Origin: Myxococcota bacterium
Lineage (GTDB): Bacteria > Myxococcota_A > UBA9160 > UBA4427
DNA: 64,000 nt
NCBI GenBank assembly: GCA_965250285.1
Contig: OZ252299.1
Span: 2,304,001-2,368,000 of the forward strand
Direction of reading: 5' to 3'
Shown here: positions 1 to 64,000 of the stretch, in pieces
Layout of the letters: the number at the start of each line of letters is the position of its first letter
How positions within the stretch are numbered: the first letter of the stretch is position 1
Translations under genes and position numbers: made by a program
The notes under the pieces: model-generated
The model's input: the letters and a program-made list of their open reading frames with translations, nothing else
Told to the model about the DNA's origin: nothing
Database searches by the model: none

Positions 1-450
1 GGCGAAGCCCTCGGCCGCGCCCCAGATCAACATGCAGGTGCTCGCGACATCGTTCAGCAGCTGTTCGAACGGACGAACCTGAATCGCGATCGGCGAGGTC
101 GCGATGTGGAACGTACCGACGAGCGAGAGGGCGACGATGCTCGCCTGCAAGGCCCAGGGCCACCGGCTCCGCGGGTGATAGATCAGCCGGATCCCGGTCG
201 TCATGATGGCGACCGTCCCCACCGAAAAACACGACGCGAAGATCACCGCACTGCGCGTGTCCTCGCTGACGCCGACGATGCCGTAGACGACGACGCGGAT
301 GATCGAGCCCATGCCCGAGACGCAGAGCGCTGCGCCGTACGTGAGCTCGGGGGTCGCGCGGTTGCGGATGCCCGCCGCGACGAGTCGCGCGCCGAGCACG
401 AGCGTCCCGATCAGGCTGATCAGGAACGCCATCATCATGAAGAGCTTCAT
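1..450 (-). CDS. Multi-pass membrane protein, truncated by window edge; paralog of 11715..12479
   Basis: Not in ORF track. Hand translation from ATG at 450 (RBS GAGGGG): MKLFMMMAFLISLIGTLVLGARLVAAGIRNRATPELTYGAAL...IRLIYHPRSRWPWAL...CMLIWGAAEGFA, open to the edge. Shares G.RL....RNR..PEL..G and R.(F/Y).P..RW motifs with 11715..12479. Confidence 0.8.
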   Translation of the reverse strand, partial: MKLFMMMAFLISLIGTLVLGARLVAAGIRNRATPELTYGAALCVSGMGSIIRVVVYGIVGVSEDTRSAVIFASCFSVGTVAIMTTGIRLIYHPRSRWPWALQASIVALSLVGTFHIATSPIAIQVRPFEQLLNDVASTCMLIWGAAEGFA

Positions 451-832
451 GGCCGACCCCTCTTCGGACGATGCGCCTTCGACGGCGGCTCGCCTTCGCC
501 TCGGTCGAGTTCGGCCAGCCGAGCGGCTTTCTGGAGCCGAATCGATCGCGCGCCGGGCCCGGACGCGCCGCGACGAATGGCTGCGGCCGTCGCGGCATGG
601 TGGTGCGGCTCGGCCGCGTCGTCGGCTTCGAACAAGACGGGGCTTGTCCCGATTCCGGGACGCGCGCGCTCAGGCGCCGCAGGATCGACGCTCCGGCCCG
701 CAGACGCGCGGAGGGGGATGGAGACGCGGGCAGCCACGCGACCGTACCGAACGCTCGTTCCTGGCCCGGTGAGCCAACTCGAACGGAATGACACACCGCT
801 GAGCGATCGGTTTCCGCTTCCGTGATCCCGCA

Positions 833-933
833 TGCTAGATTGAACGACTGCGGAAGGATCCCCCCACCCTTCGGCTCGAGTTTCGAACACACTTCGAAGT
901 CGACCGGCATCACAGCAACGAGGGTGGGAGGGA
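833..933 (+). promoter_or_regulatory. Extended -10 promoter and structured 5' leader of the OMP gene
   Basis: TGcTAGATT at 833-841. TCCCCCCACCCT (859-870) pairs with AGGGTGGGAGGGA (921-933) and encloses an inner TTCGAA-cacac-TTCGAA hairpin. Confidence 0.4.
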
Positions 934-973
934 CGCCGAGATCGCGGCCGTCCAGAGCCGCCCGAGGTGCACC

Positions 974-2113
974 ATGCCGAAGCCGATTCGTTTTGCTCTT
1001 TCTCCTGCCCTTCGCATCCACGACTCTTCGACAGCGCAACGCGTCTTAAGCACGGCGCTACTCGTGTGGCTCTGCTCCGTCGGGGTCGCGCTCGCACAAG
1101 ACGCGGCGCAGCCTGCGCCCGCGCCCACGCCCACGCCCGCACCCGCGAGCCAGGGCCCGTCGCTCGTCGAGCTGAAGGCGGCGGCGTACGACGCACAGCA
1201 GGCCGCGGCCGCGGCCGAGCAGGCCGCCGCAGCCGCCCAGGCCCACGCCGCTCAGGCGAAGTCCGCGATCGAGAGCGCGAGCACGCCCGCGCAGCCCGCG
1301 CCCGCGACGACGCCGCCGGTCTCGGCGCCGCCCTCTTCATCGATCATCGCGCAGCCCGGTCCGCCGCCGGCTCCGGTCGCGCCCCCGGCCCCGGCTCCGG
1401 CCCCGCCGCCGACGCCCGCGGCGACGCCGCCGCCCGCGCCCACGCCCGTCGTCGTCACGAAGTCGAGCTCGGCCGCCCCCGCCGAAGACGAGGTCACGCG
1501 CGAAGACCTCGACCGCGCGATGGAGAAGGCCGAGCAGGCGGCCGCGCAGGCCCGCAAGGCGATGGAAGAGCTCGAGGAGTACAAGGAGAAGCACAAGAAG
1601 CGCTTCGCTCGAAACGGCCTCTACCTGTCGGGCGGCGCCTTCTGGGCCCCCGAGCTCTTCGACGTGAACTCGGGGTACGACATCGACCCGTCGGTCGGCC
1701 TGTCGGGCGGCATCGGCTACCGCGTGCATCCGCACTTCTCGATCGACGCGACGTTCGTGTGGGCCGACGGCTTTGCCATCTCGAACCCCGACCTGGGAGC
1801 CGAGTGGGACAAGCTGCAGATGTGGAGCGCGCTCCTCGGCGGTCGCGTCTTCTTCCTCACCGGCAAGATCCAGCCCTACGCCGGCCTCGCGGTCGGCGCA
1901 TCGGGTGGGCGCACGAAGCTGCGCGATCCGTCGGGCGCCGTGCTCAGCGAGTTCAACGAGTACGGCGGCACCATCATGTTCAACGGGGGCTTCGACCTCT
2001 ACCTGTCCGAGAGCATCGCGCTCGGCGCAGACGCCGCGGTCTTCCTGCCGGGCGGGGGGCTGCGCGGGTTCGACTACTCGACGCTCGGCGCGAAGCTGAT
2101 CTACCGCTTCTAG
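974..2113 (+). CDS. Outer-membrane beta-barrel (OmpA-like/porin family) protein with Pro/Ala-rich and coiled-coil N-terminal extension
   Basis: Signal-peptide-like segment ending VALA-QD, long PAPAP tract, then GLYLSGG, GYR, QPYAGL strands and C-terminal LIYRF beta-signal. Confidence 0.8.
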   Translation: MPKPIRFALSPALRIHDSSTAQRVLSTALLVWLCSVGVALAQDAAQPAPAPTPTPAPASQGPSLVELKAAAYDAQQAAAAAEQAAAAAQAHAAQAKSAIESASTPAQPAPATTPPVSAPPSSSIIAQPGPPPAPVAPPAPAPAPPPTPAATPPPAPTPVVVTKSSSAAPAEDEVTREDLDRAMEKAEQAAAQARKAMEELEEYKEKHKKRFARNGLYLSGGAFWAPELFDVNSGYDIDPSVGLSGGIGYRVHPHFSIDATFVWADGFAISNPDLGAEWDKLQMWSALLGGRVFFLTGKIQPYAGLAVGASGGRTKLRDPSGAVLSEFNEYGGTIMFNGGFDLYLSESIALGADAAVFLPGGGLRGFDYSTLGAKLIYRF

Positions 2114-2130
2114 CCCGGCCCATCGAACGT

Positions 2131-2169
2131 CGAAGCCGCCGTCCGGCCCCGAGCCGGTCGGCGGCTTCG
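2131..2169 (+). terminator. GC-rich hairpin after OMP gene
   Basis: CGAAGCCGCCG...CGGCGGCTTCG 11-bp perfect stem; no clear U-tract. Confidence 0.5.
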
Positions 2170-2259
2170 TGCATTCGGGCTCGCGAACGTCGACGAGCGT
2201 CGCTTCCAGGCCGTGGATGGACGCTGCGACGCAAGGGGCGCGCGCTACGCTCGCGCGCC

Positions 2260-3063
2260 ATGGAGCAGGAGCCCCTCGAACTCGCGCGCATCTTCGACCT
2301 CGAGCCGCATGGCCCGGATACCTTCGTCGGCGAGAGCCCCCACTACGAATGGGGTCGCATCTACGGCGGCCTCGTGGTCGCCCAGGCGCTCTGGGCCGCG
2401 ACGCAGACGGTCGATCCCCGCTTCTCGGTCCACTCGCTGCACGCCTACTTCATCCTCGGCGGCGAGCTCGGTGAGCCGGTGCGCTACGAGGTCGATCGGG
2501 TGCGCAACGGGCGCTCGTTCACGACGCGGCGGGTGAGCGCGCGCCAGAGCGGCGGCGCGATCCTGACGCTCGGCTGCTCGTTCCAGGTCGCCGAAGACGG
2601 CCCCGAGACGCAGCCGAACGAGTTTCCGGCCGACGTGCCGGCGCCCGAAGACCTGAAGCAGGACTGGGACGCCGGCCTCGTCCGAGCCCAGGTCGACACG
2701 CCCGACGCCCCGCCGCGCTCACGCATCTGGACCAAGTTCGCGCACCCGCTCGACGACGACCCGCGTCTGCTGGCCTGCGCCCTCGCCTATCTCACCGACA
2801 TGAACGCCGTCGGCGCGGTCTACGCTTCGCACCCCGAGGCGAAACACGACGACGAGGGCTTCATGGGCGCGAGCCTCGATCACGCGGTCTGGTTTCACCG
2901 GCCGATTCGTGCGGACGACTGGGTGCTCGTCGACATGCTCGGCCATGGCATGCTGCGCACGCGGGGCCTCGCGACGGGGATGCTCTTCGATCGTCACGGG
3001 ACTCAGGCGGCGACGGTGGCGCAGGAGGCGCTGCTGCGCGGGCCGAAGCGCAAGGCTGGCTAG
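2260..3063 (+). CDS. tesB: Acyl-CoA thioesterase II
   Basis: RIYGGLVVAQAL, VHSLHAYF, RNGRSFTTRRV, ASLDHAVWFHRP, QEALLR motifs. Start set at MEQEPLE. Confidence 0.92.
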   Translation: MEQEPLELARIFDLEPHGPDTFVGESPHYEWGRIYGGLVVAQALWAATQTVDPRFSVHSLHAYFILGGELGEPVRYEVDRVRNGRSFTTRRVSARQSGGAILTLGCSFQVAEDGPETQPNEFPADVPAPEDLKQDWDAGLVRAQVDTPDAPPRSRIWTKFAHPLDDDPRLLACALAYLTDMNAVGAVYASHPEAKHDDEGFMGASLDHAVWFHRPIRADDWVLVDMLGHGMLRTRGLATGMLFDRHGTQAATVAQEALLRGPKRKAG

Positions 3064-3377
3064 GGAACCTTTGCACGGTCCGCTGTGCCAGGGCCGGGGC
3101 AGGCGGGGGTACCGTGCTCAGACATTCTCGGCGCGACCCGCCTGGGAAGCTCGGATGTGGCGCACGTCGCGCCTGCGAACTGCGCGCGGTACCCCCGCCT
3201 GCCCCGGCCTCGGGACGCTTTGGTCAGAGCGCAGCACTCTCGGCCGGGAAGCGCTCGCGATGCGTCCCCTTGCCCTTCCGGTTCCAAGTCTCAGCCGCGA
3301 ACGTTGTCTGATCAGCCATCGACTTCACCTCCCAGCGCTCTTCTGGCATCGGGGGGGGCGAGCTCTGCAGAGACTCC
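3064..3377 (-). mobile_element. IS5-derived non-autonomous element (MITE), copy 1
   Basis: Imperfect terminal IRs GGAACCTTTGCA / TGCAGAGACTCC, flanks CTAG / CCAG, minus-strand mini-ORF 3224-3319 resembling the IS5 transposase N-terminus. Colinear second copy at 51556-51868. Confidence 0.8.
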
Positions 3378-3411
3378 CCAGCCGCTCTGCAGGCCGCGAC
3401 GCGAAAGTCGC

Positions 3412-4602
3412 TCAGTAGCGATCGGAGCCCCAGGTGAACGGGGTGCCGGTCGGGAAGAGCGCGTCGAGCAGCTCGAGGTCGGCTGGCACAGCCGGCGCCG
3501 CGTGTTCGACGAGCGCCGACGTCACCGAGCGAAAGCCGAAGCACCACTGCAGCAGCACCGACGCGGGCACGGCGAGCTGCACGTCGCGTCGCGCACCCGA
3601 GCCGACCCCGTCGAGGGCCAACGTCTCGTCGAAGCCCGAGCCGCCAAAGGCGAGCGCCAGCGGCGGCAGCGCGAGCTCCTTCGAACGCGCATCGAGGCCG
3701 GGCCGCACCGCCGCGACGAAGCTCGCCGGGTCGAGCACCATGCCCATGCAGCCCGAGCGCTTCGGCACCCGCGTCCTCAGCTCGATGCCATAGCGCCGGG
3801 CCACGTCGCAGAAGGGGTGATCGGGCGGAATGCGGCCCCAGATGCGCGCATGCCCGGCGGCTCGCGCGAGTGCGCTCAGCTTGCGCGCGGCAAGGTCGTA
3901 GAAGGCCGGGTCGCGGGCGCCGACCTCCTTCAGCTCGAGCTCGTTCTCGGTCTCGATCACGCCGATGTAGCCGTCGTCGGTGATCCAGTGCGTATCGGGC
4001 TTGCGCACCATCCACGGCCAGTACTCGGGCGTGCGCACGAAGGTGCCGCTGCGCCCGGCATTCGTCTCGTTGTAGACATCGAGCACGAAGGCGACGTCGT
4101 CTTCGCTCTCGAGCAGCCGAAAGGGGTCGTCGGCAGCGGGCAGCGGTGGCACCGCCCGCGCGTCGAGGTCGATGCGGTACTCGGGCGCGATGGGGACACC
4201 CCCGAGCTTGACGTAGAGCCCCCCGCGCTGCGCGAAGCCCATCACCATCGTGAAGCCCTCGGCGACGACGTCACCGATGGCCTGGCGCGCGATCAGCGCC
4301 GGATAGCCCTTGAAGTTCTCGTCGGGTGAAGCGACGACCCCCTGGATGCCGGCGACGCGCAGCACGTTGCCCGCCACCCGCACCGAGAAGTCGAGGATCT
4401 GCCACTTCGCGGCGAGCCGGTCACCGTCGAAGGCGCCCCAGCACAGCGACGGCGGCATGTAGGGGCACGTGCGGTAGGCCGCGTCGAGCAGCTTGGTCAT
4501 GCCCGCGCGTTCGTCTTCGGTGCTCGCGAAGATGCCGGCCGTCATGGCCGCCGCGGCGGGCACGTCGTCTTCACCGAGTCTACGTACGTGAATGTCGGGC
4601 AT
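3412..4602 (-). CDS. GNAT acetyltransferase, Eis-like architecture
   Basis: VAGIQGVVASPDENFKGY acetyl-CoA motif, LYVKLG, tandem GNAT-sized protein of about 396 aa. Confidence 0.75.
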   Translation of the reverse strand: MPDIHVRRLGEDDVPAAAAMTAGIFASTEDERAGMTKLLDAAYRTCPYMPPSLCWGAFDGDRLAAKWQILDFSVRVAGNVLRVAGIQGVVASPDENFKGYPALIARQAIGDVVAEGFTMVMGFAQRGGLYVKLGGVPIAPEYRIDLDARAVPPLPAADDPFRLLESEDDVAFVLDVYNETNAGRSGTFVRTPEYWPWMVRKPDTHWITDDGYIGVIETENELELKEVGARDPAFYDLAARKLSALARAAGHARIWGRIPPDHPFCDVARRYGIELRTRVPKRSGCMGMVLDPASFVAAVRPGLDARSKELALPPLALAFGGSGFDETLALDGVGSGARRDVQLAVPASVLLQWCFGFRSVTSALVEHAAPAVPADLELLDALFPTGTPFTWGSDRY

Positions 4603-4796
4603 GAGCTCGCAGGGGCTTCGCGGCCGCACGACCCGTGGAGATCGACGCAGACCGGATTCGAGGGCGGACGCAACCGGAACGCCGGGTATCCTAGCCGAGT
4701 CTCGGAGCGGGGCCGGGACGCTCGCCGCCCGACCGGGCTCGCCCCTTGCGCGATGCGAAGCCGGGACGACGCACCGACCCACCGCACGGAGCCCAC

Positions 4797-6035
4797 TTGG
4801 CCGCCCAGCGAGACGACGCCCGACGAACCGACCGACCGAAGCGCGTCCTGCTGATCCTGCCCGACCTGCGCGGCGGGGGCGCCGAGCGCACCAGCCTCAA
4901 CGTGCGGCGCGCGCTCGAGGGCAGCGCCCTCGACGTCGAGATCGTGCTGATGGACGCGCGCGGCGAGTACCTCGATGCGCCCGAGCACCGCGACTACATG
5001 CTGCCGCCCGGTGCGTGGCTGCGCGCGCTCGCGCGCCGCTGCCCCCTCGACAGTCCCCAGCGCGCCCTGCTGCAGGTGCCGCAGATGATGCGGCTGTTGT
5101 GGGCCGAGCGACCCGACGTCGTCATGACGAGCATGGCCGACATCAGCATCCCGATGCGCGTCGCGCTCGCCCTGCTGCCGCGCCGGGTGCGGCCGTTCTG
5201 GATCGTGCGCGACGGCAACAACGCCAAGGTGGTGCTCGAAGAGGCGTATCCCCAGCCGACACTCCTGCGTGTGATCGAAGCGCTGTTTCGCTGGACCTAC
5301 CGGTCGGCCGACGTCGTGCTCGTGCCGTCGCGGGGCGTGGGCGATTGCCTCGTGCGCGACTACCAGATCGCCGAAGCGTCGATCCAGGTGATCGGCAACC
5401 CGACCGACGTCGCGCGCGTGCGCGAGCGGGCGCGCGAGGCGCCGACGCTTGCGCTGCCAAGTCGCTTCATCGCCGCCGTGGGTCGCCTCGCCGTGCAGAA
5501 AGGCGTCGATCTGCTGATTCGCGCCCTCGCCGAGCTCGACGATCGGGGCGTTTCGCTCGTCGTCTGCGGCGTCGGGCCCGAGCAGGCGGCGCTCGAGCGA
5601 CTCGCAAGCGAGCTCGGGGTGCGCGATCGCGTGGTGTTCGCCGGCTTTCAGGCGAACCCGTGGTCGATCATGGCCCGCGCCGACGCGTTCTGCCTGCCTT
5701 CACGGTGGGAGGGCTTCGGGCACGTCGTCGTCGAAGCGCTGGCGTGCGAAACACCGGTCGTGATCAGCGACTGCGACTTCGGCCCGGGCGAGATCGTGCG
5801 CGATGGGCGAGAGGGTTGGGTCGTTCCGCCCGACGACGCGGCCGCGCTCGCAAAGGCACTCGACGAGCTGCTCGCGCATCCCGAGACCGCGAAGGAGCGG
5901 GTCGAGGCCGGCATCCCGCGCGCCGAGGCGTTCGACATCGAGCCGATCACCGCGGCGTACGCGCGGCTCTTCGACCGCGGCGTGGCGTACGACCGAGCGT
6001 CGGGCGACGCGCCGAATCCACTCGACCCGCTCTGA
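4797..6035 (+). CDS. Glycosyltransferase family 4 (GT-B)
   Basis: LRGGGAER, VGRLAVQKG, PSRWEGFGHVVVEALACETPV. Start uncertain (TTG 4797 after GGAG). Confidence 0.9.
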   Translation: MAAQRDDARRTDRPKRVLLILPDLRGGGAERTSLNVRRALEGSALDVEIVLMDARGEYLDAPEHRDYMLPPGAWLRALARRCPLDSPQRALLQVPQMMRLLWAERPDVVMTSMADISIPMRVALALLPRRVRPFWIVRDGNNAKVVLEEAYPQPTLLRVIEALFRWTYRSADVVLVPSRGVGDCLVRDYQIAEASIQVIGNPTDVARVRERAREAPTLALPSRFIAAVGRLAVQKGVDLLIRALAELDDRGVSLVVCGVGPEQAALERLASELGVRDRVVFAGFQANPWSIMARADAFCLPSRWEGFGHVVVEALACETPVVISDCDFGPGEIVRDGREGWVVPPDDAAALAKALDELLAHPETAKERVEAGIPRAEAFDIEPITAAYARLFDRGVAYDRASGDAPNPLDPL

Positions 6036-6063
6036 GCGCATCGTTCGGAAGACCGCGAAACGA

Positions 6064-6100
6064 GAACGCCCCTCCCGCCTCGAGGGCCGGAGGGGCGTTC
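6064..6100. terminator. Hairpin between convergent genes
   Basis: GAACGCCCCTCC...GGAGGGGCGTTC 12-bp perfect stem. Confidence 0.7.
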
Positions 6101-6141
6101 GTGATTCGATGGATCCAAGACGGATCCGCAAGTTCGCTCAG

Positions 6142-6717
6142 CTAGAAGGTGAACTTGCCGCCGAGCGTGTAGACGCCAGTCGCACCGCCGACGCCGCCCG
6201 TCTTGAAGCCAGGCGTCGCGTTGAGGCTGGCGTCGGTGTAGAGCCCCAGGTGGTCCGTGAGCATCCAGTCGAGGCCTACTCCGAGGCGGTAGATGAACGT
6301 GCCGGTCGACGGGCCGTTCTTCACGCCGCCACCGCCGCCACCCATGCCGGTCACGATGTAGGGTTGGAACGACTGCAGCGTCTTCGGCGAGAACAGTCCG
6401 ATCGGATACAGCTTGCCGTTGAAAGTCAGGCCCCACTGTCGCGACTTGAACGGGCCCTGGTCGCGCCCGCCCCAGTACAGGTCGACGTCGGCGCCGAGCC
6501 AGTGGATGAAGCGATAGCCCCCACCGATGTTGAAGCCGACGTTCGCATCGCCGCCCCCGAAGTTCGTCTTCGCGACGGCCAGACCGCCATAGGCGTACAG
6601 GCCCTTGGCGGCTTCGTACTTCGTCCCTGCGGCCTTGTTCTTGTCCTGTGCCTGCGCGCCGGCCAGCGGCAGCGCGATCAGCAGCGCCACCACGGCGCCC
6701 ATGATGATCGATCGCAT
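6142..6717 (-). CDS. Small outer-membrane beta-barrel (OmpA-like transmembrane/porin family)
   Basis: Signal peptide ending AQA, GLYAYGG, GGGYRF, QPYIVTGMG, C-terminal GKFTF. Confidence 0.85.
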   Translation of the reverse strand: MRSIIMGAVVALLIALPLAGAQAQDKNKAAGTKYEAAKGLYAYGGLAVAKTNFGGGDANVGFNIGGGYRFIHWLGADVDLYWGGRDQGPFKSRQWGLTFNGKLYPIGLFSPKTLQSFQPYIVTGMGGGGGGVKNGPSTGTFIYRLGVGLDWMLTDHLGLYTDASLNATPGFKTGGVGGATGVYTLGGKFTF

Positions 6718-7066
6718 CGTCGATCCCCCCGAGATTGGAGTTGTCAGTACCCGTTCACCCAGGTGAGGCCGACTGAAGAAGCCCCGCGCCGAGTGGCGTC
6801 GTCCCCACATGCGCCGCATCCGACTCGCTGGACGCCCTGAGGGACCGCGCGAATTCTGACGGAGAACGAACCTCGACGCTACGAAACGAAGCGTCTTTTC
6901 GTCACATCGCCAGTTCCAAAACATCGTTCGAGTTCACACAGTCAGCGAATTCGTGGGCCGAGTCGCCCACCTTGGTCGCGCGGCGAGGGAGGGAATCCCT
7001 ACGAATCAGCCAGGCACGATCTCCAACCGATTCGGCTCGCGGGTCGGCCGCGCCGCGACGCCGGCG

Positions 7067-7678
7067 CTAGAAGCGAAACTTGAACCCGACCTGGCCGAGG
7101 CCCGTGAGCCCGCCGCCCGACGTGAGCCAATCCTTCGTGCCCGGCGTCACCAGCATGCTGCCCTCGCCGTAGAGGCCGAACGCGTCGGCCATCCACCAGT
7201 CGACGCCCGCCCCGAGACGAAACACGAACGTGCTCTGCTGCGGACCGTTGCCTCCGCCCGGCCCGGCCGACTCGGTGCGACCCCCGCCGAGCCCGGTGAC
7301 GACGTAGGGCTGCAGCGCATCGAGCGCGTCCGACCCGAAGAGCGCCACGGGATAGATCTTGCCATTCAGCGTCAGCGCGAACTGCTTCGCCTCGCCGCTC
7401 CCCTGGCTGCGCTTCGCCCAGAAGAACTCGACGTCGGCGGCCAGCCAGCTCGAGAAGCGATAGCCCTGGGCGACCGTGAAGCCGAGCAGCGGATCGATCT
7501 GGATCGTCGCCGTGTCGAAGTTCGTCTGCGACGCCGCGAACCCGCCCTGGACATAGGCACCCTTCGCCGCCTCGTACCGCGAGCTCGGCGCGGTTGCACT
7601 CGGCTCCTGGGCGCCTGCGGTCGCGGCGCCCCAACCGACGAGCAGCGCCAAGAAGACCGACGTTCCCCGATGATGCAT
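7067..7678 (-). CDS. Small outer-membrane beta-barrel, tandem paralog of 6142..6717
   Basis: YEAAKGAYVQGG, GYRFSSWLAADV, LNGKIYPVALF, QPYVVTGLGGG, C-terminal GFKFRF. Confidence 0.85.
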   Translation of the reverse strand: MHHRGTSVFLALLVGWGAATAGAQEPSATAPSSRYEAAKGAYVQGGFAASQTNFDTATIQIDPLLGFTVAQGYRFSSWLAADVEFFWAKRSQGSGEAKQFALTLNGKIYPVALFGSDALDALQPYVVTGLGGGRTESAGPGGGNGPQQSTFVFRLGAGVDWWMADAFGLYGEGSMLVTPGTKDWLTSGGGLTGLGQVGFKFRF

Positions 7679-7942
7679 GCCCTCTCCCCCTCCGGCCCAG
7701 GCCGCTTGCGCGTAGGCTGCGCCAGGCACCGTGGCCCCGCCAGCAGCGTGCGGCGAAGCTTCCTCAACCGGGTAGGCAAAGCCGGCGCCCGGCTCGAGCC
7801 GACCGCGTGGGCACGTTGCGTCGCCCCCGATCCTGAGGGACATTGCCTCGATACGAGACGCAGCGTCTCCTATCTCTCACAGCCGTTTCGCCTCGCCTTC
7901 GCCGGCCTCGTTCGGACGAGGCGGCCCTGCCGAAAGACCCCC

Positions 7943-8926
7943 ATGTCCCAGAGCAAGAAGGAAGCCCTCGAAGCCGAGCTGCGAAGCTTCGTCGGCAAGC
8001 CGATCGCGCCGAAGGCGCCCGGCCGCGACCCCGTCAATGCCCCGATGATCCGCCAGTGGTGCGACGCCATGGGCGAGGCGCACCCCGCTTATCTCTCCGA
8101 CGAGACCGCGGCGGGCACCGTGCACGGCGAGATCGTCGCGCCGCCCACGATGCTCCAGGCCTGGGTGATGGAGGGCTGGGTCATGCACGAAGGCTACGAC
8201 GTGCCCCGCAACGAGCAGCATCGCCTGCACAAGGTGCTGACCGACGCCGGCTACACGGGCGTGCTCGGGACGAATACCGAGGAGCACTACGAGCGCTACC
8301 TGAAGGTCGGCGACGAGGTGCACGCGCAGACCTTCATCGAAGAGATCAGCGACGAGAAGGCGACCGGCGCGGGCATCGGATACTTCATCACGACCCGCAC
8401 CGTGTTCGAGGACCAGCACGGCGAGCCGCTCGGCTGGATGACCTTTCGCGTGCTCAAGTTCAAGCCCGCGCAGGCGCAGGCCGCTGCGAGCGACGACGCG
8501 GGGGCCGACGCGATGCCGGCCAAGCCGTCGCGCATCAAGCCGCCGATGGCGCACGACAATGGCTGGTGGTGGGAGCGCGTCGCCGAAGACGGCGTGCTGC
8601 CGATCCAGCGCTGCAGCGACTGCGGCAAGCTGCGCCATCCGCCCCGGCCGATGTGCGACGCCTGCGGCAGCCTGGCGTACGACTCGATCGATGCCAGCGG
8701 CAAGGGCACCGTGCACACGTTCACGATCATGCACTCGCCGCAGATCCCCGGCTACGAGTACCCGCTCGTCGGCGCCCTGATCGATCTCGAAGAGGGAGAG
8801 CGCATCGCCTCGAACGTGATCGAGTGCGCCCCCGAAGACGTCTCGATCGGCATGCCCGTCGAGGTGGTGATTCACGAGGACGAGGACGGCTTCAAGCTGC
8901 CCATGTTCCGGCCGGCCGCGAAGTAG
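7943..8926 (+). CDS. chsH2: MaoC-N hydratase subunit fused to DUF35 (Zn-ribbon/OB fold), ChsH2-like
   Basis: DPVNAPMIRQWCDAMG, APPTMLQAW, then QRCSDCGKLRHPPRPMCDAC and OB-fold; directly upstream of MaoC and Ltp2 genes. Confidence 0.85.
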   Translation: MSQSKKEALEAELRSFVGKPIAPKAPGRDPVNAPMIRQWCDAMGEAHPAYLSDETAAGTVHGEIVAPPTMLQAWVMEGWVMHEGYDVPRNEQHRLHKVLTDAGYTGVLGTNTEEHYERYLKVGDEVHAQTFIEEISDEKATGAGIGYFITTRTVFEDQHGEPLGWMTFRVLKFKPAQAQAAASDDAGADAMPAKPSRIKPPMAHDNGWWWERVAEDGVLPIQRCSDCGKLRHPPRPMCDACGSLAYDSIDASGKGTVHTFTIMHSPQIPGYEYPLVGALIDLEEGERIASNVIECAPEDVSIGMPVEVVIHEDEDGFKLPMFRPAAK

Positions 8927-8936
8927 GAGCCCCTGC

Positions 8937-9347
8937 ATGACCGAGACGTTGAACTCGAATCAGGTCGAAGAAGGCCTCGCCCTCCCCGACCTCGACATCC
9001 CCGTCACGTCGACGCTCGTCGTCGGCGGCGCGATGGCCTCGCGCGACTACACGCCTGTGCATCACGACGCCGGCGAGGCGCGCAAGCAGGGCCTGCCCGA
9101 CGTGATCATGAACATCCTCACGACCCAGGGGCTCTGCTCGCGCTACGTCACCGACTGGGCCGGCCCGAACGCCATCGTGAAGAGCGTCAAGACCAAGCTC
9201 GGCGGCCCGAACATGCCCGGCGACACGCTCAAGCTGCGCGGCAAGATCGTCCGCGCCGAGGGGCCCGAGGTCGACATCGAGATCGAGGGCAACAACAGCT
9301 GGGGCAATCACGTGACCGCCACCTTCACGGTCGAGCTGCCCGCCTGA
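8937..9347 (+). CDS. chsH1: MaoC-family hydratase subunit, ChsH1-like
   Basis: GAMASRDYTPVHHD, DVIMNILT, YVTDWAGP. Confidence 0.85.
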   Translation: MTETLNSNQVEEGLALPDLDIPVTSTLVVGGAMASRDYTPVHHDAGEARKQGLPDVIMNILTTQGLCSRYVTDWAGPNAIVKSVKTKLGGPNMPGDTLKLRGKIVRAEGPEVDIEIEGNNSWGNHVTATFTVELPA

Positions 9348-9417
9348 GCGGCGGGGCGCCGCGCGTCGAGACGCGACACGAACAGAACCAAGCAGAGAAA
9401 CGAGAGAAGAAGCGAAG

Positions 9418-10587
9418 ATGCCCACCTCCCTGCACAACGAAGCCGCCATCGTCGGCGTCGGCCAGACGGCCTACACGAAGAACTCGGGCGTGAGTGAGCT
9501 GCAGCTCGCCTGCGAGGCCGTGCGCAACGCGATCAGCGACGCCGGGCTCGCGCCCGACGAGGTCGACGGGCTCGTGACCTTCACGATGGATTCGAGCGAC
9601 GAGGTCGAGGTCGCGCGCGCCGTCGGCCTCGGCGACATGACGTTCTTCAGCCAGATCAACTACGGCGGCGGCGCCGCGGTCGGCCTCGTGCACCAGGCGG
9701 CGATGGCCGTGGCGACGGGGGCCGCGAAGAACGTCGTGGTCTACCGCGCCCTCAATGGGCGCTCGGGCCAGCGCATGGGCCAGGGCGTCTCGGGCAACAT
9801 CATCACGAGCGACACGATCCACTGGTCCTGGTACATGCCCTACGGCCTGCTGACCCCGGCGAGCTGGATCGCGCTGCAGGCGCAGCTCTACATGCACAAG
9901 TACGGCGCGACGAGCGAGAGCCTCGCCCACGTCGCCATCACCCAGCGCAAGCACGCCAACAACAACCCGAACGCCGCGATGCAGCACAAGACGATGACGA
10001 TGGACGACTACCTCGCGTCGCGCATGATGTGCGAGCCGCTGCGGCTCTTCGACTGCTGCCAGGAGGACGACGGCGGCTGCGCCCTCGTGATCACTACGCC
10101 CGAGCGCGCGAAGGATCTCGCCCAGCCCGCGGCCGTCATTCGCGGCGTCGCGCAGGCCTCTTTCGACGGCCAGGAGCAGATGACGAGCTTCTACCGCGAC
10201 GACCTCGCCTTCCTGCCCGAGATGGAGCTCGCGGCGAAGCAGGTCTACGCCCAGAGTGGCCTCGGGCCCGACGACATCGACGCCGCCTGCCTCTACGACG
10301 CGTTCACGCCCGAGGTGCTCATGCAGCTCGAAGCGTTCGGGTTCTGTGGCAAGGGTGAAGCGAAGGATTTCGTGACCGAGGATTCGCTCGGCGTGAACGG
10401 CCGACTGCCGAACAACACCCATGGCGGGCTGCTCAGCGAGGCCTACATCCACGGCGTGAACAACATCGCCGAGGGGGTCCGGCTCGTCCGCGGCACCTCG
10501 GTCAATCAGCCCGAGGGCGTCGAGCACGTACTGGTCTCGAGCGGCGTGGGCGTCCCGACCGGTGCGCTGATCCTCGGCCAGGCCTGA
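9418..10587 (+). CDS. ltp2: Thiolase-fold 'lipid-transfer protein' / steroid side-chain aldolase, Ltp2-like
   Basis: AIVGVGQT, KNSGVSELQLA, PLRLFDCCQEDDG, LYDAFT, NTHGGLLSEAYIHG; operon context. Confidence 0.85.
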   Translation: MPTSLHNEAAIVGVGQTAYTKNSGVSELQLACEAVRNAISDAGLAPDEVDGLVTFTMDSSDEVEVARAVGLGDMTFFSQINYGGGAAVGLVHQAAMAVATGAAKNVVVYRALNGRSGQRMGQGVSGNIITSDTIHWSWYMPYGLLTPASWIALQAQLYMHKYGATSESLAHVAITQRKHANNNPNAAMQHKTMTMDDYLASRMMCEPLRLFDCCQEDDGGCALVITTPERAKDLAQPAAVIRGVAQASFDGQEQMTSFYRDDLAFLPEMELAAKQVYAQSGLGPDDIDAACLYDAFTPEVLMQLEAFGFCGKGEAKDFVTEDSLGVNGRLPNNTHGGLLSEAYIHGVNNIAEGVRLVRGTSVNQPEGVEHVLVSSGVGVPTGALILGQA

Positions 10588-10692
10588 TTGCGAAACGGAT
10601 CCATCCGAAACGAAACGGCCCTTGCCTGACGCAGCCCCCGATGGGAGAGCCGATCTGCCGAGTCTGACACCGCGAGCGTGTGGAGAGCCGAC

Positions 10693-11538
10693 GTGCCGAG
10701 CCTGAGCCCCGACCAGATCGACCACTACCGCGAGCACGGGTGGGTCGTGGTACCGGGTGTGCTGAAGCCCGACGAGATCGAGCGCTACCGGGCCCGCGCG
10801 CGCGAGATCACCCTCGGCGACCTGCCCGAAGACGCGACCAACCGCCGGGTCATCGACATCGCGTTCGCCAAGGGCCAGCGCCCCATGCCCGACGATCCCG
10901 AGCACGCGATCTGGAAGATCATGAACCCGGATCGCTTCGATCCCCTGTTTCGCGACTTCATGCGCACGCCGGCGGTGCTCGATGCAGTCGAGAGCCTGCT
11001 CGGTCCCGACCTGCTCGCCTTCCTGCTGATGTTCATCTACAAGCCGCCGCGGCTCGCGAGCTCGGTGCATCCGTTTCACCAGGACGCGCTCTACTTTCCG
11101 TTCGAGCCCCAGGATCTGTGCTGCGGCGTCTGGATCCCCCTCGACGACGTCGACGCCACGAACGGCACCCTTTCGATCGTGCCGGGCTCGCATCGACGCG
11201 AGGTCATCGCGCACGAGATGCGCGAGGGGATCAACTTCGGCGCGCTGGCTGCGACCGAGGTCGAAGGCAATGCCGTCGAGCACGCCGCGGCGCTCGACAT
11301 GGAGATGCCGGCCGGCGACTGCCTGCTCTTCAACACGCGCCTGCTCCACCGTTCGGGCGGCAACCAGACCGACCGCCACCGACGCGTGCTCACGCTCCAC
11401 ATGGCGAGCGCGCGGTGTCGACCGACCGGGGCGCAGTTCAACGAGTTCGGCTTCACGTCCGTCCGCGGGCGCACGTTCGAAGGCTGCCTGCAGCCGGTCG
11501 ACGCGCCGAGCCTCGAGCTTCGCCACCAGATGATCTAG
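10693..11538 (+). CDS. Phytanoyl-CoA dioxygenase (PhyH) family Fe(II)/2OG dioxygenase
   Basis: HQD, WIPLDD..NG...VPGSH, HRSGGN...R motifs. Confidence 0.9.
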   Translation: MPSLSPDQIDHYREHGWVVVPGVLKPDEIERYRARAREITLGDLPEDATNRRVIDIAFAKGQRPMPDDPEHAIWKIMNPDRFDPLFRDFMRTPAVLDAVESLLGPDLLAFLLMFIYKPPRLASSVHPFHQDALYFPFEPQDLCCGVWIPLDDVDATNGTLSIVPGSHRREVIAHEMREGINFGALAATEVEGNAVEHAAALDMEMPAGDCLLFNTRLLHRSGGNQTDRHRRVLTLHMASARCRPTGAQFNEFGFTSVRGRTFEGCLQPVDAPSLELRHQMI

Positions 11539-11714
11539 CGCCCGGGCACGCCGCGTGCCCTTCCCCACGGCACGGCCGGGGTCGTGTCCCGAATTCGGGA
11601 CGCGATGCCCCCGCTTGCGCGGGCCCCGCTTCGATGTTCACCCCGGGCCCCGTCACGCCGATGCGTGCGAACGAAGACCCTACGCGCCACGGCGTAGGCG
11701 TTCGGGGGACATCG

Positions 11715-12479
11715 ATGTCGGGCGCACAACTTCTCCAGGCCGTCGCGGGCACGGTCTACATGGCCACGATCACGACGGTCGGGCTCCGCCTCATCTTCCT
11801 CGCACGGCGCAATCGCACCTGGCCCGAGCTGATGCTCGGCATCTCGCTCTTCGTCGGCGGCACGATCGCCGCGACCGTCGAGGCGGCCGGCATGAGCGGC
11901 CACGTCTACTTCACGCCCGAGGTGAGCGGTACGCTGCTCGCCATCGGCAAGGCGCTCGGCATCGCCGGCTTCATCCTGCAGGCGCTCTTCGTTCGGATGG
12001 TGTTCCGCCCCGACGACCGCTGGGCCCTCGGCCTCGTCTTCGCCATCGCGATGCTGCTCACGGGGACGTTCGCTGCGTTCTACCTCGCAGGGAGCTTCTC
12101 GACGGGCCAGATGCCGCTGCCCATCTTCCTCTCCGAGCTGACCGCTCGCTGTACCGGCTCGTTCTGGCTGATCTTCGAATCGCTGCGGTACTACGGGTTC
12201 ATGCGCAAGCGGCTCGGCCTGGGCCTCGCCGATCCGGTCGTGGCCGATCGGTTTCGCCTGTTTGCCATCGCAGCCATTGCCGGGCTCTGCCTGCTGGCCA
12301 CCTCGGTGCCGCCGATGATCTGGCCCGCGGCCGACTCACGCTGGCTCGACCTGCTGATCCCGTTCTTCGCCGCTTCGGGCGTGACGGCGAGCGTCGCCTT
12401 CCTGCTCGCGTTCTTCCCGCCGGCCTGGTACCGCGCGCGCATCGAGCGGCAGCATGCCGACACGGCGCCGGCGCACTAG
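11715..12479 (+). CDS. Uncharacterised ~7-TM membrane protein
   Basis: About seven hydrophobic segments, GLADPVVADRF loop, FFPPAWYR tail; RBS GGGGGA; paralog at 1..450. Confidence 0.8.
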   Translation: MSGAQLLQAVAGTVYMATITTVGLRLIFLARRNRTWPELMLGISLFVGGTIAATVEAAGMSGHVYFTPEVSGTLLAIGKALGIAGFILQALFVRMVFRPDDRWALGLVFAIAMLLTGTFAAFYLAGSFSTGQMPLPIFLSELTARCTGSFWLIFESLRYYGFMRKRLGLGLADPVVADRFRLFAIAAIAGLCLLATSVPPMIWPAADSRWLDLLIPFFAASGVTASVAFLLAFFPPAWYRARIERQHADTAPAH

Positions 12480-13096
12480 AGATTCTCGGCGTAGTCCTTC
12501 TCGATCGCCTCGTCGACGAGATCGGCGACCTTGTCATCGAGATCGAACCGCTTCTTCGCCATCTGACCGAACGAGACCTTCAGGCGTTCGCCCCACGTCT
12601 CGGGCTTCCAGAGCTTCGAGCGGATGAAGGCCTTGGCGCAGTGATGGAAGCACTCGTCGACCTCGACGCGCAGCGCGAGGAGCGCGGGCTTCCCGCGCGC
12701 AGAAAGCCGCTCGCAGGTCGCCGGATCGGTCGTGATCGAGGCCCGACCGTTCACGCGCACCGTCTCGTTCGTCCCCGGCAGCATGAAGAGCAGCCCGACG
12801 TGCGGGTTGTCGATCACGTTCACGAGCCCGTACGCCAGCTTGTTACCGGGGCGCTCGGGCAGCACGATCGTCCGCTCGTCTTCGACCCAGACGAAGCCCG
12901 GCGCGTCCCCCTTCGGCGACGCATCCTGCTGGCCGTCGCTGTTCGACGTCGAAACGACGACGAACGGGGCTCGCTCGATGTACTCACGCGCTTCGTCGGT
13001 GACGAAGTCGGTCACCTTGGCGACCGTACCGGGCAGGGGCTCACCGAGCACCCCGCGCAGCGCCTCGATCGATTCGATCGCGTACTCGTCCGACAT
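12476..13096 (-). CDS. Pyridoxamine 5'-phosphate oxidase-like FMN-binding protein (MSMEG_1061-like)
   Basis: DASPKGDAPGFV, LPERPGNK, VGLLFMLPG, HCAKAFIRSKLW. Confidence 0.9.
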   Translation of the reverse strand: MSDEYAIESIEALRGVLGEPLPGTVAKVTDFVTDEAREYIERAPFVVVSTSNSDGQQDASPKGDAPGFVWVEDERTIVLPERPGNKLAYGLVNVIDNPHVGLLFMLPGTNETVRVNGRASITTDPATCERLSARGKPALLALRVEVDECFHHCAKAFIRSKLWKPETWGERLKVSFGQMAKKRFDLDDKVADLVDEAIEKDYAENL

Positions 13097-13412
13097 GCTG
13101 GCCTCCATTTCGATCGGCTCCCGGTGCCGCCCGAACACGGGACCGGCGGCCTGCACAGAAGGGCTGTGTGCGAGACCGCGCGGCGATGGGCGGTACATCG
13201 AGGGCGGGTTGGAGGGCAGCTGGCGGCGCGCTCGCGTGCCCCATCTTCGAGCCGAAGCTAGCCGAAGCGGGACCGAGACGCGCGGGCACGGACGACAGCG
13301 ACGGGTCGAACGCCCATCGAGCGCTCGCGGGCCCGGCTCCGGCGGGCGGGCGGTTCGAGCCGAATCGTCGAGGCAAACCCAGCGGCCGGCGGGTACATCG
13401 CCCGCTTCGGCC

Positions 13413-15482
13413 TCAGATGTTGAAGCGACCGACCTCTTCGTCGAGGACGCGCGCGCGCTCCGAGAGCTCGCCGAGGCTCTCCTGCATTCCGACCCGGCGG
13501 TGATTGCTCTCGCCCACCGCTTCGCGGAAGACCTGGATCGCCTGCAGGATCTGATCGCCCTGCTTCGCCTGCTCCTTGGTCGACGCGAGGATCTGCTCGA
13601 TCCGCGAGGCCACCACCTCGACGCTGCGGGTGATGTGCTCGCTCTCCTTGCGCTGTTCCTGGGTCGAGTGCTTGATTCGCTGGCCGAGGTCACGCATGTG
13701 CTCGACGGCGCGCGTGATGTCGGCACTCGCGTTGTCCTGCTCGTGCGTCCCGCGGTTCAGCTGCTCGGCGATCGTCCGCAGCTGGGTCATCTGCTCTTCG
13801 ACCTTCTCGATGTCGCGGGTCTGCCCCTCGGTCGCCGAGACGATGTCGTCGACGCGCCGCGCCGACTCTTCGGCGGCCTCACCGATGCCGCGCAGGATCG
13901 TGCCGGCCTCTCGTGAGAGGGCCACACCGTTGCGCACGCGATCGTTGCCCGTGTTCATCGCGACGACCGCCGCCTCGACACCGCCCTGCACGGCGGTGAT
14001 CAGCTCGGAGATCTCGCGGGTCGACCCGGCGGTGCGCTCTGCGAGATTGCGGACCTCTTCGGCGACGACGGCGAAAGCACGGCCGTGCTCGCCGGCCTGG
14101 CTCGAGATGATCGCGGCGTTGAGGGCGAGCAGATTCGTCTGCTCGACGACGCCCTCGATGACCTTGACGATCTCACCGATCGAGCCCGACTTGTCGGACA
14201 GATCGACGATGATCCTCTCGAGGCCCTCGAAGCTGACCTGGATCTCCTGCATGCCGCGCACGGTCTCGTCGACGCTCTTGACGCCCTCCGAGGCCTGGTC
14301 GGCCGTCTTGGCCGAGAGCTCATGCGTCTCGCGCGCGTTGCCCTCGACGCGCTTGACGGCGCCGAGCAGCAGCTGCAGCGCGCCCGACGTCGACTCGCTC
14401 GAGCCGTTCAGGATGTCGGCGCTCTGGGCAATCTCGCGAATGGCCGTGGTCATCTCGACGACCGAGGACGCGGTCGCGTCGATGGTCTCCGAGAGGCTGT
14501 CCATGTGCGTCGCGATCTGGCCGATGGCGACGTCCATCTGCGACGCCGCCGCCGAGGTCTCCATCGCGGTGCCCGAGAGAGTCTCGACGTTCGTGTTGAC
14601 GTCGCTGATCGAGTGGTGGATGCGCTCGATCGCCTCGCTCGTCCCTTCGACGGCCTGCTCCTGTCGCGTGGCGTCGCTGGCCATCGACTCGCCGGCGAGC
14701 TCGAGGGTCGACGTCACGCCGCCGACGGCCCGGGTGTTCTCGCGCACCTGAGAAACCAGGCCACGCAGGCTGCCGGCCATGCGGTTGAACGCCCGGGCGA
14801 GCTCGCCGATCTCGTCCTCGGAGCCCACCGCGACCTGCACCGACAGATCGCCCTCGGCCATGCGGCCGGCGCCGTCGACGAGGTCGATGATCGGCGTCGC
14901 GATCTGACGCCGCATGATGGTCGCGCCCAGGTAGCAGAAGCCGAGCGCCGCCAGCAGAACGCCGCCAACGATCAGCATGAAGACGCGCGCGAAGGCCGTC
15001 AGCTGGCCGGTATCCATCTGGATGAACACCAGGCCCTGCTCCTCGCCGTCGACGAGGATCGGCTCGGTCAGCTCGAGCCGGCCCGGATGAAAGCGGTTGC
15101 CGACCTGGGGCGCCTGGGGCACCTCGAAGTTGGTCACGTCCGATCGCAGATAGCCCGCGAAGGCCTCTCCGCCCTGGTCGTAGACCACGGCGGCCATGAC
15201 GTGCTCTTGTGCCGCGAGGGCGCTGAGCGTCTCCTCGGCGGTCTGTGCGTCGTTGAAGAGGAGCGCAGCCGACGAGTTCATGCCGACCACGCGGGCGAGC
15301 ACCTCGCCCTCACGCACCATGTCGCCGCGAAACGCGACGAACTGAAACGCGAAGATCGCCCCCGATACGAGGACGAGGGCGATGACGGTGGTGAGCATGT
15401 AGCTCACGACCAGTCGGTTGCGAATCGACGTCGAGGCCATGAACGACGCCCCAGGGAGCTTGACCTTGCCTTCCATCGGCAC
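13413..15482 (-). CDS. Methyl-accepting chemotaxis protein with CHASE8-like periplasmic domain and HAMP
   Basis: TM - NSSAALLFNDAQTAEETL - TM - DEIGELARAFNRM - QTNLLALNAAI..AGEHGRAFAVVAEEVRNLAERT. Confidence 0.9.
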   Translation of the reverse strand: MPMEGKVKLPGASFMASTSIRNRLVVSYMLTTVIALVLVSGAIFAFQFVAFRGDMVREGEVLARVVGMNSSAALLFNDAQTAEETLSALAAQEHVMAAVVYDQGGEAFAGYLRSDVTNFEVPQAPQVGNRFHPGRLELTEPILVDGEEQGLVFIQMDTGQLTAFARVFMLIVGGVLLAALGFCYLGATIMRRQIATPIIDLVDGAGRMAEGDLSVQVAVGSEDEIGELARAFNRMAGSLRGLVSQVRENTRAVGGVTSTLELAGESMASDATRQEQAVEGTSEAIERIHHSISDVNTNVETLSGTAMETSAAASQMDVAIGQIATHMDSLSETIDATASSVVEMTTAIREIAQSADILNGSSESTSGALQLLLGAVKRVEGNARETHELSAKTADQASEGVKSVDETVRGMQEIQVSFEGLERIIVDLSDKSGSIGEIVKVIEGVVEQTNLLALNAAIISSQAGEHGRAFAVVAEEVRNLAERTAGSTREISELITAVQGGVEAAVVAMNTGNDRVRNGVALSREAGTILRGIGEAAEESARRVDDIVSATEGQTRDIEKVEEQMTQLRTIAEQLNRGTHEQDNASADITRAVEHMRDLGQRIKHSTQEQRKESEHITRSVEVVASRIEQILASTKEQAKQGDQILQAIQVFREAVGESNHRRVGMQESLGELSERARVLDEEVGRFNI

Positions 15483-15485
15483 TTC

Positions 15486-16043
15486 CTACTCCACGACCTG
15501 GGCGATGCGAAGCAGGCGCGAGCTGATCTTCAGCCCCGCCGCATCGGCGGCCTTCTTGTTGATCACGAAGCGGATCTTGTCGTCGACCGTCACGAAGTTC
15601 GCGACACCGCCCCGCTTCGCGAAGCCATCGTTGTCCGAGACGGTGAGGACGCTGCGCTTGCCGAAGGTCGCCAGCACTTCACTCTCGTCGCCCTTGCGAC
15701 CGGCCGCGACGTAGAGGATGTGACAGCCGCGCGAAGCGAGGACGCTGGGCGTGGGCTTCACGACGACCTCGCGCTCGCCGACGGCCCGGCCGTTGATGCT
15801 GTCGGTGGCGACCTGCGTGAACGATGCGTCTCCGAGCACGCAGATCTTGACCGGATCCGACTCGTCGCTGAACGCGGATTCGGGCCACTCGACGAAGCGA
15901 ACGAAGTTGAAGAGATAGGCCGCCTGCACGTCGTTGGCCGACGGGCTCCCCGCCGCCGACGCCTGCAGCGCCACGAAGCCGATCCCCGCGAGCGCGCATG
16001 CGCCGACCGCCGCGGCGAACTTGCGAATCGTGGACGTCTCCAT
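15486..16043 (-). CDS. yfiR: YfiR family periplasmic protein
   Basis: VQAAYLFNFVRFVEWP, ICVLG, CHILYV, LTVSD, RFVIN..AA..AGLKISSRLLRIA. Confidence 0.9.
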   Translation of the reverse strand: METSTIRKFAAAVGACALAGIGFVALQASAAGSPSANDVQAAYLFNFVRFVEWPESAFSDESDPVKICVLGDASFTQVATDSINGRAVGEREVVVKPTPSVLASRGCHILYVAAGRKGDESEVLATFGKRSVLTVSDNDGFAKRGGVANFVTVDDKIRFVINKKAADAAGLKISSRLLRIAQVVE

Positions 16044-16169
16044 CGAACCCTCCGAGTGGCCGTCGAGGCACGCGCAACGAAGTCGGCCGCGCACACGCCT
16101 CGTCAGCCGCATCGACACGCCGCGTCCGTTGGACGACGCACGTCTCGAGCGACTCCTGCGTACGCCCTC

Positions 16170-16197
16170 TCATCGGCACGTCATGCGCAGAAGTGGA
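16170..16197 (-). promoter_or_regulatory. Possible sigma28 promoter for yfiR-mcp
   Basis: Minus strand TCCAC-N15-GCCGATGA; good -10, weak -35. Confidence 0.35.
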
Positions 16198-16381
16198 CTT
16201 CAATCTGCAGTGGAACCGCAGCACTCGGGCGAATCACGTGCAGCGTGCGCGCAGCCGCGCACCGCCTGCTCACCGATTCTCGGCCTGGCCGGAACCGACG
16301 ATTCCAGCCCGAGCGGAACCCCCCGGGCGCCTGTCGAGGGTGGCGCGCCCCCACGCGGGCGAGGGAGCCTCGCGACGGGCG

Positions 16382-17122
16382 TCACGCGAGATGCGATTGC
16401 AGTGCGGCGCGAACCTTCTCGGGATCGGAGCGTTGCTGATAGTTCTCGGACTGATCCATCCAGACGATCGTGCCGGAGGCGTCCGCGAGAATCGTCGTCG
16501 GCACCGGCTGGGGTCGCCCGGGCGGCCCGGTCTGGATCAACTGATTTCGCAACCCGAATCGATCGGTCACCTCGAGGTCGGGATCGGCGAGCATGATCGC
16601 CTTCAGACCGTGCTTCGTGCGGCCTCGCGCGATCGCACCGGGCGAGTCAGTACACACCGTGACGATCTGAACGCCCTTCGCGTCGAGCTCGGGCCGAAGC
16701 TCTTCCCATCGCCGCAACTCGGCGACACAGTAGGGTCACCAGTGGCCGCGGAAGAACTTCAGCAGGATCGGCCGCCCCTCGATGCCCGAGAGCGTGAAGG
16801 GCTTCGCATCGTCGTCGAGGGCCGTGACGTCGGGCAGCTTCGTGCCGACACGCACGGCGTCGGGCGCCACCTGCTGGCGGCTGATCGCGACGAGCACCGT
16901 GAAGAAGCCCCCCGCCGCGAGCCCGAGCCCACCGAGCAGGCCCCCGATCCAGCCGGGTGAGCTCGTCAGGGCCGAGGCACCGAGCCCCGCCGCGACGACC
17001 CAGCCGACGACGAACGGGGTGCGCGCGCCCTCGAGGGCCACAGCGTTGGCGCGGCGAAACCAGAGCACCGAGGTGACGGCGAGGATCGTGAAGGAGACGA
17101 TTCCGAGTGTGAATCCGCTCAT
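16382..17122 (-). CDS. Selenoprotein: membrane-anchored peroxiredoxin-like (AhpC/TSA, redoxin) protein with UxxC
   Basis: ORFs 16736..17683 and 16382..16717 are in frame across TGA 16736-16738: KFFRGHW-U-PYCVAELRRW. Three N-terminal TM segments; SECIS-like hairpin follows the UGA. Confidence 0.9.
16705..16735 (-). promoter_or_regulatory. Putative bacterial SECIS element
   Basis: After UGA: CCC-UACUGU-GUCGCCG-AGUUG-CGGCGAU-GGG; 7-bp apical stem, loop starts after 16 nt. Confidence 0.65.
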
Positions 17123-17311
17123 GGCCGAGGCTCCTTCTGGCTGGCACAGCTGGATCGAACCGACCGGGCGCTGCAGCGAGTCTCGCACGCAGCGCGCCGC
17201 CGGGCGACCCGATCCGCCTGACGGCTTCGATGCCGGAGGGTACGCTTCGTTCTCGATGCTCGCGGCCGTCCGAGCCGAACCGAACCGCGACCGCCCACCA
17301 CCGAGGTCCTC

Positions 17312-18340
17312 ATGGAACGACCGATCCTGCTCGCCGGCGTGCCCGGCTCCCCCTACTCGCGCAAGATGCGCGCCGTCCTGCGCTACCGACAGATCCCGCA
17401 CCGGTTTCTGTCGGCGCACACGACTGCCGTGAAGGGCCTGCCGCCGACACCGCGGCCGCTGCTGCCAGGCATGTGGTTGCCCGAAGGCGACGACGGCTGG
17501 ACGGCGGTGAGCGACTCGACCTTTCAGATGGCCGAGCTCGAACAGCTCTACCCCGAGCGAAGCCTGCGCCCGGTCGACGGGGGCATCGCCTTCATCGACG
17601 ACCTGATCGAGGACTACGGCGACGAGTGGGTGACGAAGCCGATGTTCTTCTACCGCTGGGGCATCGACGAGAACGTCGATCACGCGTGCAATGTGCTGCC
17701 GCTCTGGAACATCGGGGTCCCCGATGCGTTCGTCGAGCAGTTCCGGGGCTCGTTCGGCCAGCGCCAGATCGATCGGCTCTCGGGCGTCGTCACGGGCGAC
17801 CTCGAGGTCTGCGGACCGATCATCATGCAGAGCTACGAGCGACTGCTCGCGATCCTGCGCGACCGGCTGGCCGCGAGCCGCTTCGTGCTCGGCGAGCGGC
17901 CGGGCGCGGGCGATTTCGGCCTGTACGGCCAGCTGACCCAGCTGGTGGGCGTCGAGCCCACTTCGATGGCCGCGGCGCGCGCGATCGCGCCGCGCGTCAT
18001 GAGCTGGGTCGACGTCGTCGAAGACCTCTCGGGGCTCGAGGTGTCGGGCGACGCGGGCTGGGACGGGCGCGACGCCGTACGCGAAGGCCTGCGCGACCTG
18101 CTGGTCGAGATCGGCCGCACCTACGTCCCCTTCATGCTCGCCAATGCCGCGGCGGTCGACGCCGGCGACGAGCGGATGGAGTGCGAGATCGACGGCCAGA
18201 AGTACTGGCAGAAGTCGTTCGGCTATCAGCGCAAGTGCGTGGGCTGGCTGCGCGAGAAGTACGCCGCCCTGGCCGACGACGATCGCGCCTTCGTCGACGC
18301 GACCCTCGCCGGCACGGGCTGCGAGGCGCTGGTGGCCTGA
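17312..18340 (+). CDS. Glutathione S-transferase family protein
   Basis: GSPYSRKMRAVLRYRQIP, SDST, EDYGDEW, FVLGERPGAGDFGLYGQL. Confidence 0.85.
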   Translation: MERPILLAGVPGSPYSRKMRAVLRYRQIPHRFLSAHTTAVKGLPPTPRPLLPGMWLPEGDDGWTAVSDSTFQMAELEQLYPERSLRPVDGGIAFIDDLIEDYGDEWVTKPMFFYRWGIDENVDHACNVLPLWNIGVPDAFVEQFRGSFGQRQIDRLSGVVTGDLEVCGPIIMQSYERLLAILRDRLAASRFVLGERPGAGDFGLYGQLTQLVGVEPTSMAAARAIAPRVMSWVDVVEDLSGLEVSGDAGWDGRDAVREGLRDLLVEIGRTYVPFMLANAAAVDAGDERMECEIDGQKYWQKSFGYQRKCVGWLREKYAALADDDRAFVDATLAGTGCEALVA

Positions 18341-18367
18341 CGCGCGGCCGAGGGCTCGGCCCGCGGA

Positions 18368-18706
18368 TCACGGCGCGAGGCGTGCCTTGTCGAACAACAG
18401 CTCGACGCGCTGCACCGCGCCGTCGGCCACCGTCACGGCCTCGGCCATGGGCACCGGCCCGTCCGGCAAGCCGAGGTCGAAGTCATAGACGGTGACGGCG
18501 GTCGAGCCATCCCAGGCCTGGTGCCGAATCTCGAGCCCCTTCACCCGCTGGGTCAGCCCCCCGAGCGCGCCGCGAAACGCCGCGGCCGAGTCGAGGTTCA
18601 TCATCGGGCTGGCGAACGCGAGCCCCTCGTCCATCGGCACCGCATCGAGCTCGATCTCGCTGCGCAGGGCCGCGTAGTACGCGTCGACCACTCTCTGTCG
18701 ATCCAT
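18368..18706 (-). CDS. SnoaL/NTF2-like protein
   Basis: 112 aa, VVDAYYAAL, FASP, MAEAVTVADG..RVELLFD; RBS GGAG. Confidence 0.75.
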   Translation of the reverse strand: MDRQRVVDAYYAALRSEIELDAVPMDEGLAFASPMMNLDSAAAFRGALGGLTQRVKGLEIRHQAWDGSTAVTVYDFDLGLPDGPVPMAEAVTVADGAVQRVELLFDKARLAP

Positions 18707-18785
18707 CTGGGTCTCCTCGGACGGCGGAGCCGCCCTCTGCTGCGGCGGATCATCCCGCCGAGTCCCCAGGTCTACCGCGCACGAA

Positions 18786-18803
18786 ATATGACAGCTAACA
18801 TAT
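18786..18803. promoter_or_regulatory. Probable TetR operator
   Basis: AT-rich imperfect palindrome ATATGACAGCTAACATAT ending 4 nt before the tetR ATG, between divergent genes. Confidence 0.7.
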
Positions 18804-18807
18804 CTGC

Positions 18808-19419
18808 ATGGGATACAGCGAAGAACACGTCGCAGACACTCGCCGGCGCATCCTCGAATCAGCGGGCAAGCTGTTTCGGGCGCGTGGCTTCCAGGGCGTC
18901 GGCATCGACGAGATCATGGCCGGCGCCGGACTCACCCGGGGCGGTTTCTACGCGCACTTCCGCTCGAAGGAGGACCTGCTCAGGCGGGTGCTCGAGCAGG
19001 AGTTCGAGTTCACGATGCGGCTGCGCGATGCGCTGGAGCAGGATGCCGTGTCGGACGCCCGCGCCTGCTCCGACGCTCTGGCCGCGATCGACTACTACCT
19101 TGCGCCCGGCAATCGGCGTCGCATCGCGCGCGGCTGCACGCTGGTTTCGAACACGCCCGACGTGGCGCGCGCCTCGACGCAGACGCGCGACGCGTACACG
19201 GCGAGCTTTCGAGACCTCGCCGATCAATTCGAAGCCCTGCTCGCGGCCTCGACCGACGGCGACCGCGACCGGGCCCTGGCGGCGATCGCCACGTGCGTCG
19301 GCGGCGTCTCGCTCGCGCGCTGCCTGCGCGACGAAGCCCTGGCGACGCGCATGCTCGGCGCCTGCCGCGCCGCCGTGCATCGCGAGCTCGGCTACGGGGA
19401 CGCGCCGCCCCGCTCGTGA
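18808..19419 (+). CDS. TetR/AcrR transcriptional regulator
   Basis: TRRRILESAGKLFRARGF..VGIDEIMAGAGLTRGGFYAHFRSKEDL. Confidence 0.95.
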   Translation: MGYSEEHVADTRRRILESAGKLFRARGFQGVGIDEIMAGAGLTRGGFYAHFRSKEDLLRRVLEQEFEFTMRLRDALEQDAVSDARACSDALAAIDYYLAPGNRRRIARGCTLVSNTPDVARASTQTRDAYTASFRDLADQFEALLAASTDGDRDRALAAIATCVGGVSLARCLRDEALATRMLGACRAAVHRELGYGDAPPRS

Positions 19420-19447
19420 GCGTGGCTCCGTGCGGTGAAGTGCGGCG

Positions 19448-19930
19448 CTAGGAGCGGGCTTCAGCCACGACCCGGGCCGCGTTCGCCTGCAAGCGCAGGA
19501 GCAGCCGCGCGAGCTGCTGACGCTCGGCCCGCGAGATGTCGAGGCGCAGGGCAGCCCGCACCTCGCGATCGATCTCGTTGATCGGCCCGACGAGACTCTG
19601 GCCGCTCGGGGTGACCGAGACGAGCCAGGCCCGTCGGTCGGCGGGATCGGTGCCCCGCTCGACGAGGCCGCGGCGCTCGAGCCCTTCGACGATGGTGCCC
19701 GTCGCGGCCCGCCCGACGCCCAGCCCCTTGGCGAGCTGGGTCTGTCGGAGCGGACCGCGTTCGAACACGAAGGCGAGCAGCGTCGCCTGGGTGAGGTTCA
19801 GCTCGAGCGCAGCGTAGGCCTGGTCGTACGCGATGCGCACGAGTCGCGAGGTCGCCATGAGCGTCGACTCGACGCGCTGCCAGGGCGGCGCGTCGAGCTC
19901 GTGCTCGGGGCTGCGGGCCTCCGCCGTCAT
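19448..19930 (-). CDS. MarR family regulator
   Basis: LNLTQATLL, LERRGLVER..DPADRRAWLVSVTPSG. Confidence 0.9.
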   Translation of the reverse strand: MTAEARSPEHELDAPPWQRVESTLMATSRLVRIAYDQAYAALELNLTQATLLAFVFERGPLRQTQLAKGLGVGRAATGTIVEGLERRGLVERGTDPADRRAWLVSVTPSGQSLVGPINEIDREVRAALRLDISRAERQQLARLLLRLQANAARVVAEARS

Positions 19931-19950
19931 CTCGAGCCGCTCGCCCCGCC

Positions 19951-21132
19951 CTACTCGCGGCGCAGCAGGGTGCCGGTGCCGAGGCCACCACCGCAGCACA
20001 TGGTCACGATCGCGTGCTCCTTGTCGACGCGCGCGAGCTCGTGAATGGCCTTGGTGAGGAGCACCGCACCGGTGCCGCCGAGCGGGTGGCCGAGGGCGAT
20101 GGCGCCGCCGTTCGGGTTCACCTTCGCCATGTCGGGCTTGAGCTCCTTCTCCCACGCCAGCACCACCGAGGCGAACGCCTCGTTGATCTCGACGAGGTCG
20201 ATGTCGCCCATCGTCAGGTCGTTGCGCGCGAGCAGACGCTGGGTCGCGCCGATCGGGCCCGTCAGCATCAGCGCCGGATCCGAGCCAGTGAGGCAGCTGT
20301 CGACGATCGTGGCCTTGGGCGTGAGCCCCAGGCTCTTGGCCTTCTCGCGGGTCATCATCAGCACCGCACCGGCGCCGTCCGAGATCTGCGAGGACGTGCC
20401 AGCGGTGTGCACGCCATCGGGCAGGTTCGTGCGCAGGCCAGCGAGGCTCTCGACGCTGGTCTCGCGCAGGCCCTCGTCCCGGGTGATCGTCGTGGTCGTC
20501 TCGAGCGGGTTGCGATCCTCATCGAGCTCGGGGGCCGTGATCGGCGTGATCTGCGTGCTGAAGCGATCGTCGGCCCAGGCCTCGGCCCCGCGCGCCTGAC
20601 TCTGCGCGCCGAAGGCGTCGGCGTCCTCGCGCGTGATGCCCCACTGCTTCGCGATCATGTCGGCGCCCTGGAACTGCGAGGTCCACTCGTGGTGATCCCA
20701 GTAGGCCTTGGTCACCGGCTTGCCGACGTTCGGGTCCTTGGGGATCGTCGCGCCCATGGGCACGCGGCTCATCACCTCGACGCCGCAGCCGACGGCGACG
20801 TCGACGACGCCGCTCTTGACGAGGCCGTAGGCCAGATTCGTCGCCTGCTGCGACGAGCCGCACTGCGCGTCGACGGTCGTCGCGGGCGCCTCGAGAGGCA
20901 GCCCCTGGGCCAGCCATGCCCCGCGCGTCACGTTCATCGTCTGCATGCCGACCTGCCCCACGCAGCCGCCGACCACCTGGCCGACCTCCATCGGGTCGAT
21001 GCCGGAGCGATCGATGAGCGCCTTCTGGACCTGCCCCAGCAGATCGAGCGAATGGGTGCCCGAGAGTCCGCCCTTGCGGCGGCCAATCGGGGAACGGACG
21101 GCTTCGATGACGACGACGTCTTGATCGGACAT
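19951..21132 (-). CDS. fadA5: Thiolase, steroid 3-ketoacyl-CoA thiolase FadA5-like
   Basis: VDAQCGSSQQA, HTAGTSSQISDGA, EINEAFASVV, NGGAIALGHP, MCCGGG; FadA5-like from recalled sequence features. Confidence 0.8.
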   Translation of the reverse strand: MSDQDVVVIEAVRSPIGRRKGGLSGTHSLDLLGQVQKALIDRSGIDPMEVGQVVGGCVGQVGMQTMNVTRGAWLAQGLPLEAPATTVDAQCGSSQQATNLAYGLVKSGVVDVAVGCGVEVMSRVPMGATIPKDPNVGKPVTKAYWDHHEWTSQFQGADMIAKQWGITREDADAFGAQSQARGAEAWADDRFSTQITPITAPELDEDRNPLETTTTITRDEGLRETSVESLAGLRTNLPDGVHTAGTSSQISDGAGAVLMMTREKAKSLGLTPKATIVDSCLTGSDPALMLTGPIGATQRLLARNDLTMGDIDLVEINEAFASVVLAWEKELKPDMAKVNPNGGAIALGHPLGGTGAVLLTKAIHELARVDKEHAIVTMCCGGGLGTGTLLRRE

Positions 21133-21274
21133 GAAGATCTCCTGTCGGGCGGATCCGCCCGGGCTGCGTGGTCCGGTCCTGGACCGGCCCCGTGATGACT
21201 GAGAAGGGTTGCTCTCGAGCCGAAGCGGCTCGCGAAGAGGCTTGGCGCAGCGGATTCGGGGGGCGTCCGCAGAA

Positions 21275-21290
21275 AGTAAGTTAGCGTACT
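21275..21290. promoter_or_regulatory. Possible MarR operator upstream of thiolase-marR
   Basis: AT-rich imperfect palindrome AGTAAGTTAGCGTACT (12/16). Confidence 0.5.
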
Positions 21291-21530
21291 ATTTTCGGGC
21301 GCAAGCCCCGGGCGCGATGCGTCGCGCGGAGCGGGGCGACCCCACCGCCCGGCTGGCTGCCCCAAGCCCAAACGCCCCCCTGGCCTCGGCTTCGAGGTCC
21401 GGGGAGGCGCTCTGTGTGCGCGGTCGCCGAGGCCTGCGGCATCGCGTCCCCGACCGAACCCCGCCCGGTCGACGATGCGATCGCGCCCGTTCTGGCGCGC
21501 CGGGCCCTGACGCGCGCTCCGGGCTTGCCC

Positions 21531-21914
21531 TCAGCCGGCCAGGTAGAGGAACTCTTCCTGGACGACCTTGCCGTTCTTCACGGTGTAGAGACCGACCTCC
21601 TCCATCTGCGATCGCTCGCCGGTCGGCTTGAACGTCACATCGAGGTTGAAGCGCACGACGAACTGGTCGTCGCGAAAGCCCGCGTACGGGCCGGTCGCCG
21701 AGCTCTCGTGAATCTCGTGGTTCTCGTACCACCACGCGCCCTTCTGGCGCACGGCGTCGAGCCCCTCCATGCGGGCCGGCATGGCCTCGCCATCCTGGCC
21801 CTCGATGCTCACGACCTTCTCGTCATAGAGCTGCTCGACGGCTTCCTCGCCCTTGCCGTCATTGCTCATGGCGACGATCTGCTGACCGATCTCGATGTTG
21901 GTGGGATTCGACAC
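21531..21914 (-). CDS. SnoaL-like (NTF2) protein
   Basis: LYDEKVVSIE, GLDAVRQKGAWW, MEEVGLYTVKNGKVVQEEFLY; RBS GAAGGAG before GTG. Confidence 0.85.
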   Translation of the reverse strand: MSNPTNIEIGQQIVAMSNDGKGEEAVEQLYDEKVVSIEGQDGEAMPARMEGLDAVRQKGAWWYENHEIHESSATGPYAGFRDDQFVVRFNLDVTFKPTGERSQMEEVGLYTVKNGKVVQEEFLYLAG

Positions 21915-22087
21915 GGGGTCTCCTTCGTTCCTCGCTCCCGACAGCGCGGGGTGCATTCGAGGGGTGGGGACGACGCGCAACGCTCGCGAGATGCGCCTGC
22001 GTCCGGGGTTCCACGCCGGACCGCCGCGGCCCGACGCCATGGAGTGTAGGCACGTCCGTGCCCGGACGGCACGCGGCTGCGGACCGA

Positions 22088-22140
22088 CTGCTGACAGGGC
22101 CCTGTCAGCAGCGCCTGTGACCTGCTGACACATGCTGTCA
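22088..22140. promoter_or_regulatory. Tandem TGAC-N8/N7-GTCA palindromic boxes
   Basis: Perfect 24-bp palindrome CTGCTGACAGGGCCCTGTCAGCAG (22088-22111) and second box CTGCTGACACATGCTGTCA (22122-22140). Confidence 0.65.
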
Positions 22141-22225
22141 CCCTCTTCGCCGAAGTCGAGACGGCCGCGCGTGGACCTGGGTCCACCGCGCAACCCCGCA
22201 GGCCGCGGCGCGGTACGATCGCGGC

Positions 22226-22873
22226 ATGCCGATCGACCTCGCACCCCTGCTCGCGCCGCAAGAGACCGCCGTCGTCGTCTTCGAGTGCCAGGAGCGCATC
22301 GTCGGCGAAACGAGCGTGCTGCCTGGGCTCGCCGCGGCCGTCCGCGAGGCCGGGGTGATCGACCGCATCGCGGTGCTCGTCGCGAGCGCGCGCGACGCAT
22401 CGGTGCCGGTGATGTACGCCACGATCCGCCCCGACCCGCATGCCGCCCCCCGCCCGGCGGCGACCCCGCTCGAGCACCGGCTGCAGCGCGAAGTGGGCGG
22501 CGACACGGCGGCGCCCGTCGACATGGGCCCGGTGGTCGACGCCCTCGCTCCACGCGAGACCGACATCGTCGTCGAGCGACACGTAGGCCTCACGGGCTTC
22601 CACGGCAGCGGGCTCGACGTGACGCTCCAGCACCTGGGGGCGCGCCAGATCGTGCTCGTCGGCGTGTCCCTGAACGTCGGCATCGTCGGCACCGCGATCG
22701 AGGCCGTGAACCGGGGCTATCCCGTCGTGGTCGTGTCGGATTGTGTCGCCGCAGATCCGGGCGAGTTCGCTGAACCGGCCCTTCGCCACTCGATTCGGCC
22801 GGTCGCGTTCGTCGCAACGAGCGCCGAGGTGCGCGCGGTGTGGGCCGATGCGAGGCGGGATGGCGAAGCCTGA
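22226..22873 (+). CDS. Isochorismatase / cysteine hydrolase family protein
   Basis: TAVVVFECQ, GLTGFHGSGLDVTL, VLVGVSLNVGI..TAIEAVNRGY. Confidence 0.85.
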   Translation: MPIDLAPLLAPQETAVVVFECQERIVGETSVLPGLAAAVREAGVIDRIAVLVASARDASVPVMYATIRPDPHAAPRPAATPLEHRLQREVGGDTAAPVDMGPVVDALAPRETDIVVERHVGLTGFHGSGLDVTLQHLGARQIVLVGVSLNVGIVGTAIEAVNRGYPVVVVSDCVAADPGEFAEPALRHSIRPVAFVATSAEVRAVWADARRDGEA

Positions 22874-22918
22874 CCGGGGTTCGCCATCATTCGGCGACCC
22901 CGACCGAGGAGAGCCGAC

Positions 22919-24325
22919 GTGTCCGACTTCACGCTCACGATCGACGGCGCCGCCGTCGCCACCGACAAGACCTTCGAAGTGATCGACCCCGCCACCGAGA
23001 CCGTCTACGCCCACGCGCCCGATGCCGCGCGGGACGATCTCGACCGCGCAGTCTCGGCCGCGAGCGCGGCCTTCCCCGGTTGGCGAGACACGGCGCTCGA
23101 AGAGCGGCGCACCGCGCTGCTCGCGCTCGCCGACAAGGTCGAGGCGGCGCTCCCCGAGCTCGCCGAGCTGCTCGTCCACGAGCAGGGCAAGAGCCGGATG
23201 AACGCCGCGATGGAGGTCGGCATCTCGGCGATGTGGATTCGCGCCGTCGCAGCGACCGACCTGCCGGTCGAGGTGCTCTCGGAGGACGATACGAAGCGCG
23301 TCGAGGTGCGTCGCAAGCCGGTCGGCGTCGTCGGCGCGATCACGCCGTGGAACTTCCCGCTGGTGCTCTCGGTCTGGAAGGTCGCACCGGCCCTGGCCAC
23401 CGGGAACACGATGGTCCTCAAGCCCTCGCCCTACACCCCGCTCACGATCCTGCGTTTCGGCGAGATCGCCCGCGAGGTCCTGCCCGCCGGCGTGCTCAAC
23501 GTCGTGACGGGCGGCGACGAGCTCGGTCGCTGGATGACCGAGCACGACGGCATCCACAAGATCTCGTTCACGGGTTCGGGCCCGACGGGCAAGAAGATCA
23601 TGGCGAGCGCGTCGGGCAGCCTGAAGCGCATCACCCTCGAGCTCGGCGGCAACGACGCCGCGATCGTGCGCGCCGACGCCGACGTCGAAGCGATCGCCGA
23701 GCCGATCTTCGCGATGGCGTTCCAGAACAGCGGGCAGGTGTGCGGAGCGATCAAGCGCCTGTACGTGCACGACGACGTCTACGACCGCATGTGCGACGCG
23801 CTCGCAAAGAAGGCGGCGACGATGACGGTCGGCCCCGGCGATGCCGACGGCACCGACTACGGCCCGGTTCAGAACCGCATGCAGTTCGAGAAGGTGTGCG
23901 AGCTGGCCGAGAGCGCGAAGGCCGACGGCGGACGTTTTCTCACCGGCGGCGAGCCCATGGAAGGCAAGGGCTACTTCTTCCCCATCACGCTGGTCGCCGA
24001 TCTGACCGACGGCCATCGCCTGGTCGACGAGGAGCCGTTCGGGCCGATCCTTCCGATCATCCGCTTCACCGACGACGACGACGTCGTGCGGCGCGCGAAC
24101 GACTCGTCGTTCGGACTCGGCGGATCGGTTTGGAGCGCCGATGTCGAGAAGGCGACCGACATGGCGGCGCGACTCGAAACGGGCTCGGCCTGGGTCAACC
24201 AGCACTTCGACCTGAGCCCGATGGTGCCCTTCGGCGGCGTGAAGGAGAGCGGCATGGGCGTCGAGAACGGCGTCGACGGCCTGCGCGAGTTCACGACCTC
24301 GCAGGTGCTGAACGTCAAGAAGTAG
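22919..24325 (+). CDS. Aldehyde dehydrogenase
   Basis: ITPWNFP, FTGS, LELGGND, NSGQVC, EEPFGP. Confidence 0.95.
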   Translation: MSDFTLTIDGAAVATDKTFEVIDPATETVYAHAPDAARDDLDRAVSAASAAFPGWRDTALEERRTALLALADKVEAALPELAELLVHEQGKSRMNAAMEVGISAMWIRAVAATDLPVEVLSEDDTKRVEVRRKPVGVVGAITPWNFPLVLSVWKVAPALATGNTMVLKPSPYTPLTILRFGEIAREVLPAGVLNVVTGGDELGRWMTEHDGIHKISFTGSGPTGKKIMASASGSLKRITLELGGNDAAIVRADADVEAIAEPIFAMAFQNSGQVCGAIKRLYVHDDVYDRMCDALAKKAATMTVGPGDADGTDYGPVQNRMQFEKVCELAESAKADGGRFLTGGEPMEGKGYFFPITLVADLTDGHRLVDEEPFGPILPIIRFTDDDDVVRRANDSSFGLGGSVWSADVEKATDMAARLETGSAWVNQHFDLSPMVPFGGVKESGMGVENGVDGLREFTTSQVLNVKK

Positions 24326-24347
24326 CGCGCCCGACCGGGCGCGCCGC

Positions 24348-26972
24348 TCAGCGCGCTTCGTCGAGCACGCGCTGCACCAGGGCCTGCAGCTGGCCGAGAT
24401 CGTAGGGCTTGCCGAGCGACTCGGTATGCGGCTCGAAGAGCTCGGGGTCGTCGAAGCCCAGCAGGCCCGACACCAGGATCGCCGGCGTTCCGGGTCGGAT
24501 CTCGCGGATGCGCTTCAGCGCTTCGAAGCCGTCGACGAACGGCATGGTCACGTCGAGCAGCACCAGGTCGACTTCGGTGGGGGCGGCTTCGAACGTCTCG
24601 ACTGCCTCGCGACCATCGGCAGCCTCGATCACCTCGTAGCCCGCGCGCGAGAGAACGCGCGCGACCAGCTGCCGCAGCTTCTCTTCGTCGTCGGCCACGA
24701 GCAGCCGACCGCGCCCTGCGCTGCCGCGCGTGCTCGGCGTCGGCTCCGCCGGCTCGACGCTCTCGGTCGTCGCCGGGATCGCCACGCGGAACGTGCTGCC
24801 CTGCCCGGGCTCGCTGTCGACGTCGACCCAGCCCCCATGGGCGCGGGCGGCGCCGTACACCACGGCCAGGCCGAGGCCCGTGCCTTCGTGCACGCCCTTG
24901 GTCGTGAAGAACGGGTCGAAGATGCGCTGGCGCGTTTCTTCGTCCATGCCCGGTCCGTCGTCGTGCACGACGAACTCGACGAAGAGCCCGGGTGCCGCAT
25001 CGTCGACGACCGGCCGCAGGAACTCTCGCGCGCGCACGCCGAGCGAGATCTCGCCCTCGCCGCCCACCGCATCGCGTGCGTTCACCACGAGGTTGATCAG
25101 GATCTGCTGCAGCTGGGTCGGGTCGGCCATGAGGGCCGGCAGAGCCGGGTCGCTCTCGACGCGAAAGTCGATGGTCGCGGGGAGCAGCGATCGCAGCAGC
25201 CCGACGGCCTGGTCGACGACCCGGGTGGTCGACACGACTTCGGTGCGCAGCGGCGCGCGGCGCGCGAACGCGAGCAACGACTTCGTGAGGTCGGCACAGT
25301 GCTCGGCGGCCTGCACGGCGTCGCCGAGGGCTTCACGCGCCTCGTCGTCACAGTCCCCGCTCTCGAGCACGAGCCGCGCGTTGCCCAGGATCGCCGTCAG
25401 CTGGTTGTTGAAATCGTGCGCGACGCCACCGGCGAGGGTGCCGAGCGTCTCCATCTTCTGCGACTGCCTCAGCTGCGCCTGAAGGCGACGCTCTTCGCTG
25501 ACGTCGCGCGTCACCCAGACGCGCCCCGCGACCCCGCCATCGTTTTCGTCGGGGATCGGCGCGCTGAACACCAGCAGCTCCCGCGGTTCGGCGCCGCCGA
25601 TATGGGCACTCACCGTCGTCGGCGCTTCATCGACGTCGGTGTCGAAGCAGCGGTTGAGGTCGCCCGGCTCGTCGACCCGCGCCGCGACGCTCGCCGGCAG
25701 GCGCGCGACCGGTCTCCCGATCCATTCGTCGGCCTCGGCGAGCCCCATATGGAACGCGAACGTGCCATTCATCAGCTCTGTGCGGCCGCCCGGGTCGGCG
25801 ACGAGGATGCCGGTCGGCGACGCAGCGAGCACCGAGCCGAGCTTGCGCCGCTCGACGGCGAGCCGCGCGACCGCTTCGACGTGCTGCAGCGCCAGCGAGA
25901 TCTCGCTGGCGGCGGTCTGCAGGATCCGCCGGTCGCTCTCGTCGAAGGGCTCCAACCAGCTTCGACCGAGCAGCAGGAAGCCGAGTGCGTCATCGCCGCG
26001 GCGCAGCGGCAGAATGCAGCCCGAGCGCAGCCCCGACTCGGCGTAGAGCGGGTGCACGGGGAGATCGGGCACCGCCAGGAGATCGTCGATGTAGATCGGC
26101 TCGCCCGTGGTCAACACCATCTGTGGCAGAGGCCGATCGGCCGAAGGCCGCAGCATGTCTTCGGGCATCACCAGCTCGATGTGCATGATGGCGTGCACGC
26201 ACTCGAAGTGGCGCTCGTCGTCGCAGAGCAGCCAGATGCCGCCCGCGTCGACGTTCATTCGCTCGTAGAGCGCATCGAGCGCGCAGCGACTGACTTCGAC
26301 CGGCTCGCTCTCGACGGTGCCCGCGTGGGCGATCGTGCGCAGCAGCTCGAGATCCTTCACGTGCTCGGCACGCACCTGCTCACCCAGCGCGAGGATCTGC
26401 GTCAGCGCGAGGGCCAGGGTGCCCGCCATGCCGAGACTGAAGTAGCTCGTCGAGGGGGTTGCGCTGCTCGACGTCAGATAGACCGTGTTGGTGATCTCGA
26501 GGACACCGAAGCCGATCAGGAGCAAGCCGAGCGTTCCGATGATGGGTGCCCCCTCCGACCGACGCGCGTGCAACAGCACGAGCCAGCCCGCGAGGAAGTC
26601 GACGGGCGCCTCGAAGAGATAGACGCCCGCGAGACGCACTGGCTCGAGGTCGGTCACCGATCCGAGGCCGCGCACGAGGCCGACCGCCAGCCCGATGGGC
26701 ACCAGCGCGCGCGGCACGGTGAGACCGGTGAACGCGAGCGCGCCCGCCAGCAGCAGGACAGGAAACGCGGTCCCGAGGCCATGCGCCACGAGGTCGGCCA
26801 AGACACCGGGCACGACGCTCGCCGCGAGCGAGACGAAGAACGCGATCCACGCCCAGGCCCACCACTTGGCCGATGAGCCGACGGCGATGCGGCGCACGTA
26901 GAAGAAGCCGACACCGACGAAGGCGCCGATGGCAGAGACGATCGCGACCTTGTCGAGCAACGCTCCGTCCAT
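24348..26972 (-). CDS. Hybrid sensor histidine kinase (multi-TM, GAF, PAS, HisKA, HATPase, REC)
   Basis: QSQKMETLGTLAGGVAHDFNN, NLVVNARDA, FDPFFTTK, GTGLGL, receiver DLVLLDVTMP. Confidence 0.93.
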   Translation of the reverse strand: MDGALLDKVAIVSAIGAFVGVGFFYVRRIAVGSSAKWWAWAWIAFFVSLAASVVPGVLADLVAHGLGTAFPVLLLAGALAFTGLTVPRALVPIGLAVGLVRGLGSVTDLEPVRLAGVYLFEAPVDFLAGWLVLLHARRSEGAPIIGTLGLLLIGFGVLEITNTVYLTSSSATPSTSYFSLGMAGTLALALTQILALGEQVRAEHVKDLELLRTIAHAGTVESEPVEVSRCALDALYERMNVDAGGIWLLCDDERHFECVHAIMHIELVMPEDMLRPSADRPLPQMVLTTGEPIYIDDLLAVPDLPVHPLYAESGLRSGCILPLRRGDDALGFLLLGRSWLEPFDESDRRILQTAASEISLALQHVEAVARLAVERRKLGSVLAASPTGILVADPGGRTELMNGTFAFHMGLAEADEWIGRPVARLPASVAARVDEPGDLNRCFDTDVDEAPTTVSAHIGGAEPRELLVFSAPIPDENDGGVAGRVWVTRDVSEERRLQAQLRQSQKMETLGTLAGGVAHDFNNQLTAILGNARLVLESGDCDDEAREALGDAVQAAEHCADLTKSLLAFARRAPLRTEVVSTTRVVDQAVGLLRSLLPATIDFRVESDPALPALMADPTQLQQILINLVVNARDAVGGEGEISLGVRAREFLRPVVDDAAPGLFVEFVVHDDGPGMDEETRQRIFDPFFTTKGVHEGTGLGLAVVYGAARAHGGWVDVDSEPGQGSTFRVAIPATTESVEPAEPTPSTRGSAGRGRLLVADDEEKLRQLVARVLSRAGYEVIEAADGREAVETFEAAPTEVDLVLLDVTMPFVDGFEALKRIREIRPGTPAILVSGLLGFDDPELFEPHTESLGKPYDLGQLQALVQRVLDEAR

Positions 26973-27291
26973 CGGTTCCCGCGTCGATGCGCGCTGCGGC
27001 CGCGCGTGGGCTCGTGACGCGCCGGGCCGGGTCCATCCCGGCCGAGTGCACGGTGCGCGCCGGGTTCGTGGCGGCGCTGCGCTCGGCCTGCGTCCTCCTG
27101 GAGATCGGCCGATTGGCCAGAAAGGTGTAGGCGGGCCGGGTCGATCTACCCCGCCGGGATCCGGACCCGCCGCGCAGCTTCTCGACACGCGTCCGCCCGT
27201 CGTCTGAATCGCGCACGCCAGGGCGCTTGCGTAGCGTGTGCGCGATTCGGCCCGGTGATCCGCTCCGCCGGGCCCCGCAAAGAGGATCCGG

Positions 27292-28086
27292 ATGCCCACG
27301 CTCACGAGTCGCCAGCGACGCGGACGCTCGCTGCTGAAGCGCTTCCTGTACTCGCAGCTCGCGCAGCGCGATGCGCTGATGATCGCGTTCGGCAAGCAGA
27401 AGCCGCTGGTGCACTTCATCGTCGAGGCCGAGCCGCCCTCGGTCTACTGGAACTTCGAAATCCGCGCCGACCGGGTCGACGACCTGCAGCGCGACCTCGA
27501 CTGCCCGATGCCGCTGACGCCGCTGCGCTGCCTCGAGGGCGAAGCGCCCTTCTACTGCATGACGCTCAACATGTACCGGGTGTCGGGCCTGGCCAACGGC
27601 ATCCGCGCCGAGTGGTCGGTGTTCGTGAAGGACGAACACGACATCACGCGGTACATGGTCGTCGAGGCCGCCGCCGATTCGGGCGCCGTCGATCCGATCA
27701 ACCTCGTGACCCGCGGTGGCGAGGCCGGGCACGTCGACGACGGTCAGACGCTCGAGAGCTGGGCCGTCGACGAGACGGGGGGCCGCTTCGACAGCGTGCT
27801 CCAGGCTCCGCACGAGGGCGAGACGGTGCGCGCCGACCCCGAGTGGGTCGAGGCGAACGACTACATCTACTGGCTGAACGGCATCTGCGACCGGACGTTC
27901 TACGACTCGGGCATGGCCAACGCGAAGATCCACCTCGTCTCGCCCGATCGCTGCAAGATCGAGGACGGCTCGCAGTGGGCGCAGTATCTCGAGCCCACGC
28001 CGCGGCACGTCGTGGTCTACGAGCACGCGATCGAGTTCGCGATGTCGCCGTGGTGGAACATTCGCGACAAGGGGCTGGAGGGCTGA
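27292..28086 (+). CDS. Hypothetical protein, possibly acetoacetate-decarboxylase-like fold
   Basis: RBS GAGGA, codon usage like neighbours; beta-rich pattern (LNMYRV..RAEWSVFV). Fold call is a guess. Confidence 0.7.
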   Translation: MPTLTSRQRRGRSLLKRFLYSQLAQRDALMIAFGKQKPLVHFIVEAEPPSVYWNFEIRADRVDDLQRDLDCPMPLTPLRCLEGEAPFYCMTLNMYRVSGLANGIRAEWSVFVKDEHDITRYMVVEAAADSGAVDPINLVTRGGEAGHVDDGQTLESWAVDETGGRFDSVLQAPHEGETVRADPEWVEANDYIYWLNGICDRTFYDSGMANAKIHLVSPDRCKIEDGSQWAQYLEPTPRHVVVYEHAIEFAMSPWWNIRDKGLEG

Positions 28087-28104
28087 CCCCAGCGCGGGGG
28101 ACGC

Positions 28105-28701
28105 TCAGTCGGCGTCTTCTTCGCGCAGCCGCACGGGCCCGAAGAGCTCGGGGTAGCGACCCTTTCGCCCTTCGTAGAACTGGCGAATCTGCTCCATGTC
28201 GGCGACGACATCGCCGGTCGGGTGCACGGCCGGACCGATGCCGCCCGTCCCGCGCTCGTAGTCGAGGTACGAGAGCACGATGGGCACGCCGGCCTTGCGT
28301 GCGATGTGGTAGAAGCCCGACTTCCAGTGCGATGTGTAGGCCCGTGTGCCCTCGGCCGGGATCACCATGCAGAGCGGTCGATCGCCGCGGACGTCGAGAT
28401 CGACGATCGCCTTGGCCATCGCGTCGACCATGTTGGTGCGCCGCTCGCGAATCACCGGCACCCCACCGAGCGCACGAAAGAACGCGCCGAAGGGCCACAT
28501 GAACATCTGTCGCTTGCCGAGCCACGCCACCTGCACGTCGTAGTACCAGGCGAAGGCGATCATGTGCGGCATGTCCCAGTTCGACGTGTGGGGCGCCGCA
28601 ATCAGGACAGTGCGGGGATCGGTCGGGCGGGCGCCATCCGGGGTCCAGCCGAAGACACGAAGCCAGATGCGCGCGAGAAACTGCTTCAAAGGGAGCTCCA
28701 C
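28105..28701 (-). CDS. 1-acyl-sn-glycerol-3-phosphate acyltransferase family
   Basis: APHTSNWD, LGGVPV.R, PAEGTR, WKSGFYHIA. Confidence 0.92.
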   Translation of the reverse strand: MELPLKQFLARIWLRVFGWTPDGARPTDPRTVLIAAPHTSNWDMPHMIAFAWYYDVQVAWLGKRQMFMWPFGAFFRALGGVPVIRERRTNMVDAMAKAIVDLDVRGDRPLCMVIPAEGTRAYTSHWKSGFYHIARKAGVPIVLSYLDYERGTGGIGPAVHPTGDVVADMEQIRQFYEGRKGRYPELFGPVRLREEDAD

Positions 28702-28868
28702 CCGGGGCGATCGGGGCGCGGGGCGCGAGGCGGAAGGCACGACGCGGCGGCCGCCAGACCCCGTCGCGCGCATGCTAGCTCGCGCCCGCAACCCCCCGTC
28801 GCCAAAGCGCGCGCGCTGTGTGTCAGCTGTGTAAAATCGTGACGCGACGGGGCCGTGTCGGCGGCGTC

Positions 28869-29498
28869 TCAGCCGAGCGCCCCGTCGAGCTGGCGCTGCA
28901 TCCACTCGGCGAGCGCTTGCGCGACCGGATCACCCGTCGCCCGCAGCCCGGCGACCGTGCCTGCGCGATGCGCACGCGAGTGGTTCTGGCCGAGCTTGGC
29001 CTTGGCCTCGATCCGGTCGATGGGCAACTCGAACGCGACGACCGCGCGCCGCATACGCTCGAGGAAGTCGGCGGCCTGCTCGGTCTCCGACCAGCCTCCC
29101 GGCGGCTCGAACTGCGCGACGAGGCGGGACAGCAGCGCCTCGACGGTCCCGTCGTCTTCGATCCGCCGCGGTCGGCCGGTCACGTGCGCGGTCACGTAGT
29201 TCCAGGTGGGCACGCGCGGACCGTCGGGGTATCAGTCGGGCGAGACGTACGCGTGGGGGCCGGCGAAGACCACCAGCGCCGGGCGGCCCTCGTCGAGCAT
29301 CCCGGCGTGGTCGTTCGCCCGGGCAAAGTGTGCGCGCAGCGTGCCGCGGGGCCCGGCAGACGCCTCGAGCTCGAACGGCAGGTGGGTGCCGATCGGCGCC
29401 CCCTGCCCCGCCGAGACGATGAGCCCGAACGGGTGCGACCGGATCACCTCGTGCTGAAGCGCGAGATCATCGAGTGAGAAGGGGTCGGGGACGTACAT
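28869..29498 (-). pseudogene. paiB: PaiB-family FMN-binding protein interrupted by in-frame TGA
   Basis: HFARAN..GPHAYVSPD*YPDGPRVPTWNY..KAKLGQN; TGA 29232-29234 sits at the conserved Trp of SPxWY. Confidence 0.75.
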
Positions 29499-29570
29499 CG
29501 CGGCCTTCCACGACGCTTCGGCGCGCCAGGGAGGTGGCCGAAGCCAGGGCGTCGCCCGAAGGCGAGCAGG

Positions 29571-30563
29571 TCAGATCGGCAGCGTCAGTTGCACCGTGCC
29601 GGTCGCGTGGTCGCCGAGGTCGTTCGCGGCGTTGACGGCGACGTCGATCACCCGCTCGCCGCCCTCTTCGCGCTCGGTGATCACCTGCCCCGTGAAGCGC
29701 AGCACCTTGTTCGGAACGGCCGGCGCGCCGAGCTTGACGTCGATCTTCGTGATCCGCGCCTCGGGGCCCGCCCAGTCGGTGACGTATCGCGCGACATAGC
29801 CGTTCGTCGTGAGGATGTTCAGAAAGATGTCGGGTGCGAACTGGGCCTGGGCATAGTCCTTGTCGTGATGCACGGGCATGAAGTCGCGCGAGGCGATCGC
29901 ACCCGCCACCACCACCGTCGCGGTCACGTTCAGGTCCCAATCGGGCAGCTTGTCGCCCGACGGCACGACCGGCTCGGGCTTGGGCGGCTTCGGCCCCTTG
30001 CGCTTCGGCCCCTCGGCGCCGGGTTTGAACTTGAACACGCGAAAGATCTGGCGTCCGACCTCCTCGTCGCCCACGAGATACGTGGTTACCCAGGTCACGA
30101 AGTAGCCCGCGCCTAGCCCGGTGCCCTTCAGCTCCGAGATTTCCTGCATTTCGGCGGTCGACTCGAGCATCTCGCCGACGGCGAGGTAGCGATCGAACTG
30201 CAGCTCCGAGTTCGTCGCGAGCGTGCCCACGAACCCCGCCTCGTCGAGCTTCACGAGGGCGCTGTCGGGATCCATCTCACCCGGCGCGCCGCCCCGCTCG
30301 GCGATGCCTTCGATGGTCGGCTCGGGAAAGGTCCACACCTGGAGCATGGCCGGCGGCGCGACGAGGTGGCCGAAGCGAGACTGCTTCGCCGCGGCCTCGT
30401 CGAGATACACGGGGTTGCGATCGTCGAGCGCTGCGACCCAGTGCCGAATCATCGGCACGTTGACGGGATCGGGCGCGGGCATGGCGTCCCCGGTCGACGT
30501 CAGCGAACGACCCACATACCGCGATACCAGCTCTTCCCTGAAGTCGTCTCGCTCTTCCGACAC
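29571..30563 (-). CDS. Fused double hot-dog hydratase (ChsH2-N-like + ChsH1-like), lacking DUF35
   Basis: N half DPVNVPMIRHW..APPAMLQVW..FRVFKFKP; C half GAIASRDFMPVHHD..DIFLNILTT..YVTDWAGP. Confidence 0.85.
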   Translation of the reverse strand: MSEERDDFREELVSRYVGRSLTSTGDAMPAPDPVNVPMIRHWVAALDDRNPVYLDEAAAKQSRFGHLVAPPAMLQVWTFPEPTIEGIAERGGAPGEMDPDSALVKLDEAGFVGTLATNSELQFDRYLAVGEMLESTAEMQEISELKGTGLGAGYFVTWVTTYLVGDEEVGRQIFRVFKFKPGAEGPKRKGPKPPKPEPVVPSGDKLPDWDLNVTATVVVAGAIASRDFMPVHHDKDYAQAQFAPDIFLNILTTNGYVARYVTDWAGPEARITKIDVKLGAPAVPNKVLRFTGQVITEREEGGERVIDVAVNAANDLGDHATGTVQLTLPI

Positions 30564-30814
30564 CCCGCGCTCCCTCTATTCATCGATTCGTGCACGCCCA
30601 TGCGCCCGAAGGAGAGCGATTGTAGCCGCGTGCATCGCCTGGGGGTCGTCGGCTTTGGCTTGCCTGGTCAGCCAGCAGGCCGCGCGCGGGCCGCGCGCTG
30701 AGTCGCATTGGCCAGCGCGTGCCCACGAAGTCCGGCGCGTCGCCCACGGCGCCCCCAACGCGCCGGTGCGCCGGATCGCGCCCGCAGCTGGAGGCGCCGA
30801 GCCGCTTCTGGTAG

Positions 30815-33215
<2,401 letters not shown>

Positions 33216-33538
33216 CTCGACGCTGCGCAGTCGCCTCGGCGCGACTCGGCCGGCGCACGAGGCGGTGCGCCGGGCCGCCGGCGCCCGGCGCAGCACGCGG
33301 CCGACGCCCTGGCGGCCCGCGGCGACTCGGTCCACGCGCCCAACGGTCTCGACGCACGTCCGCGCCCGTGCGCCCGGGCGGGCCCAATCGCCCCCGGCGC
33401 TCGCCCTCTGTCCAGATCCGCACGCGGGCGCACCCCGGGGCCGTTCGTTCCGGCCGCGTCGCGCATCCACCCGAACACGCGGCGAGCCACCGAGGTATTC
33501 TTGGGGCGAACCAGCGCGCACCAGGTGGAGGACCCGTC

Positions 33539-35359
33539 ATGCAGCTCAAGCGATTCGGTGAAGCGATTGCCCACGTCGATCTCACGACCGGGAACATCGA
33601 GACCCGATCCGCCCCGCCCGAGTGGGTCCGCAAGTACGTCGGCGCCCGCGGCCTCGGCGTGCGGTACGTGCTCGAGGCCGGCGCCGAGATCGATCCCTTC
33701 TCTCCCGAGAACCGTCTGTGTTTCATGAACGGTCCGCTGACGGGCAGCGAAGCGAACATGAGCGGACGCTGGGCGTGCATCACGAAGTCGCCCCTCACCG
33801 GCACCGTGACCGACAGCCACCAGGGCGGCTGGACCGGCGCGCGCCTGCGCTGGGCCGGCTTCGATGGCCTGGTCTTCGAAGGCCGTGCCGAGCAGCCGGT
33901 CTACGCCTTCATCGAAGACGGCTCGATCGAGCTGCACGACGCGACCGACCTGTGGGGCAAGGGCATTCACGAGACCTGCGACATGCTGAAGGAACGCCAT
34001 GGCGCGAAGGATCTCGCGGTCTGCGCGATCGGACCTTCCGGCGAGAACAAGGGGCGCTTCGCCGCCTGGGTAAACGACGACGACCGCGCGTTCGGCCGAG
34101 GCGGCACCGGCGCCATCGGCGGCGACAAGAACCTCAAGGCCATCGTGATCCGCGCGGCGCGCGCCAAGAGCGAAGACGTCGACGACGCAGCATGGCGGCA
34201 GACCCGCAAGGAAGCCCTCGATCTGATCCGCGACGAGAAGAACATCACGAGCCCCAAGAAGGGTGGGCTCTCGGTGTACGGCACCAACGTCCTCATGAAC
34301 GTGACCAATTCGATTGGCGCGCTCGGCGTACGAAACAGCCAGAAGACGAGCTTTGGGGACCGCGCAGAGAAGATCAGCGGCGAGACCGTCGAGCAGACGA
34401 TCCTCTGCGGCGATCCGACCTGTCACGCCTGCCCGGTCGCATGCAAGAAGGAGGTCCAGATCGAAGAAGGCCCCTTCTCGGGCCTCAAGATGGAGAGTGT
34501 CGAGTACGAGCCCGCGTGGGCGCTCGGGGCCAACTGCGACAACGACGACATCGCGTCGGTCGCGAAGATGATCGACCAGTGTAACGACCACGGCATGGAT
34601 CCGATCGAGCTCGGCAACGTGCTCTCGATGTACATGGAGGCCACCGACCGCGGCTACGTGAACGGCGGCGACGGACTCGCGTGGGGTGACATTCCGGCGA
34701 TGGTGGCGATGACCGACCGCATCGGTCTGCGCGATGGGCCCGAAGGCGACCTGCTCGCCGAAGGCACGGCGCGTGCCGCCGAGAAGCTCGGCCATCCCGA
34801 GCTCGCCATGGTGTGCAAGGGCCAGGCGGTGCCGGCCTACGACCCGCGCGGCCTCAAGGGCATGGGGCTCGGCTACGCGACGAGCAACCGCGGCGCGTGT
34901 CACCTGCGGGCCTACGTCGCCGCGGCCGAGCTTGGTGTCGTCGGCATCGACAGCGACCCCCTCGCCTGGAAGGGCAAGGGTGAGCTGGTGAAGACCTTCC
35001 AGGATCTGCACGCTTTCGGCGACAGCATGGATCTGTGCAAGTTCAGCGCGTTCGCGATGGGCGCCGACGAGTACGCGGCCCAGCTCGCCGTGGCCCGGGG
35101 CGAGGACTACACCGCCGAAGACGTGATGAAGGCGGGCGAGCGCATCTACAACCTCGAGCGCCACTACAACAACCTCGCCGGCTTCGGCACCGGCTCGGAC
35201 ACCCTGCCCCGTCGGTTCCTCGACGAGCCGTCCACCGAGGCAGGCTCGAAGGGGCACGTGTCGGAGCTGGACGACATGCTCGCCGAGTACTACGCGGCCC
35301 GCGGCTGGGACGACGCCGTCGTGCCCGACGCGAAGCTCGCCGAGCTCGAGATTCCGTAG
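33539..35359 (+). CDS. aor: Aldehyde:ferredoxin oxidoreductase (tungstopterin AOR family)
   Basis: TKSPLTG, GRGGTGA, CHACPVAC, EYE, DPRG, TSNRGACH, GERIYNLER. Confidence 0.93.
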   Translation: MQLKRFGEAIAHVDLTTGNIETRSAPPEWVRKYVGARGLGVRYVLEAGAEIDPFSPENRLCFMNGPLTGSEANMSGRWACITKSPLTGTVTDSHQGGWTGARLRWAGFDGLVFEGRAEQPVYAFIEDGSIELHDATDLWGKGIHETCDMLKERHGAKDLAVCAIGPSGENKGRFAAWVNDDDRAFGRGGTGAIGGDKNLKAIVIRAARAKSEDVDDAAWRQTRKEALDLIRDEKNITSPKKGGLSVYGTNVLMNVTNSIGALGVRNSQKTSFGDRAEKISGETVEQTILCGDPTCHACPVACKKEVQIEEGPFSGLKMESVEYEPAWALGANCDNDDIASVAKMIDQCNDHGMDPIELGNVLSMYMEATDRGYVNGGDGLAWGDIPAMVAMTDRIGLRDGPEGDLLAEGTARAAEKLGHPELAMVCKGQAVPAYDPRGLKGMGLGYATSNRGACHLRAYVAAAELGVVGIDSDPLAWKGKGELVKTFQDLHAFGDSMDLCKFSAFAMGADEYAAQLAVARGEDYTAEDVMKAGERIYNLERHYNNLAGFGTGSDTLPRRFLDEPSTEAGSKGHVSELDDMLAEYYAARGWDDAVVPDAKLAELEIP

Positions 35360-35369
35360 GCCTGCGGCC

Positions 35370-35645
35370 GTGCAGGTACGCTTCTACGCGACGCTGCGCG
35401 CGATCGTCGGCGCAAAGACGATCGAGGTCGCCCTCGAGCCCGGCGCGACGGTGCGCGATCTGGCCGAGCGGCTCGTCGAGACCTATCCCGATCTCGACGA
35501 GTACGTCTTCGACGAGCAGCGCGCCATCGCCCGCACCGTGCACTTCATGGTCGACGGACGCAACGCGCGCTGGCTCGACGGCGAAGCCACCGTGCTCGAG
35601 GCGCACCACGAGATCGACGTGTTCCCGCCGGTCGCGGGGGGCTGA
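35370..35645 (+). CDS. moaD: MoaD/ThiS ubiquitin-like sulfur carrier
   Basis: VRFYATLR, C-terminal FPPVAGG, directly after aor. Confidence 0.9.
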   Translation: MQVRFYATLRAIVGAKTIEVALEPGATVRDLAERLVETYPDLDEYVFDEQRAIARTVHFMVDGRNARWLDGEATVLEAHHEIDVFPPVAGG

Positions 35646-35651
35646 CCCGCC

Positions 35652-36605
35652 TCAGCGCTTCGCCAGCGCGCGCTCGAGGGCGCCCATCATGTCGGTCTGA
35701 GCCCTTTGCGACACCGCCGCGCCGGCGACGAGCGCCGAGCCGTGGAACGTGCCGGGATACTGGTGCAGCTCGGTCGCGACCCCCGCCTGGAGCAGACGCA
35801 GCGCATACTCGATGCCCTCGTCGCGCAGCGGGTCGAACTCCATCGTCGAGACGAAGGCCGGCGGCAGACCCGAAAGATCATCTGCGATCGAGGGCGAGGC
35901 GTAGGGCGACACCTCACCCGGATCTTCACCCAGGTAGCAGCGCCAGCTCTGGATCGCGTTCGGCCGATTCCAGAGCGGCGTGTCGACGAAGTCGCGCATC
36001 GAGGGGGTCTCGAGGCGATGGTCGAGCTCGGGGATGCCGAGCACCTGGAAGCAGAGCTTCGGCCCGCCCCGGTCGCGGGCCATCAGCGCGACCCCCGCCG
36101 ACAGACCGCCGCCCGCGCTCTGCCCCATGACCGCGACGCGGTCGCGATCGACCCCGAGTGCGTCCGCCTCGCGGTCGAGCCACTCGAGCGCCGCATAACA
36201 GTCTTCGACGCCAGCGGGAAACGGATGCTCGGGGGCGAGCCGATACTCGACCGAGACGACGACCGCGCCGACGCTGCGCGTGGTTGCGACGGCGCCGAGA
36301 TGCTCGAACTCGATCGAACCGAAGCAGAAGCCGCCCCCGTGGATGTAGAGCACCGCCGGCAGGGTGTCTTCGGAACGTGTGCCTTCCGGGCGGTAGACCC
36401 GAACGGGAACATCGGGCTCGCCCGCTGGCCCCGGCACCACACGATCTTCGTGGACGACGCCGGCTTCGGCATCGGGCGACGCCGGCGCGAGGTTCACCAT
36501 CTCGAGCATCTGCGCGCGCGCGGCGTCGAGATCGGACCAGTCGGTTTCGGTCGGGAGCATGGGGACGATGGGCGCGATCTCGGGGTCGTAGACGCGTTCG
36601 GGCAA
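35652..36605 (-). CDS. Alpha/beta hydrolase (HSL-type esterase)
   Basis: HGGGF, YRLAPEHPFP, GQSAGG, DPLRDEG, HG; RBS AAGGAG before TTG. Confidence 0.93.
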   Translation of the reverse strand: MPERVYDPEIAPIVPMLPTETDWSDLDAARAQMLEMVNLAPASPDAEAGVVHEDRVVPGPAGEPDVPVRVYRPEGTRSEDTLPAVLYIHGGGFCFGSIEFEHLGAVATTRSVGAVVVSVEYRLAPEHPFPAGVEDCYAALEWLDREADALGVDRDRVAVMGQSAGGGLSAGVALMARDRGGPKLCFQVLGIPELDHRLETPSMRDFVDTPLWNRPNAIQSWRCYLGEDPGEVSPYASPSIADDLSGLPPAFVSTMEFDPLRDEGIEYALRLLQAGVATELHQYPGTFHGSALVAGAAVSQRAQTDMMGALERALAKR

Positions 36606-36738
36606 GACGCTCTCCTTTTCGATGGGCGCCAGATGGGCGCCATCGATCGTAGGGGGCTCACCCGAGCGGGTCGATCCCTGCACCAGGAAGCCGATTCGAG
36701 TGGTCGTCTGCTCGGCGCCTTCGTGCGAACATGCGCGC

Positions 36739-38856
36739 ATGACGTCCCCCACTCGGCGACGAAGCCTCGAAGGTGGGCTCGCGCTCTCGATCGTGATCGT
36801 CGGCGTCGCGCTGCTCGTCCACGCAACCACGCCCCCGGCCGCTCGCGACAGCGAAGCATCGGGAGAGAACGCGAGCCCCGTCGCCGACGCGGCCGCGCCC
36901 TTCGAACGCACCGAGGAGCGGGCCCCTTGCGCCCACGCCACGCCGATACGGCAGCCGATGTTCGGCGATCTGCACGTGCACTCGAGCTTCTCGTTCGACT
37001 CGTACACGTCGGGCCAGCGGGAGGATCCGTGGGCCGCCTATGGCTTCGGGCGAGGCGAATCGATCATCTTGCCCAATGCCGACGGCGACCTCGTCGTCGA
37101 GGCGAAGCTGAGACGCCCCCTCGACTTCGTATCGGTGACCGATCATGCCGAGTTCTTCGGCGACATCCGCGTCTGCACGGGTGATCCGTGGACGCTCGGC
37201 TACTGGACCCCCCTCTGCCTGCTCACGCGCACGAGCTACTTCTACCCGAGCCTCTTCGCAGCGGGCGAATGGGCCGAGCTCATCATGCAGGACCGCCCCG
37301 ATAAGGAGCGCCCGCTCGCGTGCGCCCTCACCGATTGCCCGGCGCGATCGAGCGAGGTGTGGGCCGAGATCCAGCGGGCCACCGAAGAGCACTACGACCG
37401 GAGCTCCGACTGCGAGTACACGACGTTCGTGGGCTACGAGTACACCGACACGCCCGGCGGCTACAACATGCACCGCAACGTCGTCTTCCGGAACGATCGC
37501 GTGACCGAAGACGCGATCGACTCGTTCGACATGGGCGCGCGCAACTTCCCGGGCTTGTGGAAGCGCCTACGCGCGGAGTGCACCGAGCGCGGCGACGGCT
37601 GCGACGTCATCACGATCCCGCACAACCCGAACCTCGCTGGCGGGCTGATGTTTCGTGACCCCGAGACGCCCGAAGAGGCGCGTGATCGCCTCGCGTTCGA
37701 GCCGGTCGTCGAGCTGATCCAGCACAAGGCGTCGTCGGAGTGTCGCTACGACCGACTCGAAGGACGCGGGCTCGAGACCAACGACGAACAGTGCACGTTC
37801 GAGCAGAACCTCACCGACAATCTCGCGTCGCTGGCCATCCTCTTCGGCGAGCTGCAATCCGACCAGGGCGCACCAGTCGCGCTCGACGACTTCTCGCCTC
37901 GCAACCTGGTGCGCAACGTGCTGAAGGACGGCCTCGCGCTCGGCGCGGACGGCGGCGTGAATCCGTTCCAGATGGGGTTCATCGGCAGCACCGACACTCA
38001 CAGCGCAGCGCCCGGCGCCACCGAAGAAGACAACTACCCCGGACACCTGGGCAAGCGCGACGCGGGCTACCGCAATGTGCAGGATCACTACCAGGACAAC
38101 CCGGGCGGCCTCGCCGTCGTCTGGGCCGAGGAGAACTCGCGCGACGCCATCTTCGCCGGGCTCGAGCGCCGGGAGACCTACGCGACGAGCGGCACGCGGC
38201 CGACGCTGCGCTTCTTCGCCGGCGCCGATCTCTCCGAAGACCTGTGCGCCCGGGTCGACGCGATCGAGACGGCCTACGCATCGGGCGTGCCGATGGGCGG
38301 CGAGCTCGAGGCCGAGGCCGGCGCGCCGCGGTTCTTCGTCTCGGCGATGCAGGACGCGGGCAGCCCCGGGCATCCCGGCACCGCCCTGCAGCGTCTCCAG
38401 ATCGTGAAGGGCTGGGTCGACGCCGGCGGGATCACGCACGAGCAGGTCTTCGACGTCGCGGGCGGACCGAACGACGCCACGGTCGACACCGACACGTGCG
38501 CGCCGATCGGCGAAGGACACGCGAGCCTCTGCTCGGTCTGGACCGACCCGGGGTTCGACCCGACCGTCGACGCGTTCTACTACGTGCGCCTGCTCGAGAA
38601 CCCGAGCTGCAGGTGGAGCACCCTGCAGTGCATGGACGTGGGCGTGAACCCGTTCGCTGACGACTGTGAGGCCCAGGCCTCGGCGGCAGACGAGCGGTTC
38701 CACGCACAGGGGGCCATGGGCAACGTGTGGGGCAACTGCTGCCTCAGCGCCGACGACCAGCCCTTCCTGTCGCCGACGATCCAGGAACGCGCCTGGTCTT
38801 CCCCGGTGTGGATCCACCGGGTGAAGACCGAGATCGCGTCGACCGGTCGCCCCTGA
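36739..38856 (+). CDS. DUF3604 family (PHP-like metallohydrolase) exported protein
   Basis: FGDLHVHS, PLDFVSVTDHAE, MHRNVVF, IPHNPN, GSTDTH, RETYATSG, QERAWSSPVW. Confidence 0.88.
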   Translation: MTSPTRRRSLEGGLALSIVIVGVALLVHATTPPAARDSEASGENASPVADAAAPFERTEERAPCAHATPIRQPMFGDLHVHSSFSFDSYTSGQREDPWAAYGFGRGESIILPNADGDLVVEAKLRRPLDFVSVTDHAEFFGDIRVCTGDPWTLGYWTPLCLLTRTSYFYPSLFAAGEWAELIMQDRPDKERPLACALTDCPARSSEVWAEIQRATEEHYDRSSDCEYTTFVGYEYTDTPGGYNMHRNVVFRNDRVTEDAIDSFDMGARNFPGLWKRLRAECTERGDGCDVITIPHNPNLAGGLMFRDPETPEEARDRLAFEPVVELIQHKASSECRYDRLEGRGLETNDEQCTFEQNLTDNLASLAILFGELQSDQGAPVALDDFSPRNLVRNVLKDGLALGADGGVNPFQMGFIGSTDTHSAAPGATEEDNYPGHLGKRDAGYRNVQDHYQDNPGGLAVVWAEENSRDAIFAGLERRETYATSGTRPTLRFFAGADLSEDLCARVDAIETAYASGVPMGGELEAEAGAPRFFVSAMQDAGSPGHPGTALQRLQIVKGWVDAGGITHEQVFDVAGGPNDATVDTDTCAPIGEGHASLCSVWTDPGFDPTVDAFYYVRLLENPSCRWSTLQCMDVGVNPFADDCEAQASAADERFHAQGAMGNVWGNCCLSADDQPFLSPTIQERAWSSPVWIHRVKTEIASTGRP

Positions 38857-38919
38857 ATCGAGCGCGTCGCGGATCGACCGCAGCGCCGAGCGGGACGCTC
38901 GACGCCGCGTTCGGCCATC

Positions 38920-40278
38920 TCAGCGCTGGGCGGCGGAACCACTCGCGGCGTGTCGGCCCGCGCCTCGGCGCCCGCGGTTGCGAGAACGTCGGCCGGACTC
39001 GCGCCCGCCCTCCTTCGCATCGCCATCCCGCCGCTTGCGGTTTCGACCGCCCGGCCGACCGCGGCGCTGTGCCGCCGCCGGTCGACGCCCTGCGTTGCGA
39101 CGACCACCCGCGTCTCCATCGAGATCGACGCCCTCGAAGCCCGGCACCGGCCGACGCTCGATGCGATCGCCGAGCATGCGCTCGGTGTCGCGCACCCAGT
39201 TTCGATCGGCGCTCGTGACGAAGGTGCAGGCCTTGCCCGACGCCTCAGAGCGACCGGTTCGGCCGATCCGATGCGTATAGGTCTCGGGCGTCGACGGCGG
39301 ATCGAAGTTGATCACGTAGTCGATGCCCGCCACGTCGAGGCCGCGCGCCGCGATGTCGGTCGCGACCAGGATGTCGTAGCGCCCCTGCCGAAAGCCCCGC
39401 ATCGCGCGGTCACGCTGCGACTGGCTCATGTTCCCCTGCAAGGCCACTGCACGGTGCCCCGCCTTGTCGAGCTGCTGGGCCATGCGCTTCGCGCGGTGCT
39501 TGGTGCGTGTGAAGACGATCGCGCTCTCGCAATCGTCCTCGGCGAGCACACGGTCGAGCAGCGCCCGCTTGCGGCCCTCGTCGATCGGCACCAGGAAGTG
39601 CTCGATACGCTCGGCCGGCGCGGTGTGGGCGAGCTCGACGACGTGGGGTTCGTCGAGCATCTCGTCCGCGAGCTTGCGGATCTCGCGAGGCATCGTCGCC
39701 GAGAAGCACAGGTTCTGCCGCTCCTCGGGCAGCCGCGCGATGATGCGTCGGATGTCGGGCAGGAAGCCGAGGTCGAACATGTGGTCGGCCTCGTCGAGGA
39801 CGAGGGTCTCGATGCCCGAGAGGTCGAGCAGACCACGCTGTGCGAGGTCGAGCACGCGGCCCGGGCAGCCGACGACGATCTCGGGCTTGCGCCGCAGCGC
39901 CTTCGCCTGGCTCGGAATCGGGACGCCGCCGAACACGGTGCAGGTCTGGATGCGCGTGAACTTCGCGAGGGTGCGCAGCTCGGCCTCGATCTGGCGGGCG
40001 AGCTCGCGGGTGGGCGCAAGGATCAGCACGAGCGGGCCCTCGCCCGGCTCTTCGAGCAGATACTGCAGGATCGGCAGGCCGAACGCGGCCGTCTTGCCGG
40101 TGCCCGTCTGGGCGAGCCCGAGGACGTCCTGCCCTTCGAGGCAGGCGGGGATGGCATCGGCCTGGATCGGCCGAGGGGTTTCGAAGCCCGCGGCCTTCAG
40201 GCCGCGCAGGAGCTTGCGATCGAGGTGAAAGTGGTCGAAGCCACACTCCACCGCGTCGTGCGTGGATGCACTGGACAA
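38920..40278 (-). CDS. rhlE: DEAD-box RNA helicase, RhlE-like
   Basis: AQTGTGKT, PTRELA, DEAD, SAT, ARGLD, HRIGRTGR, basic tail. Confidence 0.93.
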   Translation of the reverse strand: MSSASTHDAVECGFDHFHLDRKLLRGLKAAGFETPRPIQADAIPACLEGQDVLGLAQTGTGKTAAFGLPILQYLLEEPGEGPLVLILAPTRELARQIEAELRTLAKFTRIQTCTVFGGVPIPSQAKALRRKPEIVVGCPGRVLDLAQRGLLDLSGIETLVLDEADHMFDLGFLPDIRRIIARLPEERQNLCFSATMPREIRKLADEMLDEPHVVELAHTAPAERIEHFLVPIDEGRKRALLDRVLAEDDCESAIVFTRTKHRAKRMAQQLDKAGHRAVALQGNMSQSQRDRAMRGFRQGRYDILVATDIAARGLDVAGIDYVINFDPPSTPETYTHRIGRTGRSEASGKACTFVTSADRNWVRDTERMLGDRIERRPVPGFEGVDLDGDAGGRRNAGRRPAAAQRRGRPGGRNRKRRDGDAKEGGRESGRRSRNRGRRGAGRHAASGSAAQR

Positions 40279-40529
40279 ATGGGTTCTCCGCCGCGCGGGC
40301 GCACTTCGGGCGCGGCGCGCGGCCGTGTCTCCAACCCTGACAACAGAAAAGGGAAAGATCTCAGTTTGGGCGGCGCGACCTCGATCGGGGGGACGAGAGG
40401 TCCTGCTGTTCGCCGCTGCGGTGTCTGCCGTGCGAGCTGCACGATCGGTGCGTCACCGCGATGGCCGGTGGTATAGCCGGTTCCCCAGCGGGTCGCCAGC
40501 GCGGGGCCAAGCCCCGCCCGGTGGGGTGC

Positions 40530-40556
40530 TCATCGGCCGAAAACGGTCCGACTTGA
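40530..40556 (-). promoter_or_regulatory. sigma28-like promoter upstream of the helicase
   Basis: Minus strand TCAAG-N14-GCCGATGA. Confidence 0.4.
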
Positions 40557-40574
40557 ACCCGCTGGCGCCGGGCC

Positions 40575-41429
40575 TCAGAGCTCGCCGGTCTTGAGCAGCT
40601 CCATCGGGTCGCGCGTATCGACGACGCCGAGATAGCCCCCGCCCTGCATGAGCGCATCGTGCGCGGCATAGCCGAGCAGCGCCTGCGCCTTCTCGGGCAA
40701 CGTGCGCGCGATCTCGGGCGGCACCGACAGGTAGTTGTTCTCCTCGGTGCGCAGCCAGCCGAGGTTGAAGCTCATGTGCATGCCACGACGGCGCGTCGAC
40801 TCGGTCGAGTTGGGCCCGCCGCCGTGGATCGTCGACCCGAGATACACGATGGCCGAGCCGGCCGGCATCTCGGCGACGGCGATCTCGTCTTCCTGCGCCT
40901 CGCGATCGCGGGGCCAGCGGTGGCTGCCCGGAACGATGCGTGTCGCGCCGTTCTCGGCGGTGAAGTCTTCGAGCGCGATGATCGAAGCCACCTGCAGCTC
41001 GGGGTGCGGCTGCGGCATGTGGATCCAGACGAGCTCATCACGATGCAGCAGCTGTGGCTCACTGCCCGGCCCACGATCGAGCACGTGCGCGACGTTCAGC
41101 TGGTAGTTTGCGCAGCTCGGCAGCAGGATCTCATCGCACACTGCCAGCAGCGCCGGATGCACGAGTACTTCTTCGGCGAACACCCGCGACTTGGCTGCGA
41201 CCCCGGTGATGTGCCGCGTCTGCGCACCCATGAACCACTCGACGGCCGGCGAGAGGACCGCCTTGCCCTCTTCGGTCTTCTCGAGATGCGCGTCGATCTC
41301 GGCGTTGAACCGCACGAGCACGTCGGCCGCGAGAAAATCGTCGAGGATGACGACCCCCTCGGCCTCGAGCTGCGACACGATCTCGGACGTCGGCGCGCTG
41401 GCCTTCAGATGTTCGACGTGGGCTGCCAT
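40575..41429 (-). CDS. Phytanoyl-CoA dioxygenase family protein
   Basis: QLLHRD, ALEDFTAENGATRIVPGSH, HGGG.N, LGWLRTEEN. Confidence 0.9.
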   Translation of the reverse strand: MAAHVEHLKASAPTSEIVSQLEAEGVVILDDFLAADVLVRFNAEIDAHLEKTEEGKAVLSPAVEWFMGAQTRHITGVAAKSRVFAEEVLVHPALLAVCDEILLPSCANYQLNVAHVLDRGPGSEPQLLHRDELVWIHMPQPHPELQVASIIALEDFTAENGATRIVPGSHRWPRDREAQEDEIAVAEMPAGSAIVYLGSTIHGGGPNSTESTRRRGMHMSFNLGWLRTEENNYLSVPPEIARTLPEKAQALLGYAAHDALMQGGGYLGVVDTRDPMELLKTGEL

Positions 41430-41467
41430 GACACATCTCCTCGGCTTCTCGATCGGGCCCGCTCAGT

Positions 41468-42751
41468 CTACTCCGAAACGCGGCGGCCCCGTCGTCCATC
41501 CTCGCGCCGATTGCGTCGCGCGGCCGGACCGAGACGCATATCGGCGGTCGACGCACGCAGATACCGCAGCCCCTTGATCGGGCTGCGCAACAGGCCCCGG
41601 GCCACCTTGCGCAGCATCAACCTGCGCGAGTCCATGGTCGTCGGCATCGCACCCCGCATCTCGCCCGCGAGGCCATGACCCACGAATGGGGTGACGGGCA
41701 CGGTGAGCGAGAGCGTCTCTCGACGCGGGATGTGGCACGCTTGATCGTCACAGGCCTGATAGTCGACGTGCACGGCGATCGAGATCTCTTCGACCTCGAT
41801 GTCGTCCATCAACCCGGCGATGCGATCGTCGGCGACGACCGGGACCACGAAGTCGACGCGTCCATCCCACACGGCCAGCTCGAGACCGAGCGCCGGCAGC
41901 GTGAGGGGATGCGTCGGCGGCTTGCGCACCTCACCCACCTGAAGCCCTTCGGGCCCTGCGACCCGAATGCGCGTCGCCACCATGCCCTCGGGCACCGGCT
42001 CGTCGTAGATGTGCAGGCCCGCGGCGAGCTCGAAACGAACGACGATCTCACGGTGCACGGCGCCCTTCAGCGTGCCTCCGCCGCCGTGATACGTCGCCGA
42101 GACGCAAATCTGGTCGTCGCCCCCAGCGTCGGTGGGCTCGCCTTCGCCCAGCAGGATCTCGCCCAGCGCGCTGTCGATCATGCTCTCGGGCGATGATCGC
42201 TCGGCGAGGTTGCGATGGAAGAGCTTCTCGACGACTGCACCCGACTCGTCGAGCACGTAGGTGCCCGGGAACGGAATGCCGTGGAACGGAACCTGGTCGG
42301 GGGTGACGTTGTGGTTCAGCAGGCCGAGCTCACGGATCCACTTCGAGCCCTTGTCGCTCAAGAGCGGGTACGTGATGCCGTGGTGCCGCGCAAACTCGGC
42401 CAGCTCACCGGGACGGTCGTACGAGATCGCGTAGAGCTTGACTCCGGCGGCTTCGAATCTCGACTGCGCGTCTTGCAGCTCGACCAGCTGCGTCATGCAA
42501 GGCGGTCACCAGACCGCCGAGCGATAGAACACGACGGCCGCCCGGGCGTTGCCCCGGTCGGCGTGCAGGTCGAGCGGCACCCCCTGCGACGACTTCAGCA
42601 CGATGTCGGGAAAGCGCTCGCCGACGGCGGGTCTGGGGTCGAAGTCGTGCGACGGCGGGATGCGCTGACCGTCGGTCGCGCGCCGCGGGCCCACGAAACC
42701 GAACTCGTCTCGAAACTCGGGGTAGTCGTCGTAGCTGCGGCCGCTGCCCAT
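41468..42751 (-). CDS. Selenoprotein: peroxiredoxin-like UxxC domain fused to DsbD N-terminal-like domain
   Basis: ORFs 42506..42751 and 41468..42496 are in frame across TGA 42506-42508: VFYRSAVW-U-PPCMTQLVEL. C-terminal part has GLHIY and YQACDDQACHIP. Confidence 0.9.
42472..42505 (-). promoter_or_regulatory. Putative bacterial SECIS element
   Basis: After UGA: CCGCCUUGCAUGAC-GCAGCU-GGUCG-AGCUGC-AAG; 6-bp stem, GGU loop starting after 20 nt. Confidence 0.7.
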
Positions 42752-42879
42752 CGTGTCTGCCTCGCATGAACCCGCGTGATCGTAGGCGATCGAGCGTTCA
42801 CCGGGCGAGTCGTTTCGGCCGGCACGAATCGCCTCTACGCTTCGAAGACGCGCGCCATGCGCACTGGAGACGTCCCCTC

Positions 42880-44127
42880 GTGACTGCCGCAGCCCCCTCG
42901 CCTCTCGGCGCCGCCCTGATCGATCGCGCCGCCATCGATGCTCCGCATCCGTTGTTCAGCCGGCTGCGCGCGGTCGGCCCACTCGTTCGCGTGGGCGAGA
43001 CCGGGGTGCATGCCGTCACGACTTGGGCGGCGATCGAAGAAGCCCTGCATCGCGAAGACGACTTCTCGGCCAACCTGACCGGGGCGCTGATGCGCGGCCC
43101 CGACGGCGCGCCGACGGTGTTCGAGTTTCCCGAAGGCGCCGTGTCGGCCAACGTGATCGCGACGGCCGACGAGCCGGCCCACGGCGTACACCGAGGCCTC
43201 GTCCAGCCGCGGCTGTCGACGGGGCGCATCGCGGCCTTCGAGGCGCGGCTCCGTGCGTGGACACGGAGCGAGACGCTCGGCTGGCTCGACGCGGGCGACA
43301 GCGACTTCGTCCCCGTCGCCGAACGCGTCCCGGCCTTCGCGCTCGCCGAGATGCTGGGCCTGCCCGAGCAGGACATCGATGACTTTCGCAAATGGAGCAT
43401 GATCGGCGGCGACATCCTCGCCGGCGACCTGCAGATGCAGCGGCTGGTCGCCGTCGCCGAAGAAGCGTCGCGCATGGCCGACTATCTCGAGCATCACCTC
43501 GAGGTCGCCAAGCGCGCACCGATCGACGGCGCCGATGCGCCACTCTTGCACGCGCTCGCGCGCGGCGTCACGAGCGGCGCGATCGGGCAGGAGGAGGCGG
43601 TCGGCATCAGCGGCGTGCTCTTCGGCGCGGCCGGCGAATCGACCGCGGCGCTGATCGGTTCGACGGTCCGGATCCTCGCGGAGCGCCCCGACCTCGCCGA
43701 AGCGCTACGCGCCGACCCGGGCTTGATCTCGCGCTTCGTCGAAGAGGTGGTGCGCCTCGAGCCGCCATTCAAGTTTCACTACCGCGTCGTCCAGCGGGCG
43801 TGCGAGCTGGCGGGTACGAAGCTCGCCGCCGGTGACCGGCTGATGCTGATGTGGGCGTCGGCCAATCGCGACCCCGACGTCTTCGACGATCCCGATGCGC
43901 TGCGCCTCGACCGCCGACATCCGAAGGCGCACATGAGCTTCGGTCGCGGTCCGCACTTCTGCGTCGGCGCCACGCTCGCGCGACTCGAAGCCCGCGTCGT
44001 GATCGAGGAGCTCCTCGCAGCCACCCGATCGGTCACGCTCGATGGCGCCGATGCGCCCGTCTACGCCGGGAGCATCTTCGTGCGACGCCTCGAACGCCTG
44101 CCGCTGCGGACCGAACGCGCGACCTGA
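42880..44127 (+). CDS. Cytochrome P450, CYP144-like
   Basis: FSANLT, ATADEPAH, AAGESTAAL, EVVRLEPPF, FGRGPHFCVG; subfamily from recalled similarity. Confidence 0.93.
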   Translation: MTAAAPSPLGAALIDRAAIDAPHPLFSRLRAVGPLVRVGETGVHAVTTWAAIEEALHREDDFSANLTGALMRGPDGAPTVFEFPEGAVSANVIATADEPAHGVHRGLVQPRLSTGRIAAFEARLRAWTRSETLGWLDAGDSDFVPVAERVPAFALAEMLGLPEQDIDDFRKWSMIGGDILAGDLQMQRLVAVAEEASRMADYLEHHLEVAKRAPIDGADAPLLHALARGVTSGAIGQEEAVGISGVLFGAAGESTAALIGSTVRILAERPDLAEALRADPGLISRFVEEVVRLEPPFKFHYRVVQRACELAGTKLAAGDRLMLMWASANRDPDVFDDPDALRLDRRHPKAHMSFGRGPHFCVGATLARLEARVVIEELLAATRSVTLDGADAPVYAGSIFVRRLERLPLRTERAT

Positions 44128-44133
44128 GGCGCC

Positions 44134-44574
44134 CTATTCGGGGCGGGGCTCGGGCCCGAGCAGCGACGGATCGCCGTGCTGCATCTGCACGCGCGACACG
44201 CGCTGGACGCTGCGCCAACCGGCATCGGTCCGCCGCCACGCGTCTGCGTACTCGATGTAGACCTCGTACTGTTTGCCTTCATGCGCGCCGCGACCGTGGT
44301 GCATGACGCGGCAATAGCAGCGCGACGTCGCGCGGTCGCCGTCGAGCTCGATGCGGTAGTTGCCGAGCAGGTGCTGGCTCGGACCGCAGCCGCCGAGAAA
44401 CGACCGCACGTGCTCGCGGACGGCGTCGAGCGAAGTCGCCTGCCAGATCTCGAAGTCCATCTCGACGTCCTCCGTGAAGACGTCCGCGAGCCCCGGCCAG
44501 TCACGCGTGTCCAGGCACTCGGCGTAGCGATCGAGGGCGGCGATGATCTCGAATCGATCGTCTGCGGCGGTCAT
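44134..44574 (-). CDS. SnoaL/NTF2-family dehydratase-like protein
   Basis: DRFEI..LDRYAECLDTRDW, SQHLLGN, YADAWRRTDAGWR. Confidence 0.88.
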   Translation of the reverse strand: MTAADDRFEIIAALDRYAECLDTRDWPGLADVFTEDVEMDFEIWQATSLDAVREHVRSFLGGCGPSQHLLGNYRIELDGDRATSRCYCRVMHHGRGAHEGKQYEVYIEYADAWRRTDAGWRSVQRVSRVQMQHGDPSLLGPEPRPE

Positions 44575-44675
44575 CAGGCGGACCTCCCCGGGCGAAAAGG
44601 CCCGTTCGGTCGACTCTAGCGGCCCTGAGCGCTGTTTCGCGCGATCGCCTCCGATCGGATTGTGTCCGCGGTCAG

Positions 44676-44718
44676 TGAGTCCTATGTTCGAACTCAGTGG
44701 GTTCGTCTTTCGAACCCC
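44676..44718. promoter_or_regulatory. Two tandem 21-bp palindromic boxes, probable operators of the HxlR regulator
   Basis: TGAGTCCTATGTTCGAACTCA and TGGGTTCGTCTTTCGAACCCC at 22-bp period, upstream of the oxidoreductase-hxlR unit. Confidence 0.6.
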
Positions 44719-44795
44719 ACTCGGGCGCCGAGGCCCGGGTCGAGCGCGCCCTCTCCGGGCTCTCCCGCGAGCCCAGCGAACACGAAGGAGCCGTC

Positions 44796-47057
<2,262 letters not shown>

Positions 47058-47174
47058 GGACGCGGCGCGCTGCGTCGTCGGAAGACCCCGGCGACGTGTG
47101 TGTGCCGCGGGCGAGAGGCGACCGGCCGGCGACCCGACGGGGCGCAGGCCGGCAGGAGAAGGTGGCGAGCCCCG

Positions 47175-47627
47175 ATGAGACGCACGCGCTTCGACGACGC
47201 GATCTGTCCGATCGCCCGCACCACCGACCTGCTCGGTGACTGGTGGACGCCGCTCGTGATGCGCGAGGCCTTCATCGGCCGGCGTCGCTTCGACGAGTTT
47301 CAGCAGGCTCTGCAGCTGAGCCGGGGCGTGCTGGCGCAGCGCCTCGGCCGACTCGTCGACGAGGGACTGCTCGAGAAACGGCTCTACGAGGAGCGGCCTC
47401 CCCGCCACGAGTACGTACTGACCGAGAAGGGGCGCGCGTTCTACCCGGTGCTGGCCGCGATGTGGCGATTCGGCGACGACTGGCTGTGGGCCGACGGCGA
47501 CGAGACGCCCCTCGAGCTGCGCGATCGCGAAACCGGCGAAGTGATTCGGCCCCTCGTGATCGACGAGCACTCGGGTCGACCGATCGACGTGCGGCGCATC
47601 CGGCTCGGCAAACGTTCGAGCGAATAG
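47175..47627 (+). CDS. HxlR family transcriptional regulator
   Basis: CPIARTTDLLGDWWTPLVMRE, RRFDEF, EYVLTEKG. Confidence 0.93.
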   Translation: MRRTRFDDAICPIARTTDLLGDWWTPLVMREAFIGRRRFDEFQQALQLSRGVLAQRLGRLVDEGLLEKRLYEERPPRHEYVLTEKGRAFYPVLAAMWRFGDDWLWADGDETPLELRDRETGEVIRPLVIDEHSGRPIDVRRIRLGKRSSE

Positions 47628-47681
47628 GCCGACCCCGCGACGCGCGCGGCGCCGCGCACGCTCCCGACTCGCGCCCGCGGC

Positions 47682-47868
47682 CGCACGTCAGTCGCGGGTG
47701 CGGTCGGCCATCGGTGTCGCGCGTCAGTCGCGGGTGCGGTCGGCCATCGGTGTCGCGCGTCAGTCGCGGGTGCGGTCGGCCATCGGTGTCGCACGTCAGT
47801 CGCGGGTGCGGTCGGCCATCGGTGTCGCGCGTCAGTCGCGGGTGCGGTCGGCCATCGGTGTCGCGCGT
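47682..47868 (-). repeat. 5 x 36-bp tandem repeat of the sulfatase 3' end
   Basis: Unit GTCAGTCGCGGGTGCGGTCGGCCATCGGTGTCGC(G/A)C; TCA at 47688, 47724, 47760, 47796, 47832. Confidence 0.95.
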
Positions 47869-49334
47869 TCCTCGCCGCCGAACTCGTCGGGGTCGAAGAC
47901 GATGCGCCAGATCGGCAGGCTCACGTCTTCGCCCCGCGGCACGTCCGCGAGCGCGGTGCCGAGCGCATCGACGATCTCGGCGTGGCTCGCCGCCACGTCG
48001 CGTGTCTCCGTCGGATCCTTCACGACGTCGTACAGCTCGGTCTCACCCGACGTGCGCTGGACGAGCTTCCAGTCGCCCCGATAGAACGCCTCGCCGTCCT
48101 GTGAAATGGTCGCGTAGTCGGGCGCCGGCGCCGGCGACTCTCGCCCAGACAGCACATCGAGCCGGGCCTGCCCGTCGACGGCCTGGCCCTCGGGCAGGGG
48201 CACACCCGCGGCCTCGAGCACCGTGGGCATCACGTCGGTGATCGTGACCCGGGCGTCGACGCGACCGGCCGGAATGTGCCCGGGCCAGGCCACGACGGCG
48301 GGGACGCGGACACCGCCCTCGTAGACCGACTGCTTGCCGGCCCGAAACGGGCGGTTGTCGGCGGCGCCCTCTTCGATGTTCATCTTGAGAAAGCGCAGGA
48401 TCCGGGTGGGCGGTGGATCGCCGAGCCAGCGCTGGGCAAGTGACAGGATGTCCTTGTAGGGCTCGGGCGCGACGTCGGGGTTCAACCCACCGTTGTCGCT
48501 CGTGAACCAGACGAGGGTGTCATCGGTCATGCCAGCGGCCTCGAGGGCCGCGACGACGCGCGCAATGCCCGCATCCATCTCGCTCACCATCGCGGCGTGC
48601 GCGCGCCGATGGGGATTCTCGATGTGGGCGTAGCGGTCGAGCGCCTCGCTCGGGGCCTCGTTCGGCAGATGGGGCGCGTTGAAGGCGACATACAGGAAGA
48701 GCGGTCGCGTCGGGTCACGCTCGGCGATCACGCGCTCGGCTTCAGCGGCGATCAGGTGTGTCGTGTAACCGTCTTCTCTCACCGTGACGCCGTCACGCTG
48801 CCAGTCGTAGCCGCCGCCGTGCACGTGATCCCAATACCCGACGCCGCCGCTGACGTGTCCGTAGAAGCTGTCGAAGCCGCGTGCGTTCGGGTGATGCGGG
48901 CGCTTCAGGTAGCCGAGGTGCCACTTGCCAGCGAGCGCCGTCTGGTAGCCGGCATCGCGCAGCAGCTCGGGCAGCAGTCGGCGATCGAGTGGCAGGCCCG
49001 TCGGATTGTTCTTCGACAGCGGACGCAGCACCCCGAGCCGCATGGCGAACTGCCCTGTCAACAGAGAAGCGCGGGTCGGGCTGCAGCTGGGGTTCACATA
49101 GAAGCGGTCGAGCTCGGCCCCGCGAGCGACGAGCGCATCGAGCGCGGGCGTCTCGATCTCGCTGCCGTGGTGCGCGACGTCGTTCCAGCCGAGATCGTCG
49201 GCAACGATCACGACGACATGGGGCGGTCGACCGACTGCCTCGTCACCGAAGGCGGGCGAGGCCAGGATCGATGCCGTGAGGATCGCGTGCGAGACGAGGA
49301 TCAACGCCGAAGGGAACGCGAGTCGCAGGAGCAT
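47832..49334 (-). CDS. Arylsulfatase (formylglycine-dependent)
   Basis: ADDLG, CSPTRASLLTG, GKWHLG, SDNG, YEGGVRVP; signal peptide. Confidence 0.95.
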   Translation of the reverse strand: MLLRLAFPSALILVSHAILTASILASPAFGDEAVGRPPHVVVIVADDLGWNDVAHHGSEIETPALDALVARGAELDRFYVNPSCSPTRASLLTGQFAMRLGVLRPLSKNNPTGLPLDRRLLPELLRDAGYQTALAGKWHLGYLKRPHHPNARGFDSFYGHVSGGVGYWDHVHGGGYDWQRDGVTVREDGYTTHLIAAEAERVIAERDPTRPLFLYVAFNAPHLPNEAPSEALDRYAHIENPHRRAHAAMVSEMDAGIARVVAALEAAGMTDDTLVWFTSDNGGLNPDVAPEPYKDILSLAQRWLGDPPPTRILRFLKMNIEEGAADNRPFRAGKQSVYEGGVRVPAVVAWPGHIPAGRVDARVTITDVMPTVLEAAGVPLPEGQAVDGQARLDVLSGRESPAPAPDYATISQDGEAFYRGDWKLVQRTSGETELYDVVKDPTETRDVAASHAEIVDALGTALADVPRGEDVSLPIWRIVFDPDEFGGEERATPMADRTRD

Positions 49335-49501
49335 GTTCGAGCGGGCCGCCGAGGATCCGAGCCGCGCGCAGGAGGCGAGCGGCCACGGGCACCGTAGCCC
49401 ACGCCGGAGCGCGATGGGCGCCGGCGGCGCGACACCGGGCGCTGCCCCAGGCGAGACCGACTATGCTCCCGCCGTCGTCTCATCCACCGGAGGAACACCG
49501 C

Positions 49502-49924
49502 TTGTCCACGACGCCCGAAGCCGCGATCCGCTCGATCATCTCGACCTATGCCCAGGCTGTGACCGCCCGAGACGACACGATGTGGGCTTCGACCTGGTCC
49601 GAGAGCGGGGTGTGGGAGCTGATGGGGACCGTTTCGGAGGGCCGCGATGCGGCCGTCGCGTTCTTGAATGGCGTGATGGGTGGGATCGCCTTCGTCTACC
49701 AGCTGCCGGGTGAAGCTTCGATCGAGGTCGATGCATCGGGCGAGCGCGCCACCGGCCGCGTCCCGACCGTCGAGTTCGCCAAGTTTCCCGACGGATCGGG
49801 CACGCTCCTGCTCGGCACCTATCACGACGTCTACGTGCACGAGAACGGTCACTGGCTCTTCGGTGAGCGCCGCATGAAGATCCAGTACATGGGCCCGCCC
49901 GACCTGAGCGGAACACCGAGCTGA
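49502..49924 (+). CDS. SnoaL/NTF2-family protein
   Basis: YAQAV..RD..WASTW, GTYHDVY..NGHWLF.ER; RBS GGAGG before TTG. Confidence 0.85.
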   Translation: MSTTPEAAIRSIISTYAQAVTARDDTMWASTWSESGVWELMGTVSEGRDAAVAFLNGVMGGIAFVYQLPGEASIEVDASGERATGRVPTVEFAKFPDGSGTLLLGTYHDVYVHENGHWLFGERRMKIQYMGPPDLSGTPS

Positions 49925-50094
49925 GCACAGCGCCATCGGACGAAGTGGCCGTGCGCGTCTGATTCGGGTCGCGACACGGCCCTGCGGCGCTCTGGGCGGG
50001 CCGCGCGCAGCGCGAGGGCGCGCGTGCTACACCCCTTGGACTCGATCCGACCCCATCGCGGCCCCGCGCCCGCCGCCTGGATACGGGAGCCTCC

Positions 50095-51555
50095 ATGCAG
50101 CACTTCGACGTCATCATCGTGGGCGCCGGCCTGTCGGGCATCGGCGCAGCGGTTCACCTGCAGCAGCTCTGCCCCGGCAAGACCTTCGCGCTCATCGAGA
50201 GCCGATCGTCGGTGGGCGGAACGTGGGATCTCTACCGCTACCCGGGCATTCGATCCGACAGCGACATGCACACGCTCGGCTACGACTTCAAGCCGTGGGT
50301 GGCCGAGAAGTCGATCGCGGACGGGCCCTCGATCCTCGACTACGTGAACGAGACGGCCGACGAGTACGACGTCCGCGACCACATCCTCTTCAATCGCAAG
50401 CTTGCGCACGCCGCCTGGTCGAGCGAAGACGACCGCTGGACGCTCGAGCTCGACCGCACCGATGATGAAGGCGGCTCCGAACGGGTGAGCGCGAACTTCC
50501 TGCTCATGTGCAGCGGCTACTACAGCTACGACGAGCCGTACCGACCCACCTTCGAAGGCGAAGAAGACTTCGAGGGCCCGATGTTCCACCCCCAGAGCTG
50601 GCCGCAGGATCTCGACTACGCGGGCAAGCGGGTCGTGGTGATCGGCAGTGGAGCAACCGCGGTCACCGTCGTGCCCGCCATGGCGAAGACAGCCGAGCAC
50701 GTCACGATGCTCCAGCGCTCACCGACCTATGTCGCCTCGGGCCCGGACGTCGACGTCATCGCGAACTTCTTGCGAAAGATCCTGCCCGACAAGGTCGCCT
50801 ACGCGATCACGCGCTGGAAGAACGTGCAGTTCCAGAAGCGCATCTACGAGCGAACGCGCACCCAGCCCGAGAAGGTGCGCGAGTTCCTCCTCAAGCGTGT
50901 ACGCAAGGCGGTCGGTGAGGACGTCACCCGCGATCACTTCACGCCCCGCTACGACCCCTGGGATCAGCGCCTCTGCCTGATCCCGAACGGCGACCTCTTC
51001 GACTCGATCAATGCCGGCGAGGCGTCGGTCGTGACCGATCAGATCGACCGCATCACGAAGCGCGGGATCCGGCTCCAGTCGGGTCAGGAGCTCGATGCCG
51101 ACGTGATCGTCGTCGCCACCGGACTGAACCTCGAGCTGCTCGGCGGCGCGACGTTCGAGGTCGATGGCAAGGCGATCGACTTCCCAGAGACCTGGTCCTA
51201 CAAGGGGATGATGTACTCCGACATCCCGAACCTGGTTCAGACCTTCGGGTACATCAACGCGTCGTGGACTCTGCGCGCCGATCTCACCGCCGAGTACACC
51301 TGCCGAGTGCTCAACCGCATGGACGAGCTCGGCGTGCATCGCGTGGCGCCTCGACTTCGGCCCGAAGACCAGAACATGACCGCGCGGCCCTGGATCGACG
51401 ACTTCACGGCCGGCTACATGCAGCGCAAGATGCACCTGTTCCCGAAGCAGGGGGATCACGAGCCCTGGCTCAACACCCAGAGCTATGCGGCGGACAAGAA
51501 GATGGTGCGTGAGGCTCCGATCGAAGACGGCGTGCTCCAGTTCGAGCGCGCCTAG
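50095..51555 (+). CDS. Flavin-containing monooxygenase (EthA/AlmA-like BVMO)
   Basis: GAGLSG, GGTWDLYRYPGIRSDSD, FHPQSWP, IGSGATA, LQRSPTY, GYINASWTL. Confidence 0.93.
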   Translation: MQHFDVIIVGAGLSGIGAAVHLQQLCPGKTFALIESRSSVGGTWDLYRYPGIRSDSDMHTLGYDFKPWVAEKSIADGPSILDYVNETADEYDVRDHILFNRKLAHAAWSSEDDRWTLELDRTDDEGGSERVSANFLLMCSGYYSYDEPYRPTFEGEEDFEGPMFHPQSWPQDLDYAGKRVVVIGSGATAVTVVPAMAKTAEHVTMLQRSPTYVASGPDVDVIANFLRKILPDKVAYAITRWKNVQFQKRIYERTRTQPEKVREFLLKRVRKAVGEDVTRDHFTPRYDPWDQRLCLIPNGDLFDSINAGEASVVTDQIDRITKRGIRLQSGQELDADVIVVATGLNLELLGGATFEVDGKAIDFPETWSYKGMMYSDIPNLVQTFGYINASWTLRADLTAEYTCRVLNRMDELGVHRVAPRLRPEDQNMTARPWIDDFTAGYMQRKMHLFPKQGDHEPWLNTQSYAADKKMVREAPIEDGVLQFERA

Positions 51556-51868
51556 GGAACCTCTGCCCAGTCCGCCGTGCCAGGGACGGGGCAGGCCGGG
51601 GCACCGTGCTCAGACATTCTCGGCGCGACCCGCCTGTAGAGCTCGGATGTTGCGCACGTCGCGCCTGCGAACTGCGCGCGGTACCCCCGCCTGCCGCGAC
51701 CTCGGGACGCTTCCGTCACAGCGCAGGACGCGCTGCCAGGAAGCGCTCACGACGCGTCGCCTTGCCCTTCAGCTTCCAAGCCGCGCCTGCGAACGTCTGC
51801 TGATCAGCCATCGAGTTCACCCCCCAGAGCTGCTCTGACAAGCGTGGGGCGAGTTCTGCGGGGCATCC
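51556..51868 (-). mobile_element. IS5-derived MITE, copy 2
   Basis: Colinear with 3064-3377; ends GGAACCTCTGCC / TGCGGGGCATCC; flanks CTAG / CCAA; mini-ORF 51716-51811. Confidence 0.8.
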
Positions 51869-52104
51869 CCAACCCCGGCATCGATCGATCGCAGCGCCTC
51901 GGCCGGCGCCGTGGCGCTCGCCCCGCACGCGCATCCCATGCGCAGCGGCGGTGCAAGCCATGCGCATGCCCACCCCATCGCGTTCAAGTTGCGGCGCCGG
52001 TCGTTCGTTCATGAAGGACCGGCGCCAGAGCCCCTCCCCTCGGTGTGCCCCGATTGGGTCGCCGAGCGTCGAGGAGGGGCGCGGCGCCCGATCGGGAGCT
52101 CCGC

Positions 52105-53757
52105 ATGGGCAACGCCGCCCTCGAAGAACGCCTTCGCCGGTTCACCGGCCTGACCGCCGCGCAGCGCGCCCTGTCGCGCTCGATCCACCCCGCTGAGCTC
52201 GCGCCGCTCCACGAGCAGAGCCGCGCTCTGCTGATCGAGCTGCGCGACCTCGCGGGCCGTTCGCAGAGCGGAGCCGCGCCGGCCAGCGTCGTCGAGCACA
52301 TCGATCAGGCACTGGTCGAACAGAGTGAGCGCACGCGGGCCTTCGTCGATCAGATCGACATGCGTCAGCTCCGAGCAACGATTCCGATGATCGCGCACCA
52401 GCATCCCGACGAGGTCGGCGGCCTCGTCGATCTGCTGCTCGGCGGTGACCTCGAATCGGACAAGAACCTCCGCATGCTCGAGTACCTGATCACGTTGCTG
52501 TGCGCCGAAGAGGTGTCCGGGCGGCGGCACGTTCGCCAGAATCCCGCCGAGGTCACCGCTCAGCTGAAGACGGTCTGTGACGCGCAGCGCAGCGCTGCCG
52601 GCTCCGATTGGATCCTGGCCGAGCGCATGCTCGAGCAGTCCACGGCCAAGGTGATGCAGGGCGCCGACGTGGGCCAGATCCGCGACCGGGCTCGGCAGTG
52701 CAAGGAGGAGTTCGGCGGGCAGCTTCTCCACCCGAGCGTGCTGATGGCGTCGGTCAAGTACAACGTCGCGATGTGGAACCAGCTCGCGGCCGAGATCGAC
52801 AGCAGCCGCTCGATCGAAGAGCTCGCGTCGGACCTGCTCTTGAACGACGTCGGCGAGATGCCGGTGCCGCTCCCGGGCAGCACGGGCGCGTCGCTCCTCG
52901 ACTCGCGGGATTTCGGCCAGCTGCTGGAGACGTTCAGCGCACGCATGCGCGGCGAGCCGGCGGGCACGGGTCGGTTCGACCGCCTCGTCGATCGACTCGC
53001 CCTCGACCGGATCCCGCCGCGCTACGCCGAAGACTTCGCCGAGACCGAGCCCGACACCGTGACACTCCACGTGCGGGCCGCGATCCTGATGGGCCGCGTC
53101 CTCGATGGGTTGCCTTCGACGAGCGACGCGTTGACCGTCGCCGGCTTCGATGCCGAAGAGTTCACGACCACGACCTATGACGAGCTGGTCGCGCGAATGA
53201 CCGAGCTCGGTCGCAAGCTCTTCGCGTCGAGTGACGATGCGCAGGCATTCCGTCTGTCGGACGTCAAGACCCATCACCTGACCCAGCATCGAGCCGCGCG
53301 CGACGAGGCCGCGGGCCAGACCGATGAACGGGCACACAGACGACGTCGAACCGACGAATCATCGACCGGCCTCGCTGGCTGGTTCGCTCCACTCACTCAA
53401 CTGATGCCGAGCGGTTCGGGCTGGGTCGCCCTGCTCGCCCTCGTCCCGCTGTCGCTGTTGATCTTCTCGCCCGGCCTCATCGATCACGGCAAGATCGAGA
53501 CGGCCTCGCTCCAACGCATCTCACCCTTCCTGACGTCGGTGCACGTACAGGGCGACGACCAGCGTCCACACTTCGTGGCCCGGGTGGCCGAGACCTGGGC
53601 TTACCTCGGCGACGAAGCACGCAGCTCGGCTTCGACCGAGATCGCGACCGGGCTCGAAGGCCTCGGCGCCGTGCAGGTCACGCTGGTCGACCCGCGCGGC
53701 GTGATCGTCATGCGCTGGGACGACGGGACGATCCAGATGCTGGCGCCGCGCATCTAG
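52105..53757 (+). CDS. Hypothetical helical protein with one TM segment near the C-terminus
   Basis: 550 aa, RBS GGGAG, plausible codon usage; no motif recognised. Confidence 0.7.
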   Translation: MGNAALEERLRRFTGLTAAQRALSRSIHPAELAPLHEQSRALLIELRDLAGRSQSGAAPASVVEHIDQALVEQSERTRAFVDQIDMRQLRATIPMIAHQHPDEVGGLVDLLLGGDLESDKNLRMLEYLITLLCAEEVSGRRHVRQNPAEVTAQLKTVCDAQRSAAGSDWILAERMLEQSTAKVMQGADVGQIRDRARQCKEEFGGQLLHPSVLMASVKYNVAMWNQLAAEIDSSRSIEELASDLLLNDVGEMPVPLPGSTGASLLDSRDFGQLLETFSARMRGEPAGTGRFDRLVDRLALDRIPPRYAEDFAETEPDTVTLHVRAAILMGRVLDGLPSTSDALTVAGFDAEEFTTTTYDELVARMTELGRKLFASSDDAQAFRLSDVKTHHLTQHRAARDEAAGQTDERAHRRRRTDESSTGLAGWFAPLTQLMPSGSGWVALLALVPLSLLIFSPGLIDHGKIETASLQRISPFLTSVHVQGDDQRPHFVARVAETWAYLGDEARSSASTEIATGLEGLGAVQVTLVDPRGVIVMRWDDGTIQMLAPRI

Positions 53758-53787
53758 GCCCTCGGCGACGCGCGCCGCGCGGCCTCA

Positions 53788-54417
53788 TCACGCGCTGCGT
53801 CCGCGTACCGACGACGCCACTCGATCCCGGGCGAGTGGGTCCGCTGCAGAGGGCGCCCCGCCCTGTCGATCGAGCGCGATCGCGCAGAGCCCATCCGACT
53901 CGATGCGAAGCGGCCCACCGAAGAGGTTGTAGAAGTTCTCGGCGGCGTTGACGAATGTGATCTCGACGATCTCGCGCTCACCAAAGTGCTTCTGCAGTCG
54001 AGCAAAGGTCTCGTCGGTGACCTGGCAGCGGCGCGTCGCCTCCGACACGAAGTCGAGTGCTGCGCGCTCGCGCTCGTCGAAGAGCGGGTGCGTCGAGTAC
54101 TCGGGCAGCGCGTGCAGCTTCTCGAGTCCGACACCCGAGTCGATGGCCATCGCTTCGGCCATGTCGAGACAGAAGCCACAGCCGTTGAGGGCCGATGCCT
54201 GCGCCGTCAGCAGGAGCCGCAGCTCGGGGTCAATGCTCAGATCTCTCTCCATGATGCGCGACATCGAATACGACAGACGCGTGAGCGCCGGCACGCGCGC
54301 GTACGCGACCTTCATCGGGGTCATCACCTTGCCGAGCATTCGCCTCGACATCGCATAGGCGATCTTCATCATCAGGCCCTTCGGTACCTCGATCGGATCG
54401 AGTCGGGGCTCGGTCAT
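53788..54417 (-). CDS. Carboxymuconolactone decarboxylase / AhpD-like protein
   Basis: ASALNGCGFCLD, FDERERAAL, EREIVEI. Confidence 0.88.
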   Translation of the reverse strand: MTEPRLDPIEVPKGLMMKIAYAMSRRMLGKVMTPMKVAYARVPALTRLSYSMSRIMERDLSIDPELRLLLTAQASALNGCGFCLDMAEAMAIDSGVGLEKLHALPEYSTHPLFDERERAALDFVSEATRRCQVTDETFARLQKHFGEREIVEITFVNAAENFYNLFGGPLRIESDGLCAIALDRQGGAPSAADPLARDRVASSVRGRSA

Positions 54418-54839
54418 CGTGCGTCTCCTTCGTGGTCGGGCGCGTCGGTGGCTCTCAGCTGCGAGAACGCCGCAGCCGAAATGAGCAGCGCGGGCAGATA
54501 GACGCCCCACGCATCGAGCAGCAGGTGGTCCGATTCGAGCAGACCCCGTGCGACATCGTGGATGTGCAGCGCGGCGTGGGCGATATAGAAGCCCGCCGTC
54601 GTGACCACGAGCGGCTTGCGCCAACAGGGCTCGCGCCACGCCCAGAACAGGGCAGCCGAAAACGTCAGGAATGCGCAGCCGATGTCGCGGACGAAGTGGG
54701 CGTTGAGGGGCCCCGTATCGGGCACGCCGGCGGGCAGGTGGTGATACCAGTGCGCTGGGTCGACGAGCATCCAGACGCCGTTCAGCGCACCCCCCAGCGC
54801 GAGGAACAGCAGAACCCAGCCCCACAGATCGCGTGTCAT
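54414..54839 (-). CDS. Small 4-TM membrane protein
   Basis: NGVWML.DPAHWY, TGPLNAHFVRDIG; overlaps downstream start (ATGA). Confidence 0.8.
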   Translation of the reverse strand: MTRDLWGWVLLFLALGGALNGVWMLVDPAHWYHHLPAGVPDTGPLNAHFVRDIGCAFLTFSAALFWAWREPCWRKPLVVTTAGFYIAHAALHIHDVARGLLESDHLLLDAWGVYLPALLISAAAFSQLRATDAPDHEGDAR

Positions 54840-54861
54840 CGTTCTGCTCCCGCTCGACGCA

Positions 54862-56367
54862 TCAGGCCGAGCTCCGTGCGCGCCGCAGGCCCGACACCAG
54901 ACCGGCGAGCTCGCCGATGCCGGCGTCGATGGCGTCCGTCGACTCGTTGACGAACGAGAGGATCAGACTGCGGCGCCCGACATCGTCGACCGTGCACATC
55001 TCACCGCGGCCGTACGCGATGCCCGCCGCGGCGGCCTCGCCCGCCAGCGCGTCGGGATCGACGTCGCGCGGCAACGTGAGCCAGACGAGTCGCCCGCCCG
55101 ACGGACGGGTCCACGCGACGTCGTTGGGCATGTGTCGATCGAGGGCCTCGAGCAGCGCAGCCCGCCGCGCGGCATGCAGGCGGCGCACGCGCCGCACGTG
55201 CTTCTCGAGCGCACCCGAGGCCAGCAGGTCGGCGACCACGGCTTGCGAGACGATGTCGCCCCCCATGTCGGCGAAGAAGCGGGTGGCGGTCAGGTGAACC
55301 AGCAGCGCGCGTGCGGCGACGACGTACCCCACCCGCAGCCCCGGAAAGAGGGCCTTCGAGAAGGTGCCGACGTAGATCACGCGCCCGGCCGGGTCGCGCG
55401 TCTTGAGCGCGGGCAACGGCGGTCCGGCGAACCTGAGCTCGCTGTCGTAGTCGTCCTCGACGATCGGCACGTGATGACGATCGGAGAGGTCGAGCAGCGC
55501 TTCGCGCCGCGCCGCATCGAGCGTCACACCGGTCGGCACCTGCGCCGATGGCGTCGTATAGACGAGCTTGGCTCGGGTACCGCGCAGTGCGCGTGCGAGG
55601 GCCTCGGTGACCAGGCCGCGATCGTCGACCGGGATCGGCAGCAGCTCGGCGCCGGCGCGTCGAAACGCGCGCGCCGCGCCGAAGTAGCCGGGCTCCTCCA
55701 TCGCCACGATGTCGCCCGAATCGATGAGCGTGCGCGCCACGAGATCGAGCCCCTGCTGCGCCCCGCTCACGACCAGAACGTCCTCGGGTTCGCAGGCGAT
55801 CCCTCGCGACACCAACGAGAGCGAGATCTCTTCGCGCAGCGGCCCGTAGCCGCGGGGATCGTCGGCGTTGGCCAGCTGCGAGAGGCGATCGCCGACCGCG
55901 CGGCCCCAAGCGCGCTTCAGCTCGGCCGCGGGCAGCGCCTCGGCGTCGACGCGCCCTCCGCGAAAGTCGAAACGGATCGGGACGTCCGGGCGCACCGTCG
56001 CGGGACGAGGCGGCGGCCACGCTCGGCGCTCGGCGCGGCTCAGCAGGGCATCCCATGCAAAGCCCGCCCGTTCGGGCGGCGCCGCATCGGCGGTCGTGCC
56101 ACGGAACGCCCGCAGGTTCGGTCGCGGCGCGACGAAGGTCCCGCGCCCGACGCGCGCGCGGGCGACGCCATCGTCGATCAGCGCCTGGTAGGCCTGGCTG
56201 ACCGAGTTGCGTCCGATGCCGAGCTGGCCCGCGAGCTCGCGCGAGGGCGGGAGCCGCTCGCCCGGCAGGATTCGCCCCGCGGCGATCCACTCGCGCAGGT
56301 GGCGCTCGAGCTGACGCCAGACGGGCTCATCGCGGTCGGGATCGGGCTGAAAGACGAAGTCGAGCAC
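54862..56367 (-). CDS. MocR/GabR family regulator (GntR HTH + PLP aminotransferase fold)
   Basis: GERLPPSRELA, GRGTFV, GAQQGLDL, EDDYDSE, GTFSKALFPGLRVGY. Confidence 0.93.
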   Translation of the reverse strand: MLDFVFQPDPDRDEPVWRQLERHLREWIAAGRILPGERLPPSRELAGQLGIGRNSVSQAYQALIDDGVARARVGRGTFVAPRPNLRAFRGTTADAAPPERAGFAWDALLSRAERRAWPPPRPATVRPDVPIRFDFRGGRVDAEALPAAELKRAWGRAVGDRLSQLANADDPRGYGPLREEISLSLVSRGIACEPEDVLVVSGAQQGLDLVARTLIDSGDIVAMEEPGYFGAARAFRRAGAELLPIPVDDRGLVTEALARALRGTRAKLVYTTPSAQVPTGVTLDAARREALLDLSDRHHVPIVEDDYDSELRFAGPPLPALKTRDPAGRVIYVGTFSKALFPGLRVGYVVAARALLVHLTATRFFADMGGDIVSQAVVADLLASGALEKHVRRVRRLHAARRAALLEALDRHMPNDVAWTRPSGGRLVWLTLPRDVDPDALAGEAAAAGIAYGRGEMCTVDDVGRRSLILSFVNESTDAIDAGIGELAGLVSGLRRARSSA

Positions 56368-56383
56368 ATGCCGAGAGTACGGG

Positions 56384-56433
56384 ACCAATTTGGACCCGAA
56401 AGAGCCAATCTGAACCCCGACTCGCATCCAATC
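56384..56433. promoter_or_regulatory. Probable MocR binding sites
   Basis: Three CCAAT repeats and TGG-N11-CCA immediately upstream of the mocR start. Confidence 0.55.
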
Positions 56434-56796
56434 AAACTGTCGGCGACGTCAAGCGCCCGAGAGCCCGTCGCGCTCGGTGCCGGCGCCCACGCGACGCTCT
56501 GCGCGCTGACCCCCGCCACCGGCCGCTCGCAGCCACGGGACTGCGCCCGCGCCGGACGCCCCCGAGCCGATCCGGTCGGCGAGCGACCCGTCGCTGCCCG
56601 GCACCGCCCGGCACTGCAGCAGCCGGTTGCTCCCGCACTGAAACCGCTTGCTCGACGCCGACGCGTGACCACGCTTCGAACACGAGGGACAGCGTGCGTG
56701 GTTCGGCCCATGCAGGCTCGCGGAGTGTGCCCATCTACACTGGGCCTCGACGAATCATGGGCGTGCGATGCGCCCCCCACCGCCGAAGGAGAATCG

Positions 56797-57069
56797 ATGG
56801 GCATCCGAGACCGAATCGACCAGGAACTCGACCGCATTCAAGCGCTCCGCGAAGAGCTCGACGTGCAGGCGCACCTCGCTCGCATCGAAGCGCAAGACGA
56901 GCTGAACGAGATCTGGAAGAAGGCCGAGCACGCTCGAGCAAAGCTCGAAGCCGAGGTGACCCGCATCAAGGAAGGCGCCGAGGAGCCGCTCGAGAGCGTC
57001 GGCGACGCCGCCGAGATGCTCATCGACGAGATCAAGAGCAGCTACACCAAGCTCAAGGACCTCATCTGA
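56797..57069 (+). CDS. Small coiled-coil hypothetical protein
   Basis: RBS GAAGGAG; MGIRDRIDQELDRIQALREELDVQAHLAR...; 90 aa. Confidence 0.8.
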   Translation: MGIRDRIDQELDRIQALREELDVQAHLARIEAQDELNEIWKKAEHARAKLEAEVTRIKEGAEEPLESVGDAAEMLIDEIKSSYTKLKDLI

Positions 57070-57071
57070 CC

Positions 57072-58286
57072 TTGGCCGACTCACGAGCGCGCGGGCACGA
57101 TCGGGTCGAGTGGGTTTCGAAGCGCGCCGCGCTGGCGGCCTGCTTCATCTTCCTCTTCGCATCGTCATCCCCGGTCGCCGCCGGTGACGACGCATCGGGG
57201 GCAGCGCTGAAACCGCGGATGCACGAGGTGTATGCCGCGATCGAGGTGCTGCTCCCGCTGACGCGAGACACCCAGGTGTGGGCCGATCCGGCTCGACGGG
57301 ACGAGATTCAGGCGAATCTCGACCTGCTCGCGCAAGCCGCGACGGGCGTCGAGGCGCACGGCCAGTCGCGCGACCCGAGCTTCATGCTCCTGTCGCGCTC
57401 GCTCGCCGCGGATCTCACCGACGTGCAGCATCGCTTCGAGCTCGGTCGGCTCGAAGAGTCGCGCTTCCTGCTCATGCAGGCGACGTCGAACTGCGTCGCC
57501 TGCCATGAGCGCCTTCCCGCACAGGGCGACTCGCCGCTCGGCAAGTCGCTGCTCGAAGCCATGGACGTGGGTGACCTGCCGGTCTACGACCGCATCCACT
57601 CGCAGCTCATCACGCGCCAGTTCGACACGGCGATGAACGATCTCGAGGCTGCGCTGGTCGACCCGCGCGTGCGACCTCAGGATCTCGACTTCTCGGGCAG
57701 CCTCGTCGACTACCTGACCGTCGGTGTGCGCGTGAAGCGCGATCCCGACCGCGTGATCCGTCACCTGAAGCGCTTCGCGAAGCGGGCCGACCTGCCGAAG
57801 TATCTCTCGGTGCACGTCGACGATTGGATCGAAGACCTCGAGGACACGAAGCAGGCGCTGAAGTCGAAGAAGCCGCTCAAGGATGCGCGCAAGCTCGTGC
57901 GTCACGGCGACGGCGACGAGCCGCGTCCGCTGTCCCGCGACAGCACGGTCACCGACATCGTCGCGTCGAGCCTGCTGCTGCGATTCATCGACTCGCAAGA
58001 GGGCACGCCCGAAGAGCGGGCCGAGGCGTTCTACCTGCTCGGCACGGCGGAGAGCCGCGGGATCGACTCGCCGTGGATCCCGCAGGCGGGCACGCACCTC
58101 GAAATGGCGATTCGACTCGCACCCGGCGCCCCGTTCGCAGAGAACGCCTACCTCGCGCTCGAGGAGAGCTTCTACCTCGACTACGGCGGCGTCTCGGGCG
58201 AGACGCCGCTGCCCCTCGACGTCTCGACGAAGCTCGAAGAGCTGATGGGTCTGATCGCGGCTGCGCAGCGCTCCGACGACGACTGA
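57072..58286 (+). CDS. Exported monoheme c-type cytochrome with helical/TPR-like C-terminal region
   Basis: Signal-like FIFLFASSSPVAA, NCVACH at end of helical domain, ERAEAFYLLG. Start uncertain. Confidence 0.7.
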   Translation: MADSRARGHDRVEWVSKRAALAACFIFLFASSSPVAAGDDASGAALKPRMHEVYAAIEVLLPLTRDTQVWADPARRDEIQANLDLLAQAATGVEAHGQSRDPSFMLLSRSLAADLTDVQHRFELGRLEESRFLLMQATSNCVACHERLPAQGDSPLGKSLLEAMDVGDLPVYDRIHSQLITRQFDTAMNDLEAALVDPRVRPQDLDFSGSLVDYLTVGVRVKRDPDRVIRHLKRFAKRADLPKYLSVHVDDWIEDLEDTKQALKSKKPLKDARKLVRHGDGDEPRPLSRDSTVTDIVASSLLLRFIDSQEGTPEERAEAFYLLGTAESRGIDSPWIPQAGTHLEMAIRLAPGAPFAENAYLALEESFYLDYGGVSGETPLPLDVSTKLEELMGLIAAAQRSDDD

Positions 58287-58309
58287 CCGCGGGAGATGCG
58301 CGCGCTCAC

Positions 58310-59260
58310 TCAGGCGTCGTAGTCGATCAACACCGCGAGCCAGTCGTCGGGCTCGCGCAGCAGCCCTTCGTATGCGCGCTGTGCGTCGAGGCCGAACGGG
58401 ATGCGCTCGCTCACGAGGGGGTCGACGAGGACGCGCTCGCTCGTGAGCAGCGCTTCGAGGAACGCGTCGTAGCGCTGTCGCTCTGCGCGGCTCTTGCGCC
58501 ACTCGTGTGCGCCCACCAGCTGAACGCCGCGATGATGAATGTCGAAGTAGGGATCGATCTCGACGCGCTCGCGCGGACTCGACAGCACGATGACCCGGCC
58601 GTCCGGCTCGACCGCATCGAGGGCCGCACGCACCGAGGCCGCACTGCCCGCAGCCTCGACGACGTATGCAGCGCGGGCGTCCGGGGCCCCGGGATCGAGC
58701 CCGCATCGCCGGGCGGTCTGCATGCGCTCCTCGCTCCGCTCCCACACCTGAACGGGGTGGGCACCCGCCACGCGGCAGAGCTGCGCCGCCAGATTGCCGA
58801 CGAGACCGCACCCGATCACGAGCACCGACTCACCGAAGCGAACCGGTGAGAGCAGCTGGGGCGTCGAGGCGATCTGTAGCAGCTTGTGGAACACCGCCCG
58901 CTCGTCGTCGAGGTCGTCGCCCAGCGCGATGAGCGAATCGACCGGCTGCACGGACACGGTCGCGTGGGGTGCCGTACCGAGGACGCGGTCGCCCGGCGCG
59001 AACCCGTCCACGCCCTCGCCGACCGACTCGACGACGGCGACCGTCGCGTAGCCCGGGTGAAACGGATAGCCGGCCCAGTGGTCGGGGACGTCGAAGCCGC
59101 GGTGGGTCTTCGCGAAGATCGCAAGCTCGGTGCCCGGCGAAATCAGCCCCAGCCGACTGCGCAGGCGGACCTCACCGAGGCCCGGCTCGCCCACCACGGC
59201 GCGCTCGACTTCACAGGTCAACGGTGCGGTGAATACCAGGCGCTCGGACTCGACCGGCAC
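58310..59260 (-). CDS. Medium-chain dehydrogenase/reductase (zinc-binding ADH-like)
   Basis: ISPGTE, PGYATVAVVESVGEGV, GCGLVG, VVEAAG. Confidence 0.85.
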   Translation of the reverse strand: MPVESERLVFTAPLTCEVERAVVGEPGLGEVRLRSRLGLISPGTELAIFAKTHRGFDVPDHWAGYPFHPGYATVAVVESVGEGVDGFAPGDRVLGTAPHATVSVQPVDSLIALGDDLDDERAVFHKLLQIASTPQLLSPVRFGESVLVIGCGLVGNLAAQLCRVAGAHPVQVWERSEERMQTARRCGLDPGAPDARAAYVVEAAGSAASVRAALDAVEPDGRVIVLSSPRERVEIDPYFDIHHRGVQLVGAHEWRKSRAERQRYDAFLEALLTSERVLVDPLVSERIPFGLDAQRAYEGLLREPDDWLAVLIDYDA

Positions 59261-59415
59261 GGCCCCCTCCTCGCCCGAGGATCGGTCCTCGTCGCGCCCT
59301 GCGCGAGGCCGCTCGATCATCGTCACCGATTCGTCGTCGTGTGCTTCCGATCCCCGGCAGGCCGCGCGCGGGCGCGCGCTGATCCCCGCGCGTCCCTGCG
59401 TGATAGGGTGACCGC

Positions 59416-59874
59416 ATGCTCGCCCTGCCCCAGCCCGGTGGTTGCCTCTGCGGCGACGTGCGCTTCTCGCTGCGTGAATCGCCGCTGACCGTCTACGCCT
59501 GCCACTGCACCGATTGCCAGACCGAAACGGGCTCGAGCTGCGTGGTCTCGGTGGTCGCGAAGCAGAGCGCGATCGACTGGTCCGGGGCGCGGCCCGAGCC
59601 CTTCGGTGTCGAACTGCCCGATGGCCGCAGCAAGATCCTGCGACGCTGCCCGCGGTGCATGGGACCGATCGGCAGCGTCGAGCGGCCCGACGGGCTCGTC
59701 TCGATCGATGCAGGCGTCTTCGACGACACATCGTGGATCCAGCCCGCCGGCCATATCTTCACGCGCAGCGCGCAGCCCTGGGTGCGCTTCGCCGACGACG
59801 TCCTCCAGCACGCCGGGCCACCGAGCCAGGCCGACTTCGTCGAGCTCGTCCGAATCTGGCGAAATCGCGAGTGA
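59416..59874 (+). CDS. GFA/CENP-V family Zn-binding protein
   Basis: GGCLCGDVRF, CHCTDCQ, CPRC, HIFTRSAQPW. Confidence 0.92.
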   Translation: MLALPQPGGCLCGDVRFSLRESPLTVYACHCTDCQTETGSSCVVSVVAKQSAIDWSGARPEPFGVELPDGRSKILRRCPRCMGPIGSVERPDGLVSIDAGVFDDTSWIQPAGHIFTRSAQPWVRFADDVLQHAGPPSQADFVELVRIWRNRE

Positions 59875-60015
59875 GTCGGGTGATGTCGAGCCGAGCGCTG
59901 CGCATCGGCGTCGCCTCCTCCCGCCCCGATCGACCTCGATTCAGCCCGAATGCGGCCCGCTCGGCGGGTGGCTCGCGTAGAATGGTCACGCCCTAATGGC
60001 ATTAGGAGATCGGCC

Positions 60016-62301
60016 ATGTTCCCTCGCTCTGCGCTTCAGCGCCGCGCCACTGCGCGTGCGGCGACCCTGCTGGCCCTGGTCGCGCCGCTGATGGCCTGTG
60101 ACGACGGCTTCGTCGATCGCGTCGAGTTCGCCGAGCGGCAGGGCGACTACCTGGCCTTCGCGACGTCGACCCCGCTCAACCCGGGCAGCACGCTCAACGT
60201 GCTCAACCACCTCGAGCGCGCTGATCGCGACGCGGGCTACGACGTGCCAGACGGTGCCGTACCGGCCGGTGCCTGGCAGCCCATCTTCGACAAGCTCTTT
60301 CAGCTGAGGGACACGAGCGACTTCGACCTGCTCTACCTGAACAACCTGATCGAGGCGCACGGCGGTCATCCCGCCGTCGACGCGCAGAACTGGGCCGATG
60401 CGAAGACGGCGATCCTCGACTTCAAGTACTGGTACAGCGATCCCACGCCCGAACGCACCTTCGACGGCGCCCCCGTGGTCGATCAGATGTGGTACTGGAC
60501 CGAGAATCACGTCCTCCTCTTCAGGGTGAACGAGTACCTCGCCGGGCAGCGCTGGCCGGCCGAGACCTTCAGCGTCACAGGACAAACCGGCGCCTGGCAT
60601 CGCGCACGCGCCGCCGCCGAGATCCGCCGCTGGCTCGACGAACGCGCGCGCTTCGGCTTCGCCGAGTGGCACTCGGACGTGTACTACCAGAAGGATCTCA
60701 CGCCCCTGCTCTCGCTGGTCGAGTGGGCCGAAGACCGCGACATCGCCGAGCGCGCCGAGATGGTGCTCGACGTGCTGCTGCTCGACATGGCGCACCAGAC
60801 GCATCGCGGCAACTTCGGCGCCACCCACGGTCGTTCGTACGTCAAAGACAAGGCGACAGCCGCGACCCAGGATGTCTTCCACGGCCTCAAGCTGCTCTTC
60901 GACGACACCGAGCTCCCGTACCGCAGCGCGGGCGCCGCCGATGCGTCGCTGCTCTCAGCCGCCTCCGACTACCGCATGCCCCGCGTGATCCTCGACATCG
61001 CGCGCTACGACGAACCCATGACGACGCGGCAGCGCATGAATCTGCCGATCGTCGAAGAGCCCGACCCCGATCCGAACGTCGGGCCGCCGCCGGCTCCGTA
61101 CGGCTTCGACTTCGACGACGAGGACAACCTGCCCCTCTGGTGGTCGTACAATGCGATGACGACGTGGAACCTCGTTCGCCTGACCCTCGAGGTCGGCGAG
61201 CGCGAGAACCTCTGGGCCGCGCAGTTCGCCGAGTTTCAGCTGCTGCGCGACATCGTCTGGGTCGACGGCGACCTCGACGCCAGCGTCGCCAACGCACGCC
61301 CCTGGCTCGTCGCGCTGTGGCGCGCGATCAACTTCGCGCTGCTCAGCGAGGTCAACACGAAGACGTATCGCACCGCCGACTACATGCTCTCGACGGCACT
61401 CGACTACCGCAAGGGCGCGCGCGGCTCGCAGACCCACATCTCTCAGGCCACCCTCGACGAGAACGCGGTCGTCTTCGTACAGCACCCGACGTACGTGCCC
61501 GTCGCACCCGGTGAACCGGTGCCCACCGACTGGAACTGGCAGCGCGAGGATGAGCCCGGGCCTGGCTACTGGACCGGCAGCGCCGCCGAACCGAGGGCCG
61601 CGCAGGTCGGCAACGTATCGATCCAGATCTTTGCGCCGCAGTACGCTCCGAACCCGGCGCTCGGCTTCGACTACATCGAGGAAACCCACGCGTACTTTCC
61701 GCACGCGCACTTCGACGAGGTCGTGCAGGAGGGCCCGTGGACGTTCGGGCGCAAAGGCGACGCCTACATCGGGCTCTGGTCGCACCGGCCAACCCAGTGG
61801 CGAGACGGCCAGCCCGAGGTCTGGGACAATCGGGACCTGCCCTTCGACCTCGTCGCACCGGGCAGCGCGTCCAACGTGTGGATCATGGAGCTCGGCAGCG
61901 CCCGCGAGCACGGCGACTTCGCATCCTTCCGCGGCGCCCTCGGTTCAGCGGCGATCTCCGCCAGCGAAGTGGCCGACCAGGGCGGCGACGGCTTCGCCGA
62001 CGGCTACGCGGTGGTCTACGCGTCGCCCAGCCAGGGCGAGATCCGCTTCGACTGGCACGGCCCCCTGCTCGTGAACGGGGCCGAGGTACCGCTCGCCGAT
62101 TCGCCTCGCTTCTCGTCGCCCTTCCTCCACGTCGAGTTCGATACGCCCCGCTACGTGGTGACGACCGAAGACCACGAGCTGGTGATCGACTTCGAGACGG
62201 GCGAGCGCAGCGCATCGGCGCTGCGGGACGAAGGCGTGGGGGGCTTCTTCGAGCGGCTCTTCGACAAGCTGAAGCGCCGCGGCTTCGGCGCCTCGACCTG
62301 A
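60016..62301 (+). CDS. Large putative lipoprotein of unknown function, possibly heparinase/lyase-like fold
   Basis: Lipobox-like LMAC; WTENH, FAEWHSDVYY, HGRSY motifs; helical N half and beta-rich C half. Fold is inferred. Confidence 0.75.
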   Translation: MFPRSALQRRATARAATLLALVAPLMACDDGFVDRVEFAERQGDYLAFATSTPLNPGSTLNVLNHLERADRDAGYDVPDGAVPAGAWQPIFDKLFQLRDTSDFDLLYLNNLIEAHGGHPAVDAQNWADAKTAILDFKYWYSDPTPERTFDGAPVVDQMWYWTENHVLLFRVNEYLAGQRWPAETFSVTGQTGAWHRARAAAEIRRWLDERARFGFAEWHSDVYYQKDLTPLLSLVEWAEDRDIAERAEMVLDVLLLDMAHQTHRGNFGATHGRSYVKDKATAATQDVFHGLKLLFDDTELPYRSAGAADASLLSAASDYRMPRVILDIARYDEPMTTRQRMNLPIVEEPDPDPNVGPPPAPYGFDFDDEDNLPLWWSYNAMTTWNLVRLTLEVGERENLWAAQFAEFQLLRDIVWVDGDLDASVANARPWLVALWRAINFALLSEVNTKTYRTADYMLSTALDYRKGARGSQTHISQATLDENAVVFVQHPTYVPVAPGEPVPTDWNWQREDEPGPGYWTGSAAEPRAAQVGNVSIQIFAPQYAPNPALGFDYIEETHAYFPHAHFDEVVQEGPWTFGRKGDAYIGLWSHRPTQWRDGQPEVWDNRDLPFDLVAPGSASNVWIMELGSAREHGDFASFRGALGSAAISASEVADQGGDGFADGYAVVYASPSQGEIRFDWHGPLLVNGAEVPLADSPRFSSPFLHVEFDTPRYVVTTEDHELVIDFETGERSASALRDEGVGGFFERLFDKLKRRGFGAST

Positions 62302-62450
62302 AGCGGGGGCGCCGTCTTCGCTTCGAGCGTTCGTCCCCGAATCGTCACAACGATCTCCACACGGGCCCCTCCGTGTGATTCGCGCGGCGGCCGTCTTTGG
62401 CATGATCCCGGCGACGCGGCCGAACCGGCTGCGATGGGAGCGCCCTCTGC

Positions 62451-63389
62451 ATGACCGCCCCGCACGAGCGCATTCGGCCGAAGCGCGCGATCACCGGCAT
62501 GTCCGCGATCCTGCTGCCGTTCACAAACGATGGCGAGCCCGACCTCGCGGGCCTCGAAGCGCACATCGCGCGGACGCTCGATGAGGGCCTCGTGCCCGCC
62601 GTCAACATGGATACGGGCTACGTCCAGGCCATCGACACGAAGACCCGAACCCAGGTGCTCGACCTCTGCGCGGCGCAGACCAGCGACTTCGTGGCCGGCG
62701 CGTTCGTGAAGGACGCGCCCGGCGACCAGCTGAACGAGGCGGCCTATCAGCAGGCCGCCCAAGAGATCACCCAGCGCGGCGGCACGCCCGTCGTCTTCCC
62801 GTCGCACGGGCTGAACGCCCTCGACGGCCCCGACTGGGTCGCGGCCCAGGCGAGGATGGCGACGTCGTGGGATCACTACATCGGCTTCGAGCTCGGGCCG
62901 ATGTTCGTGCCCTACGGCCGCATCTACGACCTCGACGCCTATCGAATGTTGCTCGACGTGCCCCAGTGCCTGGGCGCAAAGCACTCGAGCCTCGACCGTG
63001 GCCTCGAGTGGCAGCGGCTCGAGCTGCGCGACGCGGTGCGCCCCGATTTCAAAGTCCTCACCGGCAACGACCTCGCCATCGACATGGTGATCTACGGCAG
63101 CGACTACCTGCTCGGCCTTTCGACCTGCGCCCCCGACGCCTTCGCCCTACGTGATCGGCTCTGGGCAGAAGGCGACGACCGCTTCTATGCGCTCAACGAC
63201 CTCTTGCAGTACCTCGGCGAGCTGATCTTCCGGCCGCCGGTGCCCTCGTACCGGCACAGCGCGGCCCAGCTGCTGAAGCTGCGCGGCTTCATCGAGAGCG
63301 ACGCCGCCCCCCCGGTCGTCGAGCCGCGACCGACCGGCGACATCGAGCTCTTGCGCGACATCGTCGAACGATTGGCGGACTGGCTCTGA
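62451..63389 (+). CDS. Dihydrodipicolinate synthase-like (class I aldolase) family protein
   Basis: SAILLPF, PAVNMDTG, GAKHSS, VLTGND. Confidence 0.8.
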   Translation: MTAPHERIRPKRAITGMSAILLPFTNDGEPDLAGLEAHIARTLDEGLVPAVNMDTGYVQAIDTKTRTQVLDLCAAQTSDFVAGAFVKDAPGDQLNEAAYQQAAQEITQRGGTPVVFPSHGLNALDGPDWVAAQARMATSWDHYIGFELGPMFVPYGRIYDLDAYRMLLDVPQCLGAKHSSLDRGLEWQRLELRDAVRPDFKVLTGNDLAIDMVIYGSDYLLGLSTCAPDAFALRDRLWAEGDDRFYALNDLLQYLGELIFRPPVPSYRHSAAQLLKLRGFIESDAAPPVVEPRPTGDIELLRDIVERLADWL

Positions 63390-64000
63390 TGGCGCCGCGG
63401 TTCGCCAAGATGTCCTCGTTCAAGGACGAGGCCGGCCTGCGCGCGACCCTCGACGCCCTCGACATCGATCTGCCCTTCCCGACCCGAGCGATCGACGAGA
63501 CGTTCGGCGGGTCGATCGAGCTGCGCGACGGCACCGCGGGCACCCGGCGTGTCGGCAACCGCTTCGCGATCCTCCCGATGGAGGGCTGGGACGGCACCCG
63601 CGCCGGCCGACCCACCGACCTCGTGCGCAGACGCTGGCGCCGCTTCGGCGCGGGCGGCGCCAAGATCGTGTGGTGCGAAGCCACGGCGGTGCGTCCGGAT
63701 GGTCGCGCGAACCCCAACCAGCTCGTGCTCGGCCCCGATGCAGTCGATGACTTTCGCGCCCTTCGCGAAGAGCTCGTCTCGGCGCACGCGGCGCGCTTCG
63801 AGACCACCGAGGATCTCGTGGTCGGTTTGCAACTCACGCACTCGGGGCGCTGGGCGCGGCCCGACGGTACGCCCCGCCCACGCACGGCGTTCGCGCACCC
63901 GCTCCTCGACGCGCGTGTGGACGCGGGCGCAGACGCGATTCTCTCCGACGAAGAGCTGGCCGGGCTCGTCGACGACTTCGTGGCCGCCGCCGAGCGCGCC
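63389..64000 (+). CDS. NADH:flavin oxidoreductase (old yellow enzyme family), truncated by window edge
   Basis: Not in ORF track. ATG overlaps upstream TGA; NRFAILPMEGWD, EATAVRPDGRANPNQL, GLQLTHSGR. Confidence 0.88.
   Translation, partial: MAPRFAKMSSFKDEAGLRATLDALDIDLPFPTRAIDETFGGSIELRDGTAGTRRVGNRFAILPMEGWDGTRAGRPTDLVRRRWRRFGAGGAKIVWCEATAVRPDGRANPNQLVLGPDAVDDFRALREELVSAHAARFETTEDLVVGLQLTHSGRWARPDGTPRPRTAFAHPLLDARVDAGADAILSDEELAGLVDDFVAAAERA

Follow-up and report, generated by a model that had tools for sequence, protein, structure and literature searches.

Does the stretch between positions 16,382 and 17,122 hide a membrane-anchored selenoprotein, and if so, which face of the inner membrane would it serve? 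The window (the whole 64,000-nucleotide stretch analysed) comes from a Myxococcota genome of 6.25 Mb and 68.6% GC, here called G000. An earlier note, made from the letters alone, had proposed a hidden selenoprotein with three transmembrane helices and a UPYC redoxin domain, acting on lipid peroxides or membrane thiols.

The in-frame TGA and its hairpin

A single frame of 246 codons runs on the minus strand from an ATG at 17122 to a TGA at 16382, and its sole internal TGA is codon 129, in the motif FFRGHW-U-PYC. This bears out both the UGA claimed at the first Cys position of FRGxWCPxC and the open frame claimed to continue past it. The gene and its elements are as follows.

16382..17122 (-): gene for a 246-aa Prx-like UxxC redoxin, three-helix-anchored, predicted selenoprotein
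17131..17135 (-): probable ribosome-binding site AGGAG, 8 nt 5' of the ATG, from the sequence
16736..16738 (-): in-frame TGA, codon 129, first CxxC position, putatively read as selenocysteine (Sec)
16708..16726 (-): bacterial SECIS-like hairpin, 7-pair stem, AGUUR loop, 16 nt past the UGA
16412..16849 (-): AhpC-TSA/Redoxin domain, residues 92-237

A promoter scan of the gene found no sigma-70 site. Because the Pfam match on the read-through protein spans residues 92-237, the TGA falls inside the domain.

Could G000 insert Sec at this codon? A profile search found selA, selB and selD above curated cut-offs, and the genome has a tRNA-Sec (selC) with anticodon UCA, so that all four genes the earlier note had proposed to look for are present. 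Throughout the class, selA was found in 92 of the 95 genomes that have a family match (cross-read by eye), and the three misses are 68-88% complete. The SelD of G000 (G000:C1:5312234-5313154, L010) is apparently of the Cys type and lies within a 781-aa open frame, probably an N-terminal domain fusion.

The TGA is conserved. Matches at E<=1e-20 occur in 95 of 201 class genomes, and 120 of 120 matches carry one in-frame TGA. The alignment to Cys homologs that had been proposed as a check places Cys opposite the UGA and shows that full-length Cys orthologues exist: the protein database holds 157 relatives, and among the 120 listed, which are mostly full length and about 44-60% identical, Cys is invariant at the Sec site. 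When the codon was read from DNA in 116 distinct family genes (156 matches, less 30 duplicates and 10 in which no start codon lay in range), it was TGA in 108 and TGC or TGT in eight. The family is also present in genomes labelled Pseudomonadales. As claimed, gene callers split these genes: databases hold N-terminal halves as separate proteins ending FFRAHW or FFRGHW, and since the family is mostly held cut at the UGA, its architecture is hidden there. A further check, for TGC or TGT in raw reads, is answered in part, at the level of contigs: those of three public runs, one of them possibly the source DNA, have no other letter at the TGA.

The claimed SECIS-like hairpin is present, and what stands out is its conservation, with frozen synonymous sites. 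It has a 5-nt AGUUG loop on 7 pairs (-11.2 kcal/mol) and agrees with all four constraints of the bacterial consensus model in section 5 of PMC13188914, which gives a 3-9 nt loop, a 4-16 bp stem, a G within the first two loop positions, a spacing of 16-37 nt and an energy of at most -7.5 kcal/mol. The folding energy is unremarkable alone (z -0.87 in a 44-nt window; -2.73 in a 26-nt window chosen around the hairpin). All seven stem pairs are kept in 106 of the 108 TGA genes and in none of the eight Cys genes, and at least six are kept in 108 of 108 compared with three of eight; one gene has a compensatory stem change, C-G to U-A. At codons 133, 134, 137 and 138, one codon is used in 99-100% of genes, at loci of 43-74% GC, whereas the top codon reaches only 34-73% at 27 other conserved A/P/G/T/V/R/L/S sites. 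Leu136, which lies in the hairpin loop and belongs to these 27, is TTG or TTA in 107 of 108 genes.

The selenoprotein call is thus supported by the Sec machinery, by the conserved TGA with its Cys orthologues and by the constraint on the SECIS element, and on this sequence evidence the window gene almost certainly encodes a selenoprotein. Prx-like (UxxC) selenoproteins are an already known kind and have been on record for a long time (PMC1088965; Table 1 of PMC13188914).

Several related genes were seen along the way. A second hidden UxxC redoxin lies in the window at 42751-41474 (-), with its TGA at 42508-42506 in RSAVW-U-PPC; it has no evident signal or anchor and is fused to a C-terminal DsbD_N-like domain, and its motif recurs in a paralogue at G000:1311442-1311924. 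Another TGA redoxin of this genome (YRGFW-U-PPC; G000:C1:4424366-4424623, L028) has the AGUUG loop and the spacing of the window gene on a different stem sequence. Seven more distant UxxC redoxins (L152-L158, in G028, G039, G040, G016, G104, G002 and G128; 29-36% identity) carry an in-frame TGA and have hydrophobic segments at their N-termini, and six of the seven lack the hairpin register of the window gene; they suggest a wider set of anchored Prx-like selenoproteins. At two loci labelled Halieaceae (L092, L093) the copies are broken, with split alignments in both; in L092 the Sec codon reads TAA and the hairpin is intact. In the main Cys clade (Candidatus Binatia and others; L082, L086-L091), a divergent upstream gene, taken by eye for a TetR-like regulator, is conserved, and tblastn gave one weak match to the TetR of the window.

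Domain chemistry, anchor and GST neighbour

What chemistry would the domain support? The read-through protein scores 82.6 bits against Pfam AhpC-TSA (cut-off 26) and 76 bits against Redoxin (cut-off 26.6), with 17.1 against AhpC-TSA_2 (cut-off 27), and no NCBIfam model reaches its cut-off on it. K122, R125, H127, W128 and U129-P-Y-C132 are invariant, and P208 and R231 are near-invariant. AlphaFold2 (121 sequences; pLDDT 93, pTM 0.88) predicts three N-terminal helices and a Prx-type domain, whose fold is nearest AhpE (5id2, Z 21.8, rmsd 1.9, 151 aligned) and Bcp1 (Z 21.7). Further fold matches are ResA (Z 17.9) and the prostamide/prostaglandin F synthase of humans (PGFS; Z 15.9), the latter at rank 29 in the fold search, absent from the best 60 of 85 profile hits and 12% identical to the window protein in the structural alignment. 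By sequence, ResA and TlpA are among the protein's best hits in the set of solved structures.

The peroxiredoxin triad (PxxxTxxC...R) is missing: its Pro is replaced by Arg125, its Thr by Sec and its Arg by Pro208, and the NCBIfam BCP model NF006960 scores 36.9 against a cut-off of 140. Nor does the protein, with its three helices, a charge bias of +5 and an NCBIfam ResA score of 42.4 against a cut-off of 170, fit the TlpA/ResA/CcmG class, whose members have one N-terminal anchor or signal and export their CxxC domain. PRX_like2 proteins are defined in PMC3514251 as keeping CxxC while the other two Prx triad residues are missing, and the window protein has this combination, with UxxC. In addition, a proline occupies its cis-Pro site, and an Arg precedes Sec by four residues. 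PRX_like2 is presumably the CDD label cd02970. PGFS belongs to the Prx-like CxxC proteins, has its Arg40 four positions ahead of Cys44 and is described as reducing a lipid endoperoxide (PMC12938796); the spacing of Arg125 matches that of Arg40, a parallel rather than a test. PrxL of Caulobacter, likewise Prx-like with a CxxC motif, is reported to have no peroxidase activity (PMC3322552). For the window protein a membrane thiol or peroxide role is plausible, and a lipid-peroxide role plausible but unproven.

The anchor and the neighbouring gene are placed as follows.

17045..17116 (-): helix 1, residues 3-26, predicted transmembrane (AlphaFold2, hydrophobicity), N-terminus putatively outside
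16967..17023 (-): helix 2, residues 34-52, predicted transmembrane; preceding loop with R23, R24 and R34, cytoplasmic by the positive-inside rule
16886..16954 (-): helix 3, residues 57-79, predicted transmembrane
17312..18340 (+): divergent long-form glutathione S-transferase (GST) family gene, GSPYS motif; recurrent, not fixed neighbour

The three-helix membrane anchor claimed from the letters is supported by the AlphaFold2 helices and by the hydrophobicity of all three across the family; no Cys in the helices is conserved across the family. In the window protein, neither the N-terminus nor loop 2 contains K or R; loop 1 has three Arg, and two more follow helix 3. The K+R bias of the protein is +5, and the bias is +2 to +9 in 120 of the 120 listed Cys orthologues, with segment limits set by hand and not by a trained predictor. 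Under the positive-inside rule this distribution points to an N-out/C-in topology and thus to a cytoplasmic active site, so that the catalytic domain likely faces the cytoplasm. When the anchor was folded by itself, Foldseek found nothing at E<=0.001, and the structures that resembled it were generic three-helix bundles alone (best Z 8.0); its only Pfam hit was DUF4328, below threshold. From this outcome neither a new fold nor membership of a known family follows.

The divergent GST neighbour had been offered as a functional clue. The gene is there and the association is enriched: of the 83 genes with the standard anchor charge (see below), 13 have a long-form GST no more than 2 kb away, where about 0.7 would be expected at the density of G000 (10 long-form GSTs), a density that may be low for other genomes. 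The clue is nonetheless a loose one, since 70 of the 83 have no GST within 2 kb. Both GST subfamily and orientation vary among loci (divergent at the window, co-directional or downstream elsewhere), and the tree requires 11 changes to account for the GST at 13 loci. Thus, the association is recurrent, and a fixed operon with GST was rejected. Near the 33 genes with reversed charge GST is absent, which is not significant alone (0.27 expected). Other catabolic families are somewhat enriched near the gene, a cytochrome P450-like family (named by eye) being found at 11 of 53 loci (3.9 expected). Elsewhere in the window, 13413-16118 (-) contains a YfiR/HmsC-like periplasmic protein gene (NF053591 above cut-off) and then a 689-aa chemoreceptor-like gene (named by eye), a neighbourhood that was met again only in the same-genus genome.

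A charge-reversed clade and its scsB neighbours

Are all anchors of the family charged alike? A second copy in G000, at 3873447, shares the TGA and the hairpin at 47% identity, and its bias is 0 or -1 depending on the start (+1 under one narrower segment choice). Across the 116 genes the anchor K+R bias is bimodal, with 33 genes at -4 to 0 (hereafter reversed) and 83 at +1 to +10 (standard), a split that four segment choices all reproduce, one of them with slight overlap. Mean net charges at the N-terminus, loop 1, loop 2 and after helix 3 are -0.17, +3.11, -0.14 and +0.96 in standard genes and +1.55, +0.09, +1.97 and -0.64 in reversed genes; the soluble domain is more acidic in the latter (-6.3 vs -1.1). 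Because the mean bias of the reversed clade is weak (-1.4, range -4 to 0), a mixed or dual orientation is possible. Two truncated rows among the 10 dropped for their start codon look reversed, and the other eight look standard or truncated.

In a quick IQ-TREE analysis of the soluble domain alone (123 rows, residues 93-245), the 33 reversed genes form one branch (SH-aLRT 98) nested among others. The tree indicates that the charge reversal arose once, and as one evolutionary event it does not make the gene counts independent tests. Among the database proteins nearest the paralogue, the bias is at most 0 in 18 of 19 UGA-cut N-terminal halves and in two full-length Cys proteins. Natural Cys members are known for both charge types (e.g., P0002 and P0123/P0124), which allows a topology test without Sec expression. 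Wherever at least two copies of a genome were scored (11 genomes, G000 included), both types are represented; among the 80 genomes scored, many of them incomplete, 53 hold the standard type only and 16 the reversed type only. At L180 (G037:C10) a reversed and a standard copy stand in tandem, 1119 nt apart, and at L077 they are about 5 kb apart. One reversed-type TGA copy (L083) lies on a contig labelled Nitrosopumilus with 63% GC, probably a binning error.

A scsB/dsbD gene lies directly upstream on the same strand in 17 of the 33 reversed genes and in none of the 83 standard genes (16 of 30 compared with 0 of 73 where at least 1.5 kb of upstream DNA was present); the other 16 reversed genes have no scsB within the DNA fetched. 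This adjacency marks the paralogue clade and not the window gene. The adjoining scsB genes encode DsbD_N, DsbD_TM and thioredoxin domains with intact Cys pairs. They are each other's closest relatives (56-61% to the query) in a comparison in which many genomes showed one match and the best 5 candidates per genome were scored, and a dedicated second scsB for the reversed paralogue is only partly supported. Of 14 other scsB loci, six, among them the second scsB of G000, are immediately followed by a redoxin gene whose product has a hydrophobic leader. In Caulobacter, ScsB is described as keeping exported TlpA, PprX and PrxL reduced, and prxL lies near scsB (PMC3322552). The bimodal anchor charges and the scsB-linked reversed clade are what is new in this analysis.

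Mechanism, alternatives and known systems

How might the two forms work? SelB would insert Sec129 at the UGA of the window gene, and the three predicted helices would hold the redoxin in the inner membrane, N-out/C-in, with its active site in the cytoplasm. In thioredoxin-type chemistry Sec129 would attack an O-O or S-S bond, the substrates being membrane-associated hydroperoxides or disulfides on the cytoplasmic side; Cys132 would resolve the intermediate to a selenenylsulfide, and thioredoxin or glutathione may re-reduce the enzyme (trxB and gshB are present in G000). The charge-reversed paralogue would be inverted, facing the periplasm and re-reduced by ScsB. Taken as a whole, a duplicated membrane selenoenzyme serving both inner-membrane faces is the best explanation, and a reasonably probable one. 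We lean slightly towards its more specific form, in which one copy was flipped after duplication by moving a few K/R, the cytoplasmic form being tied to glutathione/GST and the reversed paralogue, predicted to face the periplasmic side, being fed by ScsB.

Other readings bear on the protein itself. That the TGA is a nonsense mutation or a sequencing error, or divides two genes, is barely credible: the database halves ending FFRAHW or FFRGHW would suit it, but TGA stands in 108 of 116 genes with Cys in the remainder, the hairpin has stayed frozen, G000 has the Sec machinery and a stop there would fall inside a folded domain. An error or pseudogene was rejected on the conservation of TGA and hairpin. 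A canonical peroxiredoxin of BCP/AhpE type, with Cys132 peroxidatic, could draw on AhpE and Bcp1 as top structural matches; the substituted triad, for which we rejected it, and the low BCP score make it highly improbable. Better placed, though still rather doubtful, is a pure protein-disulfide reductase of the TlpA/ResA kind that acts on membrane-protein cysteines and has no peroxide substrate. The ResA and TlpA sequence hits, the UxxC motif plus proline, the PrxL result and the presence of disulfide reductases among ScsB substrates speak for it, whereas the fold is nearer AhpE/BCP (Z 21-22) than ResA, the invariant Arg at -4 matches the PGFS numbering and GST genes are enriched nearby.

Alternatives also exist for the orientation of the reversed copies. 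The protein may be a real selenoprotein with one orientation in both paralogues, or a mixed one in the second, the charge shift then being drift in one clade and the scsB neighbour inherited from a single insertion. Such an account would explain why the reversed group is one clade with a bias near zero and why about half of its genes lack scsB in the fetched flank. We consider it unlikely: all four segments shift as inversion requires and the soluble domain is more acidic, the pattern recurs in nearly all database halves nearest the paralogue, redoxins with hydrophobic leaders fill the slot behind scsB at other loci, and the scsB copies adjoining reversed genes are closest to each other. It is also conceivable, if quite improbable, that the two orientations pair as an antiparallel heterodimer and pass electrons across the membrane, as opposite-bias homologues are reported to form antiparallel dimers in other families (PMC3962082) and both types lie close together in G037 and at L077; but most scored genomes, many of them incomplete, hold one type only, and the helices have no conserved Cys as an electron relay.

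If a duplicated selenoenzyme does serve both membrane faces, it would add a selenoprotein to the DsbD/ScsB envelope-reduction pathway, as a periplasm-facing Sec substrate, and would be a natural topology inversion that moved a whole enzyme domain to another compartment. Should the paralogue be inverted, the pair would put the positive-inside rule to a clean test in nature, on an enzyme whose soluble domain is large, and would give a tractable way of learning, in bacteria, what Prx-like CxxC/UxxC proteins reduce. Within its lineage the family is common, as its presence in 95 of the 201 class genomes searched shows.

How does the family compare with known systems? A literature search of titles and abstract openings, with most subscription papers and all supplements outside it, returned no description of the anchored family or of a flipped pair. 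The nearest relatives are the Prx-like (PF00578) and 'Redoxin family' (PF08534) UxxC selenoproteins (Table 1 of PMC13188914; PMC1088965), which share the Pfam domains, a thioredoxin-like UxxC in place of TxxU, a bacterial SECIS and the splitting by gene callers. The window family differs in its three-helix anchor and its two charge-opposed paralogue types; the accessible text of PMC13188914 has no 'membrane' passage on the Prx-like UxxC family, and that of PMC1088965 has 0 occurrences of membrane or transmembrane. With PRX_like2 proteins, including human PGFS/PRXL2B, the window protein shares the CxxC layout without the other triad residues, the Arg at -4 and the cis-Pro-site proline, but it has Sec for the first Cys, a polytopic anchor and low identity to PGFS.

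The ScsB pathway of Caulobacter crescentus (ScsB to TlpA/PprX, PrxL and ScsC; PMC3322552) is similar in that a scsB-type gene is followed by a Prx-like CxxC gene. This likeness concerns the paralogue and not the window gene, and where the Caulobacter partner is a signal-peptide Cys protein, the one here is a selenoprotein with three helices. Opposite K/R bias with opposite orientation is known for small membrane homologues (PMC3962082): in YdgE/YdgF, YdgQ/YdgL and DUF606, as in the present family, duplication was followed by redistribution of K/R between the membrane sides. Those proteins are described there as transporter or electron-transport subunits that pair up, whereas inversion of the reversed paralogue would relocate a 160-residue catalytic domain and change its electron donor.

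Follow-up and report, generated by a model that had tools for sequence, protein, structure and literature searches.

Organization of the Gene

The window, that is, the whole stretch of 64,000 nucleotides that was analysed, carries on its minus strand a single frame of 427 codons (42751-41468), with a GAGG about 8 nt upstream of the ATG start. The frame holds one in-frame TGA only, at codon 82 (42508-42506), in the context FYRSAVW-UGA-PPCMTQL. The gene is divergent from a P450 gene and lies 38 nt upstream of a PhyH-type dioxygenase gene on the same strand. This PhyH neighbour is present in only 2 of 110 loci, and a search for a conserved neighbour in these 110 loci gave clusters of at most 13 (a convergent AhpC/TSA gene) and 12 (short-chain dehydrogenases). 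Promoter and terminator scans returned no more than expected by chance. The features discussed below are the following.

41468..42751, minus strand: whole gene, 427 aa with UGA read as selenocysteine (Sec); ATG start, TAG stop
42635..42751, minus strand: hydrophilic N-terminal extension, residues 1-39, with a conserved D-x-x-G-x-x-x-P (motif count, hydropathy)
42158..42634, minus strand: Prx/TlpA-type thioredoxin-fold redoxin domain, residues 40-198, with U82-P-P-C85 and an invariant P162 (PF00578, VIA fold match)
42506..42508, minus strand: in-frame UGA, read as selenocysteine 82 (TGA in 105/106 distinct loci; Sec machinery in the genome)
42475..42491, minus strand: bacterial SECIS hairpin GCAGCU-GGUCG-AGCUGC (comparison across loci; criteria of PMC13188914)
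41690..42142, minus strand: DsbD-alpha/ScsB-alpha-like Ig domain, residues 204-354, with H247-x-Y249 and Q332-x-C334-x4-C339 (PF11412, VIA fold match)
41735..41752, minus strand: cysteine pair C334/C339 (CDDQAC), conserved in the locus rows
41471..41689, minus strand: C-terminal tail, residues 355-427, with basic amphipathic helices 375-389 and 391-407 (hydropathy, AlphaFold2)
16382..17122, minus strand: second selenoprotein gene at a separate locus, with hydrophobic N-terminal segments and a FFRGHW-U-PYC redoxin (UGA at 16738-16736)

Contigs assembled from three public runs of one study contain the gene without any alternative letter. A sequencing error is thereby less likely, but the evidence is not biologically independent, since the runs may include the source sample.

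Domain Architecture of the Read-Through Protein

An earlier, sequence-only reading of this DNA had proposed a W-UGA-P-P-C redoxin fused to a C-terminal, Ig-like DsbD-alpha domain with a CDDQAC motif, and all of these elements are found. With the UGA read through, Pfam recognizes AhpC-TSA (PF00578) at residues 43-175 (89 bits) and DsbD_N (PF11412) at residues 234-348 (35.8 bits, cut-off 25), YQACDDQAC corresponding to residues 331-339; none of the NCBIfam models scores over its cut-off on the same protein. The frame continues for at least 270 codons past the UGA in 38/38 genome loci and in 67 of the 71 metagenome loci; three of the four exceptions leave their contig and one ends after the cysteine pair. 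Among the homologs examined, none has the two halves as separate genes. AlphaFold2, run on a 147-row alignment, gives a mean pLDDT of 95 and a pTM of 0.92 for the 427-aa protein, which is a confident relative placement of the parts in the predicted model.

The redoxin domain (residues 40-198) matches the BCP/AhpE and ResA/TlpA folds with VIA Z scores from 17.9 to 13.6. The best match is BcpB (Z 17.9, rmsd 2.1, 151 aligned residues), followed by another peroxiredoxin at Z 17.8, and a Foldseek search gave redoxin folds only among the matches listed. C85, P162, and R185, as well as H247 and Y249 of the Ig domain, are invariant in 109/109 locus rows. P162 stands at what we take to be the place of the peroxiredoxin catalytic Arg. 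The NCBIfam Prx models score far below their cut-off on this domain, and the Prx signature PxxxTxxC/U (PMC13188914) is absent from it, the site reading F-Y-R-S-A-V-W-U-P-P-C with R77 and U82 aligned to the P and T/S positions of the BCP signature. Lack of this signature, together with a Pro instead of an Arg at position 162, points to thiol-disulfide exchange rather than to Prx chemistry.

The likeness of residues 204-354 to DsbD-alpha came from the VIA fold search; searched by sequence against the PDB, the Ig domain alone gave no match. This region superimposes on Proteus ScsB-N (6c29) with Z 12.8 (rmsd 2.7, 126 aligned) and on Escherichia coli DsbD-alpha (1jpe) with Z 11.8 (rmsd 2.6, 109 aligned). 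By motif, H247/Y249, Q332, and C334/C339 match Y40/Y42, Q101, and C103/C109 of nDsbD, in which, as described, a cap loop shields the C103/C109 disulfide and cDsbD reduces it much more rapidly than DTT does (PMC3137068). The cysteine spacing is Cx4C here vs. Cx5C in E. coli nDsbD and Cx3C in the ScsB-type proteins of the host. Both C334 and C339 are present in 106/106 covered locus rows and in 118/118 covered near database proteins. Among distant representatives the pair is kept in 79 of the 88 covered, and it is lost, for example, in P0207 and P0243, which keep the redoxin.

Outside the two domains, the D-x-x-G-x-x-x-P motif of the N-terminal arm is found in 104/105 covered loci, and the arm occupies the place of the signal peptide of exported relatives such as P0248. 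Most distant family members have a far shorter version of the C-terminal tail, which is well ordered in the AlphaFold2 model to about residue 410. In the model, a short linker (about residues 197-206) follows the last redoxin helix, so that active sites facing each other within one chain are not guaranteed. A crude coevolution run (effective number of sequences 242) placed C334/C339 8th among all pairs and gave weak tail-redoxin signals (S132-R389 and E116-L378); with this noisy depth, no clear contact between the two active sites appeared.

The wider family comprises 1182 cluster representatives at E <= 0.001, and the 150 of these that were listed include members with a signal peptide (P0248, P0267) as well as signal-less, short-tailed Cys members. 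Several variants of the architecture occur. In L044 (G186)/P0008 five residues of the Ig cysteine loop are missing (YQACRIP), L038 repeats the YQAC-type cysteine-loop motif, L081 ends just past the cysteine loop, and the gene of G140:C206 is in two pieces. The distant relative P0144 (616 aa) has an apparent second redoxin start after the Ig domain, that is, a tandem arrangement. The host genome itself carries a second copy of the fusion, 47% identical, at G000:C1:1310794-1311990 (minus strand); this copy belongs to a different sub-branch and is thus not a recent duplication.

Conservation of the UGA Codon and the Selenocysteine Machinery

The host genome (6.25 Mb, 68.6% GC, one contig) encodes the complete selABCD set: selA, selB, selD, and a tRNA-Sec(UCA), each above its curated cut-off. 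Full-length homologs were found in 11/40 related genomes. The second domain was matched in 56/225 genomes of the class, and 30 matches of that search were taken as loci. Three further homologs came from genome contigs labelled Planctomycetota, Myxococcales, and Actinomycetota. In total, 45 genome-derived loci were examined, 38 of them distinct and covering the UGA site, and the metagenome loci are the best 80 of 546 candidate stretches. Six genome and nine metagenome loci were dropped as duplicates, and the counts also exclude two others, L041 (a Sulfurovum thioredoxin whose match is confined to residues 70-114) and L063 (contig cut).

TGA occupies the Sec codon in 38/38 distinct genome loci and in 70 of the 71 distinct metagenome loci (from the best 80 of 546), the last one having TGC. 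Combined, with three loci common to both sets, this makes TGA in 105/106 and TGC in one. A stop at codon 82 is always UGA, never UAA or UAG, across records labelled Myxococcota, Planctomycetota, and Actinomycetota. Cys stands at the Sec position in the relatives P0137, P0160, and P0248. In a tree of 50 rows, the Cys-reading L078 and P0004 (the latter seen as a protein only) pair as sisters within the Sec members, as would fit a late replacement of Sec by Cys. Among carriers of the gene, selA was found in 54 of the 55 other genomes, the exception being 85% complete. With the constrained SECIS described below, these data bear out the proposal that 41468..42751 is a selenoprotein gene, which is almost certainly the case.

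The SECIS Hairpin

The hairpin at 42475..42491 has a 5-nt loop, GGUCG, located 20 nt behind the UGA, and a 6-bp stem, with a folding energy of -10.4 kcal/mol. The published bSECIS model described in PMC13188914 has a loop of 3-9 nt with G in its first two positions, a stem of 4-16 bp, an MFE <= -7.5, and a distance of 16-37 nt from the UGA; the hairpin agrees with this model throughout. Taken as a single sequence, its stability is no better than chance against shuffles in four of five folding windows (z = 0.01 to 1.25). The fifth folding window, which has 61 nt and includes both hairpins, gives z = -3.0, driven by the second of them. This second hairpin, GGCGGUC-UGGU-GACCGCC at 42518-42500 (minus strand), spans the UGA itself. 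Since the single-sequence fold is insignificant, support for the SECIS rests on the comparison among loci.

Across the 37 loci that were aligned, pairing holds in 221 of 222 stem cells (99.5%), vs. 18-46% in slid controls. A compensatory G-C to A-U double change occurs in three sequences and in 0/500 shuffles of these 37 loci, a significance that kinship inflates. Codons +5 (Thr), +10 (Leu), and +7 (Leu) are the most synonymously frozen of the 83 conserved multi-fold sites in the gene, and the Glu codon +9 is the most fixed among 34 two-fold sites. All six stem pairs are kept in 102 of the 108 TGA rows, and five in the remaining 6. The TGC row, L078, retains four pairs, at -2.9 kcal/mol vs. 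-8.2 or lower in the other metagenome rows; judged by its sequence, this lone TGC homolog has lost the SECIS hairpin, a control that is a single case. Hence, the SECIS-like hairpin with a GGUCG loop noticed at first sight is upheld by covariation and synonymous constraint, and not by the folding of one sequence. Sec would be inserted at UGA 82 via SelB acting on this hairpin.

Other Selenoproteins of the Genome and Their Annotation

The suggestion of a selenoprotein-rich genome with systematically split annotations is also supported. Eight of the 21 AhpC-TSA matches in the genome carry an in-frame TGA, each at a W/G-U-x-x-C site. In all, about 17 Sec-type UGA sites were retained: 8 Prx-like, 3 AhpD-like, 2 UGSC, 2 PrdB-like, 1 SelW-like, and 1 deiodinase-like, labels that we assume from the motifs, profile checks covering the 8 Prx-like sites and one AhpD-like site. 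This count of about 17 is hand-picked because both scans were noisy: the coding-score scan for UGA missed known sites, including that of the second selenoprotein gene of the window; the regex scan, for its part, produced numerous chance matches. As for annotation, 111 of the 120 database homologs listed begin at a Met four codons past the UGA and only 2 are full length. One database homolog, P0060, belongs to a Halieaceae isolate. The database forms are truncated “peroxiredoxins” devoid of U82 and C85, and annotation thus misses the chemistry of the family.

What had been called a 16.4-kb gene is indeed a selenoprotein gene, encoding a membrane-anchored redoxin (17122-16382, minus strand), but 16.4 kb is its position in the window and not its length. 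A read-through gene 16.4 kb long was rejected, long frames with TGA read as U being common in DNA of 69% GC. The membrane-anchored redoxin has a counterpart at G000:C1:3873714-3874112, which directly follows an ScsB-type gene; both carry FFR(G/A)HW-U-PYC and are near-identical over the 30 nt after the UGA. Three paralogs encoded on the plus strand at G000:C1:2490359, 4424435, and 4544202 are FYRGFW-U-PPC redoxins that have long extensions at both termini. An FMN_bind_2 (PaiB-like) gene of the window (28869-29498, minus strand; read-through 171 bits) has a TGA at 29234 (YVSPD-*-YP), a position that we presume to be Trp from the surrounding motif. The contigs covering it show no alternative letter, and this TGA is probably a nonsense mutation rather than Sec. 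The host SelD (L004; G000:C1:5312234-5313154, minus strand) has a CGGC (Cys) motif and lies within a frame of 781 codons, possibly the Ndh-SelD fusion that PMC2398784 describes.

Cellular Location and Electron Supply

In agreement with the initial remark that no signal peptide is evident, neither a hydrophobic nor a Tat signal was detected. The best 11-residue hydropathy within residues 1-45 is -0.36, and the Tat motif occurs neither in the 427-aa protein nor in 105 family N-termini, in a screen that used hydropathy and motifs rather than SignalP and in which a few upstream segments reached 1.5-2.0. No transmembrane segment was detected in the protein (best 19-residue hydropathy 1.2), and there was no DsbD transmembrane domain in the gene itself and no DsbD transmembrane gene in 124 family loci (flanks of 1.5-4 kb, often incomplete, duplicates included). 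Elsewhere the genome encodes two complete ScsB-type DsbD proteins, whose N-termini carry hydrophobic signals; the gene of one of them adjoins another Sec redoxin. In the tree, the exported members of the wider family form a separate branch. From these sequence features, the 427-aa protein is likely cytoplasmic.

In the 427-aa protein neither a flavin nor an NAD(P)H domain was detected, nor a membrane domain for electron input. An outside reductant would therefore be needed, and the proposed relay is not supported as “self-contained.”

A Proposed Mechanism and Its Alternatives

By analogy with known thioredoxin-type and DsbD systems, we consider it somewhat probable that the protein is a cytoplasmic selenol/thiol-disulfide oxidoreductase, in which the UxxC site exchanges with the built-in DsbD-alpha pair and is recharged by a thioredoxin-type system of the cell. 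As the first motif position does in thioredoxin-type folds, U82 would attack a disulfide or another oxidised thiol, and C85 would resolve the intermediate, the cis-Pro position being kept as P162. As in DsbD, the Ig domain would offer a capped disulfide that exchanges with thioredoxin-fold partners. C334/C339 would be a second two-electron store or an adapter, exchanging with U82-x-x-C85 in cis or across a dimer, while the helical tail would clamp the redoxin and Ig domains together. The final source of electrons would be an NADPH-linked thioredoxin.

More tentatively, a widespread branch of aquatic bacteria may have moved DsbD-alpha into the cytoplasm and clamped it on a Sec redoxin, making a soluble four-centre Se/S relay that gates the passage of electrons from one thioredoxin-fold protein to another. 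Such a protein could be, as part of that same tentative reading, a “DsbD without membrane domain” held by the helical clamp and the N-terminal arm. The relay would have escaped notice because both active-site residues are lost in gene calling.

A different chemistry, unlikely in our view, would make the protein a selenium peroxidase: U82 would reduce peroxides, C85 would resolve, and the DsbD-alpha pair would serve as a private reductase domain. Selenols react fast with peroxides, the best fold matches of the first domain are the BCP/AhpE peroxiredoxins (Z 17.9 and 17.8), and databases call the truncated product a “peroxiredoxin.” This idea is at odds with the absence of PxxxTxxC/U, R77 and U82 occupying the P and T/S positions of BCP, and with the Pro162 found in 109/109 rows at the presumed position of the catalytic Arg. 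Moreover, Caulobacter PrxL, a Prx-like protein without these residues, is described as having no detectable peroxidase activity (PMC3322552).

The exchange of U82-x-x-C85 with the Ig cysteines could also be questioned. If the Ig domain and the tail were a substrate-binding or structural module, C334-C339 would be structural or vestigial and only UxxC would turn over. This would suit the distant relatives that keep the redoxin and lose the Ig cysteines (P0207 and P0243; both cysteines in 79/88) and the lack of an active-site contact in the coevolution run. It is nevertheless quite unlikely, H247, Y249, and Q332 being as invariant as the cysteines and matching the nDsbD active site, and a structural disulfide being improbable in a cytoplasmic protein.

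Location raises another alternative, in which the protein would be brought to the envelope non-classically, or would attach to the membrane by its basic tail, and one of the ScsB/DsbD proteins of the genome would reduce it as an ordinary DsbD client. The two full ScsB-type genes elsewhere in the genome, the exported members of the wider family (P0248, P0267), and the basic, amphipathic tail helices would fit. We regard it as very unlikely, given that the protein shows neither a Sec nor a Tat signal and the 105 N-termini no Tat motif, that the exported members are a separate branch, and that a DsbD_TM gene was found beside none of the 124 loci. Finally, that the UGA is a true stop, in a pseudogene or between two short genes of which the second starts at Met86, is extremely improbable even if 111/120 database homologs among the matches listed start at that Met and another gene of the window has a genuine-looking TGG-to-TGA break: Met86 occurs in only 8 of the 38 loci from genomes, 23 of which have Trp instead; a stop at codon 82 would sever the thioredoxin fold at the active site; UGA is kept under three phylum labels and never replaced by UAA or UAG; and the SECIS is under constraint, with a Cys form known as well.

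Relationships With Known Systems

The family is not new, and the novelty implied by the sequence-only reading was overstated. Zhang and Gladyshev (2008) described selenoproteins that are Prx-like thiol:disulfide oxidoreductases (PF00578, UxxC; PMC2398784). Their Dataset S1, drawn from the GOS ocean metagenomes, contains 13 occurrences of “RSAVW,” and in one GOS read RSAVWUPPCWTQLGELR runs into the GLHIYGEPVP Ig domain; the main text of that paper mentions neither “DsbD” nor “DsbC.” Xu et al. (2021) named a [quoted passage not shown] and noted, in a single sentence that assigns no function to the fusion, extra conserved Cys of unclear function (PMC9402790). That fusion has the same domain pair and U/CxxC motif as the 427-aa protein, Pfam11412 being now DsbD_N. 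The Prx-like UxxC selenoproteins, a family that is predicted only, are listed in Table 1 of the 2026 review PMC13188914, and the redoxin/DsbD_N fusion does not figure in the first part of that table. A search of the open-access literature found no experimental study of the fusion. The hidden selenoprotein encoded here is real and has very strong support; its kind is catalogued but uncharacterised.

That the architecture is already on record limits the surprise. Its interest lies in the fact that the DsbD-alpha-type domains of the studies consulted work in the periplasm or in the thylakoid lumen. A signal-less Ig domain joined to a selenolate would offer a clean system in which to study the exchange between a capped disulfide and Sec and to look for cytoplasmic clients. 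For expression, the natural Cys homolog (L078/P0006) would be an easy stand-in.

Three known systems can be compared with the protein. The BCP/PrxQ and AhpE peroxiredoxins are the closest solved folds of the first domain; the 427-aa protein differs from them in lacking PxxxTxxC and in having Pro, not Arg, at the cis-Pro position. Plant SOQ1 combines a Trx-like domain, an NHL domain, and an nDsbD-like CTD, and its Trx-like and nDsbD-like domains are reported to bind in solution (bioRxiv 2021.03.16.435614); its structure (7djk) was retrieved by the fold search with Z 9.9. It has the same Trx-like and nDsbD-like domains in one chain, for which an internal disulfide relay was proposed. However, SOQ1 has a membrane anchor in the thylakoid lumen and Cys in place of Sec, is proposed to be fed by CCDA, and carries an NHL beta-propeller between the two domains, whereas redoxin and Ig domain are joined directly here, without such a propeller. 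In DsbD and ScsB, too, a single chain has an Ig fold bearing a terminal Cys pair (Z 11.8-12.8) and a thioredoxin-fold domain. Compared with them, the 427-aa protein is devoid of transmembrane domain and export signal and has the Trx-then-Ig order, the Ig domain being C-terminal here and N-terminal there, with a Cx4C spacing and a Sec in the Trx site.
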